From a virus (Duplodnaviria; Caudoviricetes): 64,000 nt of DNA. Shown here piece after piece: positions 1-64,000 of this stretch. The notes under the pieces were generated by a model. The model saw only the letters and a list, made by a program, of their open reading frames with translations, made no database searches and was not told the DNA's origin. The position numbers and the translations under genes are program-made. Position 1 is the first letter of the stretch. Every line of letters starts with the position of its first letter. Location: the IMG/VR virus record IMGVR_UViG_3300033067_000833, positions 1-64,000 of that record. One strand, written 5' to 3'.

Positions 1-19
1 AACTGCTCAAGCAGCCGCT

Positions 20-355
20 CTAGCTCTCGCTGGCCAGCGGCTGCGTCGGCTGGTTTTTTGATCGGCTCTCACACAGCCCTTTCAGGACCGTCGTGATCTC
101 CCGCAGGATCTCGCTGTGCTGCCGGTGTTCATCGCTCACCTGACCGCGAAACTCTCGCCAGTCTTTTACGAGCCCCTCCATCGTGATCGCATTCACTCGC
201 TCGGCCTCGGCCTTGGCCGTCACCCAGGCCCCTCCGTACCACCACATGAACGCCAGTCCGAACAGGACGATACAGACGGCCAATCCGTAGCCTTTCATCG
301 CGTCGCGCAACTCGTCCATCCACCAGGGGCTATCTGATCTTCGCGGCGTCATCAT
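20..355 (-). CDS. small membrane protein, holin-like candidate
   Basis: One hydrophobic helix (GLAVCIVLFGLAFMWWYGG) followed by a short coiled segment; at the end of the late minus-strand operon. Confidence 0.4.
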   Translation of the reverse strand: MMTPRRSDSPWWMDELRDAMKGYGLAVCIVLFGLAFMWWYGGAWVTAKAEAERVNAITMEGLVKDWREFRGQVSDEHRQHSEILREITTVLKGLCESRSKNQPTQPLASES

Positions 356-749
356 CTCATGTCGCTCTCTCTAGCGGATCGTCCGCAGTGGGTCGCGTTT
401 CGTTGCCCATCCGCACTGGATGGCTCTGGGTATCGTTGTCACCGTGCCGTCCGGCAGCGTGTATCGTGGTTGTCGCGGCGTCAGTACGGCCTGCGTGTAC
501 CGGACGAATTGGACGGGCGGTGATTGCGGTGGAAGGATCACGATTGCAGCTCCGGTAAATCAACGTCCTCGTGCTCCGTCACATTGACATCGGCCCCGAG
601 ATGCAACGCCCGCGCGACCACAGCCGCGTCCTGTGCCCGACGAAACTGGATCGCCGCGTGGATGTCGTGCGTCCATTGCCACATGTCCGCCGCCGCGCTG
701 AACCATACCGGGCCAGTCATCTCGGATTCAATCGCGAAGTAGGTTGATC

Positions 750-1409
750 TCATCTCAGCACCTCCGTGATTCCACCGGCTCGGTACAGGTCGATGCCACC
801 GGACTGGATGCGTCCGAGCAACTGGCTGTCGAGTTCGTTTGAGATGACTCGGCTGGCGATGCGGGAGACAAGGCGGCAGTTCTTCCCGATCTCGGAATCG
901 CCCGTAGCCACTCCCGTAATTCGCGTTCCGTCAACTCCCTCCACTGCGTGAACGACCAGACGAACATGGTAGAGTTCTCCACGCGGCCCAATCGAGCCGT
1001 AAACGTCGGTTACAAGGGATACACGGCCAGCTTGGACGCGCGTGGTCCGCCTGATGTTGTAACCACGTACCCGAAGTCGATAGGAATAATCGACGGCTCC
1101 GCTGTCACTCCGTCCGCCGTCCGCGTCACGTCGTAGAGCGTATCCTGAGACTCGGTATGCGGCAGCGGCCCAGGCGAGGACGCCGGTTCGCGGCTGGCCG
1201 TCGATGCGAAGCCTAATATCTTCCGCTTCCACGGCGGCATAGACTCTAGCGCCTGACCAATCCGCTGCATGTGTTCGTCGAGCCAAGACATCGCTCACAC
1301 CTCCCGCAACCACCTGCACCACAATCTGCTCAATGCTTGGCTCCACGGTGATCGTCCTGCTAGCCGAACCGCACGCGCCGATCAGAAGTAGAGCCGCCGC
1401 TACGTTCAT
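750..1409 (-). CDS. putative lipoprotein / secreted protein
   Basis: Start MNVAAALLLIGAC looks like a signal peptide ending in Cys; in the lysis-like cluster. Confidence 0.4.
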   Translation of the reverse strand: MNVAAALLLIGACGSASRTITVEPSIEQIVVQVVAGGVSDVLARRTHAADWSGARVYAAVEAEDIRLRIDGQPRTGVLAWAAAAYRVSGYALRRDADGGRSDSGAVDYSYRLRVRGYNIRRTTRVQAGRVSLVTDVYGSIGPRGELYHVRLVVHAVEGVDGTRITGVATGDSEIGKNCRLVSRIASRVISNELDSQLLGRIQSGGIDLYRAGGITEVLR

Positions 1410-1929
1410 CGCTTCCACGCCGCCCTGTGATACTCGTTCACATCCCTGATTTCGTTCATTCTTGCCGCGTGATTCATTGACTCCCATTGTTCAGCCGACT
1501 TTTCCGCCGTCGGCTCGTTCAGCACGCCACGCGAACTCATGTTGATGCAGCCGTGAATCACCGAATACCCGTGCTCGTCCGCAATCATCGTCGGCGTCTG
1601 GCCACAGATTTCGCACGGGACTAGGTTAGTGTGGATAATCGTCATCGTCGCTCTAGTTCTCGCTCCAATTGGTCTACGTGCCGTTCCGCCTCCTGGGCAC
1701 GCCTCAGCAACGCGATTACGAGCGATCCGGAGTCAAATAGTTCCTCGATATCGGCGTCCGTGTACTCGCGATCAACGAATTTACCAGTAGTCGCAGGAAT
1801 CCACTCACGGACAGTCGTAGCTCTCACTTCCGCCACCTCCGATTTGCGCACCGAGTCACGCCGTTCATGCACCAGCCGAGCAACCATCCGGCGACAAACA
1901 GCCAGGCTTCCTGTTCGGTAATCATCCAC
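1406..1929 (-). CDS. two small coupled hypothetical proteins (1406-1645 and 1642-1929)
   Basis: ORFs with overlapping stop/start codons, in series with neighbours. Confidence 0.5.
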
Positions 1930-3330
1930 TCACCAGTCGTTCACTCCCGCCTGCTGCTTGATATCCTCGATCGTCTCGCTAAACCGCTCAGCCTCGTCGA
2001 TCATGGACGATCGTGGACCAACCTGCATCGCCGGAAGCTCTCTGGCCATCAACACCGGGATCTCATCACGCAGCACAGGCAGGTACACGAATCCACTGTA
2101 GAACCGGCTATCGTACCCGATGGACTTCCCGAGGTCGCCCCAGTCGTCGCCCCAACTGTTCTCGTACCACCACGACTTGCCCGTGTAGCCAACCGCGTTG
2201 ATCGAATGGCTCGACCGGCCGATCTGCCGGTTCAGTCTCGCGTCCATGCCGACACGGAACCCGGCCTCCTCGTCATCAACGCTGTAGACGATCGCCTTCC
2301 ACTTGCGGCCGGTCGTTTCCCAGCCGGTTGGCAGCTTGTTCGAGAACCCGGTGTCCTGCGAGAACTCATGAGGATAGCCCTGGCCGACAACCGGTAGGAT
2401 GCCACGACCGAAGATTTCCTCGGCGGCGTCGGGGATGTAAGCACCGCTGTTCGGGGACCGGCCGATCCGCACGTACATCGACATCCCAGAGATGCGCCGG
2501 AAGAACAAGTCGCCGGCCATCATGTACTCGCCAAGCTCCACCCCATTCGCACAGGCATGGCCGACGCACGACCCCATCGTCTGTTCGGTGATGTTGCGGA
2601 TCGACTTGGCCAGACGTGTCACCGGGAAGCGTGCAACCCATGCGGCCCACTCAGACTTCGGGATCGGCTGAAAGCCGGGCAGTGTCCGCACGTTGGCCGC
2701 TGCTGCGATTGCTTGGGCCTTCAGAGCGGCCGGAAGCTCCAGGGCTCCCAGAAGCTGGCCCTGCTGCTGCGTGAAGTCCACGTCGAGCCAGGGTGCCTCA
2801 TTGGCCGGCTCTGCGGCGAACGCGACCTTCGGGACTCCGACCCAGCCCAGCACCGCGTCATCATCTAGCGGCCCCTGTCGCAGAATCCTCGGAGTCGTCT
2901 TGGTTGGGACGACATGGAACACCCAGCCACGGGTCTGGTCCTTGACCAACGCCCGGTAGCGTTCGGCCGCGTGGACCTGCATCCGCTCGTCGGGCGTTCC
3001 CGGCAGCAGGCGGATATACGGGATCGGGCTCTTGATCGCGTCCAGGCTCTCGCGGATCGTCAGGTCAGCGTCGGATTCATCGAGCGTGCAAGACCACGGG
3101 CGGACGCAGATCAACTGGCCCGGCCCGGTCGGCTGATCGTTCACGGGCGGCGTCGGCGGCGTGTTCGGTTCCATGATCGTCACGGAATCAAACACCCCGA
3201 CCAGCTCCATCGAGCCGTCGCTCGTCTTGACCGCGACGTTGGCCCCGCCCTGGAGTTTGAAGATCATCAGATCGTCGGCGTGAGCGAACGAGCAGGTGAT
3301 TGCAAGGGCTGTCGTGAGAATCCACCGCAT
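1930..3330 (-). CDS. secreted papain-like (C1 family) cysteine peptidase
   Basis: Signal peptide MRWILTTALAITCSFAHA; QTMGSCVGHA (Gln and catalytic Cys), SHSINAVGY (His), WYENSWG (Asn). Confidence 0.85.
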   Translation of the reverse strand: MRWILTTALAITCSFAHADDLMIFKLQGGANVAVKTSDGSMELVGVFDSVTIMEPNTPPTPPVNDQPTGPGQLICVRPWSCTLDESDADLTIRESLDAIKSPIPYIRLLPGTPDERMQVHAAERYRALVKDQTRGWVFHVVPTKTTPRILRQGPLDDDAVLGWVGVPKVAFAAEPANEAPWLDVDFTQQQGQLLGALELPAALKAQAIAAAANVRTLPGFQPIPKSEWAAWVARFPVTRLAKSIRNITEQTMGSCVGHACANGVELGEYMMAGDLFFRRISGMSMYVRIGRSPNSGAYIPDAAEEIFGRGILPVVGQGYPHEFSQDTGFSNKLPTGWETTGRKWKAIVYSVDDEEAGFRVGMDARLNRQIGRSSHSINAVGYTGKSWWYENSWGDDWGDLGKSIGYDSRFYSGFVYLPVLRDEIPVLMARELPAMQVGPRSSMIDEAERFSETIEDIKQQAGVNDW

Positions 3331-3467
3331 ATTACTTCATCTCCTGCATTCGCTTTCGATAGTCAGCAATTCCCCAGTGAACACCAAACAGGACTCCGAG
3401 TAAAAACCCAGAGAACATTACCGGAGCGACAAGCAATAGGTAGGCGGCATACGACATTGTTCACCTC

Positions 3468-4079
3468 CTAGCTGATGATAAGGGGCAAGAGCTTCAGGAA
3501 CAGTTCCATCAGGAACGCCATGAACTTGTCCCAGTCAAATCCGTACCGTTCGGCCGCTGCCTGAAGATCGCCGGATGCCGGCACGGTGGCGAGTACGGCG
3601 TCGGCTGCTGTCGTAAACGCAGCGGCGGTCGCCTCGGGCGTCCCGGCTTTACCGACTTCCGCGTTGACCACTGAGAATACCTGGACCCAAGCTGCCTTCT
3701 CGGAACCGAGCGCGATAGGGCAGATTAGCTCGGCTGCTGCCACCGCTGATGTGGGGTGAATTTTTCCGTCCTTGACTTGGCCGGCGAGCATCTGGTACGT
3801 GGCGGTCAGCTTCATTGCCGCTTGGTGCCGCTTGTCGCTCACTGCGATCTGATTCACCGCCGCCGTCACGGCCTGGGCGAACGGCGTGCTCGGAGGGACC
3901 ACCGGGTCATCGGGACCAGGAGGAACAACCGGGCCACCGGGCGGGAACGACACAATCTGGCTGCCACTCACGATGTAATACCCGGCGTCCAGCTTCCAGA
4001 CCGTGATCTGCTGGGGTTCAGAGGCGGTCGCGGCGGTCACAACCAATGCAACCATCAAACACACAACCTTCGTCAACAT
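3468..4079 (-). CDS. secreted Pro-rich hypothetical protein
   Basis: Signal peptide MLTKVVCLMVALVVTAATA, PPGGPVVPPGPDDPVVPP linker, amphipathic C-terminal helix. Confidence 0.6.
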   Translation of the reverse strand: MLTKVVCLMVALVVTAATASEPQQITVWKLDAGYYIVSGSQIVSFPPGGPVVPPGPDDPVVPPSTPFAQAVTAAVNQIAVSDKRHQAAMKLTATYQMLAGQVKDGKIHPTSAVAAAELICPIALGSEKAAWVQVFSVVNAEVGKAGTPEATAAAFTTAADAVLATVPASGDLQAAAERYGFDWDKFMAFLMELFLKLLPLIIS

Positions 4080-4093
4080 AGTTTGGCCCTCAC

Positions 4094-4591
4094 TCACGAA
4101 GTGCTATCTGTCCTTGGTTCAAGCACAAACACCCGCACCACAAGTGCGGTGATCTCGAACCGTTCTGTCCTGTCGTCGTCATCGTCTACTTTGAACTCTG
4201 CCGGCGTCACCTTGCATGGTCCCCAGCAGTTGAACCCAGCGTCTTGGATTTCGTAGGTGTCGAAGTCGATTCGATGGTCGTGGAATTTGCGGCGAACAGC
4301 TTGTCGCCAGTCCATGACTTTCTCAGGATCGTCGTTCCATTCCGCAAACGTCCCGTGTACGACCGTGACTTGACACCCGTAACCTACGACCTGCCGCTCG
4401 TTGGTCTTGCTCGGCATGGACTCCCAGTCGCCATTCCCTCGCGTCGGGGGCGTGAGATACACTCCAGGCCGAATCTGGATCGGACTCAATGGCTTGGTCT
4501 GCAGTTGGATGTCGCGCACGTCATCGAGAGCCAGTTCCTCGATGCGGCGCTTAACCGCTTGCAGAATTTGAAACCCAATGTTCGTGCTCAT
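4094..4591 (-). CDS. virion completion / tail-terminator-like protein
   Basis: Position downstream of the adaptor; start overlaps the upstream stop; size typical of neck proteins. Confidence 0.4.
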   Translation of the reverse strand: MSTNIGFQILQAVKRRIEELALDDVRDIQLQTKPLSPIQIRPGVYLTPPTRGNGDWESMPSKTNERQVVGYGCQVTVVHGTFAEWNDDPEKVMDWRQAVRRKFHDHRIDFDTYEIQDAGFNCWGPCKVTPAEFKVDDDDDRTERFEITALVVRVFVLEPRTDSTS

Positions 4592-5826
4592 ACGGCGTCC
4601 ATGTTCGTCACCACCGTTCCGCTCAACCACGGATAGCGGCGGTTAAATGGCGAATGCCCGGGGGACACTTGTCGCTGGTCGGCGCCGGTCGCGTCGAGAA
4701 ATGCCTCGACAACCAACTCCTTCAGTTCCCCGCGGTTCTTCACGTCGTTCGTCAGCACGCCAAGATGGTACGTTGCCAGCCGCTGGAAATACGTCCCCAT
4801 GACTGGCCAGTCAATGTCGATCGGATCGCTGAGCGTGTACCGGCATGTGGACTTGCTCACATCCGAGGCGGCGTCCAAAACCATCGTGTCGGCGTCGGTG
4901 CGGCTGGCGACAATCCTGGTCAGCGCGGCTGGGTTGTCGATGCCATCATGACTTCCAACCGGGCTGGTAGGCTTCTCGGTCGCGGTACTGCTCAATCGAA
5001 ACACGCACCCGACGTGATCCGCGGTCCATGTCGTTCCGGTGCCCTCCAGCGCCGTGCTTCCGCTGACGACCGTCGCCGTCCCTGTTGCGTACTCCGTCAC
5101 CCGCAGCGGCCGGGGCCGGCGAATGTACTGGAACCCATACGACCGCACGTCGGCCGGAGGCTCGCCAAACCAGAGACTCTGCAGGCCCGTCCGGCGGTCC
5201 TGGTGCATCGTGTAGCAGCCCGGGTTTGTGACCGTCGTCGTACCCCACCAACGCGACAGCCCGAAGAATTGCTCGGGTTCCATGTACCGTAGGCCAGGGA
5301 TGCCCCAGCCGTCCGTCTCGTCGAGCGGATCCGCCATCTTTTGAAAGTCGAGCGGCAGTGGGTATGCCGATCGCCACCACTTGTACGACGTGCCGGCGGC
5401 GATGTCGATGCCGGGATTCTGGTCCTCCGACAGCGTGATTACCGTGTCGCTCTTGCGGGCCTCGACGGGGTAGGCCCCGTAGCCGCTGAGCTTCAATTCT
5501 CCGTAGGCGGCGTTCGCGGGCCAGGTGCCACTGGCCAACGTCAGCATGCGTTCGTAGGTGCCTCCCGTGTGATCGTAAGTGATCGTTCCGGTGTCATAGT
5601 CCGCGTCCGTGTGGAGCGTGTACGCGGCCCGGTAGAACCTCCAGTTATGGGCTTGTGCAAGCTCTCGGTACGCATTGTCCACCGCCCGCTTGCACATTCG
5701 CATGTCCCGCGCGCTGGCAGTCGTCCGTCCGTAAAAGTCCAGCAGCCACTCCACGGCGTCCTGGTAGGTCCAGAAATCCGGGCTGAGCGACTTCTCAGGG
5801 ATGCGTGGCGTGTAGGCGATGGGCAT
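4588..5826 (-). CDS. head-tail adaptor / tail tubular-like protein
   Basis: TYQDAVEWLLDF...AVDNAYRELAQAHNWRFY pattern typical of phage adaptors; downstream of portal. Confidence 0.6.
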   Translation of the reverse strand: MPIAYTPRIPEKSLSPDFWTYQDAVEWLLDFYGRTTASARDMRMCKRAVDNAYRELAQAHNWRFYRAAYTLHTDADYDTGTITYDHTGGTYERMLTLASGTWPANAAYGELKLSGYGAYPVEARKSDTVITLSEDQNPGIDIAAGTSYKWWRSAYPLPLDFQKMADPLDETDGWGIPGLRYMEPEQFFGLSRWWGTTTVTNPGCYTMHQDRRTGLQSLWFGEPPADVRSYGFQYIRRPRPLRVTEYATGTATVVSGSTALEGTGTTWTADHVGCVFRLSSTATEKPTSPVGSHDGIDNPAALTRIVASRTDADTMVLDAASDVSKSTCRYTLSDPIDIDWPVMGTYFQRLATYHLGVLTNDVKNRGELKELVVEAFLDATGADQRQVSPGHSPFNRRYPWLSGTVVTNMDAV

Positions 5827-5832
5827 GGCTCA

Positions 5833-6261
5833 TCAGGTTCCGGTTGCGGACGGTGTTCTGGAAGGCGTTCCGGACGGCGTGTTGCTGGCCGTCGCGCTAG
5901 GGCTTTGCGTCGATGACGGGCTCGGGCTCGGCGTGTGCGACGTGGTGGCGCTGGGCGTGCTGCTGCGAACGGTAATGGCGTTGATCAGCGTCACCAGTTC
6001 ATTCCCGATCGTGTCGTCGCCCAAGGCGCGGTGAATCCGGTCCCGCAATGCCACCGACACGGCGACCTCGCTGTTTTCCAGGGCGGCAATCAGCTCTACG
6101 GCCAGCGTGTCGTCAGCGAGCCAGTTGCGGATCTTGGCTTCCATGCCGGCACTGACGGCGCTCAGAGTCGTCGTGTCGAGAATCGTCTCGAACTCAGTGT
6201 CCCATGTTTCGCCCAAGGCGAGCAACATGGCCTGCCGAAGTTTCGTGCTCATCGTGGCCAT
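5833..6261 (-). CDS. Ser/Thr/Pro-tailed virion protein, short paralog
   Basis: N-terminus MATMSTKLRQAMLLALG is similar to the next gene; tail of PSATxSxT repeats. Confidence 0.7.
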   Translation of the reverse strand: MATMSTKLRQAMLLALGETWDTEFETILDTTTLSAVSAGMEAKIRNWLADDTLAVELIAALENSEVAVSVALRDRIHRALGDDTIGNELVTLINAITVRSSTPSATTSHTPSPSPSSTQSPSATASNTPSGTPSRTPSATGT

Positions 6262-6264
6262 ACG

Positions 6265-7137
6265 TTACACTCCTGTCGCGGACGGCGTATTGGACACCGT
6301 GTTGGAAGGCGTCGCCGACGCGGTGCGGCTCGGCGTGGCGCTGGGGGTATTCGAGGTCGTGGCGGACGGTGTGTTGGACACCGTGTTCGATGGCGTAGCG
6401 GACGGACTTGGCGTGGCCGATGGCGTCCCAGATGCGGACGTGCTCGGTGTCGAGGACTCGGTTCCGGACGGGCTTGGAGACGGCGTATTGGAAACCGTCG
6501 CCGAGGGGCTTTGGGTCGCGCTGGGGGTATTGGAAACCGTGGCACTCGGAGTGGCACTGGGCGTCCGAGACGGGGTGGCCGATGGCGTGGAACTGACGGT
6601 CGCACTCGGGGTGGCCGACGGTGTCCGGGATGGAGTGGCGGACGGCGTGTTCGAGGTCGTGTTGCTGGGCGTCCCGGAAGGCGTCCGAGAAGGAGTCGAG
6701 GACACTGTCGCGGAGGCCGTGGCCGATGGCGTGGAGCTTGGCGTGTGCGAGTACGTGGCACTTGGAGTCCGAGACGGGGTGGCCGAAGGAGACGGCGTGG
6801 CCGATGCCGACCGCGATGCCGTTGCAGACGGCGACGACGAAGCCCCGAGCATGTTGTTCATCAGGTTCGCCAGTTCCGTTCCGATGGACCTGTCGGCCGT
6901 CGCGGCCCACAGATGGTCGATCAGGCCCTGCGTGCAAGTGCCGAGGTTGCCTTCCAGAATGGCGATCATTTCCGCGGCGAACGTTTGATTTGCAAGCCAG
7001 AACCGAATCTTCTGTTCGAGCGAAGCACTCATCGCCGTTGGTGACGTGCTGTCCAGCAGGGCTTCCAGTTCGACGCCGTGCGTGTACCCGAAAGCAACCA
7101 CCAGCGTATCCCGAAGTTTCCGTGACATCGTAGCCAT
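6265..7137 (-). CDS. Ser/Thr/Pro-tailed virion protein, long paralog
   Basis: N-terminus MATMSRKLRDTLVVAFG; about 150 aa of 8-residue PSAT(P/V/A)S(R/N/A)T repeats. Confidence 0.75.
   Translation of the reverse strand: MATMSRKLRDTLVVAFGYTHGVELEALLDSTSPTAMSASLEQKIRFWLANQTFAAEMIAILEGNLGTCTQGLIDHLWAATADRSIGTELANLMNNMLGASSSPSATASRSASATPSPSATPSRTPSATYSHTPSSTPSATASATVSSTPSRTPSGTPSNTTSNTPSATPSRTPSATPSATVSSTPSATPSRTPSATPSATVSNTPSATQSPSATVSNTPSPSPSGTESSTPSTSASGTPSATPSPSATPSNTVSNTPSATTSNTPSATPSRTASATPSNTVSNTPSATGV
6270..6850 (-). repeat. degenerate 24-bp coding tandem repeat (PSATxSxT units)
   Basis: Recurring ggtggccgatggcgt / ggcggacggcgt units on the plus strand. Confidence 0.8.
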
Positions 7138-7143
7138 GCGCGC

Positions 7144-7737
7144 TTACTCCTGAAGCTGAAGTTCCTCACCGCGGAAGGCGTGCTTCCGGATGATCTGGTT
7201 CCTGATCTTGCGTTTTTCCTTCGGAGGCGCACGGCGTAGTTCGGGATGCTCCTCGCACAGGTTGTCAAATTTCTCTTGGATGTAATCCTCCCGCAGCGGA
7301 ACGGCGGGCTTGCGGGCTTGTTGCTCCTGGTGTTCCAGCAGCTTGGCATGGGCGCGCTTGATCTGCTCGCGCGGGCTCCCGTGCCCGCTGATCACCGCGT
7401 CCGGATCGCCGGGGAACTTGGCGAGCCAGGGAATGTAGTCGTCGTTCCGACCGAGCGGGCGGCCGTGCTTGGCGCAGTTCTCGGACACCTTGGCCGTCAG
7501 CTTGGCGTCGTACTCTTGCCAGAACGGCGTGTTCTTTCCCCACCATTGATCGTCCGTGCGGCACTCAGGGGCTTGCTGGCATGCGAACATCAAGGCCATC
7601 TTGGGCGACGTACCACGCAATCGCGATGCCAGGTAGATTTCCGTGCGGCGCCGACTGACCAGGATCTGGTACGTCAGTTCGTCTCCGAACCGATCATAGG
7701 CGGCCTCGAATTGGCTGGTGCTGATCACGCTCGTCAT
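7144..7737 (-). CDS. phage hypothetical protein downstream of portal
   Basis: In series with portal; YIPWLAKFPGDPDAVIS segment. Confidence 0.6.
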   Translation of the reverse strand: MTSVISTSQFEAAYDRFGDELTYQILVSRRRTEIYLASRLRGTSPKMALMFACQQAPECRTDDQWWGKNTPFWQEYDAKLTAKVSENCAKHGRPLGRNDDYIPWLAKFPGDPDAVISGHGSPREQIKRAHAKLLEHQEQQARKPAVPLREDYIQEKFDNLCEEHPELRRAPPKEKRKIRNQIIRKHAFRGEELQLQE

Positions 7738-10109
7738 CGTTTCGCTCCCGCCGAAGGTTTCGGCTTCTGCTTGGCCTGCTGGGCTTTGATCTTGCCCATG
7801 TCCTGGGTGGCCTTGATCTTCATCTGGCTTGTCAAAGCTCCCTCTCGGAGCTTCATGCCCATTTGGGCGGCGGCCCCAGTCAAGTTGATTTCTTTCTGAC
7901 GAGCATCCAAGTCGAGCCCGGTCGCCGTTTTTTCCAGTTCCATCTGGGCTTTGGCCGCTTCCGTTTCCAGCTTCATGCGAGCCAGTTGGGCTTGCAGCAT
8001 GGAATCAACGACCTTGGCCTGCGTGTCGATGTTCGCGATTTCCCGCTTGGATTGAACATCCAGCACCTTGCCGGCGGCATTCAGTTCTGCGAGCTGCGCC
8101 TTGCTCTGGATGTCCATCTGCTTCCCGGCCAGATCCATTTGCTTGCCTTGGGCCTCGGCCTGGAGCTTCGCCATTTCCAGTTCCTGGGCCTGCTGCTGGG
8201 CCGCGGCCGCGGCTTCGTCCGGCGGCGCCGGCTGGATCATCAGCCGCTCGTAGTCGGTCATGTCGAGGTATTCGCACCACTTCGCGACCATCGCATTCCA
8301 CGGCTCGAAGTCCCCGCTGGCCATCGCGTACTGCTGGAATCCTTGGCCCAGTGTCTGCATGGCCTGCTGCCAGTTGCTCCGGTCCCGGTCCCGGTCGGGC
8401 CGGCGGATGCTGCTGGCGGCAACCTCGTAGATCATTTCCCGCACGATCTGCTCGGGCGGGGTTGTCGCGACGAACATGTCCCAGAGCAAGCCGGCGGTCT
8501 GTCCACCAAGAGGTGCCAGGTCTTGGCCCTGCACAAACCACCTTGCGCAGAATGACTCAAGCGCCCCAAGTCGAGACTGGCACTCGCTGATTCGCTTCTG
8601 CAGGAATTGGATGCGGACGCCTGCCGCGCGTGCTCTTGTTGCAGTCTCCTCCGCACTGCGGTCATTGGACTCGCTTCCTTTCTGGCCGTAGATGAATGGC
8701 GTCAAGCCGGTCGCCAAGGCGAAGTATTCGTTCGCCATTTCAACGACCTTCCACGCATCCATGTTGGTTTGAGGAAACTCCAGGATCTTGATCGCGTTTT
8801 CAATCCGCTCGACGGCAGCCTTGACGGGAATGATCGAGAAGTCGTCGCCGCTGTCGAAGTACTTCTTGTAGTTGTCGATCTGGCCTTCCAGCATCGCGAT
8901 GAAGTTGCGGCTGCTGTTGTAGACCCGGTTGCACAGGAACGGGACCATGACGTTCATGAACTTCAGCCATCCCATCCCGGCGGACAGCGGCGGAATCGGG
9001 TAGGGGCTGTCGGGGTCCATGTAGAAGTCCTGAAGTTCCATCGGCCAGCGACCGTCCGTCCATGTCGGGATCGGCCACTGGAACCGCAACTGAACCTCCT
9101 CGTCGGTCATGCCGGCCCGCATCGCGTCCGGCGGGCAGTTCAGCGGGTAGGGCACGTTGCTGGCGATCGCCAGATAGGTGTACTCGCCGCAGACCTGCTC
9201 CAGCCGCTGCTTCAAACCGTCCGGCATGTCACAGAATCGCGTGCCCGGACCCTGTTTGCTCCAGATTTCGTACCAGACTACCGTGTCATTGGACTCGCTT
9301 TTGCCCCGGTACTGGCTTGTGGTTTCCTCGGCCGGGAAGCTCGACTCGCCGTAGTGCCACGCTGACTCCAGGGAAGCCCGATGCTTCAAGCTGTCCTTGG
9401 GCATTTGGAAGCGCTGCTCGACCACCCAATACTTGTCCTGGTGGCGGAGGGCGATCCAGCCAGCATCCTTGACCATTCGGCAATCGGGGTCGATCAGCAG
9501 GTCGAGCGGATCCTCGCGGAACACTCCTGTCAGCGTCGTGCTTCCGCCGGGGTAGGTGTAGCGGCGAGGGAAGTACACGCCGCGGCCGGTAAGGAACGCA
9601 TCGACGATTCCGATCTGGGCATGCTCGCCAAGACCGCCGTCCGGGACTTCGCGTCCGGTGTAGTTCAGCCAGAGCGTCATCATCTTGGCCGTCACGTCCG
9701 CTCGGGCGAGTTCCATCTGGTCGGCGGCGGCCGTCTGCTGCAGGGCTTGACCCAGCTGCGGGTCTTGCATCAGCATTTGCTCGGTCTCGGGCTCCAAGAT
9801 CCACCGCTTTTTCGGAGTCACCGTGCGGTACGGCACATCCCAAAGCAGGTTCGGGACCATGACGGCGATGGCCTCGAACGTTTTGTTGATCGAGATCGGA
9901 AACTTTGGCACCTTCACGGCCCCGGTCATGAACCGGCCGGCGTAGCGACTGGACCAGAGCGCAGCGCACGAGCGGGCGTAGAAGGTCTTGGCCTCCTCCG
10001 CCTCATCCCGGAACCGCTTGCGGGGCTCAGAGCGGTAAGCCGTTTCCAGCTTGCCGAGCCACGCATGTTGCAGCGGCCGGAAGAACTCGCCTTTGGTCCA
10101 ATCGAACAT
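7734..10109 (-). CDS. portal protein with long Gln/Ala/Lys coiled-coil C-terminus
   Basis: 791 aa, downstream of terminase; size and Q-rich barrel-like tail resemble P22-class portals. Confidence 0.75.
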   Translation of the reverse strand: MFDWTKGEFFRPLQHAWLGKLETAYRSEPRKRFRDEAEEAKTFYARSCAALWSSRYAGRFMTGAVKVPKFPISINKTFEAIAVMVPNLLWDVPYRTVTPKKRWILEPETEQMLMQDPQLGQALQQTAAADQMELARADVTAKMMTLWLNYTGREVPDGGLGEHAQIGIVDAFLTGRGVYFPRRYTYPGGSTTLTGVFREDPLDLLIDPDCRMVKDAGWIALRHQDKYWVVEQRFQMPKDSLKHRASLESAWHYGESSFPAEETTSQYRGKSESNDTVVWYEIWSKQGPGTRFCDMPDGLKQRLEQVCGEYTYLAIASNVPYPLNCPPDAMRAGMTDEEVQLRFQWPIPTWTDGRWPMELQDFYMDPDSPYPIPPLSAGMGWLKFMNVMVPFLCNRVYNSSRNFIAMLEGQIDNYKKYFDSGDDFSIIPVKAAVERIENAIKILEFPQTNMDAWKVVEMANEYFALATGLTPFIYGQKGSESNDRSAEETATRARAAGVRIQFLQKRISECQSRLGALESFCARWFVQGQDLAPLGGQTAGLLWDMFVATTPPEQIVREMIYEVAASSIRRPDRDRDRSNWQQAMQTLGQGFQQYAMASGDFEPWNAMVAKWCEYLDMTDYERLMIQPAPPDEAAAAAQQQAQELEMAKLQAEAQGKQMDLAGKQMDIQSKAQLAELNAAGKVLDVQSKREIANIDTQAKVVDSMLQAQLARMKLETEAAKAQMELEKTATGLDLDARQKEINLTGAAAQMGMKLREGALTSQMKIKATQDMGKIKAQQAKQKPKPSAGAKR

Positions 10110-10119
10110 GACTCACCTT

Positions 10120-10689
10120 TCAGACGTTGGCTTGTGCCACTTGCTGGCTCCGGTACTGGGCTGCCAGCGCGTCACGCTGCAGCCGGTCTTCATAGCGGCG
10201 ACGGTTATCTTCCAAGGCCCGGCGCTTGCGCTCGTCCAGTGCGGCCTTGTGAACGGCAAACTCGCTGGCCGGCGGCGTCCACTCCGGATCGCTCAGGGAG
10301 TCCAGGTAGAACCAGGCTCCGCCCGATCCGATCGTGTTGCCGGCGTTTTTCAGTTCGTTGGGATGGCGAATCCACTGGGCGCCGTTCATCGGGAACGGAG
10401 CGGCGTCGATCACCAGCAGGTCCACGCGGCCCGGTGACAGCCGGCGGTACACGTCGGCCGGGCGGTACTCGACCTCGGCCGGGATGCCGGGGCGGGCCTC
10501 GGTGCGGGCCAGCCGGGACACCCAGCCCACGCGAGAACCGAGCTTCGGCGTCGGCTGCAACGCCTTCATATCCTCGGCGATCTTCTTCAGCACGCCCGCG
10601 CATTGCGGGTCGATGGGGATCTCATTGGCGGCCGGCTTGGGCAATTCCTGCTGAGTCGGCTTGGCCGGTTTCTTTTCTTCGTCTGCCAT
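10120..10689 (-). CDS. hypothetical protein
   Basis: ORF between terminase and portal with consistent codon usage. Confidence 0.6.
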   Translation of the reverse strand: MADEEKKPAKPTQQELPKPAANEIPIDPQCAGVLKKIAEDMKALQPTPKLGSRVGWVSRLARTEARPGIPAEVEYRPADVYRRLSPGRVDLLVIDAAPFPMNGAQWIRHPNELKNAGNTIGSGGAWFYLDSLSDPEWTPPASEFAVHKAALDERKRRALEDNRRRYEDRLQRDALAAQYRSQQVAQANV

Positions 10690-10716
10690 GATCGTGGTTT
10701 CCTATGGTTTAGGGTG

Positions 10717-12471
10717 TTACGCGGCCGAGAGTCCCGGCCCCAAGTGAACGGTCTGCTGCTTTTGCTCGAACTCGGACAGGTACGCTTTGAGGAACGGCGG
10801 CAACTCGGAGGCCGGGGCTTGCGCATCGCCGACGTGGTACGCTTGGCCAGCCTCCATCAGCGGCCAGACGTAGCCGACTGCGTATTCCAGGCTTGCCATT
10901 AGGTCATGCACGCGCGGGTTGGCAGGTTCGTCAAGGATGATCTCGCCGCCCATCGCCGTGCGCGTCACCTTTTTTCGGTAGGACCGGAACTCGTTCTTCG
11001 TCTCCACGATGTCCTGGTCGAGGAACAAAAGCAGCGGCAAGCCATCGACGATCGAGTTCAACATCATCCGGACGTAGCGTTGCCGGATCGCCGGCTTGGC
11101 GAGTCCCGGCATGAAGTCGTGGCCCGTGGTTCGGCTCTTGAGCCCGTGGCGGGCAAACCCGGCGGCGGCGGCCTGCATCGTCGTCCGGCCTTCCAGGACG
11201 CCCGTCTTGCGGGCGCCCATGAGGTCCATGATGAACGCTTCGTAGGGGAACTTCATCTTCTCCGCAAGCAGCGCGGCCAGTTCGTCCGCGTCTTTCCGCT
11301 TGGCCGTGAGTTCCCATTCCACGATCATGCGATGCTGCATCTGAATCCCCATCCACTCCTTGGGCGTCACGACAACGGAATGGATTCCGGTGCGCGTGTG
11401 ACTGGGGTCGATGGACAGGTATCGCGTCCATTCCGCGGGCAAGTGCCCGTCCTTGGCGTACAGGTACGGCAGCAACTCCATTTCAGTGCGCGGCGATTCG
11501 ATCTGCTGCCCTTCTTCTTTCTCGATCAAATGGACGGCGACGTTAAAGTCGTACATCTGGTAGGGCGTGCGTTGGACCTCGCCGCGATCACGGAGGGCAA
11601 TTTCCTCCTCGGAGCCCATGCGGGCCATCGCATGCCGCTTCGCCTTGCCGCTCACGTAGGGATTCTTCGAGGCGATGATCTGGAAGCTGCTGATCTGGGG
11701 CTCCGGGTCGTCCCGGCAGGCTTCCGCGCGGTCGAGCATGTCGGCGATCGCGTTGTTTTTGGCTTGGGGTGCGGCGTCCCACATGAACCAGCCGTCTCGC
11801 GTGTACAAGCGGTCTTGCCATTCCGCGATGAACTCCGGGTTGATGATGTCCTCGTTGATCCAAATCCCGTCCACGGCGTCACCCATTCCAGGGCTGCGGC
11901 CGGACGACGGAAACGCATAGATCGTGGCGCCGTTGGTCAGCGTCAGCGAACGGAACTCATGCTTGGCCTCGGACTCCCAGGCCCATTTCTCGATCAGCCG
12001 CGACGGGATCACCGGCTCGGCCAGGGTGCTTGCATCACGGCGAGTCTCGTCCATCGGGTCGGCAGGATTGAACATCCGCCATTGCCCGCTGTTCAGGTCG
12101 CGGATCACCCGCAAACTGCCCCGCATACCGGGAGAGAACAGCAGGCGGTAAATCGTCTTTCCGATGTGCGTCACGTCCAGCCCGATAATCCAGTACGTGC
12201 GCGGATCTTCCGGCGTGCTGACGGGATACTTCAGCGGAATCGGGCCGTCCGGACCCATGATCGAAACACCCAACACGCGGCTGCCGAACTCATTGGCGGC
12301 GCACACGCTCTTGCCGGCCTGCTTGCCGCCGAACACGATGATTTCCGGACTCTTGCACAGGTGGACCGGCATCTGGTAGATGCTGGGGCGGTAGACGACC
12401 AGGCTCTCCCGAGACGCCTTGTCGATCGCCTCAGCCATGAGCGCTTGCAGTCTGTCGCCGCTCGACATCAT
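10717..12471 (-). CDS. terL: terminase large subunit
   Basis: Walker A GGKQAGKS, Walker B-like WINED, nuclease motifs YLSIDPS and HDLMASLEY. Confidence 0.9.
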   Translation of the reverse strand: MMSSGDRLQALMAEAIDKASRESLVVYRPSIYQMPVHLCKSPEIIVFGGKQAGKSVCAANEFGSRVLGVSIMGPDGPIPLKYPVSTPEDPRTYWIIGLDVTHIGKTIYRLLFSPGMRGSLRVIRDLNSGQWRMFNPADPMDETRRDASTLAEPVIPSRLIEKWAWESEAKHEFRSLTLTNGATIYAFPSSGRSPGMGDAVDGIWINEDIINPEFIAEWQDRLYTRDGWFMWDAAPQAKNNAIADMLDRAEACRDDPEPQISSFQIIASKNPYVSGKAKRHAMARMGSEEEIALRDRGEVQRTPYQMYDFNVAVHLIEKEEGQQIESPRTEMELLPYLYAKDGHLPAEWTRYLSIDPSHTRTGIHSVVVTPKEWMGIQMQHRMIVEWELTAKRKDADELAALLAEKMKFPYEAFIMDLMGARKTGVLEGRTTMQAAAAGFARHGLKSRTTGHDFMPGLAKPAIRQRYVRMMLNSIVDGLPLLLFLDQDIVETKNEFRSYRKKVTRTAMGGEIILDEPANPRVHDLMASLEYAVGYVWPLMEAGQAYHVGDAQAPASELPPFLKAYLSEFEQKQQTVHLGPGLSAA

Positions 12472-13277
12472 GGCTTCACCGTGGGGGCTGGTGGAACGGT
12501 CGAAATCTTCGCCGCCCCGGGCTGCGGAATCGGAGTGGCCAGCATCCGGTCAAACTTCTCGATGATCACGTCCATGTCGTCGCCGCGCATGGCGGCGGCT
12601 TCGACCAACTCGATCATCCGCTGCATGGACTCGGCGACCGCGGCATCACGCATGTAGGACGCCAGGGCGATGGCCTGCTGCTCTTTCATCTGCTCCAGGG
12701 TCAGCTTCTGGAATCCGGCGACCTCGCGTTCCTTGGCAGCTTCCAGGAACTTGGCCGCGTCCATGTACATCTTGGCCGCGACGTTGACGTTCTTGTGCTC
12801 CGTCATGGCCCGGTCGTGAACCGTCTTGAGCAACTGCGCCCACTTCGTGCCGAACGTGGTCTCCCCGCCGAACTCCGCGATGAATGCCTTGCGGGTCGCG
12901 TTCAGTTCGATCGCGCCTTCCTGCTGCCCTTCCGCCCGGCCCGCGGCGTCGATCTTGCGGGTCAGGATTTCCTTGACGACGCACAGCAGGGCCTCGGTCT
13001 TGCGGGATCGTTCCTCCAGATCGTAGCAGTCACGGCACAGCCGCTTCCCGCGGTAGTGCAGGATGTTGGCGGCCGGGAATGGCTGGTTGCAGCCTCCGCA
13101 CAGGACCGGCATCTTGACCTTGCTGTACTGCAGGTTGACCGGGTCGATTCCCGGCGGGAGACCCGCGATTTCGATCTTGGGTGCATCAGCCATCGGAGTT
13201 GGCCTCCGTGGCTTCGGGCTTCTTTTTGCGGGCGTACCAGACGGACGAATTTTCGACGAGGTTCGTCGGTTCGGCAT
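12468..13277 (-). CDS. possible terminase small subunit (CxxC...CxxC plus helical domain)
   Basis: Immediately upstream of and overlapping terL; CGGC...CRDC zinc ribbon. Confidence 0.4.
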   Translation of the reverse strand: MPNRRTSSKIRPSGTPAKRSPKPRRPTPMADAPKIEIAGLPPGIDPVNLQYSKVKMPVLCGGCNQPFPAANILHYRGKRLCRDCYDLEERSRKTEALLCVVKEILTRKIDAAGRAEGQQEGAIELNATRKAFIAEFGGETTFGTKWAQLLKTVHDRAMTEHKNVNVAAKMYMDAAKFLEAAKEREVAGFQKLTLEQMKEQQAIALASYMRDAAVAESMQRMIELVEAAAMRGDDMDVIIEKFDRMLATPIPQPGAAKISTVPPAPTVKP

Positions 13278-14799
13278 CGGTAAACAACAGGGACTTCACG
13301 ATTGCCGCAGCGTTGGCGTTCGTCGTGATTCCGATGCCGGCGACCATCGCACCGGGCTTCAAGTGCGGAAGCCATCGGTGCAACGTCTCAATGTCTGCAT
13401 CAACGTCTCCGGGGTTTTTTGGATGCCCGACCCACAGCAGGTCCAGTTCCTGGTTGTCGAAGTCGACCGGGTCCGGATCGACCTCGGGGCAAACCGCGAG
13501 TTCGCCCAGCCCGGCCGACGCCATGTTCTTCGCGTAGGCATCCCGGTTGATGCCCTGCGCCGAGGCGAACGTCGAAAACTTCTCCCGCATCCATGCGGCT
13601 TGCAGGATCACGGCCAGGTTGTCGCCCAGCCCGACGTTCAACGCCAGGATGCGGGGGCTGAACGACTCGATCGACTCGACCAGCTTGGTGATCGCCGCAG
13701 CATCCTGTTCGGTCAGCGGCCAGCGTTCGTCTGTCGTAACCATCTGCCCGCCCACGTTGCGATGAACAATGGGGCAATCGGCAAACCCGTAATCGGAGTC
13801 CGACACAGTTGACTCCGGTTCTCGCAGCGGGGCGGGTTCAGATGGAGGGACAGTGCTCACCTCACTGGGCGGTGGCAGCGGCTGGGTGTGCATCGGCGGC
13901 CCGCCGACAGTCACCCTGCTCGCCAGCCTTGCATTCGCCGGAATCTCCGGGTTGATGTCGAGAAGCATATCGCCGGCATTGTGGCCGTCCATCACGGCCT
14001 GCCGGAAATCTTCGGAGATCGCTTCCACCGGCATGATCGTCGGGCGCCCCACGACCTTCGTCTTGTGGTGATAGGCCCACGAGTCGCAAGTCGCAAAGCA
14101 GATGTTGTCACCCCCTTTCTGTTGCCAGCGCAGGGACGCATTTCGCGTGAACACCACGTCCTCAGTCGAGTTCTTGTGTGCGTGCTCCTCGTCGAACTCG
14201 TAGTAGAAGTACGGTTTCTGCATGCCGTCCAAGACGCCCACGGAAAGCAGGCAGCACCCTGTCGGAAGGGCTGCCACCCGGTGAATGCCGCGCATCAGGG
14301 CCGCTTCGTGCCGGCTAATGAGGCGGAGTTTGTAGCCGGGCTTGTCCACGCCCGACTCGTTGTTCTCCCACTGGAACAGGTACGGGACTTCGCCACCGCT
14401 GATTTCTCCAGGAGTCGGCGGCGGCCCGCAGTACGGCGCGGCCACGATGGTCTGCTTGCCGATCTTCAGTCGGTCGTAGGCCAGATTGAAAGCCTCGTCC
14501 CAGAACGGCTTGGCGGTCGGGTCGCGACCAAGATCCCCATCCGGTTCGTTGTCGGAGTCCAGCATGAGCAGGAAATCGAACCCACCGTCGCGGGCGGCGG
14601 CCAGCGCCTGATTCCTGGTCATGGTGATGGGAGTGTCGCAAAGCACCAGCGTACCCACACGCCCGATCCGGGGATCGGCTTTCATCTTGTGCAGCGTCTC
14701 TCCCCACCAATCCACCAGCTGGGGAATCGTGGAAGCAACGCCGCCGTTGCCACTGTACGCAAAGAGAACCCGAAGAACGTCTACCTTGGCAGGGACCAT
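13186..14799 (-). CDS. GT-A-like glycosyltransferase fused to a SAM-methyltransferase-like domain
   Basis: RNQALAAARDGGFDFLLMLDSD (DxD), TGCCLL, TEDVVF, DSWAYHHK; after a Pro-rich linker, ILALNVGLG and DLLWVG...WLPHLKPGAMVAG. Confidence 0.7.
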   Translation of the reverse strand: MVPAKVDVLRVLFAYSGNGGVASTIPQLVDWWGETLHKMKADPRIGRVGTLVLCDTPITMTRNQALAAARDGGFDFLLMLDSDNEPDGDLGRDPTAKPFWDEAFNLAYDRLKIGKQTIVAAPYCGPPPTPGEISGGEVPYLFQWENNESGVDKPGYKLRLISRHEAALMRGIHRVAALPTGCCLLSVGVLDGMQKPYFYYEFDEEHAHKNSTEDVVFTRNASLRWQQKGGDNICFATCDSWAYHHKTKVVGRPTIMPVEAISEDFRQAVMDGHNAGDMLLDINPEIPANARLASRVTVGGPPMHTQPLPPPSEVSTVPPSEPAPLREPESTVSDSDYGFADCPIVHRNVGGQMVTTDERWPLTEQDAAAITKLVESIESFSPRILALNVGLGDNLAVILQAAWMREKFSTFASAQGINRDAYAKNMASAGLGELAVCPEVDPDPVDFDNQELDLLWVGHPKNPGDVDADIETLHRWLPHLKPGAMVAGIGITTNANAAAIVKSLLFTDAEPTNLVENSSVWYARKKKPEATEANSDG

Positions 14800-14837
14800 C
14801 GTGCAGCCTCGCTAACATGGTTTGAAGCGGGACGAAC

Positions 14838-15056
14838 TTACTTCGAGAAGCAGTACATCGAAAACGACATCGAGTACCGCAAATGCTTGATGGCGGTGGT
14901 CTGATCCGCGCTCCCGTTCGTGTAGCGCATGATGTCAACCGCGGCGGACTTCAGGGACTCCCGGATCGCCCGAAACCGCTCGCGGTGCTCGGGGGGAACC
15001 AGGGAATCGTGCTTTTGCCCGAACCAATCGTCGATGTTGTGCTGAGCCACCGCCAT
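14838..15056 (-). CDS. Acb2/Tad1-like helical-hairpin small protein
   Basis: IDDWF..H...RFRAIRESLKSAAVDI...GSADQTTAIKHLR..M matches the recalled family pattern. Confidence 0.55.
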   Translation of the reverse strand: MAVAQHNIDDWFGQKHDSLVPPEHRERFRAIRESLKSAAVDIMRYTNGSADQTTAIKHLRYSMSFSMYCFSK

Positions 15057-15065
15057 GTGAAAACC

Positions 15066-15112
15066 CCGCCGCCGGGCGCCTCCGAGGTGAAGCGGAGCGC
15101 GCCCGGCGGTTC
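15066..15112 (-). terminator. GC hairpin / possible terminator after the capsid genes
   Basis: CCGCCGGGCGC...GCGCCCGGCGG inverted repeat followed by TTTT on the minus strand. Confidence 0.4.
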
Positions 15113-15129
15113 CTTCAAGGGAACTCGGA

Positions 15130-15750
15130 TCAAGGCAACCGGATGTTCGCCAGCATGTCCTTGTTGGTTTCCCCGGCGGTGCGACCGGACACGGCCCAGC
15201 CGATGTTGTTGAGAATCCGCGGCGACATCGTCGTCGTGTCCGACGTGACCGCGTAGGAGTACACGCGGCCGGACGTGGTGGCGTTGGTCGTCGCGGCGGT
15301 CAAAGCCAGCAGGCGGTCGCCGGCCGTGACAGCGTTGGCATCCAGCGAGCCCTTGACCAGTGTGGGGCCGTCGTAGACGATCCAGAACAGATCGCCCACA
15401 GCCACGCCCGCGGCCGGCAGGAACTCATCGACGACGCCCGCGACTTCCGCATCGTCCACGGCGACGTTGCCGTCAACCCGCTTGAACTGGTAGCCGCTGG
15501 CATACGTCACGACGAACTTGGGCAGCAGGTTCAACGAACCCGCGCTGGCGTTGCGAACCAGCCGGCACTTGACCGGACGGCCCGACCGCTTGGTGAGCAC
15601 CTGGCCCCGCGTCGTCGGCGGCGCCACGTCCTCGAAGATCGCTTCCAACCCCTCGATGTCAACCGTCTCCTTCCAGTACGTGCTGGTCGGGACGTTGCCA
15701 CCGTAGTATGTTTGACCACGCTTGATCGGCGTGTTCACGTTACCGTACAT
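15130..15750 (-). CDS. capsid decoration / cement-like protein
   Basis: Directly after the capsid gene; beta-rich VAGVVDEFLP...DLFWIVYDGP pattern. Confidence 0.55.
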   Translation of the reverse strand: MYGNVNTPIKRGQTYYGGNVPTSTYWKETVDIEGLEAIFEDVAPPTTRGQVLTKRSGRPVKCRLVRNASAGSLNLLPKFVVTYASGYQFKRVDGNVAVDDAEVAGVVDEFLPAAGVAVGDLFWIVYDGPTLVKGSLDANAVTAGDRLLALTAATTNATTSGRVYSYAVTSDTTTMSPRILNNIGWAVSGRTAGETNKDMLANIRLP

Positions 15751-15815
15751 GTTTCAACCTCGTTTCGTGAAATTTCGTGTCGAAAAAACCGGAATCACCC
15801 CATCGCCGTCAGCGA

Positions 15816-16967
15816 TCACGCCGTGGCGTAGGGGTACAGCTTCGCGATGTTGGCGAAACTCTTGAACCGGAAGTTGCCGTAGGTGAACAACGCCCAGATG
15901 CTGCTGAACGCCATCTGCGGGATTTCGATCGGGCCGCGGCTGGCGAACAGGTTTCCGTCCGGCAGGGCCGTCACGAGGACGATCTTGCTGGTGGACATCA
16001 TGTAGCAGGTGCTGACCGGACAGTAGAAGTCCGGGTAGATCGTCAGCCCGTCGAGGTTGACCGCCCCGCGGTAGCCCGGCAAGCCGATGTCCACCGTCGA
16101 AGGCGTTTCCTGGACCAACCGCGTCTTGGCTTCCTGGCTTTCCCGGAGACCCTGGAAAGACCACGAATCGCACGCGCACAGATCGGGAGCCCCGTCTCCG
16201 CCGCGGAGTTGCGTCAACCAGACCTGAGCCTGGCTGATGGCCCGGAACAAGTTGACCTTGTGGCTGTTGCTGCCGGTGCCCCAGGACGTACTGCCGGTGT
16301 TGACCAGCAGCGGTGACGTGCAGTCGTAGCTGTCGTCACCGGACCCGTCCGGCCAGTCGTTGGCCAACGAGGCATTGTTGGGCGTGCCGAGGTCGGCCGA
16401 CCAGTAGCCGCCGTTGGTGGCCAGCACCGTGGACTGGGTGCCGTAGGTGCCGCTCGGGGCAGCGATCTTGTCGGCGACCACCACCGTCCCGGCGCCCAGG
16501 CCCGTCTCGATGCCGTGGTAACGGTTGGTTCGCCCGGTCGATTCGCCGGACAACCACACGTCGCCCATGAACATCTTCATCATGGCCTTGCGGAGGTCGG
16601 TGCCTTTGTCGTTCACCATCTTCCGCAGCGCGTTGGGGCCGCTGTTGATCCACTGATCCATCAGCGACATGGATTCGGTGGTTTCCATCGCCCGCAAACC
16701 CGTCCGCATCTGGATCTCGGTCTGCGTGGGCTGGAAGCTCAGGCCGCCGTGGTTCGACATCGGGCGGACCTCGGGCAAGCGGACCTTCAGCTTCCAAATC
16801 GACTCGGCGCACCCCGGCTCCTTGGCAATGCCGCCCTGCTGGGACAGCCGCGGGTACAGGAACCCGGTGCGCATCGTCATGTCTTCGACGGCCCGGATCC
16901 AGTTCGGCAGTTGGTTGATCTGGATGTCATACGCGACATCCGCCAACGTCAGAGGAATCGCTGTCAT
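15816..16967 (-). CDS. major capsid protein
   Basis: 383 aa between scaffold and decoration gene; HK97-like size and composition. Confidence 0.8.
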   Translation of the reverse strand: MTAIPLTLADVAYDIQINQLPNWIRAVEDMTMRTGFLYPRLSQQGGIAKEPGCAESIWKLKVRLPEVRPMSNHGGLSFQPTQTEIQMRTGLRAMETTESMSLMDQWINSGPNALRKMVNDKGTDLRKAMMKMFMGDVWLSGESTGRTNRYHGIETGLGAGTVVVADKIAAPSGTYGTQSTVLATNGGYWSADLGTPNNASLANDWPDGSGDDSYDCTSPLLVNTGSTSWGTGSNSHKVNLFRAISQAQVWLTQLRGGDGAPDLCACDSWSFQGLRESQEAKTRLVQETPSTVDIGLPGYRGAVNLDGLTIYPDFYCPVSTCYMMSTSKIVLVTALPDGNLFASRGPIEIPQMAFSSIWALFTYGNFRFKSFANIAKLYPYATA

Positions 16968-17048
16968 GGAGAACCTCTAAGTGGCTGCCGAACTCGGTTA
17001 GACGACAGGCGAAAGAAACAGGAAACAAGGAAACGGTGTTGCGGTTCG

Positions 17049-18326
17049 TCAGCCTTGTGTCGGCTTGAGGAACCAGCTGTTCAGGTCGGCCTCGGTCACG
17101 GGGCGCGACTGGATGTCTTGGGGCGTGGTGCCCACTTGCGGAACGTGCGTGGCCCGGGCGGCGGCGGCCTGCTGCAGGAAGGACGCCTTCTGCTGCTCGG
17201 ACAGTTGGTTCGGAGAGACGATCGTGCCGTCGGGCGCCCGGATCTGCATGGTCGTCACCGGCATGACGCGGTAGTTGGTGCCGGGAATGAATCCCTCGGC
17301 GGCGGCCGGCGACTGACCAGCGGTCGGCGCCCCGGGTGGTTGAGCGACCACGCCGGGGCTCGCCGCTGCGACAGGAAGTTGTGCGGGGGCAGCGGGCGGC
17401 TGTCCGGCGGCCGGCGGCGGCCCCACCAGAGCCTCGGCCTGCTGCATGATCCAGAGCGGGTCTTGGACGCCCTGTGCCCGGTATGCCTCCACGGTACGGA
17501 TGATTTGTTGGCCCCACGGCGTGAGCGTGCGCTGTCCGCGAAGGTCCATTTGGTACAGGTGCGGAGTCAGCCGGGCTTCCAGGGCTTCCACCTGCTGGTC
17601 GTAGCGGTACTGGGCGATCTCCTGCTGCATCTGCTCGCGGATCGCCTGACGCGCTTGCTCAAGCTCGGGGGCCACGACTTGCTTCACCAGGTCCGGGAAC
17701 TGCGACAACATGCGGTCGGCGGTCTTGTTGCGCGCCAGCATGTACTGCCGCTTGGCAGCCTGCATGGCCGGGTCGTCCGGGAACTGGTCCCACGCCGGGT
17801 CGTACTGCGGCATGTCCCACTTGAAGCCCTCGGGGGCAGCGGCGGGCGGCGTCTGGGCGGCCGGCGACGGCTGCTGCATCCCGTACTGGGCCTGCATCTG
17901 CTGGAACATCAACCGATTGGCCTCGATTTCCCGGTTCATCTCCTGGACCGTGGCCCACATCGTGTTGACCAGATCCGCCCCGTCCTTGAACCGGCCAACG
18001 TCGATCCCCAGCTGCTGGGCGGCGGCCAGGGCGTCGGAGACCTGCTGCTGCGTCGGCTGCGGAGTGGCGGGCGCGGGCGCCGCCGCGGGCACGACCGGAG
18101 CGGCCGGAGGCGTCACGGCGGCCGGCGTCGGCGTCTCGACCGGCTGGTAGGCCGGAGGAATGGAGAGCGGAGGCACTGCGACCGGCGGAGCCATCACTGG
18201 GACGGCGGCCGGCGTCGGCGTTTGAACGGGCACTGCGGGGGGAGTCGCGGCGGGTGGCGGAGTTGCCGGCGCAGGGGCACTCGGCTGAAGAAAGAAAGCG
18301 TCGATGTTGGATGGTAGGTCCGCCAT
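17049..18326 (-). CDS. capsid scaffolding-like protein
   Basis: Pro/Ala/Gln-rich with central coiled coil, upstream of the capsid gene; probable start MADLPSNIDAFF. Confidence 0.65.
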   Translation of the reverse strand: MADLPSNIDAFFLQPSAPAPATPPPAATPPAVPVQTPTPAAVPVMAPPVAVPPLSIPPAYQPVETPTPAAVTPPAAPVVPAAAPAPATPQPTQQQVSDALAAAQQLGIDVGRFKDGADLVNTMWATVQEMNREIEANRLMFQQMQAQYGMQQPSPAAQTPPAAAPEGFKWDMPQYDPAWDQFPDDPAMQAAKRQYMLARNKTADRMLSQFPDLVKQVVAPELEQARQAIREQMQQEIAQYRYDQQVEALEARLTPHLYQMDLRGQRTLTPWGQQIIRTVEAYRAQGVQDPLWIMQQAEALVGPPPAAGQPPAAPAQLPVAAASPGVVAQPPGAPTAGQSPAAAEGFIPGTNYRVMPVTTMQIRAPDGTIVSPNQLSEQQKASFLQQAAAARATHVPQVGTTPQDIQSRPVTEADLNSWFLKPTQG

Positions 18327-18389
18327 AACTTCCCCTCGCATGGTTTGCGCGTGAACTTCGGACATCGAATTCGTCTGTACACTGCAACC

Positions 18390-18506
18390 ATACGGATTTA
18401 ATAGTCTCGCCCGCAAATCTCGTTAATGGACTTGTATCTGAGTTGGACAAATTAGTATTATCTTTAGGAGTTTCTGACGCGCGACTCTTGACAGGAGGTT
18501 GCACGC
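18390..18506. promoter_or_regulatory. AT-rich divergent promoter region (late operon vs HTH operon)
   Basis: Locally AT-rich intergenic gap between divergent genes; AGGAGG RBS before 18507. Confidence 0.55.
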
Positions 18507-18743
18507 ATGCCGTCAGTTGAGATCCCGGCCGATCCGATCAACGACCTGATCCCGCTTTCTGAGTTTCGCAAACTGTTCAAACGCCCCGTGTCCAAGCAGA
18601 CCATTTACTATTGGCGCACGCGCGGGGTGATGAACCGAGAAACAGGCAAGCGAATCAAGCTGCCCACCGTGCGCACACCGCAAGGGCAAGCCACTTCCAA
18701 GGCGCTCTACGCCGCGTTCATACGCGAGTTGAATTCTGACTGA
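18507..18743 (+). CDS. DUF1580-like winged-HTH / excisionase-like protein
   Basis: LIPLSEF...VSKQTIYYWRTRGV...IKLPTVRTPQGQATS pattern. Confidence 0.7.
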   Translation: MPSVEIPADPINDLIPLSEFRKLFKRPVSKQTIYYWRTRGVMNRETGKRIKLPTVRTPQGQATSKALYAAFIRELNSD

Positions 18744-19350
18744 ATTACGCTTGACGAAATTAACTCGCAAGATAAGATTGCTGTAGCCAAGCAATCGGAG
18801 ATTCATCAAGTGACCACGCACTGCGACAACGAGCGCACAAACTACGCGGCAGCCGTCTAGTGGCTCTAGCCGGTGCAAGGGCCGATCCGGGAATTTCATG
18901 TGGTTTCTCCACGCGAATCTCCGCCCGGTGAGGCCCTGCCGCTTTTGAGAAACGCCATGCCAAATTCACCAGCCCCTGAACCCTGGCGAGGCCCATCGCA
19001 GATCGAGTCCCATCGCAACGACAGATCGAGGGGCCGGGCCAGCTTCTACGACGCGAACCGCATGTTGGTCGGGTTCACAATCATCCGTGAGGTTGAGAAG
19101 GACGGGTCAAAGCACAACTGGTCCTACGGGGCCAAGCGCAGGAGAGACAGGATCGTCGCGTGCGTGAACACCTGCCAAGGCATCCCGGACGACATGTTGT
19201 CCAGGGAAGGGATCCTGGCCCTGGCAATCCAGCTGATGCGGCGGGCCTGCGATTTCGGCGATCTGCACTTGCAGACGCTGCCCGACCGAATCGCAGCCAA
19301 CATGACGGACTTGTACTACGGGACGATTCTGAACAAGGAAAGGATCAGCC

Positions 19351-20424
19351 ATGAACAATGACGAAATGAACAAGACTGCCGAACAGCTAGCTCGGTTGAG
19401 AAACCACATGGAGCGCAAACTGCGCCGCCGTGCGGAACGTGCCTTTTTCAAGTACCACTCCGAATTGGAGCGGAGGGAACGCGAGGAAGCCGCCGAGCAA
19501 AAGGCTCACGAGGAAGCCGGTCGCATCTCCCGCGACCAGAAGCTGGCATGGATCTACGCCCGAGCCTCGCACGCGGAAAACTCGGACACCGACTCGATCC
19601 CCGCCCAGATCGACCGCTGCCGGCGCCGCTTCCATGCGTCCTGGGAGTCCCGCGGCTACATGCTCGCCAACATCGAGCCCGACCGGATCACCAGCGCCTC
19701 GAAGATCAACTTCTTCGACCGGACCAACGGCGGGCTGATCGGGCGGCTGGCCCAGGCCGGCGACGTGATCCTGGTGGACAAGATGACGCGGATCTTCCGG
19801 TCCCTGCCCGACTTCGTCATGACCCAAAAGGAACTCGACAACCGTGGCATCCTGATGGAGATTGGGGACTGCGCGTTCTGCTCGGACCCTAACAACCCAT
19901 TCTACCGGGCCATGATCGTGATGATGGCCATGTTCGCCGAGATGGAGTCCGCCCAGACCTCGATGCGGATCAAGCAGGCGTTCGATCGACGGCGAGAGGC
20001 GGGGGCCGACATTATTGGCACGCCTCCATTCGGTGTGGAAATGGTTCGCATCGTCAAGCCCGGCTACGGCGAGAAGCCGCTGAAGTTCCGCCAGTGGCAA
20101 AAGTGGGAGCGGTCAATCATGAACGCGGTCTGCATCAAGGCGGACAAGGAAGGCTGGTCGCAAAAGGAAGTCACCGACTGGCTGAACCTGGTGGTTCTCC
20201 GGGAGAAGAAGATTCCGCACAAGTCGGCCAACTTCAAGTACCCGCTGACCGAGAGCATGGTCCTGCGAATGTATTGGTGGGAGAAGATGTTCCGGCTGTA
20301 CAGCGTGAGCGACGTGAAGCAGACGCGGGGCATGTCCATCAGCAAGGCCGGCTGGATTCACGGCACCTTGGCGCTGCGTTGGGAAGCGATCCAGAAAATC
20401 GGGTGGCTGCCGCTGCCGGAGTGA
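19351..20424 (+). CDS. serine recombinase (resolvase-type catalytic domain)
   Basis: WIYARASH (catalytic Ser), SIPAQ, DKMTRIFRS, MAMFAEMESAQTSMRIK, GTPPFG. Confidence 0.85.
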   Translation: MNNDEMNKTAEQLARLRNHMERKLRRRAERAFFKYHSELERREREEAAEQKAHEEAGRISRDQKLAWIYARASHAENSDTDSIPAQIDRCRRRFHASWESRGYMLANIEPDRITSASKINFFDRTNGGLIGRLAQAGDVILVDKMTRIFRSLPDFVMTQKELDNRGILMEIGDCAFCSDPNNPFYRAMIVMMAMFAEMESAQTSMRIKQAFDRRREAGADIIGTPPFGVEMVRIVKPGYGEKPLKFRQWQKWERSIMNAVCIKADKEGWSQKEVTDWLNLVVLREKKIPHKSANFKYPLTESMVLRMYWWEKMFRLYSVSDVKQTRGMSISKAGWIHGTLALRWEAIQKIGWLPLPE

Positions 20425-20427
20425 ACC

Positions 20428-21273
20428 ATGAATCCGATCCGCGAAGAATGGACGAGCAAGGACGGCCAGCATCGCATCCTGTTGGGTGACTGCCTGGAGA
20501 TCCTGCCGACGCTGGAACCTGGGAGCGTTGACGCTGTCATCACGTCGCCTCCGTACAACCTTGGCGGGAGACCGTGGGACAAACTTGGACACTGGAAGCC
20601 TGGGGACGGCTCTGGAGGCCACTCAAAATGGCGGAATGGGAGCGATGCAAGTGCAGGTATTCAGTACGGCTTGCATGACGACGCTATGCCGTGGAAAGAA
20701 TACGTCGCATGGCAGCAATCAATCGTTCGGGCGTGCTGGGATATTCTCCCCGGCGACGGGGCTATTTTCTACAACCACAAGCCGCGAGTAATTGGCGCAA
20801 AACTGTGGACGCCAATGGAGCTTATACCGCCGGCGGTGATTCTGCGGCAGATCATAATTTGGGCACGACCTGGAGGAATGAACTTTACTCCTACCGCGTT
20901 CGTTCCAACTTACGAATGGATCATGGTTTTGGCTAGGGATTTGTTTCGGCTGAAATCAAAGGGCGTTTCTGGGCTTGGTGACGTTTGGAGAATGACGCCA
21001 GATGACAACGAGCATCCAGCCCCTTTCCCTGTTGAACTTCCGTTGCAAGTGCTCGAAGCCATCAAAGCAAGGACCGTCCTCGACCCCTTCGCCGGTTCTT
21101 GCACCGTCGCTGTGGCCTGCGCGCGGACCGGACGCCGTTCAATCAGCATCGAGATCGAGGAACGCTACTTCCGAATCGGCATCGAGCGGATGGAACGCGA
21201 GGCCAAGCGTCATCCGCTGCTGGAGCCGCCGAAAAAAGTGCAACTTGCTCTTGACACCGGACTCTTGGAATAG
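20428..21273 (+). CDS. DNA amino-methyltransferase (beta class, SPPY)
   Basis: DAVITSPPY, HPAPFP, VLDPFAGSCT. Confidence 0.9.
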   Translation: MNPIREEWTSKDGQHRILLGDCLEILPTLEPGSVDAVITSPPYNLGGRPWDKLGHWKPGDGSGGHSKWRNGSDASAGIQYGLHDDAMPWKEYVAWQQSIVRACWDILPGDGAIFYNHKPRVIGAKLWTPMELIPPAVILRQIIIWARPGGMNFTPTAFVPTYEWIMVLARDLFRLKSKGVSGLGDVWRMTPDDNEHPAPFPVELPLQVLEAIKARTVLDPFAGSCTVAVACARTGRRSISIEIEERYFRIGIERMEREAKRHPLLEPPKKVQLALDTGLLE

Positions 21274-21385
21274 GAACATGACCAATGCTTACTGACCGCC
21301 GCCAAGCCCAGTTTGCAAATCAAGTCCCGCTTGCGCGCTCGGATCTCCTGGCGGCGGTCCCCGACGCGCTTGCGGGCTTTTTGCA

Positions 21386-21814
21386 TTGGACATGGAGATG
21401 GTCGAACCAAAGCTGCGTTGGTCGGGAAACCAAGAAGCTCAAAAGCAGGCAGACGACGCATTTTCAAGGCTTGCTGACAAACCCAAGAAAAAGAAAAACA
21501 AGTCTCAGGCTAGGCGAAAACGAGACAGGGAACGCAGCAAGCAGCGCGGGTATATCAACTATCGCGAGTACATCCCATCTCCAAAGTGGAAGCGCAAGCG
21601 AAAAAAAGCGTTCAAGCACTATGGACGTGTATGCTCTGTCTGCGGTGTGACAGGTGTTACGCTTTACGTCCACCACAAAACATACAGGAACCTCGGGCAT
21701 GAACCGATGGACGACCTGCAAATCCTGTGTGTTCACTGCCACGAAAACGCACATGCTGACAAGATTGCTGAAAGCGATCCAATATCGAAACGGTTTCGTG
21801 AAATGATGGCGTGA
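21386..21814 (+). CDS. HNH endonuclease
   Basis: CSVCG...VHHKTY...LCVHCHENAH. Confidence 0.85.
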   Translation: MDMEMVEPKLRWSGNQEAQKQADDAFSRLADKPKKKKNKSQARRKRDRERSKQRGYINYREYIPSPKWKRKRKKAFKHYGRVCSVCGVTGVTLYVHHKTYRNLGHEPMDDLQILCVHCHENAHADKIAESDPISKRFREMMA

Positions 21815-22254
21815 AGCAGGCAGATGTGGGGCTGGTATCGGGGGACGGCGCCCATGACCCTTTTGCTCAAGCTCATGAAAGGACGCTCGATGAACCGGAT
21901 GCAACGCGACTACCTGACCACTCCGGAGTCCGAATACGAGGAATCCGCCCGCCGGCAGTACCGCCGCGAGACGGCCGCGGACTGGATCGCCATTGTCGGC
22001 TGGATCCTGTTGATCGCGGCGGCCGTGACGTTCGGCATCTGGATCGACTGGTCCTGGTTCAAGCCAGAGTGGTGACGAGGCTTTCCCCGTTTGGCTTTGA
22101 GCAGGCGCTTTCGCTCGGCGGGGAAAAGGGCTGCTTCCGGCCCACAACCATGCCCACGGCGTTCGACTTGGTGCCGGGCGCCGGCGGGAACGAGGAAGCC
22201 CCGAACCGGGTGTGGGGAGACAACGCCCGGTGTCACAGCGAATCTCCCGTTGGG

Positions 22255-22303
22255 GGCCGCCGGCTTGGGTTTTGATCCTTTTCCCGGCCGGCGGCCTTTT
22301 TTT
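22255..22303 (+). terminator. intrinsic terminator
   Basis: GGCCGCCGGC / GCCGGCGGCC stem followed by T7. Confidence 0.6.
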
Positions 22304-22505
22304 CAGGCCACCTACCATGACCCAATCCCTACTGGCCTTCGCCGACGACCTGGAAGCCGACCGGGTTGGCGTCGAGTGGGCGATCCAATGCTCCAAGTCG
22401 CTGGACGAACTGGAGCGGCTGCGGGATCCGGCCGAAGAACTGGGGCTGGTGGGAGCGTGGCGGCGGAGACGGAAGGAACTTCAATCACAGGAAGGGAACA
22501 GGCCA

Positions 22506-22885
22506 TGAGTGAAATCGTTCAGATGCTGCGGTCGATTCAGTCAGTCCACAAAGACTGCTCGCCTGTCCTATCTAAAGCGTGCAGATCTGCCGCCGACGAG
22601 ATCGACCGGCTACAGGCGATCGTGGACCGCCTGCCGAAAACGGCGGATGGTATTCCAGTTACGCCTGGAATGAAGGTCTGGCATTGTGCGAATCGCCACT
22701 ACGGTCCACACGCTGGAAAACTGTTTGAGAGCGAAGGCATCGACGCGCGTATGCCGTCGCCGTACTGCCTTGGAGAGCATTGCTATTCCGACGGATGCCA
22801 AGGTGACGATGGCGGCGGTCGAACTTGGCGGTTTGAGGACTGCTACTCCACCCGCCAAGCCGCCGAGAAAGCGAGGACCGCATGA
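22506..22885 (+). CDS. hypothetical phage protein
   Basis: RBS GGGA before MSEIVQ; LPKTADGIPVTPGM pattern. Confidence 0.55.
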
Positions 22886-23343
22886 GAACGCTAGAGCAGC
22901 TTGAATCACGGCTGATGCCATGCACGCCGCTGAACGTGCTTGCCATCATCCAGTCCGTGAACGCCGGCCAGTACTCCGAGCAGGCCGACATCGACCAGAA
23001 CGGAGTCGTCGAACCGATGGACGCCCTCCTGGCGATCAACGAGGCGAACCGGATGGCGTCTAGCAACCCGCAGCCGCTGGTTCTTCACCCGCATCCGGGC
23101 GGTAAGACGAGCCTGTGGTTCAGCCCATGCGGGAACGAGTACGACGTGACGCTGCTGGCACGCAACGCGGTTGACGCATCCACCGTGGCCGTGCGGGTCG
23201 GAACCACCATCTACCCGCCGACGGCTACCGGGACGTTCGGTGATTACCAGCGATGGGAGTTCTCGATCCAGGGCCGTGGCGTGGAATATCTGACGGTCCT
23301 GGGCGAGTTCACGGACGATCTCCTCACCGTCATCATCGGCTAA
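22882..23343 (+). CDS. Planctomycete extracellular-signature plus dockerin-like protein
   Basis: LEQLESRLM at N-terminus; DIDQNGVVEPMDALLAINEAN dockerin-type repeat. Confidence 0.7.
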   Translation: MRTLEQLESRLMPCTPLNVLAIIQSVNAGQYSEQADIDQNGVVEPMDALLAINEANRMASSNPQPLVLHPHPGGKTSLWFSPCGNEYDVTLLARNAVDASTVAVRVGTTIYPPTATGTFGDYQRWEFSIQGRGVEYLTVLGEFTDDLLTVIIG

Positions 23344-23362
23344 CCAGGAAAGCGAGGAAAGC

Positions 23363-23773
23363 ATGGCAATCTACTGCAACAACCCGCAGTGCCGCGGCGT
23401 CCTGAACGAACGCACCCCCTCCCGCTGCCCCGAATGTGGCGTCGCGACCGGGGCCGAGCCGCGAAACCGGATCGACTTGCTCGAAGCGATCCCGCCCTAC
23501 TCGACAGATCGGCCGCCTCCATCCGCCGAGGCTCAGGCCGCGAGCCAGGAGGTTCTGGCCGTCATGGAGGACAAGCTGGCTGATCTGCGACCGGCAGTGC
23601 GCGTCGGAAGGATCCAGCCATGCGAAATGATCATGGCCATCGGCCAGTGGCTGCAGTTCGGCGAGGACATGTTCAACGACGGGCACCAGCAGGGCTACTT
23701 CTGCGGCGACGGGTGGGCGGCCCGAGCACTCCGGGCGGCCCGGGATTTCATCGAAAAAGCAGATCGCGCTTGA
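23363..23773 (+). CDS. zinc-ribbon protein
   Basis: CNNPQC...CPECG. Confidence 0.6.
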   Translation: MAIYCNNPQCRGVLNERTPSRCPECGVATGAEPRNRIDLLEAIPPYSTDRPPPSAEAQAASQEVLAVMEDKLADLRPAVRVGRIQPCEMIMAIGQWLQFGEDMFNDGHQQGYFCGDGWAARALRAARDFIEKADRA

Positions 23774-23798
23774 CTCTCGCCTCCCCTGCGCGTATATT
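23770..23798 (+). promoter_or_regulatory. sigma70-type promoter
   Basis: TTGACT-N17-TATATT. Confidence 0.7.
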
Positions 23799-23857
23799 AC
23801 TTGTGACGGACAACTTTGTCCGGCAAGTGCGATTCGAGGCGCCGTGGGGGTTGAGCC

Positions 23858-24316
23858 ATGACATCACCGATCACCGAGCAAGCACGTCAAGTTCGCCCCA
23901 CAGCGACTCAAGAAAGCCCCGCTGGCCTCGAAACCTCGCGGGGCTTTTCTACGCGCCAACCAAAGCCAGCCAAGCCGCAAGTCACCGTCTGCCCGAAGTG
24001 CGGCGTCTGCTACGTCGCCGGCAAGGCCCCATCTGCTCACGATCCGTGCCCTACGTGCCGCGTGAGATACAAGACAGAGCACGATAAAGGAGTGGCTTTC
24101 AGGACGATGCGGAAGCTGTTCTACGAGTTCGACGAGGACGGCTTCAACCCGACTTGCGCGCTCGCCTTGGCCGCGGACGGCACGATCATGCAGGCTTGGC
24201 ACCACCGGGACCGCAAGGAGTTCCGCTGGAAGCCACTCCCGGCCTTCGACTCCCAACTCCTCCACCAGGCCCCAAACATTGCCGGCCCCAACCAAGTCCC
24301 GCCCGCTCCCGGGTAG
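23858..24316 (+). CDS. zinc-ribbon protein
   Basis: CPKCG...CPTC. Confidence 0.55.
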   Translation: MTSPITEQARQVRPTATQESPAGLETSRGFSTRQPKPAKPQVTVCPKCGVCYVAGKAPSAHDPCPTCRVRYKTEHDKGVAFRTMRKLFYEFDEDGFNPTCALALAADGTIMQAWHHRDRKEFRWKPLPAFDSQLLHQAPNIAGPNQVPPAPG

Positions 24317-24638
24317 GCCAAGACCGGCAATGCCACGCGACCGCGAAGAAACCTGGACCGGCTCCGAGCAACAGCGGCAGCCCCAGCGACCCTGCTCGGC
24401 CAACGGGTACACTCCATGCCGCCGGCCCCCGCGGTACGCCATCCCGGCAGGCACTCCCGTCCACGTCCGGCCGCTTTCCGGCCCCGGCCGCCGCTCCTGG
24501 CGGTCCTACACCACCCAACGCGACCTCGCATTCGACCATCCTCACCACCGGATCGGACGTCTCGAAGTCGTTTTCCACGAAGCCGGCTACGCCATCCGCC
24601 TCCCAGAACACCTTTGCATCCAGTGAAGGACGCAGCCC

Positions 24639-25364
24639 ATGTGTACCTCAGCCCCATTCATGACCTTTTTCTCCAGAAGCAACCAGTCCGGGTACACCTG
24701 GCAGCCCGACTGCAACAGCTGGACCTGCCCCGACTGCCGCCCAGGACTGGAGAAAGCCTGGGCCGAGCACGCGTCGAACGTGTTCCAGACCTGCCCGTCC
24801 GGAATCGGCTACTCGTGCGTCCGGGCCGACCGGATCGCAGCCACCATGAAGCAACTCACTCGCGCCGGCACCCAGTACCTCCGCGTCCGCGGCCACGGCA
24901 TCTTCCACGTCTACACCGCCAACCCGGACCTGGGCCAGAAGAAGCTCACCCAGCAGCAGGCCACCGACCTGATCACCGAGCACTTGGCCCTCGCCCCGTC
25001 CCGAGACGGCCACGTCATCAGCACCTCCCGAGCGTGGCGCCGGGCCTCAACAGCCCCGGTGACCACCGAACCGTCCGACCTCAAGTGCATCGCCACCCGC
25101 GTCGGCCCAGAAGCCGTCCGCAGGATCCTCGATCACCTCGGCCAGACCTGCAGCTTCTCCGGCCAAACACTCTCCTTCCGCCTCGACTCCCAGGAAACCA
25201 CCCAATCCTTCCTGCTCGCCGTCCAGGCCGAACGCTCCCTCTGTCCGAAAATCCCTTCCTACACCAAGAAGAGAAAGGAAATCTCGGACAGACAGCCACA
25301 GGCAGCCATTGGCGGCCACTGGTTCCCACCCAATCCCGCCTTCGCAGCCCTCCGATCACCGTAG
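24639..25364 (+). CDS. hypothetical protein with CxSWxCPxC motif
   Basis: DCNSWTCPDCR; strong C-ending codon bias. Confidence 0.55.
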   Translation: MCTSAPFMTFFSRSNQSGYTWQPDCNSWTCPDCRPGLEKAWAEHASNVFQTCPSGIGYSCVRADRIAATMKQLTRAGTQYLRVRGHGIFHVYTANPDLGQKKLTQQQATDLITEHLALAPSRDGHVISTSRAWRRASTAPVTTEPSDLKCIATRVGPEAVRRILDHLGQTCSFSGQTLSFRLDSQETTQSFLLAVQAERSLCPKIPSYTKKRKEISDRQPQAAIGGHWFPPNPAFAALRSP

Positions 25365-25965
25365 GGCAACCCACTGGACACCCTGTCCAAGCCCCGCAGC
25401 TTGACTCTCAGCAACCTCAGAACGGTCGCTGTACGTACCTATCTTGCCAATCTTACCAGGTGGTAAAATGGGAAAAATTAGGGGGGAGGGAATATACATC
25501 CATGCGGTCGGGCCTGGGGGGCAGTCGGGGGATATCTTTGTCCTTTGTTGTAAACCGTTGTCGGCACGCGGGTTAGATCGACTAGCCCCAGCTGGAGCCC
25601 CCGGATGCTGCGAATTGGACGTAATCATCTTGAATTCCCTGTCATCATTTTGACGACACTTTACCCGATACTGTATGGCTGGAACGTACACTGATTGGAC
25701 AGTTGGTTCGATGTTGCGCCACCTGGCTGAGCATGCTTGCCGGCTTGTCGTGCCCTACATGCATCCATTCGGGCCGCGAACACGGCGGGCATACCCTGCC
25801 CTATCGTGTCCAGGGCGAAGCCCCGCATGCGTGCTTTGCTCATGCTTGCCGGATCTACCCGGTTCCGGCTGCCAGGATCGCGTCTGGCGCTCGTTGTCGA
25901 GGAGTCGGCTCCGAGTCCCCATGATCGGCAGGAGCCGTTAGACGGCATCCTAGTGCCAAGAAACG

Positions 25966-26002
25966 AAAAAAGCCCCATGAGGCTTGAACCCCATGAGGCT
26001 TT
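25966..26002 (-). terminator. intrinsic terminator built from a direct repeat
   Basis: CCCCATGAGGCTT occurs twice; on the minus strand it folds into a 13-bp stem followed by a T-tract, just after gene 26024-26545. Confidence 0.7.
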
Positions 26003-26023
26003 GACGGTTCGGCGTGTTGTCGG

Positions 26024-26545
26024 CTACTTCTTGGTTCGGCCGGCGAGCGGCGCGGTGGCGACCAGCGAGTTCGCCACGGTCGCGCCCGAATTGCCGTTGT
26101 CGGTCGGCTGCGGCTTGACGGCGGGCGCGGTCGGGAACTTGGTCAATCCGCTGTCCTTGAGGAAAGCCCGAATGTCGTTCAAAAGCCCATCGTTCGCCAA
26201 CAGGCAGCGGAACAAATCCGGGTCAACATTCAAGCAGCCGACGTACTCCTTGCTCTTGTCCGCGCTGTAGCACTTGAAGGACGGGTCACGGATGAACAGC
26301 CCCCCGGCGTTGTTCGCTTTGATCGTCCGGCCGTTGCTTGCCTTGGCGGCCGCTTTGGCTGCAGCGGCTTCTTTCTCGGCGGCTTCTTTGGCTGCAGCGG
26401 CTTCGGCAATGCGCGTCTGCACAATGGTTATTGCGTAGGTCGCGCACTCCGGAGATACGGTCGCGTCTCGCAACAGTCCGAGCAACTCTTCGTTGCTCAT
26501 GCCGTTCATTACCTCTTGTCCGATTGTCTTTAGCTCTTGTGCCAT
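26024..26545 (-). CDS. hypothetical protein with Ala/Lys-rich linker
   Basis: EAAAAKEAAEKEAAAAKAAAKA; RBS upstream and terminator downstream. Confidence 0.65.
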   Translation of the reverse strand: MAQELKTIGQEVMNGMSNEELLGLLRDATVSPECATYAITIVQTRIAEAAAAKEAAEKEAAAAKAAAKASNGRTIKANNAGGLFIRDPSFKCYSADKSKEYVGCLNVDPDLFRCLLANDGLLNDIRAFLKDSGLTKFPTAPAVKPQPTDNGNSGATVANSLVATAPLAGRTKK

Positions 26546-26569
26546 GATACGATTCTCCCGTTCTAGGAA

Positions 26570-27517
26570 CTACTGAACATGCCGACGGAACATACCATCG
26601 GCGTCATACTCTCTGCGAATCACCGGGGCCGATATCATCGTCCCGTGTTTCTTGCTCTCGAAAAACCAACGCCGTCCTTCACTGAGCCCCCTGCGCTCTC
26701 GGCGTTTCAATGCCACTTGCTCCAATTCGTCGCGTGAACGTTTACCGGCGTGCGGATCTGCAAACCGTAGAAAGTTGTTGGGTTCATGCCCAAGCCCGAA
26801 TGCAACTGCCCATAAGCCGGCCGGCTTCGGTTCTGCCCTATCGTTCCATGTTCTGATCGGCATACCCGGATACCATGAGAGCGGAGATTGCCGTTTCTCA
26901 TGGCAGGGGACAAACCACGTTTGGAACCGTGGCAAGAACGTTTCCGCTCTCCTCTTGCCTATCGGAGCAGGGGACCGTTCCGCGCTCTTGCTCCGTCGGT
27001 ATTCCGTCAAGTCGGAAACGTACTCCCCCCTGCCCACAATGCTATCGGGCAGCGAGTAGAGCGCGTCGAGGATTGGAGCCCACAATACGCTATCGCCTAA
27101 CATGCGACGGATTGCTTTCCGCGCACGGTCCGCGCTTGCCAAGCCGATCTGCAATTCGCCAGCAATGTCTCGCATCGAGTACCCGGCCGCAAGTCTCTCG
27201 GCAACTTGCTTCTCCCGTTCAGGCAATCTTGCGAGCAGCTTATCCCATGCCGCAAGATCGTCCGCGCTCGCAGACCGGACGGAACGGCGGGCGTGCTGGA
27301 GTTCTCGCCGTAGTTCGGTGTCCTCAACCGGGGCGGGGGATTCTGTCCTGTCACGCAACCAGTCTGCAAGTGACCATCGGACAGCCGATATCGCGTGTTC
27401 GGTGCCAGTCGCAACCCTCACAAGCGATGCCGAGATTACCTCTTGCCGATCGGCGTGCGATAGGTCTTTTGCGAGTCGATGAACGATACTCGCAACACAG
27501 GTGATTGGGTCTTCCAT
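26570..27517 (-). CDS. sigma70 region-4 / ECF-like HTH protein
   Basis: LARLPEREKQVAERLAAGYSMRDIAGELQIGLASADRARKAIRRML. Confidence 0.65.
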   Translation of the reverse strand: MEDPITCVASIVHRLAKDLSHADRQEVISASLVRVATGTEHAISAVRWSLADWLRDRTESPAPVEDTELRRELQHARRSVRSASADDLAAWDKLLARLPEREKQVAERLAAGYSMRDIAGELQIGLASADRARKAIRRMLGDSVLWAPILDALYSLPDSIVGRGEYVSDLTEYRRSKSAERSPAPIGKRRAETFLPRFQTWFVPCHEKRQSPLSWYPGMPIRTWNDRAEPKPAGLWAVAFGLGHEPNNFLRFADPHAGKRSRDELEQVALKRRERRGLSEGRRWFFESKKHGTMISAPVIRREYDADGMFRRHVQ

Positions 27518-27557
27518 TGTGCAAATCTCCGTTAGGGTGTTGGCTAGACTGCCCTAA

Positions 27558-27585
27558 ATCTTAACGTCGGCATTATCCTTGTCAA
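27558..27585 (-). promoter_or_regulatory. sigma70-type promoter for the leftward unit
   Basis: TTGACA-N16-TAAGAT on the minus strand. Confidence 0.65.
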
Positions 27586-28328
27586 GCGTGAATCTGCCGT
27601 CTCGCAAGTCGAAGCGGCGGAGCGTTCCGTTGCCCCGATTGCCGGCGGCGCGGACCGGCCGCGCCGAGCCCCTTTCCCGCTATGGGATAGGGTTATCCAT
27701 TAACCAGGCGGCTCCCATCCGGGTATTGCCGCCAGCATCCAAGGGAGATTGTCATGTCATGTCCCCGCCAGCAGAAACCCATCGTCGTACATGCCTCTGT
27801 GTGGAAGCCTACAAAGTGGTTCCGCATCGCAGGCACCACCCACCATGTCAAGTACATCCGGGACGCCAAGGACATCCTGGACAAAGCCGGAAGGACGCTG
27901 ATCGTCAAGTTCCCGTAGAGGATTGGACCACTGACGCCCTACTGTCCCACTTGGTGGATGTGTACGGGCCGTCAGTCGTGTTCCCCAATGATGCCGACGC
28001 TGTCATGGATACTGCCTTGGCAGCGTTGGCCGCCTATGTTTGAGTGTTCAGTTGTGACCGCCAGAAGGAGACCTGTCATGCGAATTAACCCCAAGATCAA
28101 GGCCAGTACGTTTGCAAGTGACTTGGAAGGCAGCCTGCTCACCTTCCCAGTCCGCAAGAGTGGTGACGATGGACACGAGATGATTGTCCTTAACGAGTGG
28201 TCCGCTGATATGGACCATGCCAAGCGGCGCGTGAACTGGGCCGCTACCAACATCCCGTCGTGGAATGACGCCAATCCCGTGGTCCGGTACACCCAAGTCA
28301 AACTGATCGCCATCGAGCAGTAGCCACC

Positions 28329-28388
28329 CCCTGTCGGCACCCCGCACCGCTGTCTGGCGGTGCGCGCCAAGTTCGACTCCCGGCAGGG
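28329..28388 (+). ncRNA. closed hairpin element with T-loop-like GTTCGACT
   Basis: CCTGTCGG/CCGGCAGG outer stem, CGCACCGC/GCGGTGCG inner stem. Confidence 0.4.
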
Positions 28389-28864
28389 TCCTTTGTCCGA
28401 TCCCCTTGGCCGCCAGCGCGGCTGACACGGGGGATTCCCTGCGCGCTCGGCGTGGCCGCCAGCGGAACCGGCGCGGAACGGCCGCCCGCTCCGATTGCGG
28501 CGGGACTCCGGCCGCGGTGGCCGGCGTTGCCGCCAGAAGCGAATCAGGTTTACTGACGGGACTTTTGCGGCGAAATAGGCAAGCCGGTCCGAAGCCCGGC
28601 TAACCAACCCCAACCGCCCCGACGGGGCAGGAGTGAACGATGACGACCTGCACAATGACGACGGAGAAGGCCCTGCGAGAACTGGGACTTCGAGATGGAG
28701 TGGAATATCATCTCGACAACCAGCACGTCAACGGTCAGCGGTTATGGTGGCTGAATCCGCAGGGGTTGACGGTTGAGATGGCTGTCAGCGATCTGCCGCT
28801 CTATCTGTACGAGCGGCTGGGCGTCGAAATCGAGGACTAGCAACCAGCCCTGTACCGCGTGAAA

Positions 28865-28904
28865 GCCAAGCGGGTGTAACACGGTTCCGACCCGTGGCGG
28901 GGCA
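28865..28904 (+). ncRNA. degenerate armless tRNA-like minihelix
   Basis: GCCAAGC-GGGTGTAA-CACGG TTCCGAC CCGTG-GCGGGGC. Confidence 0.45.
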
Positions 28905-29020
28905 CTTTCAAGCAAGCATGTCGTTCGATTCAGCGGCATGTCGATGTGTCCCAGTGATCCGGGCGTGGTGCGTTGCCACGCCCGGCGCTGGGTTTCAAGT
29001 TGTGCAAGGGAGATCGTGTC

Positions 29021-29917
29021 ATGTCCGGCGACAGAATGCCTGTCGGCGGGTCCGTCATTTGGTGGCGGCTCGCCAAGAGCACCGCCTTGGATACGCTTTC
29101 GAGCGGGTTCAAGGCACTGGGGCTCGAAGATTACATCCCGGAGCCAAGGACCGCCATGTCCTGCCTTCGGGCCGCCTTGTCCGACCGCTACGAGGTCGAG
29201 GACAAGAAGACGGAGCGGCTGGTTGTCCGCTCTGTGCCCAAGGGCTTCGTGGTGGTCAAGGAACGCCCCAAGGACGACAAGCGCTCCGGCGACGACTGGG
29301 GCGAGGTCGTGGCCACGGTAAAGCTGTCCGAGGACGAGAAGGAAGTCCTGCTGGACCCGTGGGACCGGGACATCCATGACGAGATCGTGGCCGCCATGAC
29401 CGAGGCCAAGAAGTGGCTGTCGTCTGGTGCCGTGGGCGGCGCCCTGGTCAAGATCATCGAGGTCTGGGGGCTTTCCTTGCGTCCCAACGGCGGCGTGTAC
29501 TGGCTGCCCAAGGACATGGTGTCCTGCTGGGATGCCGTGTCCAACGTGATCGTCTCCGCGTCCGCCAAGAAGGACAAGGACGGCAAGGACGTGGACCCCA
29601 ATCGGGTGTTCAAGCTAAACGTCGAGGCGGACACCGACATGGTGGAAGCCATCGGGGACATCCTGCAGAACGAGGTCGAGTCCGAACTGTCCCGGATCGA
29701 GTACGAGTTGCAGAGCGGCAATCTGGGCCAGCGTGCCATCGAGACCCGTGAGGCCCGTGCCCAGCACTTGCTGAACAAGGTGTCCAAGTACGAGCAGGCT
29801 TTCCAGAAGAAGCTGGAGGGCTTGCAAGAGCAGTTTGCACGATCCGAGTCTGCCGCGGCGATGGCCAAACTGGCTGCCATCGTCAAGGCCGAGCAAGAAC
29901 AGGGGGTGGCGGCGTGA
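29021..29917 (+). CDS. conserved phage protein of the AAA/vWA module (DUF6744/DUF3150-like)
   Basis: GSVIWWRL...LSLRPNGGVYWLP pattern; C-terminal coiled coil; upstream of AAA and vWA genes. Confidence 0.55.
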   Translation: MSGDRMPVGGSVIWWRLAKSTALDTLSSGFKALGLEDYIPEPRTAMSCLRAALSDRYEVEDKKTERLVVRSVPKGFVVVKERPKDDKRSGDDWGEVVATVKLSEDEKEVLLDPWDRDIHDEIVAAMTEAKKWLSSGAVGGALVKIIEVWGLSLRPNGGVYWLPKDMVSCWDAVSNVIVSASAKKDKDGKDVDPNRVFKLNVEADTDMVEAIGDILQNEVESELSRIEYELQSGNLGQRAIETREARAQHLLNKVSKYEQAFQKKLEGLQEQFARSESAAAMAKLAAIVKAEQEQGVAA

Positions 29918-30128
29918 ACGATACCGTCACACTGATTGTCCGCTGGAGCCATGCACGCCTGATGTGGCAGATTCTGTCCGAAGATGAGACGGAACTGTTC
30001 TACGAGTCAACGTGCTACGATGACATCACGGATTGGCTGGATGCCCATGCCGATCTGTGCGACGAATAACCGTCTCGTGACGGTCTCCCCCGCCCTGTAC
30101 AGCCTTGGAGAAGCTGGCAGGGCGGTTA

Positions 30129-30170
30129 CATCCCCGATGGCGTAGGCGGGTTCGATTCCCGCCGGGGATG
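30129..30170 (+). ncRNA. armless tRNA-like minihelix (acceptor stem plus T-arm only)
   Basis: CATCCCC/GGGGATG 7 bp, GGCGGG TTCGATT CCCGCC, 9-nt linker GATGGCGTA. Confidence 0.7.
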
Positions 30171-30490
30171 CTTGCTACGATTCCGGCTGATCCCCGGAGA
30201 GCAACGCGAGAGTGCGGGATGGCACTGCCCAGAGCCCAGCGGCGATACAGCGGGACGAATTGGGCGGTCCATCATCCCGGATACCTGCGCCGCCAGTGTG
30301 ACTCTGGGGCGGGATGCTTCAGCGCGGAACGCCGCGCCGCTCCGATTGCGAAAGGATTCGCCAATGTTCGATTTGTGTTTCACCTGTGCCTGGGGTTCAT
30401 CGGCCATCGTGTGGCTGGTAGGCTTTGCGGTGTTCACTTGGACGCTGCAACGCAAGATCCCTGGGCTCGACGACTGAAGGGAGATTCGCC

Positions 30491-31564
30491 ATGTCCGACA
30501 GAATGCCTGTCACCACCTTTGCGCAGCTCAACAGCGTGCTGCGTGACCTGATGTCGGCCAATGTGCCGGCGCTGATCCTTGGCCCGCCGGGAGTGGGCAA
30601 GACCGCCTGCTGCCAAGGGCTGCCCGACTACGACGCCGGGGAGCAGTACCACGAGGTCCGGGCTATCTACCATCGCCCCGAGGACTTCAAGTTCCCGATC
30701 GTGGACGTGGCCAACCAGGCCATTTCCTGGATTCAGTCCGTCATGCCGACCGACCCCGCGTTCAAGGGAATTGTGTGCTTGGACGAACTGGGGCAGGCCG
30801 ACCGGGACGTTCAGGCCGCCATGTTCGGCATCCTGAACTTCAAGGAGCGCCGGATCGGCAACTACACCATGCCGGTGGGCGCCAAGGTGATCGCCACGTC
30901 CAACCGGGTGACGGACAAGGCCGGCGTGCAGAAGATGCTCACCCCGCTCTTGTCCCGCGTGTGCCAGTTGGACTTCGAGCCGGATACCAGCCGGGCGTTG
31001 GGCCAGCGGACGTTCCACGACGAACTGTGCGAGTTCCTGCTGGGCACCAACCTGCCGGCCGCCGACCATGTGGTTGGCTTCCTGCGGGCCTTCCCGCAAA
31101 GCGTGTTGACGTTCAACGCCGATCGGCCGTCCGACAGCGCCACGCCCCGTGGGTGGGAAATGCTGGCGGCGGCTCTGGCTCCCACTGTCCGGGAGACCGA
31201 CCGCATCATCGCGGACGGCATCGTGGGACCGAGTGCCGCTGTGGAGTTCACGACGTACCGGGAGATCGCGGTACAGATTGACCCCCTGGCGATCCTGGCG
31301 AATCCCAAGGCGGCCAGCGTGCCTGAGAATCAACCGTCCCTCATGTGGGCCACGGTGTCCTCTCTGACGGCCTGTGCGAAGAAGTGCGACGCCAAGCAGT
31401 TGAAGGCGATGGCGGAATACTTCTGCAAGTGCCCCGCCGAGTACGCGGTGTACGGGGCCAAGGACGCCACGGCCGCCACGCCGAACAACGGGTTCTTGCA
31501 GGCTGCTGGGCAGACGGACTTCTTCAAGAAGTATGGTCCGCTGTTAGTTCAGCCGGGAGCGTGA
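30491..31564 (+). CDS. MoxR-like AAA+ ATPase
   Basis: GPPGVGKT, VCLDEL, ATSNR, TPRGWE. Confidence 0.9.
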   Translation: MSDRMPVTTFAQLNSVLRDLMSANVPALILGPPGVGKTACCQGLPDYDAGEQYHEVRAIYHRPEDFKFPIVDVANQAISWIQSVMPTDPAFKGIVCLDELGQADRDVQAAMFGILNFKERRIGNYTMPVGAKVIATSNRVTDKAGVQKMLTPLLSRVCQLDFEPDTSRALGQRTFHDELCEFLLGTNLPAADHVVGFLRAFPQSVLTFNADRPSDSATPRGWEMLAAALAPTVRETDRIIADGIVGPSAAVEFTTYREIAVQIDPLAILANPKAASVPENQPSLMWATVSSLTACAKKCDAKQLKAMAEYFCKCPAEYAVYGAKDATAATPNNGFLQAAGQTDFFKKYGPLLVQPGA

Positions 31565-31565
31565 T

Positions 31566-32102
31566 ATGGCACAGCACTGGTTTCGCCGTGCAACGCCTGG
31601 AATGCAAGGCGTCCGCATGGCCGCTGAGTGGGAGCCAGTGGCCGATTCCGATGTGCCATTCGACGGCATTGTCACCAACCAAGCAAGGGTTTTATGGCAC
31701 GACGGCCTTCGACTTGCCAACGTCGCGTTTTTCAAAGGGTATCAGTGGGCTCGTGTCGAACTCAATGAGATCGAGTTGCTGCAAGCCTACTCGCACTGGA
31801 AACTGAAGCACTGACGGGTCTTTGCTGGTGCAGCCGGGAGCGTGATCATGCCCAAGCTGTGGTTCTTCAATGGAATCGGAGCGGTTGACAAGCCGCTCCT
31901 GGAAGTTCCGCCGAACGTTCCTGGGCTGAAGGACTGGATCGAGGCGCGGTTCTACTTGCGGCCTGGATGGCCAGACGAGATCAGCACGCGGTGGAACAAC
32001 GATGGGACGATCGACTTGACGCTGGAACTGCGGTTCCGGCTTCGTACTGTGGACGAGGTGACGGCGTTGCAAGCCATCGCCAAGGCCGAACTGAACAAGT
32101 GA
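31566..32102 (+). CDS. two small cassette-like genes (31566-31814; 31848-32102)
   Basis: Each is preceded by CAGCCGGGAGCGTGAT and followed by ACTGACGGG. Confidence 0.6.
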
Positions 32103-32460
32103 CTGACGGGGTGCGATACTCCGGCCTTCTGCGGAAGGCCGGCTATCCTGTTCCGTTTGTTCTAAACCATAGGAAACCGAGCGCATGTTCACACAAGAAG
32201 AATTGCTACAAATGGCAATTCGGGGAGAACGCCTGTACTTGGAAGGATTGAATATCCTGAAACAGTTTGAAGTGTGGGCGGAGAGTTACTACGGAAATCG
32301 GTCGCTAGGACGCGATCAAGAAATGTGGCGAGCATTTGACACGCTGATGTACCGAGTCAGCGGACATGCCATTGCCGGGGAGGATGACAGTGAGAATTCA
32401 CACTGAACGCTATCGCGGAAAGTTCCGCAAGAGGAAAGAGCAAGACTGCGGCCATGCTCG

Positions 32461-33912
32461 TTGCTGGCTGTGTCACGGGGAGAAACTGGCCCAACGTCCC
32501 CGCCGCCAAGAGATCCGGTCCAACGCCAACTTAAAGGAGATCGCGCAGTGCTTTACACAGGCCCAGTGTCAGCTTTAGTAGGCTCGATTCCGCTGAATGC
32601 CGCGGCACAGGCTGCCGACGCAAGAGCGGAAAGCAAATCAAATGACCCACTGGCCGCCCTGATGGAGACGGCCAAACGCAAGGACTGCGAGGACAAGGCC
32701 AAGCTCGCACTCTCGGCCGCCAAGGTGGCCCTGATGTGCGGGACGTGGCAGAAGAACCGCACGCCCGAAGCACTCGGCGCGTCGGCATTCTTCACCCGGC
32801 TTGTGCTCGCCCCCAAGTACGAGCCCTCGTGGGACATCCCCACGGCTTGCACCGATGGCGCGACCATCCGGTACAACCCGGAGTACGTTGCCACCAACAC
32901 CAAGCAGGTGATCGTGGGCCTGCTGGCAGAAGAAGGCGGACACGCGGGCTTTGGGCACCATGTCCGCATGGCGCACCTCGCCAAGCAGTACGGGGACGAC
33001 TACGACCCCAAGTTGGCGAATGTGGCCGCCGACCTGGCCCTGCTGGGACTGCTCAAGCAGGCCGGGTTCGACATCCCGGCCGACTGCTGCTTGCCGGGCG
33101 AGAAAGGCCCGTACAAGGACTTCCCGGTGGGCGAGGCGATGGAAGCCTACTACGCCCGGTTGCACCAGAAGCGATCCAAGGACAAGACCACGGACTGCCC
33201 AAAGGGACCGGGGCGTGGAGACATTCAGATGCCTCCCAATACGTCCGATGGAGGTCTCAAAAAGGAAATGCAGAAGTGCAAGGAGTGGCTACAAGCGGCG
33301 TCCCAAGAGGGGCATCGCCGCGGGCAGTTGCCGGGTGCCCTGGAGTACGCGGTCAGCACGGCACTGAAGCCGGTGATCGACGCACGGGAAGTGCTGGCAG
33401 AGTTCCTGAGCAAGTTCGCCGAGACCGACCGCTCGTGGCAGCGTCCCAACCGGCGGTACGCTTCCCAGGGGATCTACCTGCCGAGCGAGGCCGGACAGTC
33501 GCTTGGCCACTTGGTACTGCTCAATGACACGTCGGGCAGCTTGGACAACGACAAGGCCCGGCAGCGGTTCCTCGCGGAAGCGGTGGGCATGGTCAGCGCC
33601 TATCCGCTGACGAAAGTCACGGTGATCCATCACGACAGCGTGGTACAAGGCGTGGACGAATGGACGCCGGGCGAAGGCGGCGACCTGCCGTGGAAGCCCA
33701 AGGGCGGTGGCGGTACGAGCCACGTCCCTCCGTTCGACGCGATGTATGCGATGGACGAGTTGCCGGATCTGTGCATCGCCCTGACTGATCTGGAGACTGA
33801 GTTCCACCCTGACGCCCCGGACTTCCCGGTGCTGTGGTGTACCGTGAAGGACCACCCCATCCCGTATGGGCAGAAAGTTGACATCGGATCGCTCGGAGAC
33901 GAGTGCTGGTGA
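32461..33912 (+). CDS. vWA-domain protein with metallopeptidase-like N-terminus (true start probably near 32662)
   Basis: TACTDG..I.YNP, EEGGH..FGHH (HExxH-like, altered), DTSGS MIDAS, GGGGTS, LTDL. Confidence 0.85.
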   Translation: MLAVSRGETGPTSPPPRDPVQRQLKGDRAVLYTGPVSALVGSIPLNAAAQAADARAESKSNDPLAALMETAKRKDCEDKAKLALSAAKVALMCGTWQKNRTPEALGASAFFTRLVLAPKYEPSWDIPTACTDGATIRYNPEYVATNTKQVIVGLLAEEGGHAGFGHHVRMAHLAKQYGDDYDPKLANVAADLALLGLLKQAGFDIPADCCLPGEKGPYKDFPVGEAMEAYYARLHQKRSKDKTTDCPKGPGRGDIQMPPNTSDGGLKKEMQKCKEWLQAASQEGHRRGQLPGALEYAVSTALKPVIDAREVLAEFLSKFAETDRSWQRPNRRYASQGIYLPSEAGQSLGHLVLLNDTSGSLDNDKARQRFLAEAVGMVSAYPLTKVTVIHHDSVVQGVDEWTPGEGGDLPWKPKGGGGTSHVPPFDAMYAMDELPDLCIALTDLETEFHPDAPDFPVLWCTVKDHPIPYGQKVDIGSLGDECW

Positions 33913-34109
33913 CGAATACCCTATGTTGCGTTGTGGCCCCGCCAAGTTCCAGCAGCGAATGGTTTGTTCCAAGGCGGCTTTGATCGCTCGAATGCTTGGC
34001 CGGGGCCGCCGTCCTGAATAGGACGCTCGCCGCCGAGGTAGAAAGAGAGGAACGATGACTGAGCGAAGGGCGGTGCTACAGCGCCCGTGACCAATCTGTA
34101 GCATGTGCT

Positions 34110-34214
34110 GGGACCGTGGCGTAAATGGAAAACGCTGCTTTGCAAAGGGCACCTACCGCTGGTCAGCAGCGGGGCGCTGGAGCCAACATGCGGGTTCGAT
34201 TCCCGCCGGTCCCT
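34110..34214 (+). tRNA. non-canonical 105-nt tRNA-like gene (GCA/Cys-like irregular anticodon arm, expanded variable region, no encoded CCA)
   Basis: GGGACCG/CGGTCCC acceptor, GCGT/ACGC D-stem with GG in loop, GCGGG TTCGATT CCCGC T-arm. Confidence 0.6.
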
Positions 34215-34490
34215 CTGGAATCCAGCTTGCCGCCAGTGGCCCCGGTGATTCGCCGGGTGCCGATACTGGTGGGCGACGATGGTGAGCGTCCGGCATTACG
34301 CCAAAGCTTTCAGGTAGTTTTCCTGAGTACAGGACCGCAAGCTAAACTACCTGCATCTTTGGCCTAAGTGCTCCTTGTGGATTCCGCACGGTTTGCGCTG
34401 CCTGTGGATGGCCCGGTGACATCGCCGGGGACCGCAGAAGCAGGCGACGAAGGTAAATTTCTCGCATCGACAAATGGCGTACCGTGCTGA

Positions 34491-34529
34491 CGTGCGACTG
34501 GTCCCGCGGGTTCGAGTCCCGCACGCACG
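34491..34529 (+). ncRNA. T-arm minihelix / degenerate tRNA 3' half
   Basis: CGTGCG/CGCACG stem, GCGGG TTCGAGT CCCGC. Confidence 0.55.
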
Positions 34530-34704
34530 CCTTGACCGCCAGAGGATAGCTGGCTGGCACCAGGCCCCGGTGTATCGCCGGGGAACCGCCTGCATCCGAC
34601 TCTGGTTTTTTGGGCAGCGTCTCGAAAGGGACGTTCAGCGGAAACGCTGGCAATGCAGCCGCTCACAATGCGGCCGGAGTGTTTTTTCTGAAGGGAGTAT
34701 GACC

Positions 34705-34899
34705 ATGCTTGTTCTGACCCGCCACGACGGCCAGAAGATCGTCCTGCCCGCGTTGGGCGTGACGTTCACCGTCGTCCGCATCGAAGGGGACCGCGTGCGT
34801 ATCGGCATCGAGGCCCCGCGTGATGTGAAGATCCTGCGCAACGAGCATTTCCCCTTGAAGGCACTGGAGGATGACCATGACAGCGACCGCAACCCGTAA
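34705..34899 (+). CDS. csrA: carbon storage regulator, RNA-binding translational regulator
   Basis: MLVLTR...VRIGIEAPRDVKILRNE; GGGAG RBS. Confidence 0.9.
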   Translation: MLVLTRHDGQKIVLPALGVTFTVVRIEGDRVRIGIEAPRDVKILRNEHFPLKALEDDHDSDRNP

Positions 34900-35461
34900 G
34901 CGTGGCCTGCCGTTCAAGCGGCTGTCCAAGGCCGCCAAGGAGCGGGCCATCGAGTGGATGCGTGACAAGCTCAATGGCGACTGGTTCGACCCAGAACCGC
35001 TGACCGAACTGTTTCGAGAGCACCTTGCCGAGCACGGGTTCCCGAACATGGAGGCTTACTGGTCGCTGGGACACTGCCAGGGCGATGGCGTTGACATCGA
35101 GGGCTCGATCGACATCGGCAAGTTAGCCGAGACGGACGAGTTCGTGCTGACTTGTCTCGCCAAGGGCGTGCTGCTGGGTGTAGGAACCTTGGATGATTGG
35201 GACTTTAGCTGCAAAGTGAAGTGTAGCCGGGTCGAACTGGAATGGATGTGCTACAGCAACGCATTTCATGACTGTCAGAGTGCCGTTGACGACATTGGAC
35301 TGGCACTGAAAAAGCATCTGAATGACCTCATTTACAGCTTGCAACGGAAGCTCTCCAAGTACGGATACGACGAAATCAACTACCTGACATCCAAGGAGCG
35401 CGCCATCGAGAGCATCGAGGCCAACGACTACAGCTTCGACTGTGAAGGAGACATCCTGTGA
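34877..35461 (+). CDS. conserved phage hypothetical protein, translationally coupled to the RT
   Basis: FKRLSKAAKERA...YDEINYLTSKERAIESIEANDYSFDCEG; TGA overlaps the RT GTG start. Confidence 0.7.
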   Translation: MTATATRKRGLPFKRLSKAAKERAIEWMRDKLNGDWFDPEPLTELFREHLAEHGFPNMEAYWSLGHCQGDGVDIEGSIDIGKLAETDEFVLTCLAKGVLLGVGTLDDWDFSCKVKCSRVELEWMCYSNAFHDCQSAVDDIGLALKKHLNDLIYSLQRKLSKYGYDEINYLTSKERAIESIEANDYSFDCEGDIL

Positions 35462-36354
35462 CCAGACGCAAAGCCCGAACCCCGAAGCCCGAGTTCGACA
35501 TTCTCAAGATCAGCAAAGGCAATGGCAAGTTCCGCACGATTTATCGCCCCCGCCGGGACATCAAGGCGACGCTGCGGACCTACATCCCGGTCCTGGAGGA
35601 GATTGCCCTGAAGCTCTGCCCGCCCAACGTGGTGCATGGCTTCTGGCCCGCCCGCAACTGCGTGTCGAACGCGCAGATGCACGTTGGGACGTGGCGGTAC
35701 ACCGTCTGCATGAACCTGAAGGACTTCTTCGACCACTGCACAGACGCGATGCTGGGGCCTGCAATCGACCCGCAGCCAGCGTTTCACGGGAGCATCCCAC
35801 GGATACTGACCCCGGATGGTGCTTGCCGCCAGGGCCTGCCAACGTCCCCCGCCGCGGCCAACGTATGCTTCGCGGCGTGCGACCACGACATCATCAGCGC
35901 CCTCAAGGCGGCCGGCATCCAGTTCGTCTACTCCCGCTACGCCGACGACCTCACGTTTTCGGTGATGACACGGGAAGCGGTTGACGCGATACTGAGCATC
36001 GTTCCCAAGGTGGTCCGCGACCGTGGCTTCGTCCTGAACGAGAAGAAAACCCACGTCCAGTACGCCGGGGCCGGGCGTCGTGTGATTACGGGCGTCGCCG
36101 TGGACGAGACGAGCGTGTACCCCACGCGGAAGTCTCGCCGCCGGCTGCGGGCCGCCAAGCACAAGATGACCCTCCCGTGCAAGTACGGGGTGGGGCTGCA
36201 CCGCAAGCACCGGGCCGCTGGGCTCGCCGAGTGGTGCAAGTGCAAGCCGCCCATGTACGGGCGCAAGGCTCGTAAAGAGATGGCGGGCAATCCGGACGAG
36301 GCGTTGTTGATCGCTGCCAAGGCCAAGCAGTACGGAGTGCAGGATCATGCCTGA
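35458..36354 (+). CDS. retron-type reverse transcriptase (motif A Asp replaced by Asn)
   Basis: KGNGKFRTIYRP, HGF, NAQMH (retron region X), MNLKDFF, QGLPTSP, YADD, RVITG (region Y VTG-like). Confidence 0.9.
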   Translation: MTRRKARTPKPEFDILKISKGNGKFRTIYRPRRDIKATLRTYIPVLEEIALKLCPPNVVHGFWPARNCVSNAQMHVGTWRYTVCMNLKDFFDHCTDAMLGPAIDPQPAFHGSIPRILTPDGACRQGLPTSPAAANVCFAACDHDIISALKAAGIQFVYSRYADDLTFSVMTREAVDAILSIVPKVVRDRGFVLNEKKTHVQYAGAGRRVITGVAVDETSVYPTRKSRRRLRAAKHKMTLPCKYGVGLHRKHRAAGLAEWCKCKPPMYGRKARKEMAGNPDEALLIAAKAKQYGVQDHA

Positions 36355-36512
36355 GTTCACCCTGACAAACGACCGGCGCGGAACGCCGCGACGCTCCGAA
36401 TTTGCGGACAACGAGCGGTCGAAACAACTGCTGCTGCTGAGTGGTCTGAACTGCGCCAGCGGCCAGAAGGATCTGTTCCCAGACCTCGACACTTTCCCCA
36501 AGGAGACCTCCG

Positions 36513-37070
36513 ATGCCCAAACCCATCCCGACCGAAGCCGAGATTGACGCTGCGTGGGCAGCCGCCAACAAGATCATCGACGGACTGACGTTCGCCCCCG
36601 AGTTCACCATCGAGGATTACCCGATCGGTGGCGTGAACGCGGGGAACTGCCGGCTTGCCGTCGACTTCAAGAAGGGCCGCGGCTGGCGCACGAACAAGAC
36701 GACCACGAACAAGCACGGCCGCTGGTGCCAGCCCAAGACCAGCGTGTACCAAGCCGAGCCGATCGTCGTCGTGCTTGGCGTCGAGTTCGATGACACGACC
36801 ACCGCGGCGTGGCTCCGAATGGACCAGCGGACTGGCCCGTACCTGCAGATGGCCAACTACGACAACCGGATGCTGTGCGAGCCGCCTTGCTACTTCCGGC
36901 CGCAACGCGAGGACAGCGCGTACGGCATCCGCGTCAACGACGGACCCGAGGAACGCAAGGTGCTGACGGCGGACAACCCGCTGCTGTGCGATGCGTGGGA
37001 CCGCTGGTTCGACGAGTACAAGCGGCTGGTGAAGAGGGTTCTGGCTTTCATCGAAGGGAGCAAGACGTGA
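36513..37070 (+). CDS. hypothetical protein
   Basis: RBS AGGAG; consistent codon usage. Confidence 0.65.
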   Translation: MPKPIPTEAEIDAAWAAANKIIDGLTFAPEFTIEDYPIGGVNAGNCRLAVDFKKGRGWRTNKTTTNKHGRWCQPKTSVYQAEPIVVVLGVEFDDTTTAAWLRMDQRTGPYLQMANYDNRMLCEPPCYFRPQREDSAYGIRVNDGPEERKVLTADNPLLCDAWDRWFDEYKRLVKRVLAFIEGSKT

Positions 37071-37744
37071 AGCTGAGCGAAAAATACAGGCCGAGCCTGC
37101 TCTCCCAGGTCGCCGGCCAGCGTGCCGTGCGGGTGTTGCAGGGCTGGCTGCTGGAGCCCTACCCGGCCTGCTTCTGTCTGGAGGGCGCACCGGGGACCGG
37201 CAAGACGAGCACCGCCTTCGCACTCGCCAACGAGCTTGGCTGCGAAGACGAGTTCTCCGGCCGGGAGGTTGTCATCGGGTCCGAACTGAGCGTTGACGCC
37301 GCCCGGACGCTGTTCCAGCGGACCCTGCGATGTACGCCGCTGCAACCGCTCAAGGTGCCGGCGTGGCATTGCCTGATCATCGAGGAACTGGAACTGGTCT
37401 CGCCTCAGTGCGTGACCTTCCTGAAGGTGGCGCTGGAGACTGGACTGCCAGCCCGCTGCGTCGTGGTCGCCACGAGCAACAACACGGCGAAGCTGCCCCA
37501 GGCCCTGCGTGAGCGGTTCACGCTGCTCTCGTTCGGGTCCGGGGAAGCGTTCGCGAACGAGGCTGGCGACGTGGTGGCCGCCATCTGGGACGCGGAGACC
37601 CACGGGGAACCGCTGCCGGCCGGCTGGCAGTCGTGGGGCTGGGAAGGGGATTCGTATTCGATGCGTGCCGCGCTGGACGCGGTGCAACAGGAACTCTTAC
37701 TGAAGGGAGCGAGACGTGAGCAAGCACACACCGTTACCGTTTAA
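37067..37744 (+). CDS. clamp-loader / RFC-like AAA+ ATPase
   Basis: LSEKYRP..L..V.GQ, GAPGTGKT, IIEELE, ATSN, ALRERF. Confidence 0.8.
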   Translation: MKLSEKYRPSLLSQVAGQRAVRVLQGWLLEPYPACFCLEGAPGTGKTSTAFALANELGCEDEFSGREVVIGSELSVDAARTLFQRTLRCTPLQPLKVPAWHCLIIEELELVSPQCVTFLKVALETGLPARCVVVATSNNTAKLPQALRERFTLLSFGSGEAFANEAGDVVAAIWDAETHGEPLPAGWQSWGWEGDSYSMRAALDAVQQELLLKGARREQAHTVTV

Positions 37745-38025
37745 GGTGGCGCAGACGTTCGTCGAGAACTCGCCGCCGACATGGAACATCTACACGCTGC
37801 GAAACGGCAAGCGGTTCAACGGCGACTGCGTTGCCGTGTGCGACAACCGCGATGACGCAGAGTTCATCGTCCGAGCCTGCAACTGCCATGAGGAACTGGT
37901 GGCGGCGTGTTACGTTGCTCTCGGAGACCTGCTCGCTCAAGGGATGCCGAGGGGATGCAGCACGTTCAACCTGCTGTCGGCCGCCATCGCCAAGGCGGAG
38001 GGCAAGTCCGATGCGTGAAAGCGCA

Positions 38026-38054
38026 TTGGCATCGCAATTCAGTTGTGGTAAAAT
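38026..38054 (+). promoter_or_regulatory. promoter of the HNH cassette
   Basis: TTGGCA-N17-TAAAAT with TG extension, followed by a GCCCCGG hairpin. Confidence 0.6.
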
Positions 38055-38102
38055 GCGAACGCCCCGGTGGGTGCCGGGGCGTCCTAACCACCACTATCTG
38101 GA

Positions 38103-38753
38103 TTGGAGACAGTGATGTCTGAGTCGCATTCTACTGCGCCCGTTGAGTATCGACAAGTTCCCGGTTTTCCGTTGTACCGTGTCGGTGACGATGGATCGGT
38201 CTGGAGCAAGTACAACAACAAGTGGGGCATCCGAGACGAGTGGAAGCGATTGCGTGGGTCGCGTGATCAGTACGGGTATCTCCGTGTCCATCTGCGGCCG
38301 TCAACTCCGCTTCGGTATCGTTACATCCACCACCTAGTGCTGGAACTTTTTGTTGGACCTTGCCCAGATGGATTTCAAAGTTGCCACAAGAACGACGTGA
38401 AGAACGACAATCGCCTGAGCAACTTACGATGGGGAACGCCATCGAGCAACAAGCGCGATGCGTATCGGAATGGCTGCTTGCCACGAGGCGAGCGACACGG
38501 GCACGCAAGGCTGAAAGACGATGACATTCCAGTTATCGTTAGCCTGTTCTTGTCTGGCTTGTCGCCTTACAAGATTTCAAAGAAATACGCAGTTACACAG
38601 TGCCCAATTCACGCCATCATCATTGGCAAGACATGGAAACACATACCACGGGAGACGTTCGATGCGAGATCAAGGGAGGTTACGGGCCGGATACTTCCCG
38701 TGCCCGCCGGAAGCGATACAGGACGCACTGAAGTATCTCCGTCCGAATCCTGA
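38103..38753 (+). CDS. NUMOD4/HNH homing-endonuclease-like protein
   Basis: YRVGDDGSVWS, IHHLVLELFVG, SCHKNDVKNDNRLSNLRWGT..N. Confidence 0.9.
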   Translation: METVMSESHSTAPVEYRQVPGFPLYRVGDDGSVWSKYNNKWGIRDEWKRLRGSRDQYGYLRVHLRPSTPLRYRYIHHLVLELFVGPCPDGFQSCHKNDVKNDNRLSNLRWGTPSSNKRDAYRNGCLPRGERHGHARLKDDDIPVIVSLFLSGLSPYKISKKYAVTQCPIHAIIIGKTWKHIPRETFDARSREVTGRILPVPAGSDTGRTEVSPSES

Positions 38754-39645
38754 CGCCAAAATTCTTGACCCCTGCTGCGGAGAAGGTTTCGCAATCAGGG
38801 ACTTGGCGAACGGCCTGTCGGTTCCGATGGAGAACGTGTACGGAGTCGAGCTTGACGAGGGACGTGGGAACGAAGCCAGAAAGAACTTACCCGGCGCGAC
38901 AATCCTCGCGCCGTGTTCGTTTCATCACACCAAGATGAGTTCTGGTGCGTTCTCATTTGCATTTACGAATAGCCCTTTCGATGACTCGCTCGATTCCGGT
39001 CGCGTTGAACTCGCGTTCTTCGCCCAGATCCCTGCCATGCTGGTCCCTGGCGGCCTGTGCCTGTTCGTCTGCCCCGAGAACGTCGCCAGCCGCTACGACT
39101 TCCGCAAGGCGTGGGCGGTGTACTTCGAGGACGTGGCGTCCTGGCCCTTCCCGGCCGGGCACCGGAAGTTCAACGAGGTCTTCATCCTGGGCCGCAAGCG
39201 GGCGACCCGTGACATGGACCCCTACGTTCCGTCGTTCTACCAGCGAAGGCCGCAAACGGACATGATTGTCCCAAGCAGCATTGGCCCGCGGGTGTTTGAA
39301 AAGACTGCCCTGACAGACCCGGAGTTGGTGGCCGCCGTCGAGTCGAGCCCGCTATACCGTTTTCTGGCCCCGCAGAAGGCCCAGGAATTGCGCAGGCCGC
39401 CGTTGGCTCTCTCGGTAGGTCATCTGGCCCTGCTGCTGTCCTCGGGGCAGCTAGACGGCCTGGTGACGGCACCGAATGGGCAGCGTCACGTCGTCCGTGG
39501 GACGGCACGGAAGCACGAGGAACTGACGGAGGAAACCACGGAATCGGACAAGAATGTCACCAAGACAACAAAGGTGTTCACGGAAAGAATCAAGCTGCTG
39601 GTACGAGCGGTGACGCAGGACGGACTCATTCACACTTTGGAGTAG
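38662..39645 (+). CDS. class I SAM-dependent DNA methyltransferase (DUF6094-like)
   Basis: AGYFPCP, ILDPCCGEG, YGVELD, FTNSPF. Confidence 0.8.
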   Translation: MRDQGRLRAGYFPCPPEAIQDALKYLRPNPDAKILDPCCGEGFAIRDLANGLSVPMENVYGVELDEGRGNEARKNLPGATILAPCSFHHTKMSSGAFSFAFTNSPFDDSLDSGRVELAFFAQIPAMLVPGGLCLFVCPENVASRYDFRKAWAVYFEDVASWPFPAGHRKFNEVFILGRKRATRDMDPYVPSFYQRRPQTDMIVPSSIGPRVFEKTALTDPELVAAVESSPLYRFLAPQKAQELRRPPLALSVGHLALLLSSGQLDGLVTAPNGQRHVVRGTARKHEELTEETTESDKNVTKTTKVFTERIKLLVRAVTQDGLIHTLE

Positions 39646-40078
39646 ATGATCATGTTCAACATCGACAGTTTCAAGATCCTGGTCCATACCGCGCATCACC
39701 CGCAGTTGGACAAGGGAGATCGCTGGCACGACATTGGCGAAGGCCCGTTCGAGAGCCAGCAAGAGGCGACCGACTACGCCAACGCGGAGGTCGGCTTGCC
39801 GTGGATCGTGGTTGACGGCGCCGGGCACCCGGTGGCCTACGGTGACGCCTTTGGACTACAGGGGGACAACACATGACCAAGCAGAAAACCAAAGACGCCC
39901 TGATTGGGCGAACGATCAAGGACGTTCAGTTCGTGACGACAACAGCCGGCAAGGTGCCGTGCCTGTACCTCGACGACGGGACGCAAGTGTACGTGCTGTC
40001 GGACACGGAAGGCAATGAAGCTGGATGCCTTCACGTCTACGGAAAGACAAGAAACGCCAAACTGATTGGAGGCCGTTC

Positions 40079-40933
40079 ATGCTTAGGATTCTGAACTTTG
40101 GGGCAGGCGTGCAATCGTCTTGCATCCTGCTCCGGTCCTGCCTCGGGGAACTCCCGAAGCTCGACCACGCTATCTTCGCGGACACCGGGGACGAACCATC
40201 CTACGTGTACGAATGGATGACAACGGCCAAACTGATCGCAGCAGATTACGGCATCCCGGTTCACGTTGTGGGACGCGGACACTCGCTGTCGGACCATCTG
40301 CGTGAGCGGATACCGGCAGGCCGGAGACTCGACAAGATCCCGGCGTTCTGCCAGACAGGATCTTCCCCTGGGCCGCTGATGCGTGACTGCACCCGCGAGT
40401 ACAAGATCAAGTGCATCGACCGGCATGTCAAGACGCTGCTCGGATTGACCAAGGGAGCGCGCTGGCCAAAGCAGCTGGAGGTCGAGACGTGGATCGGCAT
40501 CAGCAGCGACGAGTACAAGCGGATGAAGTCGTCTCCGTTCATCTGGCAGCGGTTCTGGCACCCGCTGATCGAGAAGCCGTGGGACGGAGAAGTGCGTCCA
40601 GGATGGCTTGACTCTACATGGGACAGAGAAAGGTGCATCAACTGGCTGAACCGGAGAGGGTTCACCGGAATCGGCCGCTCGGCTTGCACGTTCTGTCCGT
40701 TCCGCTCCAACAAGGAGTGGAAGTATCTCAAGGCCAACGACCCGGAAGGATTCGCCAAGGCGTGCGACGTGGATGAGCTTCTGCGGAGTGGTCCTGATGG
40801 TGTGATTCACGGAATGCGGAAGCCACTGTATGTGCATCGAAGCATGAAGCCGTTGCGAGATGAACCGTTCGGGGATCGCAGCGGTCAGATGGACCTTTGG
40901 GACGACGAATGCGCTGGAGTTTGTGGAGTATAA
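40079..40933 (+). CDS. PAPS-reductase-like (adenine nucleotide alpha-hydrolase) protein
   Basis: NFGAGVQS PP-loop variant, FADTG, CTREYKI, IGIS.DE, SACTFCPF. Confidence 0.8.
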   Translation: MLRILNFGAGVQSSCILLRSCLGELPKLDHAIFADTGDEPSYVYEWMTTAKLIAADYGIPVHVVGRGHSLSDHLRERIPAGRRLDKIPAFCQTGSSPGPLMRDCTREYKIKCIDRHVKTLLGLTKGARWPKQLEVETWIGISSDEYKRMKSSPFIWQRFWHPLIEKPWDGEVRPGWLDSTWDRERCINWLNRRGFTGIGRSACTFCPFRSNKEWKYLKANDPEGFAKACDVDELLRSGPDGVIHGMRKPLYVHRSMKPLRDEPFGDRSGQMDLWDDECAGVCGV

Positions 40934-40937
40934 CACG

Positions 40938-41510
40938 ATGACCAACAACATCCGCATGATGCTGAAGTGCTGTACGAAGATCCCGTCCGCCGCTGACGCC
41001 CGCCAGCTGGCCCGCGACTACCGTGCCGGGGACCAGTCCGCCAGGGACAAGCTGATCACCGGGAATCTACCCCTGGTGGTCAAGATGGTCCAAGCGTTCC
41101 GAGTGCCGCTGCAAATGCACGACGACGCCTTCTCCGAGGGCGTGCTGGGGCTGATGCGGGCGGTCGAGGACTACGACCCGGACCATGAGAGCGGGGCGTG
41201 CTTCTGCACGCTGGCCCGCTATTGGGTGATGCAGAAGGTCCAGCGGTTCATGCGCTCCTCCGTGAATCGGTGGCAGCATGAGACGGCCATCGGCGTCGAT
41301 CTGCGCATCGAGATCGAGCATAACTTCACGACCGACGTGGACACGGCGCCGCTGCTGGCGAAGCTGACCAGCAAGGAGCGCAAGACACTGGAGCAGATCA
41401 CGCTTAACGCCACGCTGGTTTCGATTGCCGACGAAATGCAGCTGAGCAAGGAGCGTGTTCGGCAGATCCGCAACCGGGCAATCGAAAAACTCAGGGAGAT
41501 GGTGCGATGA
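40938..41510 (+). CDS. sigma70-family sigma factor (regions 2 and 4)
   Basis: LITGNLPLVVKMV, DDAFSEGVLGLMRAVEDYDP, IADEMQLSKERVRQIRNRAIEKLR. Confidence 0.85.
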   Translation: MTNNIRMMLKCCTKIPSAADARQLARDYRAGDQSARDKLITGNLPLVVKMVQAFRVPLQMHDDAFSEGVLGLMRAVEDYDPDHESGACFCTLARYWVMQKVQRFMRSSVNRWQHETAIGVDLRIEIEHNFTTDVDTAPLLAKLTSKERKTLEQITLNATLVSIADEMQLSKERVRQIRNRAIEKLREMVR

Positions 41511-41829
41511 CGTGGATGAAAGAGAAACCGATTGATCCGAGCAAGTTGCATATCGGATGTTTGAATTGCTCGACTGCGTGCCTTCAGGCTCCGATGGACC
41601 TAGACATCTCAGTTGGATTTGGTTCGTCATATCTGACTCGCGATGGAGAACTTGTGCTCGATGGCGAGCACGACAATCGGCCCGTCACAGTGAAACGGTG
41701 CGAACGGTTAGCGTCGAAAGACCCAGACCATGATTGGCGCATCACTCGTCACGGTCCAATGCACGGTGAGACGTTCCAGCGGCACGGGGTGAAGCAGTGG
41801 GTGTGCATCGAAAGTAATGAGGGATTCGC

Positions 41830-42360
41830 ATGACGACCACCTTCCTCCCCTGCCGCGTGTCCGGCAAGAACCTGAGCATCATGGTCCGGGCCAACATGGC
41901 GGCCGGTGTCAGCAACGTCCTGTACGCCCTGTCGTGCGTCGGGCCGGGGCAGAGCATCCGAGCCGTGGCCGCCGCCATGCGTGCCGGGGACCGGGCCACC
42001 TTCGAGATCCCGCTGTCCACGCAGAGCTACTACCACGGGGACGGCAAGTTCTTCGTCCGGTACGCACGGCTGGCCTACGACCACTGGCATCTGCTGGGAG
42101 TGGCCGACAACCCGGCGTTCATCCTGAACTGCACGGACGAGACGCTGTGGCGGCTGCTGCGCTCGGACAAGTACACCACGCCGCTGCTGAAGTCATGGAC
42201 GCCGGCCATCCGCCAAGCGCTGGTGGAGGTCGGCGGATTGAGGCAAGTACGGGACGCACACGCTTGCGACCCGTGGTTCTGTTACGCGACCGACGAAACG
42301 CTCGACGCCATCGTGGCGGCCGGGGTATCGTCGGGGAAACTCAAGATGGAGGATTCGTAA
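41830..42360 (+). CDS. hypothetical protein
   Basis: ORF in the operon with RBS and consistent codon usage. Confidence 0.55.
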   Translation: MTTTFLPCRVSGKNLSIMVRANMAAGVSNVLYALSCVGPGQSIRAVAAAMRAGDRATFEIPLSTQSYYHGDGKFFVRYARLAYDHWHLLGVADNPAFILNCTDETLWRLLRSDKYTTPLLKSWTPAIRQALVEVGGLRQVRDAHACDPWFCYATDETLDAIVAAGVSSGKLKMEDS

Positions 42361-42865
42361 GATGGCCTGCCCAGTTTGCGACCACACGATGCAGAACCTC
42401 GGACTCGGGACTCGCACCGTGTTCTGGTGTCCCAACTGCGGGACGCTGAAAACGAGGTCAGGGGAGCATGAGGAATCGGAAGCGACTGCGATCATGCGTC
42501 ACGTTGTTCGTGAGGCCAAGATCGGTGGCGTTCCCGGCCTCTTCTACCAGTCTATCGTGAAGTGTTTGTTCAAAGTCGAGAAGGCCGGAAGCGGGCCTCT
42601 CAAAGTTTCTATCCTGGAGATCAAGAAATGACCAGAGACCCCGCCTTTATCCTCGCCAATCTGGTGAACCAGCGGCAAGCAGCCAACTACGGCAGCATCA
42701 TCGAGATCCTGGTTTCCAGGGGCATCGTGACGCTGGAAGAAGTCCGCCGGGCCAGGCTCCGCGCCGAGGCCGCCGTGGACCAAGTGACCGCCGGGGACAA
42801 TGAAGGGCTCGCCCAGAGCGAGGAAGGTGCGATGCTGCTCGAACTGATGGGGAAGGGGGGCGACG

Positions 42866-44974
42866 ATGACGTTTCCGACGAATCTTGACCAGTACATGGA
42901 CCAGTACGCGACGCTGCTAGCCCAGCAGGCCCAGCAGCGGTCCAAGCCCCTGCACACGCCCGGTAAGGACGCTCCGGTCGATCTGTCGCACCTATTGCGG
43001 AAGCCACTGGAGGCCCAGCAGCACGTCATCACGGCGATCTGCAAGGCGTGGGAGCGCGAGAAGGGGATCATGGTCAGCGGGGAAATGGGATGTGGAAAAT
43101 CGTACATGGCAATCGCCGCAGCGGACTACTTTGGACGCCACGAATACCGGGCGATTGTCATGGTCCCGCCGCACCTCACGACCAAATGGGAAAGAGAAAT
43201 CCGCTGCACGCTTCCAAAGGTGGATGTGTATCAGATCCGCTCGTACCGGGACGTGGCGAACCTGAACCCGCTGTACAAGTCCGTGGGGCCGGAGTGGTAC
43301 ATCGTCTCCCAGACCAGGGCGAAGCTCGGCACGTCATGGGCGCCAGTCCTGAAACGCGGGCACTGGCTGAATGGGAAGAAGTACGGGTTCTACGTTTGCC
43401 CAGATTGCCAGACGCCCATCGAAGTGAAACAGCGGGACGGAACCATGCTGCCGGCCGGGCCGGATGACCTGAAGAAGGACAAGCTGTCCTGCGAATCCTG
43501 CGGCGCCGCGCTCTGGCAGTGGACCAACGAGTTTGATCGCTGGCCGGTGGCGGATTATATCCACAAGAAGCTGAACGGGTACTTCGACTTCCTGATCGTG
43601 GATGAAAGTCACCAAGCGAAGTCCGCGGAGTCGGCACACGGAAACGCGGTCGGAGCGCTCGCCGCTTCGTGCAAGCGTGTTCTCTGCGCAACGGGAACGA
43701 CCTTCGGGGGCTATGCGTGGCATCTAAAGCCGACGCTGTTTCGCGTGTCTCCCAATACCATCGTCTCCGAGGGATTCACCTGGGAGGGCGATACCGCGTG
43801 GAACGAAGCCTATAGCCGGATCGAAACGAAGGTAGTCGAGTCCGAGAAGAAAGGCGGACACCGCGATTACAACGGCAACTGGAACTCGTACTCGATGGGC
43901 AAGACCGCCCGCAAGAGCAAGAGCGTCAAACCTGGCGTCATGCCAACCCTGTTCGGCCGCCACATGATCGGCAACACGGTGTTCCTGTCGCTGGATGAGG
44001 TCGCCGAAAACCTGCCGACCCTGGATGAATCCGTGGTCGAGGTCGCAATGGACTCCGAGCAGCGCGCGGCCTACAGCGAGACCGAGCACGCCCTGCGGGA
44101 CGCCATCAAGACGATGCTCGCCAAGGGGGACAAGCGGCTGCTGTCTCGGATGCTGAACACGCTGCTTGGGTACTGCGATCATCCGTGGGGCTGGGGCGAG
44201 ATCGGGTACTATGAACGGGACGATGGGTGCGGCGGAGGACAGCGATGGCAGCACGTTGTCACACCAGAGGAGCTTGACCCAAAGGTGATCCGACCGAAGG
44301 AGCAGGCCCTGATCGACTTCTGCAAGGCCGAGCGCGAGGAAGGCCGCAAGGTCTGGATTTACTCCGTGATGACTGACAAGCGTGACGTGGTGGGCCGCGT
44401 CTCGGACGTGCTGGCAAAGGCCGGACTCCGGGTGGCGACACTCCGGTCCTCGGTCGAGACCACCAAGCGGGAAGCGTGGATGGCGGAGCACTGCCCCGGC
44501 GCCGACGCCATCGTGAGCCATCCGCAGCTGGTCGAGACCGGACTCGACTTCTTCGACCGGGAGAAGACGTACAACGTGGCCTCGGTGGTGTTCTACCAAA
44601 CAGGTTACGCCCTGTTCACGCTGCGACAGGCGGCTCGCCGGGCGTGGCGAATCGGGCAGGATCAGGAGTGCCGCGTCCGGTACTTCTACTACCAGGACAC
44701 CATGCAGGCTCGGGCCATGACGCTGATGGGCAAGAAGCTCTCAGCCTCACAGTCGATGGAAGGCAAGTTCAGCATGGAAGGGCTGGCTGCCCTGGCCGGG
44801 GACGAGGGCTCGATCGAAACGGCGATGGCACGGAGCCTCGTCACGTCGCTCGGTGAAGACCTCGACGTGGGCCGGGCGTGGCGTAAGGTGGGGCAGAAAC
44901 GGGAACGAAAGCTGAACGCCGTCGAACAACGGTTCATGGCGGCGATGAAGCGGAAACAGATGGTGCTGTTTTGA
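42866..44974 (+). CDS. SNF2/SF2-like helicase
   Basis: GEMGCGKS, IVDESH, CATGT, LVETGLD, QAARRAWRIGQ. Confidence 0.9.
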   Translation: MTFPTNLDQYMDQYATLLAQQAQQRSKPLHTPGKDAPVDLSHLLRKPLEAQQHVITAICKAWEREKGIMVSGEMGCGKSYMAIAAADYFGRHEYRAIVMVPPHLTTKWEREIRCTLPKVDVYQIRSYRDVANLNPLYKSVGPEWYIVSQTRAKLGTSWAPVLKRGHWLNGKKYGFYVCPDCQTPIEVKQRDGTMLPAGPDDLKKDKLSCESCGAALWQWTNEFDRWPVADYIHKKLNGYFDFLIVDESHQAKSAESAHGNAVGALAASCKRVLCATGTTFGGYAWHLKPTLFRVSPNTIVSEGFTWEGDTAWNEAYSRIETKVVESEKKGGHRDYNGNWNSYSMGKTARKSKSVKPGVMPTLFGRHMIGNTVFLSLDEVAENLPTLDESVVEVAMDSEQRAAYSETEHALRDAIKTMLAKGDKRLLSRMLNTLLGYCDHPWGWGEIGYYERDDGCGGGQRWQHVVTPEELDPKVIRPKEQALIDFCKAEREEGRKVWIYSVMTDKRDVVGRVSDVLAKAGLRVATLRSSVETTKREAWMAEHCPGADAIVSHPQLVETGLDFFDREKTYNVASVVFYQTGYALFTLRQAARRAWRIGQDQECRVRYFYYQDTMQARAMTLMGKKLSASQSMEGKFSMEGLAALAGDEGSIETAMARSLVTSLGEDLDVGRAWRKVGQKRERKLNAVEQRFMAAMKRKQMVLF

Positions 44975-45299
44975 ATTGGTGGAACGACGCATCTCAAAGA
45001 GCAGCCGCTAGGTATTACAGACAATACATCCTAGATTTCGAACAGAGCGTCAAACCGCATATCCGAGAATCATGGCTCAATGACAGAGGCAGGCATGCAG
45101 TCGCAAAAACATTGCACGCCAAGGCGTTTGTTGATGTTCACAAAGGAAAGGGAGTGATGTTTGCGTTCGCGATGATAATGCTGGATGATCCGTCTCTGGC
45201 AGCTTCATTCGCCAACGAGGCATCGTCGTACTGTGAACTGTTCGATAGTTGCAAGGCAGCGTTGATCTTGAAAGGAGACTTCTGACAAGAAACAAAAAT

Positions 45300-45327
45300 G
45301 CCCCGGTGGCGTCCGAACCACCGGGGC
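45300..45327 (-). terminator. intrinsic terminator between convergent units
   Basis: GCCCCGGTGG-N8-CCACCGGGGC with a T-tract on the minus strand. Confidence 0.75.
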
Positions 45328-45354
45328 GGATGAAACAGCCGGAATGAATCCGTC

Positions 45355-45816
45355 CTACTCCTCGTCGTCTCCTTCCATGTCGGCGTCGTCACCGTCGTCG
45401 GCGTCCTGCTCTCCCTTCGACTTCCGGCCGCGTTTTCCCTCGGGCAACTCGTCGATCTTCGTCACGATCAGCTTGCCGGCCTTGTTGGCGAAGTGGCTGA
45501 ACTCGCCGTCGTCCAAGTCCACGGCCATGACGTTCAGCGTCACGCTGTACGCCTTCCGCTTGACGCCAATGCCCTTGCACTCGAACACCAGCGTCATGTC
45601 CGGCTTTACGTCGTCCATGCCGGGCAGCGGCTTCTGATCCGCGTCCCCGCCTCCGGTCGCCACGATGCGACACTTCAACCGGCGCGCCACAAATAACTCG
45701 ATCGCCGCCTCTGGCAAGATCGCGTCACGGGCAATACTGACGCCGACGCTGGCGACTTCACCGCCGAACGAAACCTTGCCGAACTTCACTCCCAGATTCG
45801 CTAACTGCTTGGCCAT
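45355..45816 (-). CDS. hypothetical protein with acidic tail
   Basis: ORF in the leftward operon. Confidence 0.65.
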   Translation of the reverse strand: MAKQLANLGVKFGKVSFGGEVASVGVSIARDAILPEAAIELFVARRLKCRIVATGGGDADQKPLPGMDDVKPDMTLVFECKGIGVKRKAYSVTLNVMAVDLDDGEFSHFANKAGKLIVTKIDELPEGKRGRKSKGEQDADDGDDADMEGDDEE

Positions 45817-45822
45817 CTCTGG

Positions 45823-46314
45823 CTACCTCCTATAGTCGAGCACAATCCTAACATGTGGCTGCTCCAACTCTGAAGCAATCCACTTCTCAGCTTTTCCGGC
45901 GAAAATCTGCCCGTCGTCAACCCAGAGAAGCCCGTTTAAGCAATCCTGCACCGACTTCATCAGGTTATCCCGATCGTTTCGTGCAACAGCGTGCGGTATT
46001 CGCATACCCTCTTTCCATTCATCCCACCAGCAAGACCCCTTCTTCAGCCAAGCCGGCTTCGTTCTCGGAAGCACGAAGATCATGTCCACCGTCAGCGGTC
46101 CAGTCAACGGCGGGCCGCTGTACGCTGCCGCTGCCGCCATGCGGACGCTGGCCTTGAATGCGTTCACCGGGTCACGGGCAGGAGTGTAGTTCGTGGCGAA
46201 CGCCTTGCCGCCTTTGCCTTGGATCACACGATGTCGCTGCCGTGGCTGGGCAACCGGTACCGCATTGACGATGAACTCGATCATCTTCGCTGGCTCCGTG
46301 CGTAAGCAGTCCAT
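45823..46314 (-). CDS. rusA: RusA-like Holliday junction resolvase
   Basis: PVAQPRQR, DRDNLMKSVQDCLNG..WVDDGQI. Confidence 0.85.
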   Translation of the reverse strand: MDCLRTEPAKMIEFIVNAVPVAQPRQRHRVIQGKGGKAFATNYTPARDPVNAFKASVRMAAAAAYSGPPLTGPLTVDMIFVLPRTKPAWLKKGSCWWDEWKEGMRIPHAVARNDRDNLMKSVQDCLNGLLWVDDGQIFAGKAEKWIASELEQPHVRIVLDYRR

Positions 46315-46945
46315 AATACCAAGGCAGAAAAAACATACCCAGCGACGAACGCAGCAATGATGCTCACGTGAGTCTCCTGCATTCCGCCAAGATCGCGTTG
46401 AGCGTGCCGTTTACGAACCCGATGTACTGGGCCTGAGCCATGCACGCGGCCGTCACGTTCGTCCCGCCAACGTCGAGCGTTTGCTCCGGGAGCGTTCGCT
46501 CGAACTCCGCCTTTGCCTCAAGGCACTGGGCGATGATCGCCTGCACGGCGTCTTTCTGTTCGCTTCTCACTGGGGCCTCCTCAAACCTTGCCTCCAACAT
46601 CACCAGATCCTCAGCGGCCATGCACGCCTCCGCGGCGTCCTGACCAAGTTCCTGTGGAGTCCGCGGAGGATAGCCGAACGGTGTGGCGTGGATCACGGTT
46701 CACTCGCTGTCGCTGCTGGTGTCCTGTTGCTGGCCCTTCTTTTTTCTCGGCGCCCGGCGTGGCTTCTTCTCGGTCTTCACGCCTGCGATCTGACGGGCCT
46801 CGCGCATTCTCCCAAGGTGAATCTCGGCTGCCAAGACGGCGGCATTGAAGTCTCCGCCGAACTTCGCTTTGACTTCCTTGAATGCTTCAATCATCTCGTC
46901 GATCACTGGCAACTGCACTTCCTGTTGTTCTTCGCTCATTCGTCA

Positions 46946-48046
46946 TCAACCCTTCTTCTTGAGTTCTGAAACGTAACCCTTGGCCCAGTCCAAATCCTCT
47001 TGCGAGCATGCCGGGTTGTCCGGATCCTCGATCTCGTCCAGGATCTTCTTCACGGCCGCCTCGCGCTGCAGCGGTGGCTCAAGCCACGCCTTGTCGATGG
47101 CCGCCTTGACGTGCTTGCGGATCGCCGCCGAACGCTCGCTGTCGTCGGCGGCTTGCTCCGGCTTCGTTTCTGCCTTCGACTTCTTGCTGCCCTTCAACTG
47201 CTCGGCCGTCCGCTCAGCCTTGCTCTTGCCGGCGTCCTCCGGGTCGGAAGGCTTCTGTTCGGCCAGATCGAAGTAGTCCTCCCGCTTGCCGATTCCGTCG
47301 TGCAGCGATTTATACACGCGCCGCAACGCCAGCAATTCATTTTCACTACAGGCGTCCAGCTTGTGTCCGAGACGACGCTCCAGCATCGCCGTATCCACTT
47401 GGAACGATTCCAAGAATGCAGCTGTCATCTTGCGCACACGAGCGTCGATCGGTTCCTTCGACCCTTCGCGAATCGTCTTGCGGGCCTGATCGACAGCCTC
47501 GTCAACAATATCCGCCGGAATAATATCCTCCAAGCACTTCCGCTCGCGGCGGGCCGCGTAGTTGGCGACGCACTCGTAGATGTCACGCTCGTCGGTCAGT
47601 AAGTACGCACCGCCCTTGCGCTCGGAGCGGTCACGGACATGCTTGACCTGAAACGTGACCTCCGCCCGAGCGTTCGTCTCCAAGTCCATCGCGTAGGCGA
47701 TCACCGTGCTCTGGCCCAGCTTGCGTTCGATCTCCACCCAGCCGCTCTGGATGTTGCCCCATGCCGCCTTGACAGCACGCAAGCAATCAACGGACGGACC
47801 AACGATCTTTTGACCGCGGGTGTACTCATACTCCGCTGCCTCTGCTAGTCTCGGACGTTGGAATGATCGTCGAATACGCTCGATCGCCAAGTTTTCGTCG
47901 CGCGGGAACCGCTTGGCGACGATCATCGCACCCTCGACCTCCTTGGCGATCCTGACCGCAACGGCGTCGGCGGACTTCGGGGCCACGGCGACCACCGTGG
48001 ATTGCTCGGTCGTGATCAGTTCGTTGCTGTCGTTGTCGTAGCTCAT
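46946..48046 (-). CDS. putative single-strand annealing protein
   Basis: AMIVAKRFPRDE...GPSV...AWGNIQ pattern; adjacent to YqaJ. Confidence 0.55.
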   Translation of the reverse strand: MSYDNDSNELITTEQSTVVAVAPKSADAVAVRIAKEVEGAMIVAKRFPRDENLAIERIRRSFQRPRLAEAAEYEYTRGQKIVGPSVDCLRAVKAAWGNIQSGWVEIERKLGQSTVIAYAMDLETNARAEVTFQVKHVRDRSERKGGAYLLTDERDIYECVANYAARRERKCLEDIIPADIVDEAVDQARKTIREGSKEPIDARVRKMTAAFLESFQVDTAMLERRLGHKLDACSENELLALRRVYKSLHDGIGKREDYFDLAEQKPSDPEDAGKSKAERTAEQLKGSKKSKAETKPEQAADDSERSAAIRKHVKAAIDKAWLEPPLQREAAVKKILDEIEDPDNPACSQEDLDWAKGYVSELKKKG

Positions 48047-48257
48047 TGAATCACCTTTCTTGTGTCTTGGCTGCCGCACTTTCGGCAAAGAACACAGGGA
48101 GTCCTGTTGTCAGCATGCCATGCGACGTTTCTGCAGTCGTGACAGATCCGCTCGTGAACTGTCGGCATGTCGGCAAGCATCTTTGACACTTGTGCTTCCA
48201 ACCTGTCGATCTTACCCGCGCGTCCTGCCAGCACAAAATCTGTCTGCCGTTCCGACA

Positions 48258-49241
48258 TCACTTCGGCACCTTCCTTTCGTACATGCGGACGTACTCGCTC
48301 GCCTTGACCATGTGTTCGGCGACTTGGATCTTCTTCCGGACCATCTCCTTGCCGTCGCCAAGATCGACCGCGGCGGCGTCTCCCATCAGCCACTCCATCT
48401 TGCCCTTGGCGGCTTCCTTGGCAGCCTGAGCCTCTTTCTCGGCCGCCAGCGCCTGCTGGTACGCTTCCCGGGCGGTCAGAAACTCGTCGTCGGCCTGCTT
48501 GCGAATGTCGGCCGCGATCCCAAACAGGGCCTTGTTGATTTCGCGTGCCCTCGGGTGAGTCCAGTTCGGCTCGGGAGGGTCGGAGTTAATGATCCGCAAT
48601 AGAAGCTCGGCAGACGCCTCGATGATCGCGTGGCACAGATCCTCGTTGCGCTCGATCGGGTACACCTTGATCCGCCGCTTCTCGACCTGGAACTGCACGA
48701 CCTCCTGGTGGTCGGCGCCCATGACCAGCATCTGCTGCTGGGCTTGAATGAGAACATCGACCGGAACCTCGTCAGTCCCTTCGTCGCCCCACTTGGACGC
48801 CATGCGGAAGCCGGTGGACTTGGCGTCGATAGGGAACTTGGCAAGCGTGTGCCACTCAGGCCGTGGAATTTGGCCTCCAGGATCGCCGAGGATGTCCATC
48901 ACCATCGCGTCTGGCGTCGCCGCCAGGAACCGATGGACCGGGTGGAACCACATCGGCTGCGGGTAATCAACGACGTGGCCCGTGGTCTCCGCGTACCGCC
49001 CGATGACGGCCGGCTCGATGGCACGCCCGAACCAGCGGTAGTCGTCGTCGGACTCGTCCTGCGGGTCCGTCTGCCACAGGTAGACGTGCGCTGGCGTGGC
49101 CCACTCGGAACAGCCGATGGTCGCCGCCGCATAGGACGCCGACAGAATCACCGGGACTTCGCGGCCAGGATCGTAGGATCGCAGGGCGTACCACTCGGGC
49201 GTCAGCGGCATCGGGCCGCGGATGGGAATGTGCTTGAGCAT
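48258..49241 (-). CDS. YqaJ-like viral exonuclease
   Basis: LSAS...G...EP, AATPDA, IDAKS, Q.QQQM. Confidence 0.85.
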   Translation of the reverse strand: MLKHIPIRGPMPLTPEWYALRSYDPGREVPVILSASYAAATIGCSEWATPAHVYLWQTDPQDESDDDYRWFGRAIEPAVIGRYAETTGHVVDYPQPMWFHPVHRFLAATPDAMVMDILGDPGGQIPRPEWHTLAKFPIDAKSTGFRMASKWGDEGTDEVPVDVLIQAQQQMLVMGADHQEVVQFQVEKRRIKVYPIERNEDLCHAIIEASAELLLRIINSDPPEPNWTHPRAREINKALFGIAADIRKQADDEFLTAREAYQQALAAEKEAQAAKEAAKGKMEWLMGDAAAVDLGDGKEMVRKKIQVAEHMVKASEYVRMYERKVPK

Positions 49242-49248
49242 GGTTTGC

Positions 49249-49507
49249 TCACTCCTTCAGAAGTTCTGTTGGTTCGACTCCAAACGCCTTGGCCAAATCA
49301 GCCACCGTTCGCAGCGTCGGGATTGCCTTCCCTCTTTCCAGCCGATTCATCCACGACTGGAACCGGCCAAGCCGCTCGGCCAAGTCGTACTGAGTCCACT
49401 CGCGCTCCTTGCGCAAGCGGATCACGTTGGCCACCACGATTTCTTCGAGCGGCCTCGACTTCTTCCTTTTTTTTCCAGAGTTGGCGCTCGCGGAAACACG
49501 TTTCACA
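49249..49507 (-). CDS. XRE-family HTH repressor
   Basis: NVIRLRKEREWTQYDLAERLG...LERG...PTL..LAKAFGV; GGGAGG RBS 7 nt before a GTG start. Confidence 0.85.
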
Positions 49508-49723
49508 GTAGGGCCTCCCGGATAAACGGCCGAACAGTTCCTGCAATCCATAGAACCTGGCGTCGGCCTTGTGCGCAAGTTCCACGCCGCACGCGGCGCA
49601 GTTGCAAATCTTGACGTTCTCGAAGTTCGGTTGTTGACGACGTGCGAAGTAAATTGCATCGCCAAGTTTACGTGGCTTTCGTGACATGCGAATCTCCGTG
49701 GTTGCCATCATCATATCTTGCAC
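49298..49723 (-). CDS. zinc-finger protein overlapping the XRE gene
   Basis: CAAC...GRPYCETC. Confidence 0.5.
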   Translation of the reverse strand: MQDMMMATTEIRMSRKPRKLGDAIYFARRQQPNFENVKICNCAACGVELAHKADARFYGLQELFGRLSGRPYCETCFRERQLWKKKEEVEAARRNRGGQRDPLAQGARVDSVRLGRAAWPVPVVDESAGKREGNPDAANGG

Positions 49724-49724
49724 G

Positions 49725-49865
49725 TTAAGAACGTCAACGGTAATTCACAGTGAAATTACAAAATAATCGCGACGCAATGTGTTGACAATGTGACAAACGC
49801 TTGATCGACGTGCGTTTGATTTCTTTCCGAATTGATGTTGACGCGCGCACACGCGAATATAAGAT
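49725..49865. promoter_or_regulatory. divergent switch region
   Basis: AT-rich; TTGACG-N16-TAAGAT (49838-49865); inverted repeat CAAACGC-N11-GCGTTTG. Confidence 0.6.
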
Positions 49866-49954
49866 GTGGGCACTGAAACCCGCCGGCCCAAACCCTGCCG
49901 CTGGCTGTCGAACGAGAACGCTGGATATGCTTATCCACAATCACCGAAAATGCG

Positions 49955-50047
49955 AAGGTCCGCCCCCTGGTATTCCGGAGTCCGCAAGGCCCGGACGGCT
50001 GCTCTCGTCAGCCGCAGTAGTACCAGCGGGCGGACCTTTTTGTTTTT
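49955..50047 (+). promoter_or_regulatory. three-way-junction leader RNA ending in a terminator, upstream of the replication operon
   Basis: AAGGTCCGCCC/GGGCGGACCTT, CTGGTA/TACCAG, GTCCG/CGGAC, CGGCTG/CAGCCG, then TTTTTGTTTTT. Confidence 0.6.
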
Positions 50048-50061
50048 GGTGAGGTCAAATT

Positions 50062-50991
50062 ATGGCGCGACACCGCAAGATTGAAGTCCGCATGTGGGGA
50101 GACGAGAAGTTTCGCAGGCTTTCCAAGCCGGCCCCAAATGCACAGTCTCTCTGGATTTACCTGATTTCCGGCCCGCACACAACCAGCATCCCAGGGCTGT
50201 ACGTTGCTGGTGAAGCCGGCCTTTCTGAAGCACTTGGATGGCCGTTGAAAGCCTTTCGGGAAGCCTTTCAGGAACTCTTGTCGGAAGGCTTACTTTTGGC
50301 CGACTTTGATGCTCGTGTGATCTGGATCCCGAACACCATCAAGATCAACCCCCCAGAGAACCCGAACGTTGTCAAAAGCTGGGGCGCTTACTGGGATGAA
50401 ATCCCTGAATGCGAATTGAAAGTCGTTGCGTGGGAACGACTTAAAGGCTTCCTTGAAGGCTTTGGCAAAGGGTTTCACGATTCTTTCATAAAGGCTTGCC
50501 GAAAGCCTTTGGCAAAGGGTTTGGCAAAGGGTTTGGCGAATCAGGAGCAGGAACAGGAGCAGGAACAGGAGCAGAAAGAAGATAGCTCGGAGCCCGCGAG
50601 TACGCGGCAGTCCGAGCCGGTGACTTCATGGGTGTTTCCTGTCAATGGAAACCCTGTTGTCCCGGAGTGGGCGCTCCCAGCCAAGCTGTACCACGTTCTC
50701 AAAGAGTCCTACCCAGGCGTTAATCTGGACGAAGAACTCCGTAAGGCACGGGCGTGGTGTGAGGCTAATCCAAAGTCACGCAAGACGGCCGGAGGCATGT
50801 CACGGTTTCTGAACTCATGGATGTCCAGAAACCAGAACAACGGACATTCAAATCCGCAACAAGTCAGAGCCATTTCACGAGTTACCCCAAGCACCGACGA
50901 AGTGAAGCGAGCCATCCAGGAGGAATTTGGTCATGTCAAGCACCCGCTGTTCCGAGACGACGAACCTACTGGAGCGTCGGCTTCCGTTTGA
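50062..50991 (+). CDS. phage replication initiator
   Basis: MARHRKIEVRMWGDEKF N-terminus, internal iterons, QEQEQEQ linker, upstream of DnaB. Confidence 0.85.
   Translation: MARHRKIEVRMWGDEKFRRLSKPAPNAQSLWIYLISGPHTTSIPGLYVAGEAGLSEALGWPLKAFREAFQELLSEGLLLADFDARVIWIPNTIKINPPENPNVVKSWGAYWDEIPECELKVVAWERLKGFLEGFGKGFHDSFIKACRKPLAKGLAKGLANQEQEQEQEQEQKEDSSEPASTRQSEPVTSWVFPVNGNPVVPEWALPAKLYHVLKESYPGVNLDEELRKARAWCEANPKSRKTAGGMSRFLNSWMSRNQNNGHSNPQQVRAISRVTPSTDEVKRAIQEEFGHVKHPLFRDDEPTGASASV
50461..50575. repeat. iterons / probable replication origin
   Basis: TTTGGCAAAGGG at 50461, 50508 and 50520 plus a partial copy at 50532; followed by a CAGGAGCAGGAA purine repeat. Confidence 0.75.
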
Positions 50992-52291
50992 TCTGGACGC
51001 CGAGGAGCACTTGATCGCTGGCTGCCTGATCGAACCGTCCAACATCGACCGGATCGTCCTGTCCCAGCAGCAGTTCTTCGACTCCGGGCTCGGTGAGGCG
51101 TGGAATCTGCTCCAAGACATGCGGTCGTGTTCGGACCCCATCGACGACATGGTGGCGATTGCGGCCCGGATGAAGACACGGGGAATCTGGGAAACGATCG
51201 GCGGGATGACTTGGCTCAAACGGATGTTCGAGCAAGGGTCGGTCCACAAGTGGCACTGCGAGTTCTACGCCAAGCAGATCGCCATGATGGCCAACTACCG
51301 GAAGCTCATTGCTATCGGTGGAGAAATCGTCAAAGCCGGATACGACGCGACGAAAGATCCGGTGGCGATTGCCTCCAAGGCCCAAGCCGCCTTGATCGCC
51401 AGGCTTGAGACCGCGGACGACGTGCATCGCATCGGCGACACGATCGACGACATGTTCGCCAAGCTCGACGACACGAAGCAGGATCGGCGCCGGGTGTTCA
51501 CCGGCTTCCAGAAGTTCGACTTGGACTACGGCCCGATGATGTCCGGCGAGATGGTCGTGGTGGCGGCCAAGACCAGCATCGGGAAGACCGCGCTCATGGT
51601 TCAGATGGGACTGTACCACGCCGACATGAACCGCCCGGTCCTGTTCTGCTCCCTGGAGATGCCCCTGGAACAACTCCGGGATCGGATCTTCTGCGGGATC
51701 GCTGGTGTTCCATCGAACGACTTCCGCAGTGGACGATTGACGGCAAGCCAACGACAAGACTTGGAGCGTGCTGCCAGCAACTTCCGCCACAAGCCGTTCT
51801 ACATCTGGAGCCCGCGTGGCGACAAGTCGCTCAACCGGATCTGTGCCAAGGCGCGCAGTGTCCAAGCCGACTTCAAGATCCAGTGCCTGTTCGTGGACTA
51901 CCTGCAGAAGGTCCAACCGCCGGACACGCGGGGGAGCCGTGAGGAGCAGGTGGCCGCGATCTCCCGCGGCATCAAGGACATCGCCCTGGACCTGGACGTG
52001 CCGGTCGTGGTCGGGTGTCAGCTGAACCGGAAGGCCGACGAGGACGGCGAGCCCGAACTGCACATGCTCCGTGAGTCGGGGGCGATCGAGCAAGACTCGG
52101 ACATGGTGATGTTCGTCCACCGCAAGACAAGGCTCGACCGCGAAGGCAAGCTGATTGTGGCGAAGCATCGCTGCGGGACCACAGGTGCGATCGGCTTGAA
52201 GTTTGATCCGCTGCACCAAGTGTTTTCACTTGATCCACCAGCAAGACCAGTGGAAGATCAAGACGACCAGCAGCGTCTACGTGGGTTCTAA
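50927..52291 (+). CDS. dnaB: replicative DNA helicase
   Basis: AAKTSIGKT, FCSLEM, VDYLQ, QLNR, LRESGAIEQDSD, KHRCG. Confidence 0.95.
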   Translation: MVMSSTRCSETTNLLERRLPFDLDAEEHLIAGCLIEPSNIDRIVLSQQQFFDSGLGEAWNLLQDMRSCSDPIDDMVAIAARMKTRGIWETIGGMTWLKRMFEQGSVHKWHCEFYAKQIAMMANYRKLIAIGGEIVKAGYDATKDPVAIASKAQAALIARLETADDVHRIGDTIDDMFAKLDDTKQDRRRVFTGFQKFDLDYGPMMSGEMVVVAAKTSIGKTALMVQMGLYHADMNRPVLFCSLEMPLEQLRDRIFCGIAGVPSNDFRSGRLTASQRQDLERAASNFRHKPFYIWSPRGDKSLNRICAKARSVQADFKIQCLFVDYLQKVQPPDTRGSREEQVAAISRGIKDIALDLDVPVVVGCQLNRKADEDGEPELHMLRESGAIEQDSDMVMFVHRKTRLDREGKLIVAKHRCGTTGAIGLKFDPLHQVFSLDPPARPVEDQDDQQRLRGF

Positions 52292-52294
52292 CGA

Positions 52295-55200
52295 CTACCG
52301 GAACGCGAACGAGTAGTTGGCCTGGTTCACAGTCCCGGACTTGGCTTCCTCGCGAAGCTGCTTCCGTTCCTTGTTGACGATCCCTTGCAGCGCCCGAAAC
52401 TTGAGGGCCTGCTCGTACTTGGCCGGGTCCGTCACGCGGAGTCGTTCGAGTTGCTGCTCGGGGATGTAGTTGATGATCATGTCCCTGAGCCCGAACTGCT
52501 CCTTGCCGAGGACTCCCAACCGCTCTTGCATCATCGCCAAGCGAGCCCGCGGGCTGATCGTTGTGACCCGTGCCCCAGACAGCAGGTTGACCGCCTTTTC
52601 CAGCGGGTTCTTCCGCGGGTCCAGCAGCGTCCGCGTTGACGTGGCGTATCGGGACAGCGGCGAGTTCGACACCAGCTGCTCCAAGGCGGCCGGCAGCTTG
52701 GCGGGCAAAGGACGCTCGGCCAGCGCTTGCTTGTCGCCGGCCAAGTAGCGTAGGTACTGCGTGGCATTGGCGACTGTTCTCCCAAGGACCGGATCCAAAT
52801 CGGTGATGTCTCGGCCGCCGGACGGCCCTTGCTGGAAGAACGAGCGGCCCGTGACCCACTCCGCCGGCCCTTTGAGGTACGGCGTCAACCGGCTGGCGGC
52901 TTCCAGGCCCATCGTGCGCGACGGGCTGCGGCCCCCGAAGAACGCGAACAGATCCTCGTAGGGCATGCCCGTCGCCGAGAAGTACCGCACGTCTCCTTGG
53001 GGTGTGGTCCCCAGCGGAACGCTCAAGCCCTCGGAGACGTACTCCGGCGTCATCGCGTCCCGGCCGCCCATGCGGCTGCTGGCTTTGATCATCTGGGCCA
53101 TGACGCCGCCGGGCTTGTCTTTGAGTGACCGCAACATCACCGGGGCCATGAGCCGGCTAAAGCTGTAGAACGGCATCAATCGCCGCATGTACGTTTTCTC
53201 AAACTGGGACAGTCCGTTGCGGTAGTCCAGCTGCAGGAACCGAACCTTCTCCGCGGCCTCGGACGGAGAGAATCCTTTCGACTTCAGGTACAGGTACATC
53301 GGGACGCGGTTGTTCCACTCGACCAGATTGTTCGCCTTGGCCGACGTGTTGACTCCAGTCTGCCACGCGGTCTGGATCTGCTTGACGCGGCGATCAAGGT
53401 TGGCGCCTTTCAAGGCGAGTGCGTCATCGGGAAGCCCGGCTGCAGCTTCACCGAGCGCGGACATGTTGGTCCATCCGGCCACGTCCTTGCGTGCGGTCGC
53501 CAAGCTGTCCTTGAAACCGAACGGGCTTTGGTTCAGCAGCCTCGGGTCTTTCGACATCGCCCCGGTGAACTCGACTCCCTCGGAACCGAACGCCGGGTCG
53601 ATCACGCCTTCCAGCAGCATCTCGCGGATCGTCTTCTCATCGTGCCGCAGATCCCACGCGGTCTTGGCGTGCTTGACGTAGGAGGCAATGTCGGCCGGGC
53701 CGGCGATCTCACCCGACGCCGCCAAGTTGACGAACTGGCCGGAGTACCAGTTGCGAATCCAGTTGGCCGGGTGAGCGGTCACTCCGACTTTGAACGCCCG
53801 GTTCATGGTGTCGATGGCGTCACCGATCAGCGACTGGAATTCCGTGTTGGTCGAGGCTTCCATCATTCCGGCGGTGGCGTTGGCGAGATTGGCTGGGACT
53901 GCGAACTCCGCTGCGCGTGCAAGGTCTGGCGTGAACTGCTTCGTCGCCGCGTCGAACGAACCAATGCCGTATTGACGGGCGAAGTATTCGAGGGCTTTGT
54001 CCTTGTCGAGACCGGCCGTCTCAAACGCATCGCCCAGCTTCATCAGTTCGTCGGAACGCCAGGAGCGCGTCTGCGCCCGCCGGCCCCAACGTCCGTTGCG
54101 GAACGTCCGCTTCCATGCGACCGGGTTCGGGACTCCGGCTCCAGAGAAGTCCTGCGCGAACTGCTTGAACGTCTCGTGGATCGCCTCCGCCGTCTTGTTC
54201 ACCTTGAATTGCCCAAGCATGCTGTCCAGCTGGTCTTGGAGCGTCTGGCGGGTGAACAACTCCTGCGGCTTCTTGTGCTCATGCAGCCACTTGGCCAGGG
54301 CCTTGGAATGTCGCTCCAGGGACTTCGCTTCGCTCTGGGCGATGGCCGCTGCCTTGGCTGCCTTTTCGGCCGGCGTGACCTCGGGCATCTTGGCGATATC
54401 GGCCAGTTCGTCGGCGGCGCCGTACTGATTGTCGAGCCACTGCCCGTAATTGGATCGCACGGCCGCCGCCGTCGCTACAAGGTCGGGGGACTGCTTGGCA
54501 GCCGCCCCAGCCGGCGGTGCGGTGAACTTGCGGATCTGTGGGTCAGAGACCATCGTGTTCACGACGCGCGTGTACAGGTCCGCGATCTCGGGCGACCGGC
54601 CGATCTGGCTTGGGCCAACAGTTCCCATCACACGACCGCCTCGCAAGGCTTCCAGCTTCAGCGACTGGATCGCTGGTTGATCCAGAAAGCGTGGTGCATA
54701 CGTTTCGATCCATCCGATCTTGCCGCCCATGTTCACAAGGTGATCGCGTGTCGCCGTGTTCAGGTCGGCAATCTTCTTCGCGAAGTTCAGCGTCTCGGCC
54801 TCCATCGGCAATCGCTGGCCGGTCGCACCAAGCGTCCCTGCTGCCAGGCCCATGCGTTGCTCGGCGGCCTCTCGAACCATCTGGATTCCTTCGGCGTACT
54901 CCGTCGGCCGCGGTTGCTGCTTGCCAAGGAATTCCTCGCTGAACCGGATTGCGTCGTCGGCCAGTGAGGCAATGTCCTCGTCGGCCAGCCCGGACGTACC
55001 AAATGCCTTCCGGTATCCATCAACGATCGTCTTGGCCTCGTCGGCGAGTTCAATGGCCTTGTAGCGGGCATCGCGTCGGGCGCCCGGCAGCAAGGCATGA
55101 CGGACACTGGCGATCTTCTGGCGGAACTCTGGAAAGAATCCGCCGGCCGAAGCGTCAAAGGCGGCCCGCATCGCTCGCACCGGCGCCGTCCGCCCAAGGG

Positions 55201-55966
55201 CAGCGCCAGCCGTGTCGAGCGCGCCTGCCAGCGGCAAACCGATCGACTCCGGCAGCATGTTGCGGGAGCCAAGAACTTCACCCCGCAAGGCATCGACGGT
55301 CGTTCCCATCTTGGCAGCGGCAGTCTCAGCGGCCTGGAGCTTGAGGGCAGCGTCATCAGCCTCGCGCACGAAACCACCGGCACGAAGCTGGCTGATCTCC
55401 GCTTGCGTTGGAGTGAGGTCTCCAAGCGTCCTGGTCATCCGTCCAACTCCACGCCCCATTCCTGGCTCCAGGAACGTGTCCAGCGTGCGCAGAAGCCCGG
55501 ATCGCTCTGCCACCTTGCCGGCCTGCGACAAGCGTGAGACGCCCGGCAGGCCCGTCCACGTCAGCGGGTCCGTGGCGATGGCCGCCGCCGTACCGCCCAG
55601 GAAGCTCCAGACCGGGTGCTGCTTGCGGAATTGCGGGGACAGCACGCCGAACCGTTGGAGCATGTCCTCGGGGCTTGTCCGGTTTTGGCCGCTGGTCCAG
55701 TTCCACGGCGCCCACTGGTCGAACGGGTTCTCGCCGGACAGGATGTCCCGGATGCTAGATCCAGGCAGGTCGAGCACGTTGCCGGCCTTGGCGAGCCCGG
55801 ACAGGCCCACGTCCACGGCGGAGCGGAGCAGGGACTGCTCGTCCTCGGGGGAGAGTTCTGGGGAGTCCGGCTGCTGGATTCCGTACTGTGGTTGACGCTG
55901 TGCGTACAGATCGTCAAAGCGGAACGCGATCGGTGCCGCGCGAAACGGCGAGTTGAAGGTTGCCAT
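52295..55966 (-). CDS. large internal virion / DNA-ejection-like protein
   Basis: 1223 aa, Ala-rich helical, at the end of the tail operon. Confidence 0.55.
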   Translation of the reverse strand: MATFNSPFRAAPIAFRFDDLYAQRQPQYGIQQPDSPELSPEDEQSLLRSAVDVGLSGLAKAGNVLDLPGSSIRDILSGENPFDQWAPWNWTSGQNRTSPEDMLQRFGVLSPQFRKQHPVWSFLGGTAAAIATDPLTWTGLPGVSRLSQAGKVAERSGLLRTLDTFLEPGMGRGVGRMTRTLGDLTPTQAEISQLRAGGFVREADDAALKLQAAETAAAKMGTTVDALRGEVLGSRNMLPESIGLPLAGALDTAGAALGRTAPVRAMRAAFDASAGGFFPEFRQKIASVRHALLPGARRDARYKAIELADEAKTIVDGYRKAFGTSGLADEDIASLADDAIRFSEEFLGKQQPRPTEYAEGIQMVREAAEQRMGLAAGTLGATGQRLPMEAETLNFAKKIADLNTATRDHLVNMGGKIGWIETYAPRFLDQPAIQSLKLEALRGGRVMGTVGPSQIGRSPEIADLYTRVVNTMVSDPQIRKFTAPPAGAAAKQSPDLVATAAAVRSNYGQWLDNQYGAADELADIAKMPEVTPAEKAAKAAAIAQSEAKSLERHSKALAKWLHEHKKPQELFTRQTLQDQLDSMLGQFKVNKTAEAIHETFKQFAQDFSGAGVPNPVAWKRTFRNGRWGRRAQTRSWRSDELMKLGDAFETAGLDKDKALEYFARQYGIGSFDAATKQFTPDLARAAEFAVPANLANATAGMMEASTNTEFQSLIGDAIDTMNRAFKVGVTAHPANWIRNWYSGQFVNLAASGEIAGPADIASYVKHAKTAWDLRHDEKTIREMLLEGVIDPAFGSEGVEFTGAMSKDPRLLNQSPFGFKDSLATARKDVAGWTNMSALGEAAAGLPDDALALKGANLDRRVKQIQTAWQTGVNTSAKANNLVEWNNRVPMYLYLKSKGFSPSEAAEKVRFLQLDYRNGLSQFEKTYMRRLMPFYSFSRLMAPVMLRSLKDKPGGVMAQMIKASSRMGGRDAMTPEYVSEGLSVPLGTTPQGDVRYFSATGMPYEDLFAFFGGRSPSRTMGLEAASRLTPYLKGPAEWVTGRSFFQQGPSGGRDITDLDPVLGRTVANATQYLRYLAGDKQALAERPLPAKLPAALEQLVSNSPLSRYATSTRTLLDPRKNPLEKAVNLLSGARVTTISPRARLAMMQERLGVLGKEQFGLRDMIINYIPEQQLERLRVTDPAKYEQALKFRALQGIVNKERKQLREEAKSGTVNQANYSFAFR

Positions 55967-55981
55967 GCGATGCTCCTGGTG

Positions 55982-57937
55982 TTACCCGCCGATGGACATC
56001 GAACCGATCGTGCTTGGATCGTACTGAACTCCCTGCGCTCCTGGAGATGTGATCGTCGCTCGCGGGTTTCCCGTGATCTGCTGCAGAATCTTGTTCTTCT
56101 CTTCGGTGCTCAGATGCGCAAACGATGGCGTGTTCAGCATCTGCACCAGCTGCTGACCAACTTGCGCAGGGTTCTGCGAGTAGTTGGCGGCGATCGCCTG
56201 GAGTTGCGGCATCGCCATTGGGTCAACCATGACGCCCGATGCCGATCCCGATCCGAACGGAACCGTCCCTTCCGGTGCTGACTGCGGTCCTGCTGTCGCT
56301 GCTGGCGCCGGAGTGGTAGCTGCCGGCAATGCGGGGCCGGCACCGAACGCCGTGGTCAGCGACCGATCATATTCGTCCATGATCTGCTTTGCCCGGTTCT
56401 TCTCGGTGATCGTAGCCGCTGGGTTGTTCAGGATCGCCTGCGCTTCGGCGAGACGCGGCGTCCACCGCATCTGCAGCTGCTCACGAAGCTCACGGTCGGA
56501 TTCGATCTGGCTTCGCCTTCCGAACTCATCCGCCGCCCGCCGCTGCCGGTTATCCTCGGACAGCCACTGCATGTTGCCCTGCATCATGGCCATCGCTCGC
56601 TCGGGGTCCATGCCTTGCCGGGCGAACGCTCGGATCAGCGCGCCTCGGTCCCCGAAGTATTGCCGGTCCCTGGCGAACTGCATCCGCTCCTCACGGGACT
56701 CGCCTCGGGCCTTGCCGCGGGCTTCGACGGCGGCTTGGCGGGCGGCCAGGGCGTCGCGGCGTTTCTGCATCTTGTCGAGGTCCGGGGCTTCGCCAGTCGT
56801 CATCTTGCGGTTCTTCCACGCCTCGGCAAACTGGCTCGGAGTGACTTCGGTCTGGCCTTGCATCGGCCGGGAGACCAACTCCGGCTGCTGGCGCTCCGGC
56901 ATCCCGCCCATCAGCATCGCCGGCAGCGCGCCACCTCCCGTCATCAGCGGCGAACCGAAGCCGCCGCCGGTGGTCATGCCGGTGGACTGGATTCCGGCAC
57001 CGATCCGCCGCGAGCCGAGCGACTGGTTGCTGGCCCGGCGACCGACTCCGGGGACCGTGACGTTCGACTGGCCGGCGTAGTAGGACTCACCGAAGCCTGG
57101 CTCACCGGGTCCGGCCGCCGGCACGCTGATGTCAGGACGCGACGGGTTCTGGCCGCGGGCCGATTGAATCAGCCGCGAGATGGCGTCGAGTTCGGCCGGG
57201 CGAGCGAACTGGCCGGCGTCGGTCCCCGAGAAGTCGCCGCTGCGGAAGGCGTTGACCAATGCACCGCGTGAGTCAAGGTCTTCCTGTGTGGTCTGTAAAC
57301 CGCCGCCACCGTTACGACTGAGCCTGCCTTGTGCGGCTGCGGCCCGCGCCGGTGTTCCGCCGGGGGCGAAGTTCACCGGGCCGTGAAAGGCTCGTTGGAT
57401 CTCGGCTGGCGTCGCCGGGTTCTCGACGGTCGGTGAACGCATCGGAGGCACCACAGGCTGTCGCAGCGGCAGTGGTGCCCCAGACGCGTCGGCAGGACGG
57501 TTGATGCCGCGGACCTTCCCGGCGTACCCGTACTCCGCCAAGCGATCGCGCCCGATTCCAAGCGGAGCGAGTCGTCGATCCGCCGGCAGCGGTGGCGTGT
57601 TTGTCGCCATGTCTCGGAACGGAACATTGCGTCCGAAAAACGAGAACGTGTTTGCGGCTTGCTGCTGCCAGGGCGGGGCGGGAACTGGAGGTGCAATCGG
57701 AGCAATAGCCGGTGCGGTCATTGGCGCATCAAACCCGACGATTACTGGAGCATCACGCTTTGGCATGTAATCTGGTTTACCGATCGTTCTGCTTGATGGA
57801 AGCAGTGGCTCAGGCGATCCCATCGACCACTGGTTCCAATCTCCAGGAACAACGTCAATGTCCGGGTCTCTTGGTTCCAAGTTAAGACGTTGCTTTGGAG
57901 CCATCGCCTGCCCAAACGGACTTTTCTTCTTCGCCAT
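55982..57937 (-). CDS. low-complexity internal virion protein candidate
   Basis: Pro/Gly/Gln-rich, with a charged coiled segment. Confidence 0.5.
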   Translation of the reverse strand: MAKKKSPFGQAMAPKQRLNLEPRDPDIDVVPGDWNQWSMGSPEPLLPSSRTIGKPDYMPKRDAPVIVGFDAPMTAPAIAPIAPPVPAPPWQQQAANTFSFFGRNVPFRDMATNTPPLPADRRLAPLGIGRDRLAEYGYAGKVRGINRPADASGAPLPLRQPVVPPMRSPTVENPATPAEIQRAFHGPVNFAPGGTPARAAAAQGRLSRNGGGGLQTTQEDLDSRGALVNAFRSGDFSGTDAGQFARPAELDAISRLIQSARGQNPSRPDISVPAAGPGEPGFGESYYAGQSNVTVPGVGRRASNQSLGSRRIGAGIQSTGMTTGGGFGSPLMTGGGALPAMLMGGMPERQQPELVSRPMQGQTEVTPSQFAEAWKNRKMTTGEAPDLDKMQKRRDALAARQAAVEARGKARGESREERMQFARDRQYFGDRGALIRAFARQGMDPERAMAMMQGNMQWLSEDNRQRRAADEFGRRSQIESDRELREQLQMRWTPRLAEAQAILNNPAATITEKNRAKQIMDEYDRSLTTAFGAGPALPAATTPAPAATAGPQSAPEGTVPFGSGSASGVMVDPMAMPQLQAIAANYSQNPAQVGQQLVQMLNTPSFAHLSTEEKNKILQQITGNPRATITSPGAQGVQYDPSTIGSMSIGG

Positions 57938-57967
57938 GATCTAACTCCTTCGCCTAAATTGTACGCA

Positions 57968-58780
57968 TTACTCCAGAATCCTGGAAACTGCAGTTCGTAA
58001 AGCAGCCCGTTCGTGTTGCAGCAACTCCGCCGCAAGATCGTCCGGCAGATCGTACCACACGTTGGCGATCTCGTCCCGCTTCCGCCCGGCTTCGGACCCG
58101 ATCACCCAAATCTTCAACGCCGTCGCATAATGGCCCATGACATCCGCGATCGCTTTCGTGTTCGCTGTCGATCCGTACAGCACAAGCAGCTTGCACGTGG
58201 TGGCGTCAACCAGGAGCAGCAGGTCCGGCGCCCGGCCAGCCATGACAGTGCATTCCATCTGCCCGTTCGGGATCGGAACCTGGTCCGGCCGCACGGTCTG
58301 GATCGGCAGGACGTGCAGCACGTCGCAGTGGCCCGTGTCCGGATCGAATGTCCCGCGGACGCCAAGTCGCTTCAACTGCGCGATGTGGGCCGGCGGTTCG
58401 ACACGCTTCGGGCACGTCCGGCAGACGACCACGTCACAGGAGCGAGGCTCCTCCCCGGCCAGCAACGGCATCGGCAGGAACGTCGGAAACCGCGAGTCGG
58501 CCGGAGATAGCTTCCGTCCGTCCGCCAGGATGATCTGGCCATCGCCCGGCTGGTTCGGGAGTCGCGGAGTGCAATAGCCGGACGCGATCGTCGAACACTC
58601 GTACACCTCGGGCTGGTTCGAGCAGTTGCAGCGGATCTTGCCAACGGCTCCCCAGGAACGGTGCGTGCATTGAACGTCGGGTTCCGGAGTGGACTTCGGC
58701 AGTGATGGCTGGTCGATCAGGGTTCCGTTGGCTCGGGCCTGGTTGCGTTCACGGGCGGTGAGTGGTCGTTGTTCTGTCAT
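57968..58780 (-). CDS. Cys-containing hypothetical protein
   Basis: Several Cys pairs in the N-terminal half; in the tail operon. Confidence 0.55.
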   Translation of the reverse strand: MTEQRPLTARERNQARANGTLIDQPSLPKSTPEPDVQCTHRSWGAVGKIRCNCSNQPEVYECSTIASGYCTPRLPNQPGDGQIILADGRKLSPADSRFPTFLPMPLLAGEEPRSCDVVVCRTCPKRVEPPAHIAQLKRLGVRGTFDPDTGHCDVLHVLPIQTVRPDQVPIPNGQMECTVMAGRAPDLLLLVDATTCKLLVLYGSTANTKAIADVMGHYATALKIWVIGSEAGRKRDEIANVWYDLPDDLAAELLQHERAALRTAVSRILE

Positions 58781-59262
58781 GGGTCAATCACAAACGTAAT
58801 TGGTGCAGGGTAGGTGTCACAACAGGTGCATCCGCTGTCATCGGTGATCTGATTCTCGAATTCAAGATGCAATGGCGGATAGGTTTGAACCGTGGCGTCA
58901 GTTGTGTTTGAAGTGATCGTACATGGCGTCGAACCTGAAACCTGAGTGACGGTCAGTTGATACCGTCCTGTTTCTCCATCGCACGTCAATTCCAACACGA
59001 CTGACAGGCATTCGGCAAGCCAGATCGCATCCTCTCCTGACCACCAGTTGTCGCCAAGGCCCAGCGAGCGATCAATCAACGTGATTTCCTGTTGGTCGAA
59101 GTCGCAGCCGGGGGCGTTGACAACGCAGGTCAAGTCCCCAGTGATTTCCTGGCACCCCGTCGGCGGAGGAGGTTCCTCGCAGCAGCACGCCGGCGCGGCC
59201 GGGCCGAGCGTCAGCTTTCCGTTTGTGAGCAGCAGCTTGCCTTTCCATGTCACCAGCGACAT
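58777..59262 (-). CDS. small Cys-rich tail-associated protein
   Basis: MSLVTWKGKLLLTNGKL...ACCCEE; C-terminal CTCC. Confidence 0.6.
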   Translation of the reverse strand: MSLVTWKGKLLLTNGKLTLGPAAPACCCEEPPPPTGCQEITGDLTCVVNAPGCDFDQQEITLIDRSLGLGDNWWSGEDAIWLAECLSVVLELTCDGETGRYQLTVTQVSGSTPCTITSNTTDATVQTYPPLHLEFENQITDDSGCTCCDTYPAPITFVIDP

Positions 59263-59264
59263 CG

Positions 59265-61022
59265 TCACGCCCCCGAAGGTGTTGCGGAAGCGGACGACGC
59301 CTCGCACGGAGCGCACTCGCACTCTGCAGGCGACTGGGCCGCCCCAACTTCCTTGCATAGACCCCAGATCGCGCCCTTGTCCCAGTCGAACGCCGGGCAC
59401 GGGTCGCAGCTGAACGCGACTTCGGTGGCCATTTCAATCCGCTCAAAGTTGACAAAATCATTGTCCGCTGACTCAGCACACCCGATGAAGCACACTCGCG
59501 ACTTGAACGCTTGAAGTCCGCACTGCTCAAATACGTTGTCATCATCCTCATCACGAGAATATGGGCCAAACCCTGTCAGCATGTAGCCCTCGACAGTCGG
59601 AAGTGGCTTGTTGCCCTTGGGTGAACTGCCATCCGAGCACATGACGCACGCCTTGCCGTACTGGATCGACGGAGAACACCCGGACGAGCACGACAGGTCA
59701 ACCTCTTTGACGAAGTCCACCATCTCCCCGGCGATCGCCTGCTCGCGGTTGGTCTGGCCGCATTGCTCGCACTGTTGCACGACCACGTCCGACATGGTCT
59801 TTTCTTTGTCGATGCCGCAATCGCCTTCCGAGCAACCCATATCAAGCATCACCTTTCCGATGCGGTGGTACGTCGGCTGCAGCAAGTCCCAGCCGCACGA
59901 TTCGTCGTTCCACACTGCGTACACGGGCAGGCCGGCGCAGTTATAGATGCCCATCGGATTCTTGGCGATTTTGGGTTGCTCCCTCGGCAGCCAATCGGTC
60001 ACGTCGATGTACTCGATCGACTCGATCTCCATCTCGGCGCCGCACACTTGGCCTCCGATGATCTTGGCGATCAAAGCGCGCGGCCCGGGGTCGATCCAGC
60101 CATAGCACTCGGGCGGCGTCCCGGTCCCGCACTCGCCAGGCTGGATGTGCAGCGTTACGTCTTCGTTGGCATCGCAACCGACCTTTCTTTTGGCGCCATT
60201 GCAGACGCGAATCTCGCAGTCGGTCTCCTCCATGTAGCACGGGTTGGCAGCGGACGGCTTGAGGATCGTGGCATTGCCGCAGGCATCCGGAGGAATCGGT
60301 TCTTTGATCCGGACGCGACGGGTCAGCCCGTAGGGAAACGACGGCCGGTAGCACGCCTGGCCATAATTGCTTCCGCTGGTCTCGCAGCTGTTCGTCCGCT
60401 CGACCTTGAAGCACTCCCCGGGCACGGCCAGCAGCCACTTGTTGCAGTCGCACACCTTGATCCGGTCGGCGTTCGGGTCGTCCTCCCAGCATCGCTGGGC
60501 GCCGTTCCATCGCTGCGGGATGGCGATGCCGTCCATGTCTCCGGGCAGGATGCACTCGTATGCCTTGACCATCAGTTCGGTGTTGCAGTCCTCCCACCGC
60601 TTCACACGCATCGTCACGGTGCCGGAGTCGTAGTCCCCGATGATCAAATATCCACAGTAGCCTTCCTCCAAAAAGAATGATCCGCTTTTGACGCCCACAA
60701 CGGTCCCTGTCTGGTAGCTGGCGTTCGCCACCAGTGCCAGCATCGGGTCGTCCATCGTACCAACGCGGCCGTACTGGTACATAGGAATCTCGCACGGCCC
60801 GTTTATCACCGTGGCGCATGGGTTGTCTCTAGTGGCTCGGCGCACGTACAGCACCGTCCGACCGTCGCCGGGCGTGTAATTACTGCCTTGCTCGGGACGC
60901 TCGGAACCCGGGGACACAATCTCCAGCGCTGCAAACGGAGGAATCGTCTCAGCGCTGGCATTGTAGAGTTCGATCCAGCGTTGCTGGCGATGCGGGCTTC
61001 TCGTGTCTTGCGGCAACGTCAT
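59265..61022 (-). CDS. Cys-rich tail fibre / receptor-binding candidate
   Basis: 38 Cys in 585 aa by manual count; beta-rich; ends ASSASATPSGA. Confidence 0.55.
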   Translation of the reverse strand: MTLPQDTRSPHRQQRWIELYNASAETIPPFAALEIVSPGSERPEQGSNYTPGDGRTVLYVRRATRDNPCATVINGPCEIPMYQYGRVGTMDDPMLALVANASYQTGTVVGVKSGSFFLEEGYCGYLIIGDYDSGTVTMRVKRWEDCNTELMVKAYECILPGDMDGIAIPQRWNGAQRCWEDDPNADRIKVCDCNKWLLAVPGECFKVERTNSCETSGSNYGQACYRPSFPYGLTRRVRIKEPIPPDACGNATILKPSAANPCYMEETDCEIRVCNGAKRKVGCDANEDVTLHIQPGECGTGTPPECYGWIDPGPRALIAKIIGGQVCGAEMEIESIEYIDVTDWLPREQPKIAKNPMGIYNCAGLPVYAVWNDESCGWDLLQPTYHRIGKVMLDMGCSEGDCGIDKEKTMSDVVVQQCEQCGQTNREQAIAGEMVDFVKEVDLSCSSGCSPSIQYGKACVMCSDGSSPKGNKPLPTVEGYMLTGFGPYSRDEDDDNVFEQCGLQAFKSRVCFIGCAESADNDFVNFERIEMATEVAFSCDPCPAFDWDKGAIWGLCKEVGAAQSPAECECAPCEASSASATPSGA

Positions 61023-62491
61023 GTCCGGGCCTCAAAATGTTGACTGACTCGTGTTTGTGGAACCTGCCCGCGGCCGAGACGGTATACGACTTGGGCCAGC
61101 TTCCCGTTCAATTCCACCCGCTGGAGTCCGGCCAAGCTCAAGTGCCGACGCTCACGGATGGCATCGAAGTGGTCCTTCCATGCGTCAAGGTACACTTCCG
61201 CCTCCTCGTGCAAAGCGTCGCGGTTGTCCTGCTCGGCGGACAGCTGGCAGTTGTAGTACCCCAGCGTTCGCGCTCGCCACAAGTACGGGATCTCCAAGAC
61301 CCACTCGCCCGTGCCGTAGTCGCGCTCGATCTCGATGGTTTCGTGAATCCACTCGCGTCGTTCGTAGTGGCGAACGTGGAATCCGGTGTGGAGTTTCAGG
61401 TCGGCCGGATGGATACATGCACCCATCTGGAAAATCGGGTACTCGAAGCGGATCAGCCGGTTATGCCGGTCGATCGTGAAGTCGCAGCCGACGTTGGGGC
61501 AGTCGTTGACGTTGTACGGGTGGTCGCCCCACGGGTAGTATGTCCCGGTGACGTAGGCCGGCGGCGGCTCGACGGATCCAAACGTGACGCGGTGCGTGTC
61601 CAGGTCCAAGTCATCAAGGTCGGCCAAGTACACCGACTCGCTGAACGGGATGTTCTGCGGAGCCACGACCTGATAGCAGCGGAACACGGACTCGAAGGCC
61701 CGCATGCGATTGAACTGGGACACGCCCGAGAACAGTGTCGGCCATTCGTGCTCCCAGCCCGTGGACGGCTTGTAGGACAGCTGGTTGATCGGCTTGTACT
61801 TGCCATCGGTGTCGATCCCAACGGCTTGCAACTGCAGGGCCGCACCGAACCATGTCTTGTTGCACTTCACCTTGAGCTTCTTGGGTCCGCCTTCGACCGT
61901 GGCAAGGAAGTCGGGAATGATCGCCGGCCACGCAGTGGACATCCCGTCGCCCTGGTCGGTTGTGCGGATACTGTAGTGGTCGTGAATATCGCGACAAACG
62001 TGACCAGGGAGGAACTTCAGCAACTCGTTGATCGCCTGGTCGCTTGGGGTGTTGCTCCAGTCAATATCCGGGTAGGTCTGCGGCAGGCTAGACGACAGGC
62101 CGGACTCCTCGACGGACGCCATCGCCAAGGCAGCGATGTACTCCGCGTTCAGTTTCGTGCTTCCGTCGATCGAGTTGTCGCGAAATCGCCGGTTGTACCG
62201 CCCGGAGATTTGGTAGCCGGGCCACGTCGCCCTGCGGTCTTGCAGAGTGACAACCCACTCCCGCTTGCCGTCGCGGTGCTCGGTGCGCAGCGTGGAGAGG
62301 TCCGGGACGCACTCACGAAACGTGACCTGGCCGTCGTCGCTCGCAAACACCAGATCGCCAGGATCGACGATGAGGTTGCTGTCGTGCGGGATCCGGATGC
62401 GAAACGTGCCGGCCGACGTTCCCCGCCGCAGCCGCGCGTCGAGGCTGATCACCGGGATGTTCTGGAATGTGCAAGTCACGGCAAATGGCAT
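61019..62491 (-). CDS. tail / baseplate-hub-like protein
   Basis: Beta-rich 490-aa ORF in the tail operon; GGGAGG RBS. Confidence 0.5.
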   Translation of the reverse strand: MPFAVTCTFQNIPVISLDARLRRGTSAGTFRIRIPHDSNLIVDPGDLVFASDDGQVTFRECVPDLSTLRTEHRDGKREWVVTLQDRRATWPGYQISGRYNRRFRDNSIDGSTKLNAEYIAALAMASVEESGLSSSLPQTYPDIDWSNTPSDQAINELLKFLPGHVCRDIHDHYSIRTTDQGDGMSTAWPAIIPDFLATVEGGPKKLKVKCNKTWFGAALQLQAVGIDTDGKYKPINQLSYKPSTGWEHEWPTLFSGVSQFNRMRAFESVFRCYQVVAPQNIPFSESVYLADLDDLDLDTHRVTFGSVEPPPAYVTGTYYPWGDHPYNVNDCPNVGCDFTIDRHNRLIRFEYPIFQMGACIHPADLKLHTGFHVRHYERREWIHETIEIERDYGTGEWVLEIPYLWRARTLGYYNCQLSAEQDNRDALHEEAEVYLDAWKDHFDAIRERRHLSLAGLQRVELNGKLAQVVYRLGRGQVPQTRVSQHFEART

Positions 62492-62519
62492 TGAATTACC
62501 TCCCGTGACGATATAAAAT
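62491..62519 (+). promoter_or_regulatory. promoter of the antisense HNH-like cassette
   Basis: TTGAAT-N17-TAAAAT. Confidence 0.7.
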
Positions 62520-62583
62520 GCGAAACGCCACGGCAGTTGTCGCTGCCGGGCGTCTCTCGCAATCTGACAAGGAAGGTGTCGTC

Positions 62584-63231
62584 ATGCGTAAAATCATTCT
62601 GACCGCCGGGAAGTCGTTTGGCAAGTGGACCGTTTTGGAAGATGCAACCAGCAGCAGTCCATCGCAATCCGGCCAGTACCGATGTGAATGCGAATGTGGA
62701 ACTATCCGAATTGTTTCCTCCTATTCGCTCCGCAAGGGATTGTCGCTTTCGTGTGGATGCGACATGATCGGAAACACGCAGCACGGACTTTGTTACCACC
62801 CACTGTTTCGAGTTTGGGGAGGAATGAAAGATCGGTGCTACTACGAAGGGTGCTGTAGTTTCAAGTATTACGGTGCCAGAGGCATTACCGTGTGCGACGA
62901 ATGGAAGAACGATTTCAAGGCGTTCTACGACTGGGCGATTGGAAACGGATACATCAAGGGATTGACAATTGAACGCAAAAATCGACATGGAAATTACGAG
63001 CCGTCCAATTGCTGCTGGGCAACCATGAAAGTTCAGAATAGAAATTGCAGTCGAAACCATCTCGTTACCTACCAGGGAAGGACGATGCCGCTTGTAAGCT
63101 GGTGTGACGAGCTGCATCTAAGCTATTCTGTCGTCAATCAGCGACTTACTAAACTTAACTGGACTCCAAAGGAAGCGTTTCAAACCCCAGTCCGAAAGAT
63201 GCGAATCGCAAAACGTACTGACGTTACCTAG
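62584..63231 (+). CDS. His-Me finger / HNH-like homing endonuclease inserted antisense in the tail operon
   Basis: FGKWTV, CECECG, SCGC, WGGMKDRC, YGARGITVCDEW, TIERKN..GNYEPSNC.WAT. Confidence 0.85.
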   Translation: MRKIILTAGKSFGKWTVLEDATSSSPSQSGQYRCECECGTIRIVSSYSLRKGLSLSCGCDMIGNTQHGLCYHPLFRVWGGMKDRCYYEGCCSFKYYGARGITVCDEWKNDFKAFYDWAIGNGYIKGLTIERKNRHGNYEPSNCCWATMKVQNRNCSRNHLVTYQGRTMPLVSWCDELHLSYSVVNQRLTKLNWTPKEAFQTPVRKMRIAKRTDVT

Positions 63232-63995
63232 GAACCGAGTGGCGTTCCCCACGGAAGAATTGGCGTTTGCGTTCCACGAGGAATGTAATAGCTGTTTACA
63301 TAAAGTGGCTGGTTGTACTGAGGAACGATTATTTGAGCGCCTGCCGATGGAATTTCAAACTCGAAGTGCCACTCTAGGGCGTGATAAAGCCAACTGTAAC
63401 CGTAATGGAGCGGGCTTACGGGACGGATGACTCGCTTGTCTCGGTGCTCGTAGGTTGGGTCTAGGATCATTGGCGTCGGGACTGCTCCGTCAACGTACCA
63501 TCCATGAAACCCGACAGAGTGACCTTCCTGAATGATCGTCACATTTGAGTCGTCCCAGATCGTGTACCGTCGCGGTACACCGTTAATGACCCGTTGTGAT
63601 CTCCATGCTTGCGATCCTCCGATGTTGGATATGCTTTCCTGATACTCGATGATCTCGTTCTCGCACGCTTCGTATAGCTGCTCCAGCGTGATCACGTAAT
63701 CCCGCTGGATCACCATCTGTTCCATCTGGTTCGTCGGGAGTTCTACGGCGCAGACTCGCGGGCCGCGGATGCTGTTCTCGTTGTTCGGGTCAAGGACGTG
63801 GCGGGTGGCTTGCCCGTTCTCGTCGAGGATCACGAACAGCCGTTCATTGACGCTGTACGCCTCGTTCATGGCGTCGATTTTGTTCTTGAGCGTGCCCCAG
63901 TCGCATGCCTGCAGCTGGATGTACAGGGTGCAGCGCTTGAGCACCGTGTCGCGCCAGCCGCGCCGGGTGTGGTTGGGAAGCTCCTCCCACTTCAT
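63228..63995 (-). CDS. tail-associated protein
   Basis: Minus-strand ORF continuing the virion operon. Confidence 0.5.
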   Translation of the reverse strand: MKWEELPNHTRRGWRDTVLKRCTLYIQLQACDWGTLKNKIDAMNEAYSVNERLFVILDENGQATRHVLDPNNENSIRGPRVCAVELPTNQMEQMVIQRDYVITLEQLYEACENEIIEYQESISNIGGSQAWRSQRVINGVPRRYTIWDDSNVTIIQEGHSVGFHGWYVDGAVPTPMILDPTYEHRDKRVIRPVSPLHYGYSWLYHALEWHFEFEIPSAGAQIIVPQYNQPLYVNSYYIPRGTQTPILPWGTPLGS

Positions 63996-64000
63996 GTCCA

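Follow-up and report, generated by a model that had tools for sequence, protein, structure and literature searches.

A private Asp-to-Asn substitution at the motif A catalytic position of a phage retron-type reverse transcriptase

Described relatives and the phage gene

The described reverse transcriptases (RTs) closest to the one studied here belong to retrons. In retron Ec86 (Eco1), whose RT has been solved (PDB 7V9U and 7V9X), the gene is accompanied by an adjacent msr-msd non-coding RNA and an effector, and the system acts in bacterial anti-phage defence. Lytic phages, too, have been reported to encode retron-like RTs that stand alone and have no assigned role, an example being gp206 of the Staphylococcus jumbo phage MarsHill (bioRxiv 10.1101/2020.12.14.422802). 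For the catalytic centre we refer to HIV-1 RT, where the aspartates D110 and D185 coordinate the catalytic Mg2+ ions (PMC11618517).

We analysed a window of 64,000 nucleotides that corresponds to positions 1 to 64,000 of IMG/VR record IMGVR_UViG_3300033067_000833, a linear virus contig of 76,343 bp with a CheckV completeness of 68%. An uninterrupted open reading frame on the plus strand (35458-36354) encodes a retron-type RT of 298 amino acids, identified by Pfam RVT_1, by PADLOC and by its fold, and its translation contains YTVCMNLKDFFDHC. The GTG start codon shares the sequence GTGA with the TGA stop of the ORF just upstream. The four motifs that a sequence-only reading of this DNA had listed as intact (YADD, QGxPTSP, NAxxH and VITG) are all found in the translation: NAQMH, the retron-type NAxxH, at residues 71-75 (35668-35682); QGLPTSP, in the motif B' region, at residues 125-131 (35830-35850), also seen in the conserved columns of the alignment; YADD, which is motif C and provides the two other catalytic aspartates, at residues 161-164 (35938-35949); and VITG, the retron-type VTG motif, at residues 209-212 (36082-36093). 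Three residues within these motifs, A72, H75 and G212, are invariant in a family alignment of 249 sequences. Beyond the thumb, the protein has a C-terminal extension (residues 240-298, 36175-36351) that is modelled as helices with lower confidence and that contains the residues G255-L256-x-E258-W259 and, further on, P265, invariant or nearly so in the 249 homologs.

Retron models and PDB searches by sequence and by fold place retron RTs nearest, and no retron type stands out. Pfam RVT_1, the RT palm-fingers domain, matches the protein with E=2.6e-16 (60.4 bits for a cutoff of 29.6). The PADLOC retron RT models span E=1e-38 to 1e-24, the best being types XIII, X, III-A and II-A (E=1e-38 to 1e-34), none of them outstanding. 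The NCBIfam model retron_St85_RT (NF038233) gives 118 bits, far under its curated cutoff of 235, and PHROGs assigns the protein to phrog_2825. When the PDB was searched by sequence, all matches up to E=1e-10 were retron RTs, with Ec86 on top (5.6e-18). An AlphaFold model built with 30 homologs (pLDDT 86, pTM 0.81) yielded the same picture with Foldseek, since ranks 1 to 14 against the PDB are retron RTs, headed by Ec86, Ec83, Eco7 and Eco2, and are followed by group II intron, G2L4, DRT and DGR RTs. Taken together, this evidence shows that the window encodes a retron-type RT lying outside every named retron type.

The Ec86 RT is the best match among solved structures (sequence E=5.6e-18; fold E=4.6e-16, TM 0.66). 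Both proteins are of similar size (about 300-320 amino acids) and share NAxxH, xDLxDFF (with Asn86 in the window), QGxPxSP, YADD and VTG, yet they are only 22-23% identical and motif A of Ec86 has an Asp. Unlike Ec86, the window RT lies in a phage replication module, with no non-coding RNA apparent directly next to it and no recognised effector among its neighbours by Pfam and PHROGs. The top-scoring models, those of the St85 family and of PADLOC types X, III-A, II-A and XIII, align over up to residues 6-271 of the 298, although several types score alike and none is specific. With MarsHill gp206 the window RT has in common a phage-encoded retron-like RT domain, a long upstream non-coding region and the lack of DGR parts and of a recognised effector. 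However, gp206 is larger (501 amino acids), has an extra N-terminal domain, comes from another phage lineage and is only distant kin; a related Staphylococcus aureus phage record matches the window RT at 26% identity.

Asn86 and its distribution among homologs

The motif A block, CMNLKDFFD (residues 84-92, 35707-35733; family consensus C[MF]DLxDFFD), departs from the consensus at its catalytic position. Positions 35710-35730 read ATG AAC CTG AAG GAC TTC TTC, and the AAC codon at 35713-35715 encodes Asn86. The sequence-only reading, which had called an Asn codon here in an unbroken frame, is accurate to the base. It had also taken the missing Asp for a metal-binding residue, and this is borne out by the HMMER alignment to the Ec86 RT, in which Asn86 stands opposite the Asp of NIDLEDFF, together with the Mg2+ coordination by D110, the homologous motif A aspartate of HIV-1 RT (PMC11618517). 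The catalytic triad formed by the motif A Asp and YADD is hence incomplete in the window RT, with YADD kept and Asn at position 86.

What this substitution would do to the enzyme can be gauged from other polymerases. Loss of the motif A Asp abolishes polymerisation in HIV-1 RT, as seen for D110. More generally, polymerases lose orders of magnitude in activity when a metal-ligand Asp is changed to Asn, and Mn2+ sometimes restores part of it; the carbonyl oxygen of Asn can still ligate metal. If the phenotype of these enzymes is transferred to the window RT, D86N most likely cripples its DNA synthesis or lowers it strongly.

The sequence-only reading had proposed to align phage homologs to see whether the Asn is conserved, holding that GAC in close homologs would make it an error or a private mutation. 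We retrieved homologs with a search over 5.8 billion proteins (686 matches) and with an exhaustive search of representative proteins (8999 matches, 308 of them with E < 1e-30). The window protein itself has a single member on a single contig in the protein collection. In a MAFFT alignment of 249 retrieved proteins, the motif A column holds Asp in 245, a gap in three and Asn in one, which is the window RT. Every homolog covering this column (245/245) therefore has Asp, including the 91%-identical sister P0002, and so do all of the twelve closest relatives (76-91% identity). A profile-guided scan of IMG/VR added 80 phage loci; among the IMG/VR phage contigs, Asp and YADD occur together in 81/81 RT domains that cover the column. 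At the DNA level, eight relatives from the same lineage read GAC (six) or GAT (two) at codon 86. Asn is thus not conserved, and close homologs do carry Asp codons. From GAC, the AAC of the window requires one G>A transition.

Phylogenetic analysis by maximum likelihood places the window RT as sister to P0002 within a clade of twelve with 100/100 support, whose other members all have Asp. Because the window RT is nested among these Asp-bearing sequences, Asn86 must be derived, and on one terminal branch. Other searches recovered no further carrier: two scans of metagenome contigs with degenerate motif A DNA patterns gave no match, the same pattern in viral contigs returned just the already known 82% relative, and tblastn against the cultured phages of INPHARED gave only distant matches (≤32% identity). 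The idea of an evolved, catalytically dead RT-like pseudo-enzyme is not supported, as the Asn is confined to a single terminal branch and no clade shares the loss.

How unusual such a singleton is can be judged from the family itself. Across the 249 sequences, 18 columns are invariant or have one exception; they contain ten singleton departures in nine sequences (3.6%), and none of these departures defines a clade. One belongs to P0213, a homolog of 415 amino acids that has YADN in place of YADD while its motif A Asp is intact. Among family members that come from metagenomes, singletons at the catalytic site thus recur at low frequency; they reflect segregating deleterious alleles, defective genomes or errors. 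With 9/249 members departing at invariant or nearly invariant columns, Asn86 alone is not extraordinary.

One rival explanation is an error in the sequence: 35713 would really be a G, and the phage would make a normal Asp RT. In favour of this, the record comes from metagenome assembly, the protein is found on one contig only, and every relative has G at this position. We examined four sequencing runs, none of them from RNA and all as Logan contigs, from which rare variants drop out and allele frequency is not readable. Only run X1 covers the site, with a contig of 3549 nt at a mean k-mer depth of about 5.8, which shows no difference from the record over 35000-36558 (1559 bases); no alternative unitig with G at 35713 is present among the Logan contigs of this run. 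Runs X2 and X4 contain short pieces of relatives that miss codon 86, and X3 contains nothing matching. The agreement between the record and Logan is not independent proof, since X1 may be the record's own source sample, but it is the product of a second assembler, and a wrong consensus at about sixfold depth is rare. The assembly does not look error-ridden either: the neighbouring ORFs are all intact, and the private changes of the window have a normal spectrum and a normal ratio of synonymous to nonsynonymous changes. A deamination-like artefact was considered and rejected, for C>T and G>A make up 6/14 private changes, an ordinary spectrum that resembles that of the relatives. Hence, a sequencing or assembly error at 35713 is improbable, and the allele is presumably real in the phage population.

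Selection on the RT gene

Apart from position 86, the gene bears the marks of a maintained protein. Of the 46 family columns with a conservation of 90% or more, the window RT matches 45, and D86N is its sole departure. Pairwise dN/dS ranges from 0.16 to 0.37 in comparisons with the window and from 0.15 to 0.37 among relatives. At nucleotide sites on which the seven closest relatives all agree, private changes in the window comprise nine synonymous and five nonsynonymous ones, whereas neutrality would predict 75% nonsynonymous (binomial P=0.002). When differences were polarised with six outgroups, the window branch showed 15 synonymous and 6 nonsynonymous changes, and the sister branch 13 and 4 (Fisher P=1.0). 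As judged from these substitutions, purifying selection acted on the RT over most of the window branch.

These data bear directly on the possibility that the RT is decaying, with D86N as the first visible lesion of a pseudogene. Three private substitutions, P78T, D86N and G219S, fall at positions that are invariant in the seven closest relatives, and the terminal branch of the window is longer in the tree than that of its sister (0.15 vs 0.032). Yet the P78 and G219 columns vary in the wider family, the frame has neither a frameshift nor a stop, and the ratio of synonymous to nonsynonymous changes on the branch equals that of the sister and departs from neutrality. The low omega and this sister-like ratio led us to reject the view that selection on this branch was relaxed or that the gene is decaying, a reading to which we attach the lowest probability of those considered.

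The intact ORF and the low branch omega are also compatible with an Asn enzyme that is tolerated or still functional. Such a protein, if selected, could be a weak or Mn2+-dependent polymerase, or else a non-catalytic RNA-binding scaffold or decoy, and the retention of 45/46 conserved residues under purifying selection on the terminal branch speaks for it. Nevertheless, a recent mutation explains the purifying selection on the branch equally well, there is no compensating change at other active-site columns, and the 76-kb record contains no second RT copy, though it is 68% complete. From these sequence comparisons, either D86N would be recent or the Asn protein would still be useful, and the fact that neither a relative nor a clade has inherited the Asn favours a recent origin. 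We consider a functional and selected Asn enzyme improbable. The narrower idea that Asn86 is fixed in the phage population, the protein being kept as a non-polymerising or very weakly polymerising RNA-binding factor, is very improbable; if true, an active phage retron-type RT would here have taken a first natural step towards becoming a pseudo-enzyme, and the selection might come, for example, from a host defence that senses the cDNA product of the RT.

Of the three readings first offered for the Asn codon, two do not hold as evolved features: both the RNA-binding scaffold and the dominant-negative decoy of host retrons fail because the relatives have GAC or GAT and the wider homologs all have Asp. 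The third, a recent mutation or an error, stands. We regard as probable that the window carries a private, recent and likely disabling (null or hypomorphic) GAC>AAC allele in one uncultured phage genome. In this uncultured tailed-phage lineage, as in the wider family, the RT has the full catalytic triad, consisting of the motif A Asp and YADD, and is held by purifying selection, from which we infer that its selected function needs polymerase activity. In the window copy, a single derived G>A change has replaced the motif A Asp, the equivalent of HIV-1 D110, by Asn; it is private to one assembled genome and younger than the split from the closest relative. On this view, the low-coverage metagenome assembly has captured an accessory gene in a sporadic null or hypomorphic form rather than an evolved pseudo-enzyme. 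The presence of such an allele in an assembled genome suggests in turn that the RT may be dispensable for short-term propagation, that is, accessory.

The RT alleles of this lineage also look mosaic. In the variable finger loop (residues 93-120), the window and the relative L004 are identical and L009 differs, yet at the C-terminal tail the L004 RT matches L009; for 76 of the sites at which the window and L004 differ, the change could not be polarised. These patterns suggest recombination among co-circulating phages.

Genomic setting of the RT gene

Upstream of the RT lie, in order, a MoxR-type AAA ATPase gene, a DUF2201 VWA/metallopeptidase gene, a non-coding block of about 790 nt, a CsrA-like gene and a phrog_5162 ORF. 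Downstream are small ORFs, a clamp-loader-like AAA gene, an HNH endonuclease gene and a DUF6094 methyltransferase gene. We compared this arrangement with syntenic relatives from other samples, whose RTs are 56-91% identical to that of the window and whose contigs reach the RT neighbours. The order MoxR, DUF2201, non-coding gap, RT, small ORFs, AAA, DUF6094 and SNF2-like recurs in the relative contigs that extend far enough, and this conserved synteny indicates that the RT is a stable member of the early/replication module of the phage. By Pfam and PHROGs, the neighbours (CsrA, phrog_5162, clamp-loader AAA, HNH and methyltransferase) include no recognised retron effector.

The CsrA-like regulator gene (34705-34899, plus strand; Pfam CsrA E=1.8e-15) is also present in L001 and L004. 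It is followed by the ORF of 196 amino acids assigned to phrog_5162 (34871-35461, plus strand), which is translationally coupled to the RT; this ORF has no Pfam match, and its neighbours in the protein atlas are viral hypothetical clusters only. The window, L001, L004, L005 and L006 have this ORF before the RT, but L007, L008 and L009 have short ORFs in its place, and L002 and L010 about 550 nt of non-coding DNA, so that what immediately precedes the RT varies among relatives. On the other side, an ORF for an HNH_3 homing-type endonuclease (38103-38753, plus strand) is flanked by the clamp-loader-like AAA gene and the gene for the DUF6094 methyltransferase; this place has no HNH gene in L001, L002 and L006, and the window copy is likely a recent insertion.

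The non-coding block (33913-34698, plus strand), 5' of the CsrA-like gene, the phrog_5162 ORF and the RT, is conserved and highly structured according to Rfam, folding and comparison with relatives. Its region 34100-34700 folds at -280.6 kcal/mol (z=-4.9 vs shuffles) and carries, on the plus strand, a hairpin of the type CCC(C)GGUG-NNN-CGCCGGG in triplicate. A tRNA-like element of 105 nt (34110-34214, plus strand) matches the full Rfam tRNA model, positions 1-71, with 38.1 bits; it is overlong for a normal tRNA and is not called by ARAGORN. Further on, a T-arm/acceptor minihelix (34491-34529, plus strand) consists of a 6-bp acceptor-like stem (CGTGCG/CGCACG) around a canonical T-arm (GCGGG TTCGAGT CCCGC), with neither a D arm nor an anticodon arm. 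This minihelix is conserved in relatives, being nearly invariant in six related phages with variable flanks; besides the window, it is seen in L001 (~2044-2082), L006, L007, L008 and L002.

With regard to an msr-msd layout, which would be contiguous with the RT and have a1/a2 repeats and a branching G, the RT start overlaps the upstream ORF and the structured conserved block lies 0.75-1.5 kb upstream. An Rfam scan near the RT found no known retron non-coding RNA and gave the tRNA-like match only. The block at 33913-34698 is no more than a candidate for an RNA that partners the RT. T-arm elements stand 5' of the RT in loci of the window lineage, whereas of about 80 phage RT loci that are more distant only a few have them. 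Owing to this rarity, we take them as characteristic of the phage lineage rather than of the RT family, and rejected a family-wide partnership of the RT with T-arm or tRNA-like elements.

A naturally dead RT serving as a scaffold or as an anti-retron decoy would, if true, be a new principle of phage counter-defence. The evidence instead describes a one-off mutation in one assembled genome, and nothing new on RT biology follows from it. The lesson is a practical one: singletons at catalytic sites occur in a few percent of metagenome-derived RTs, and close homologs should be checked before such changes are interpreted. What the locus does document is a well-conserved but uncharacterised clade of retron-type RTs that stand alone within a phage replication module. 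This clade has the full triad and is under purifying selection, and an Asp-bearing relative is the better starting point for learning its function.
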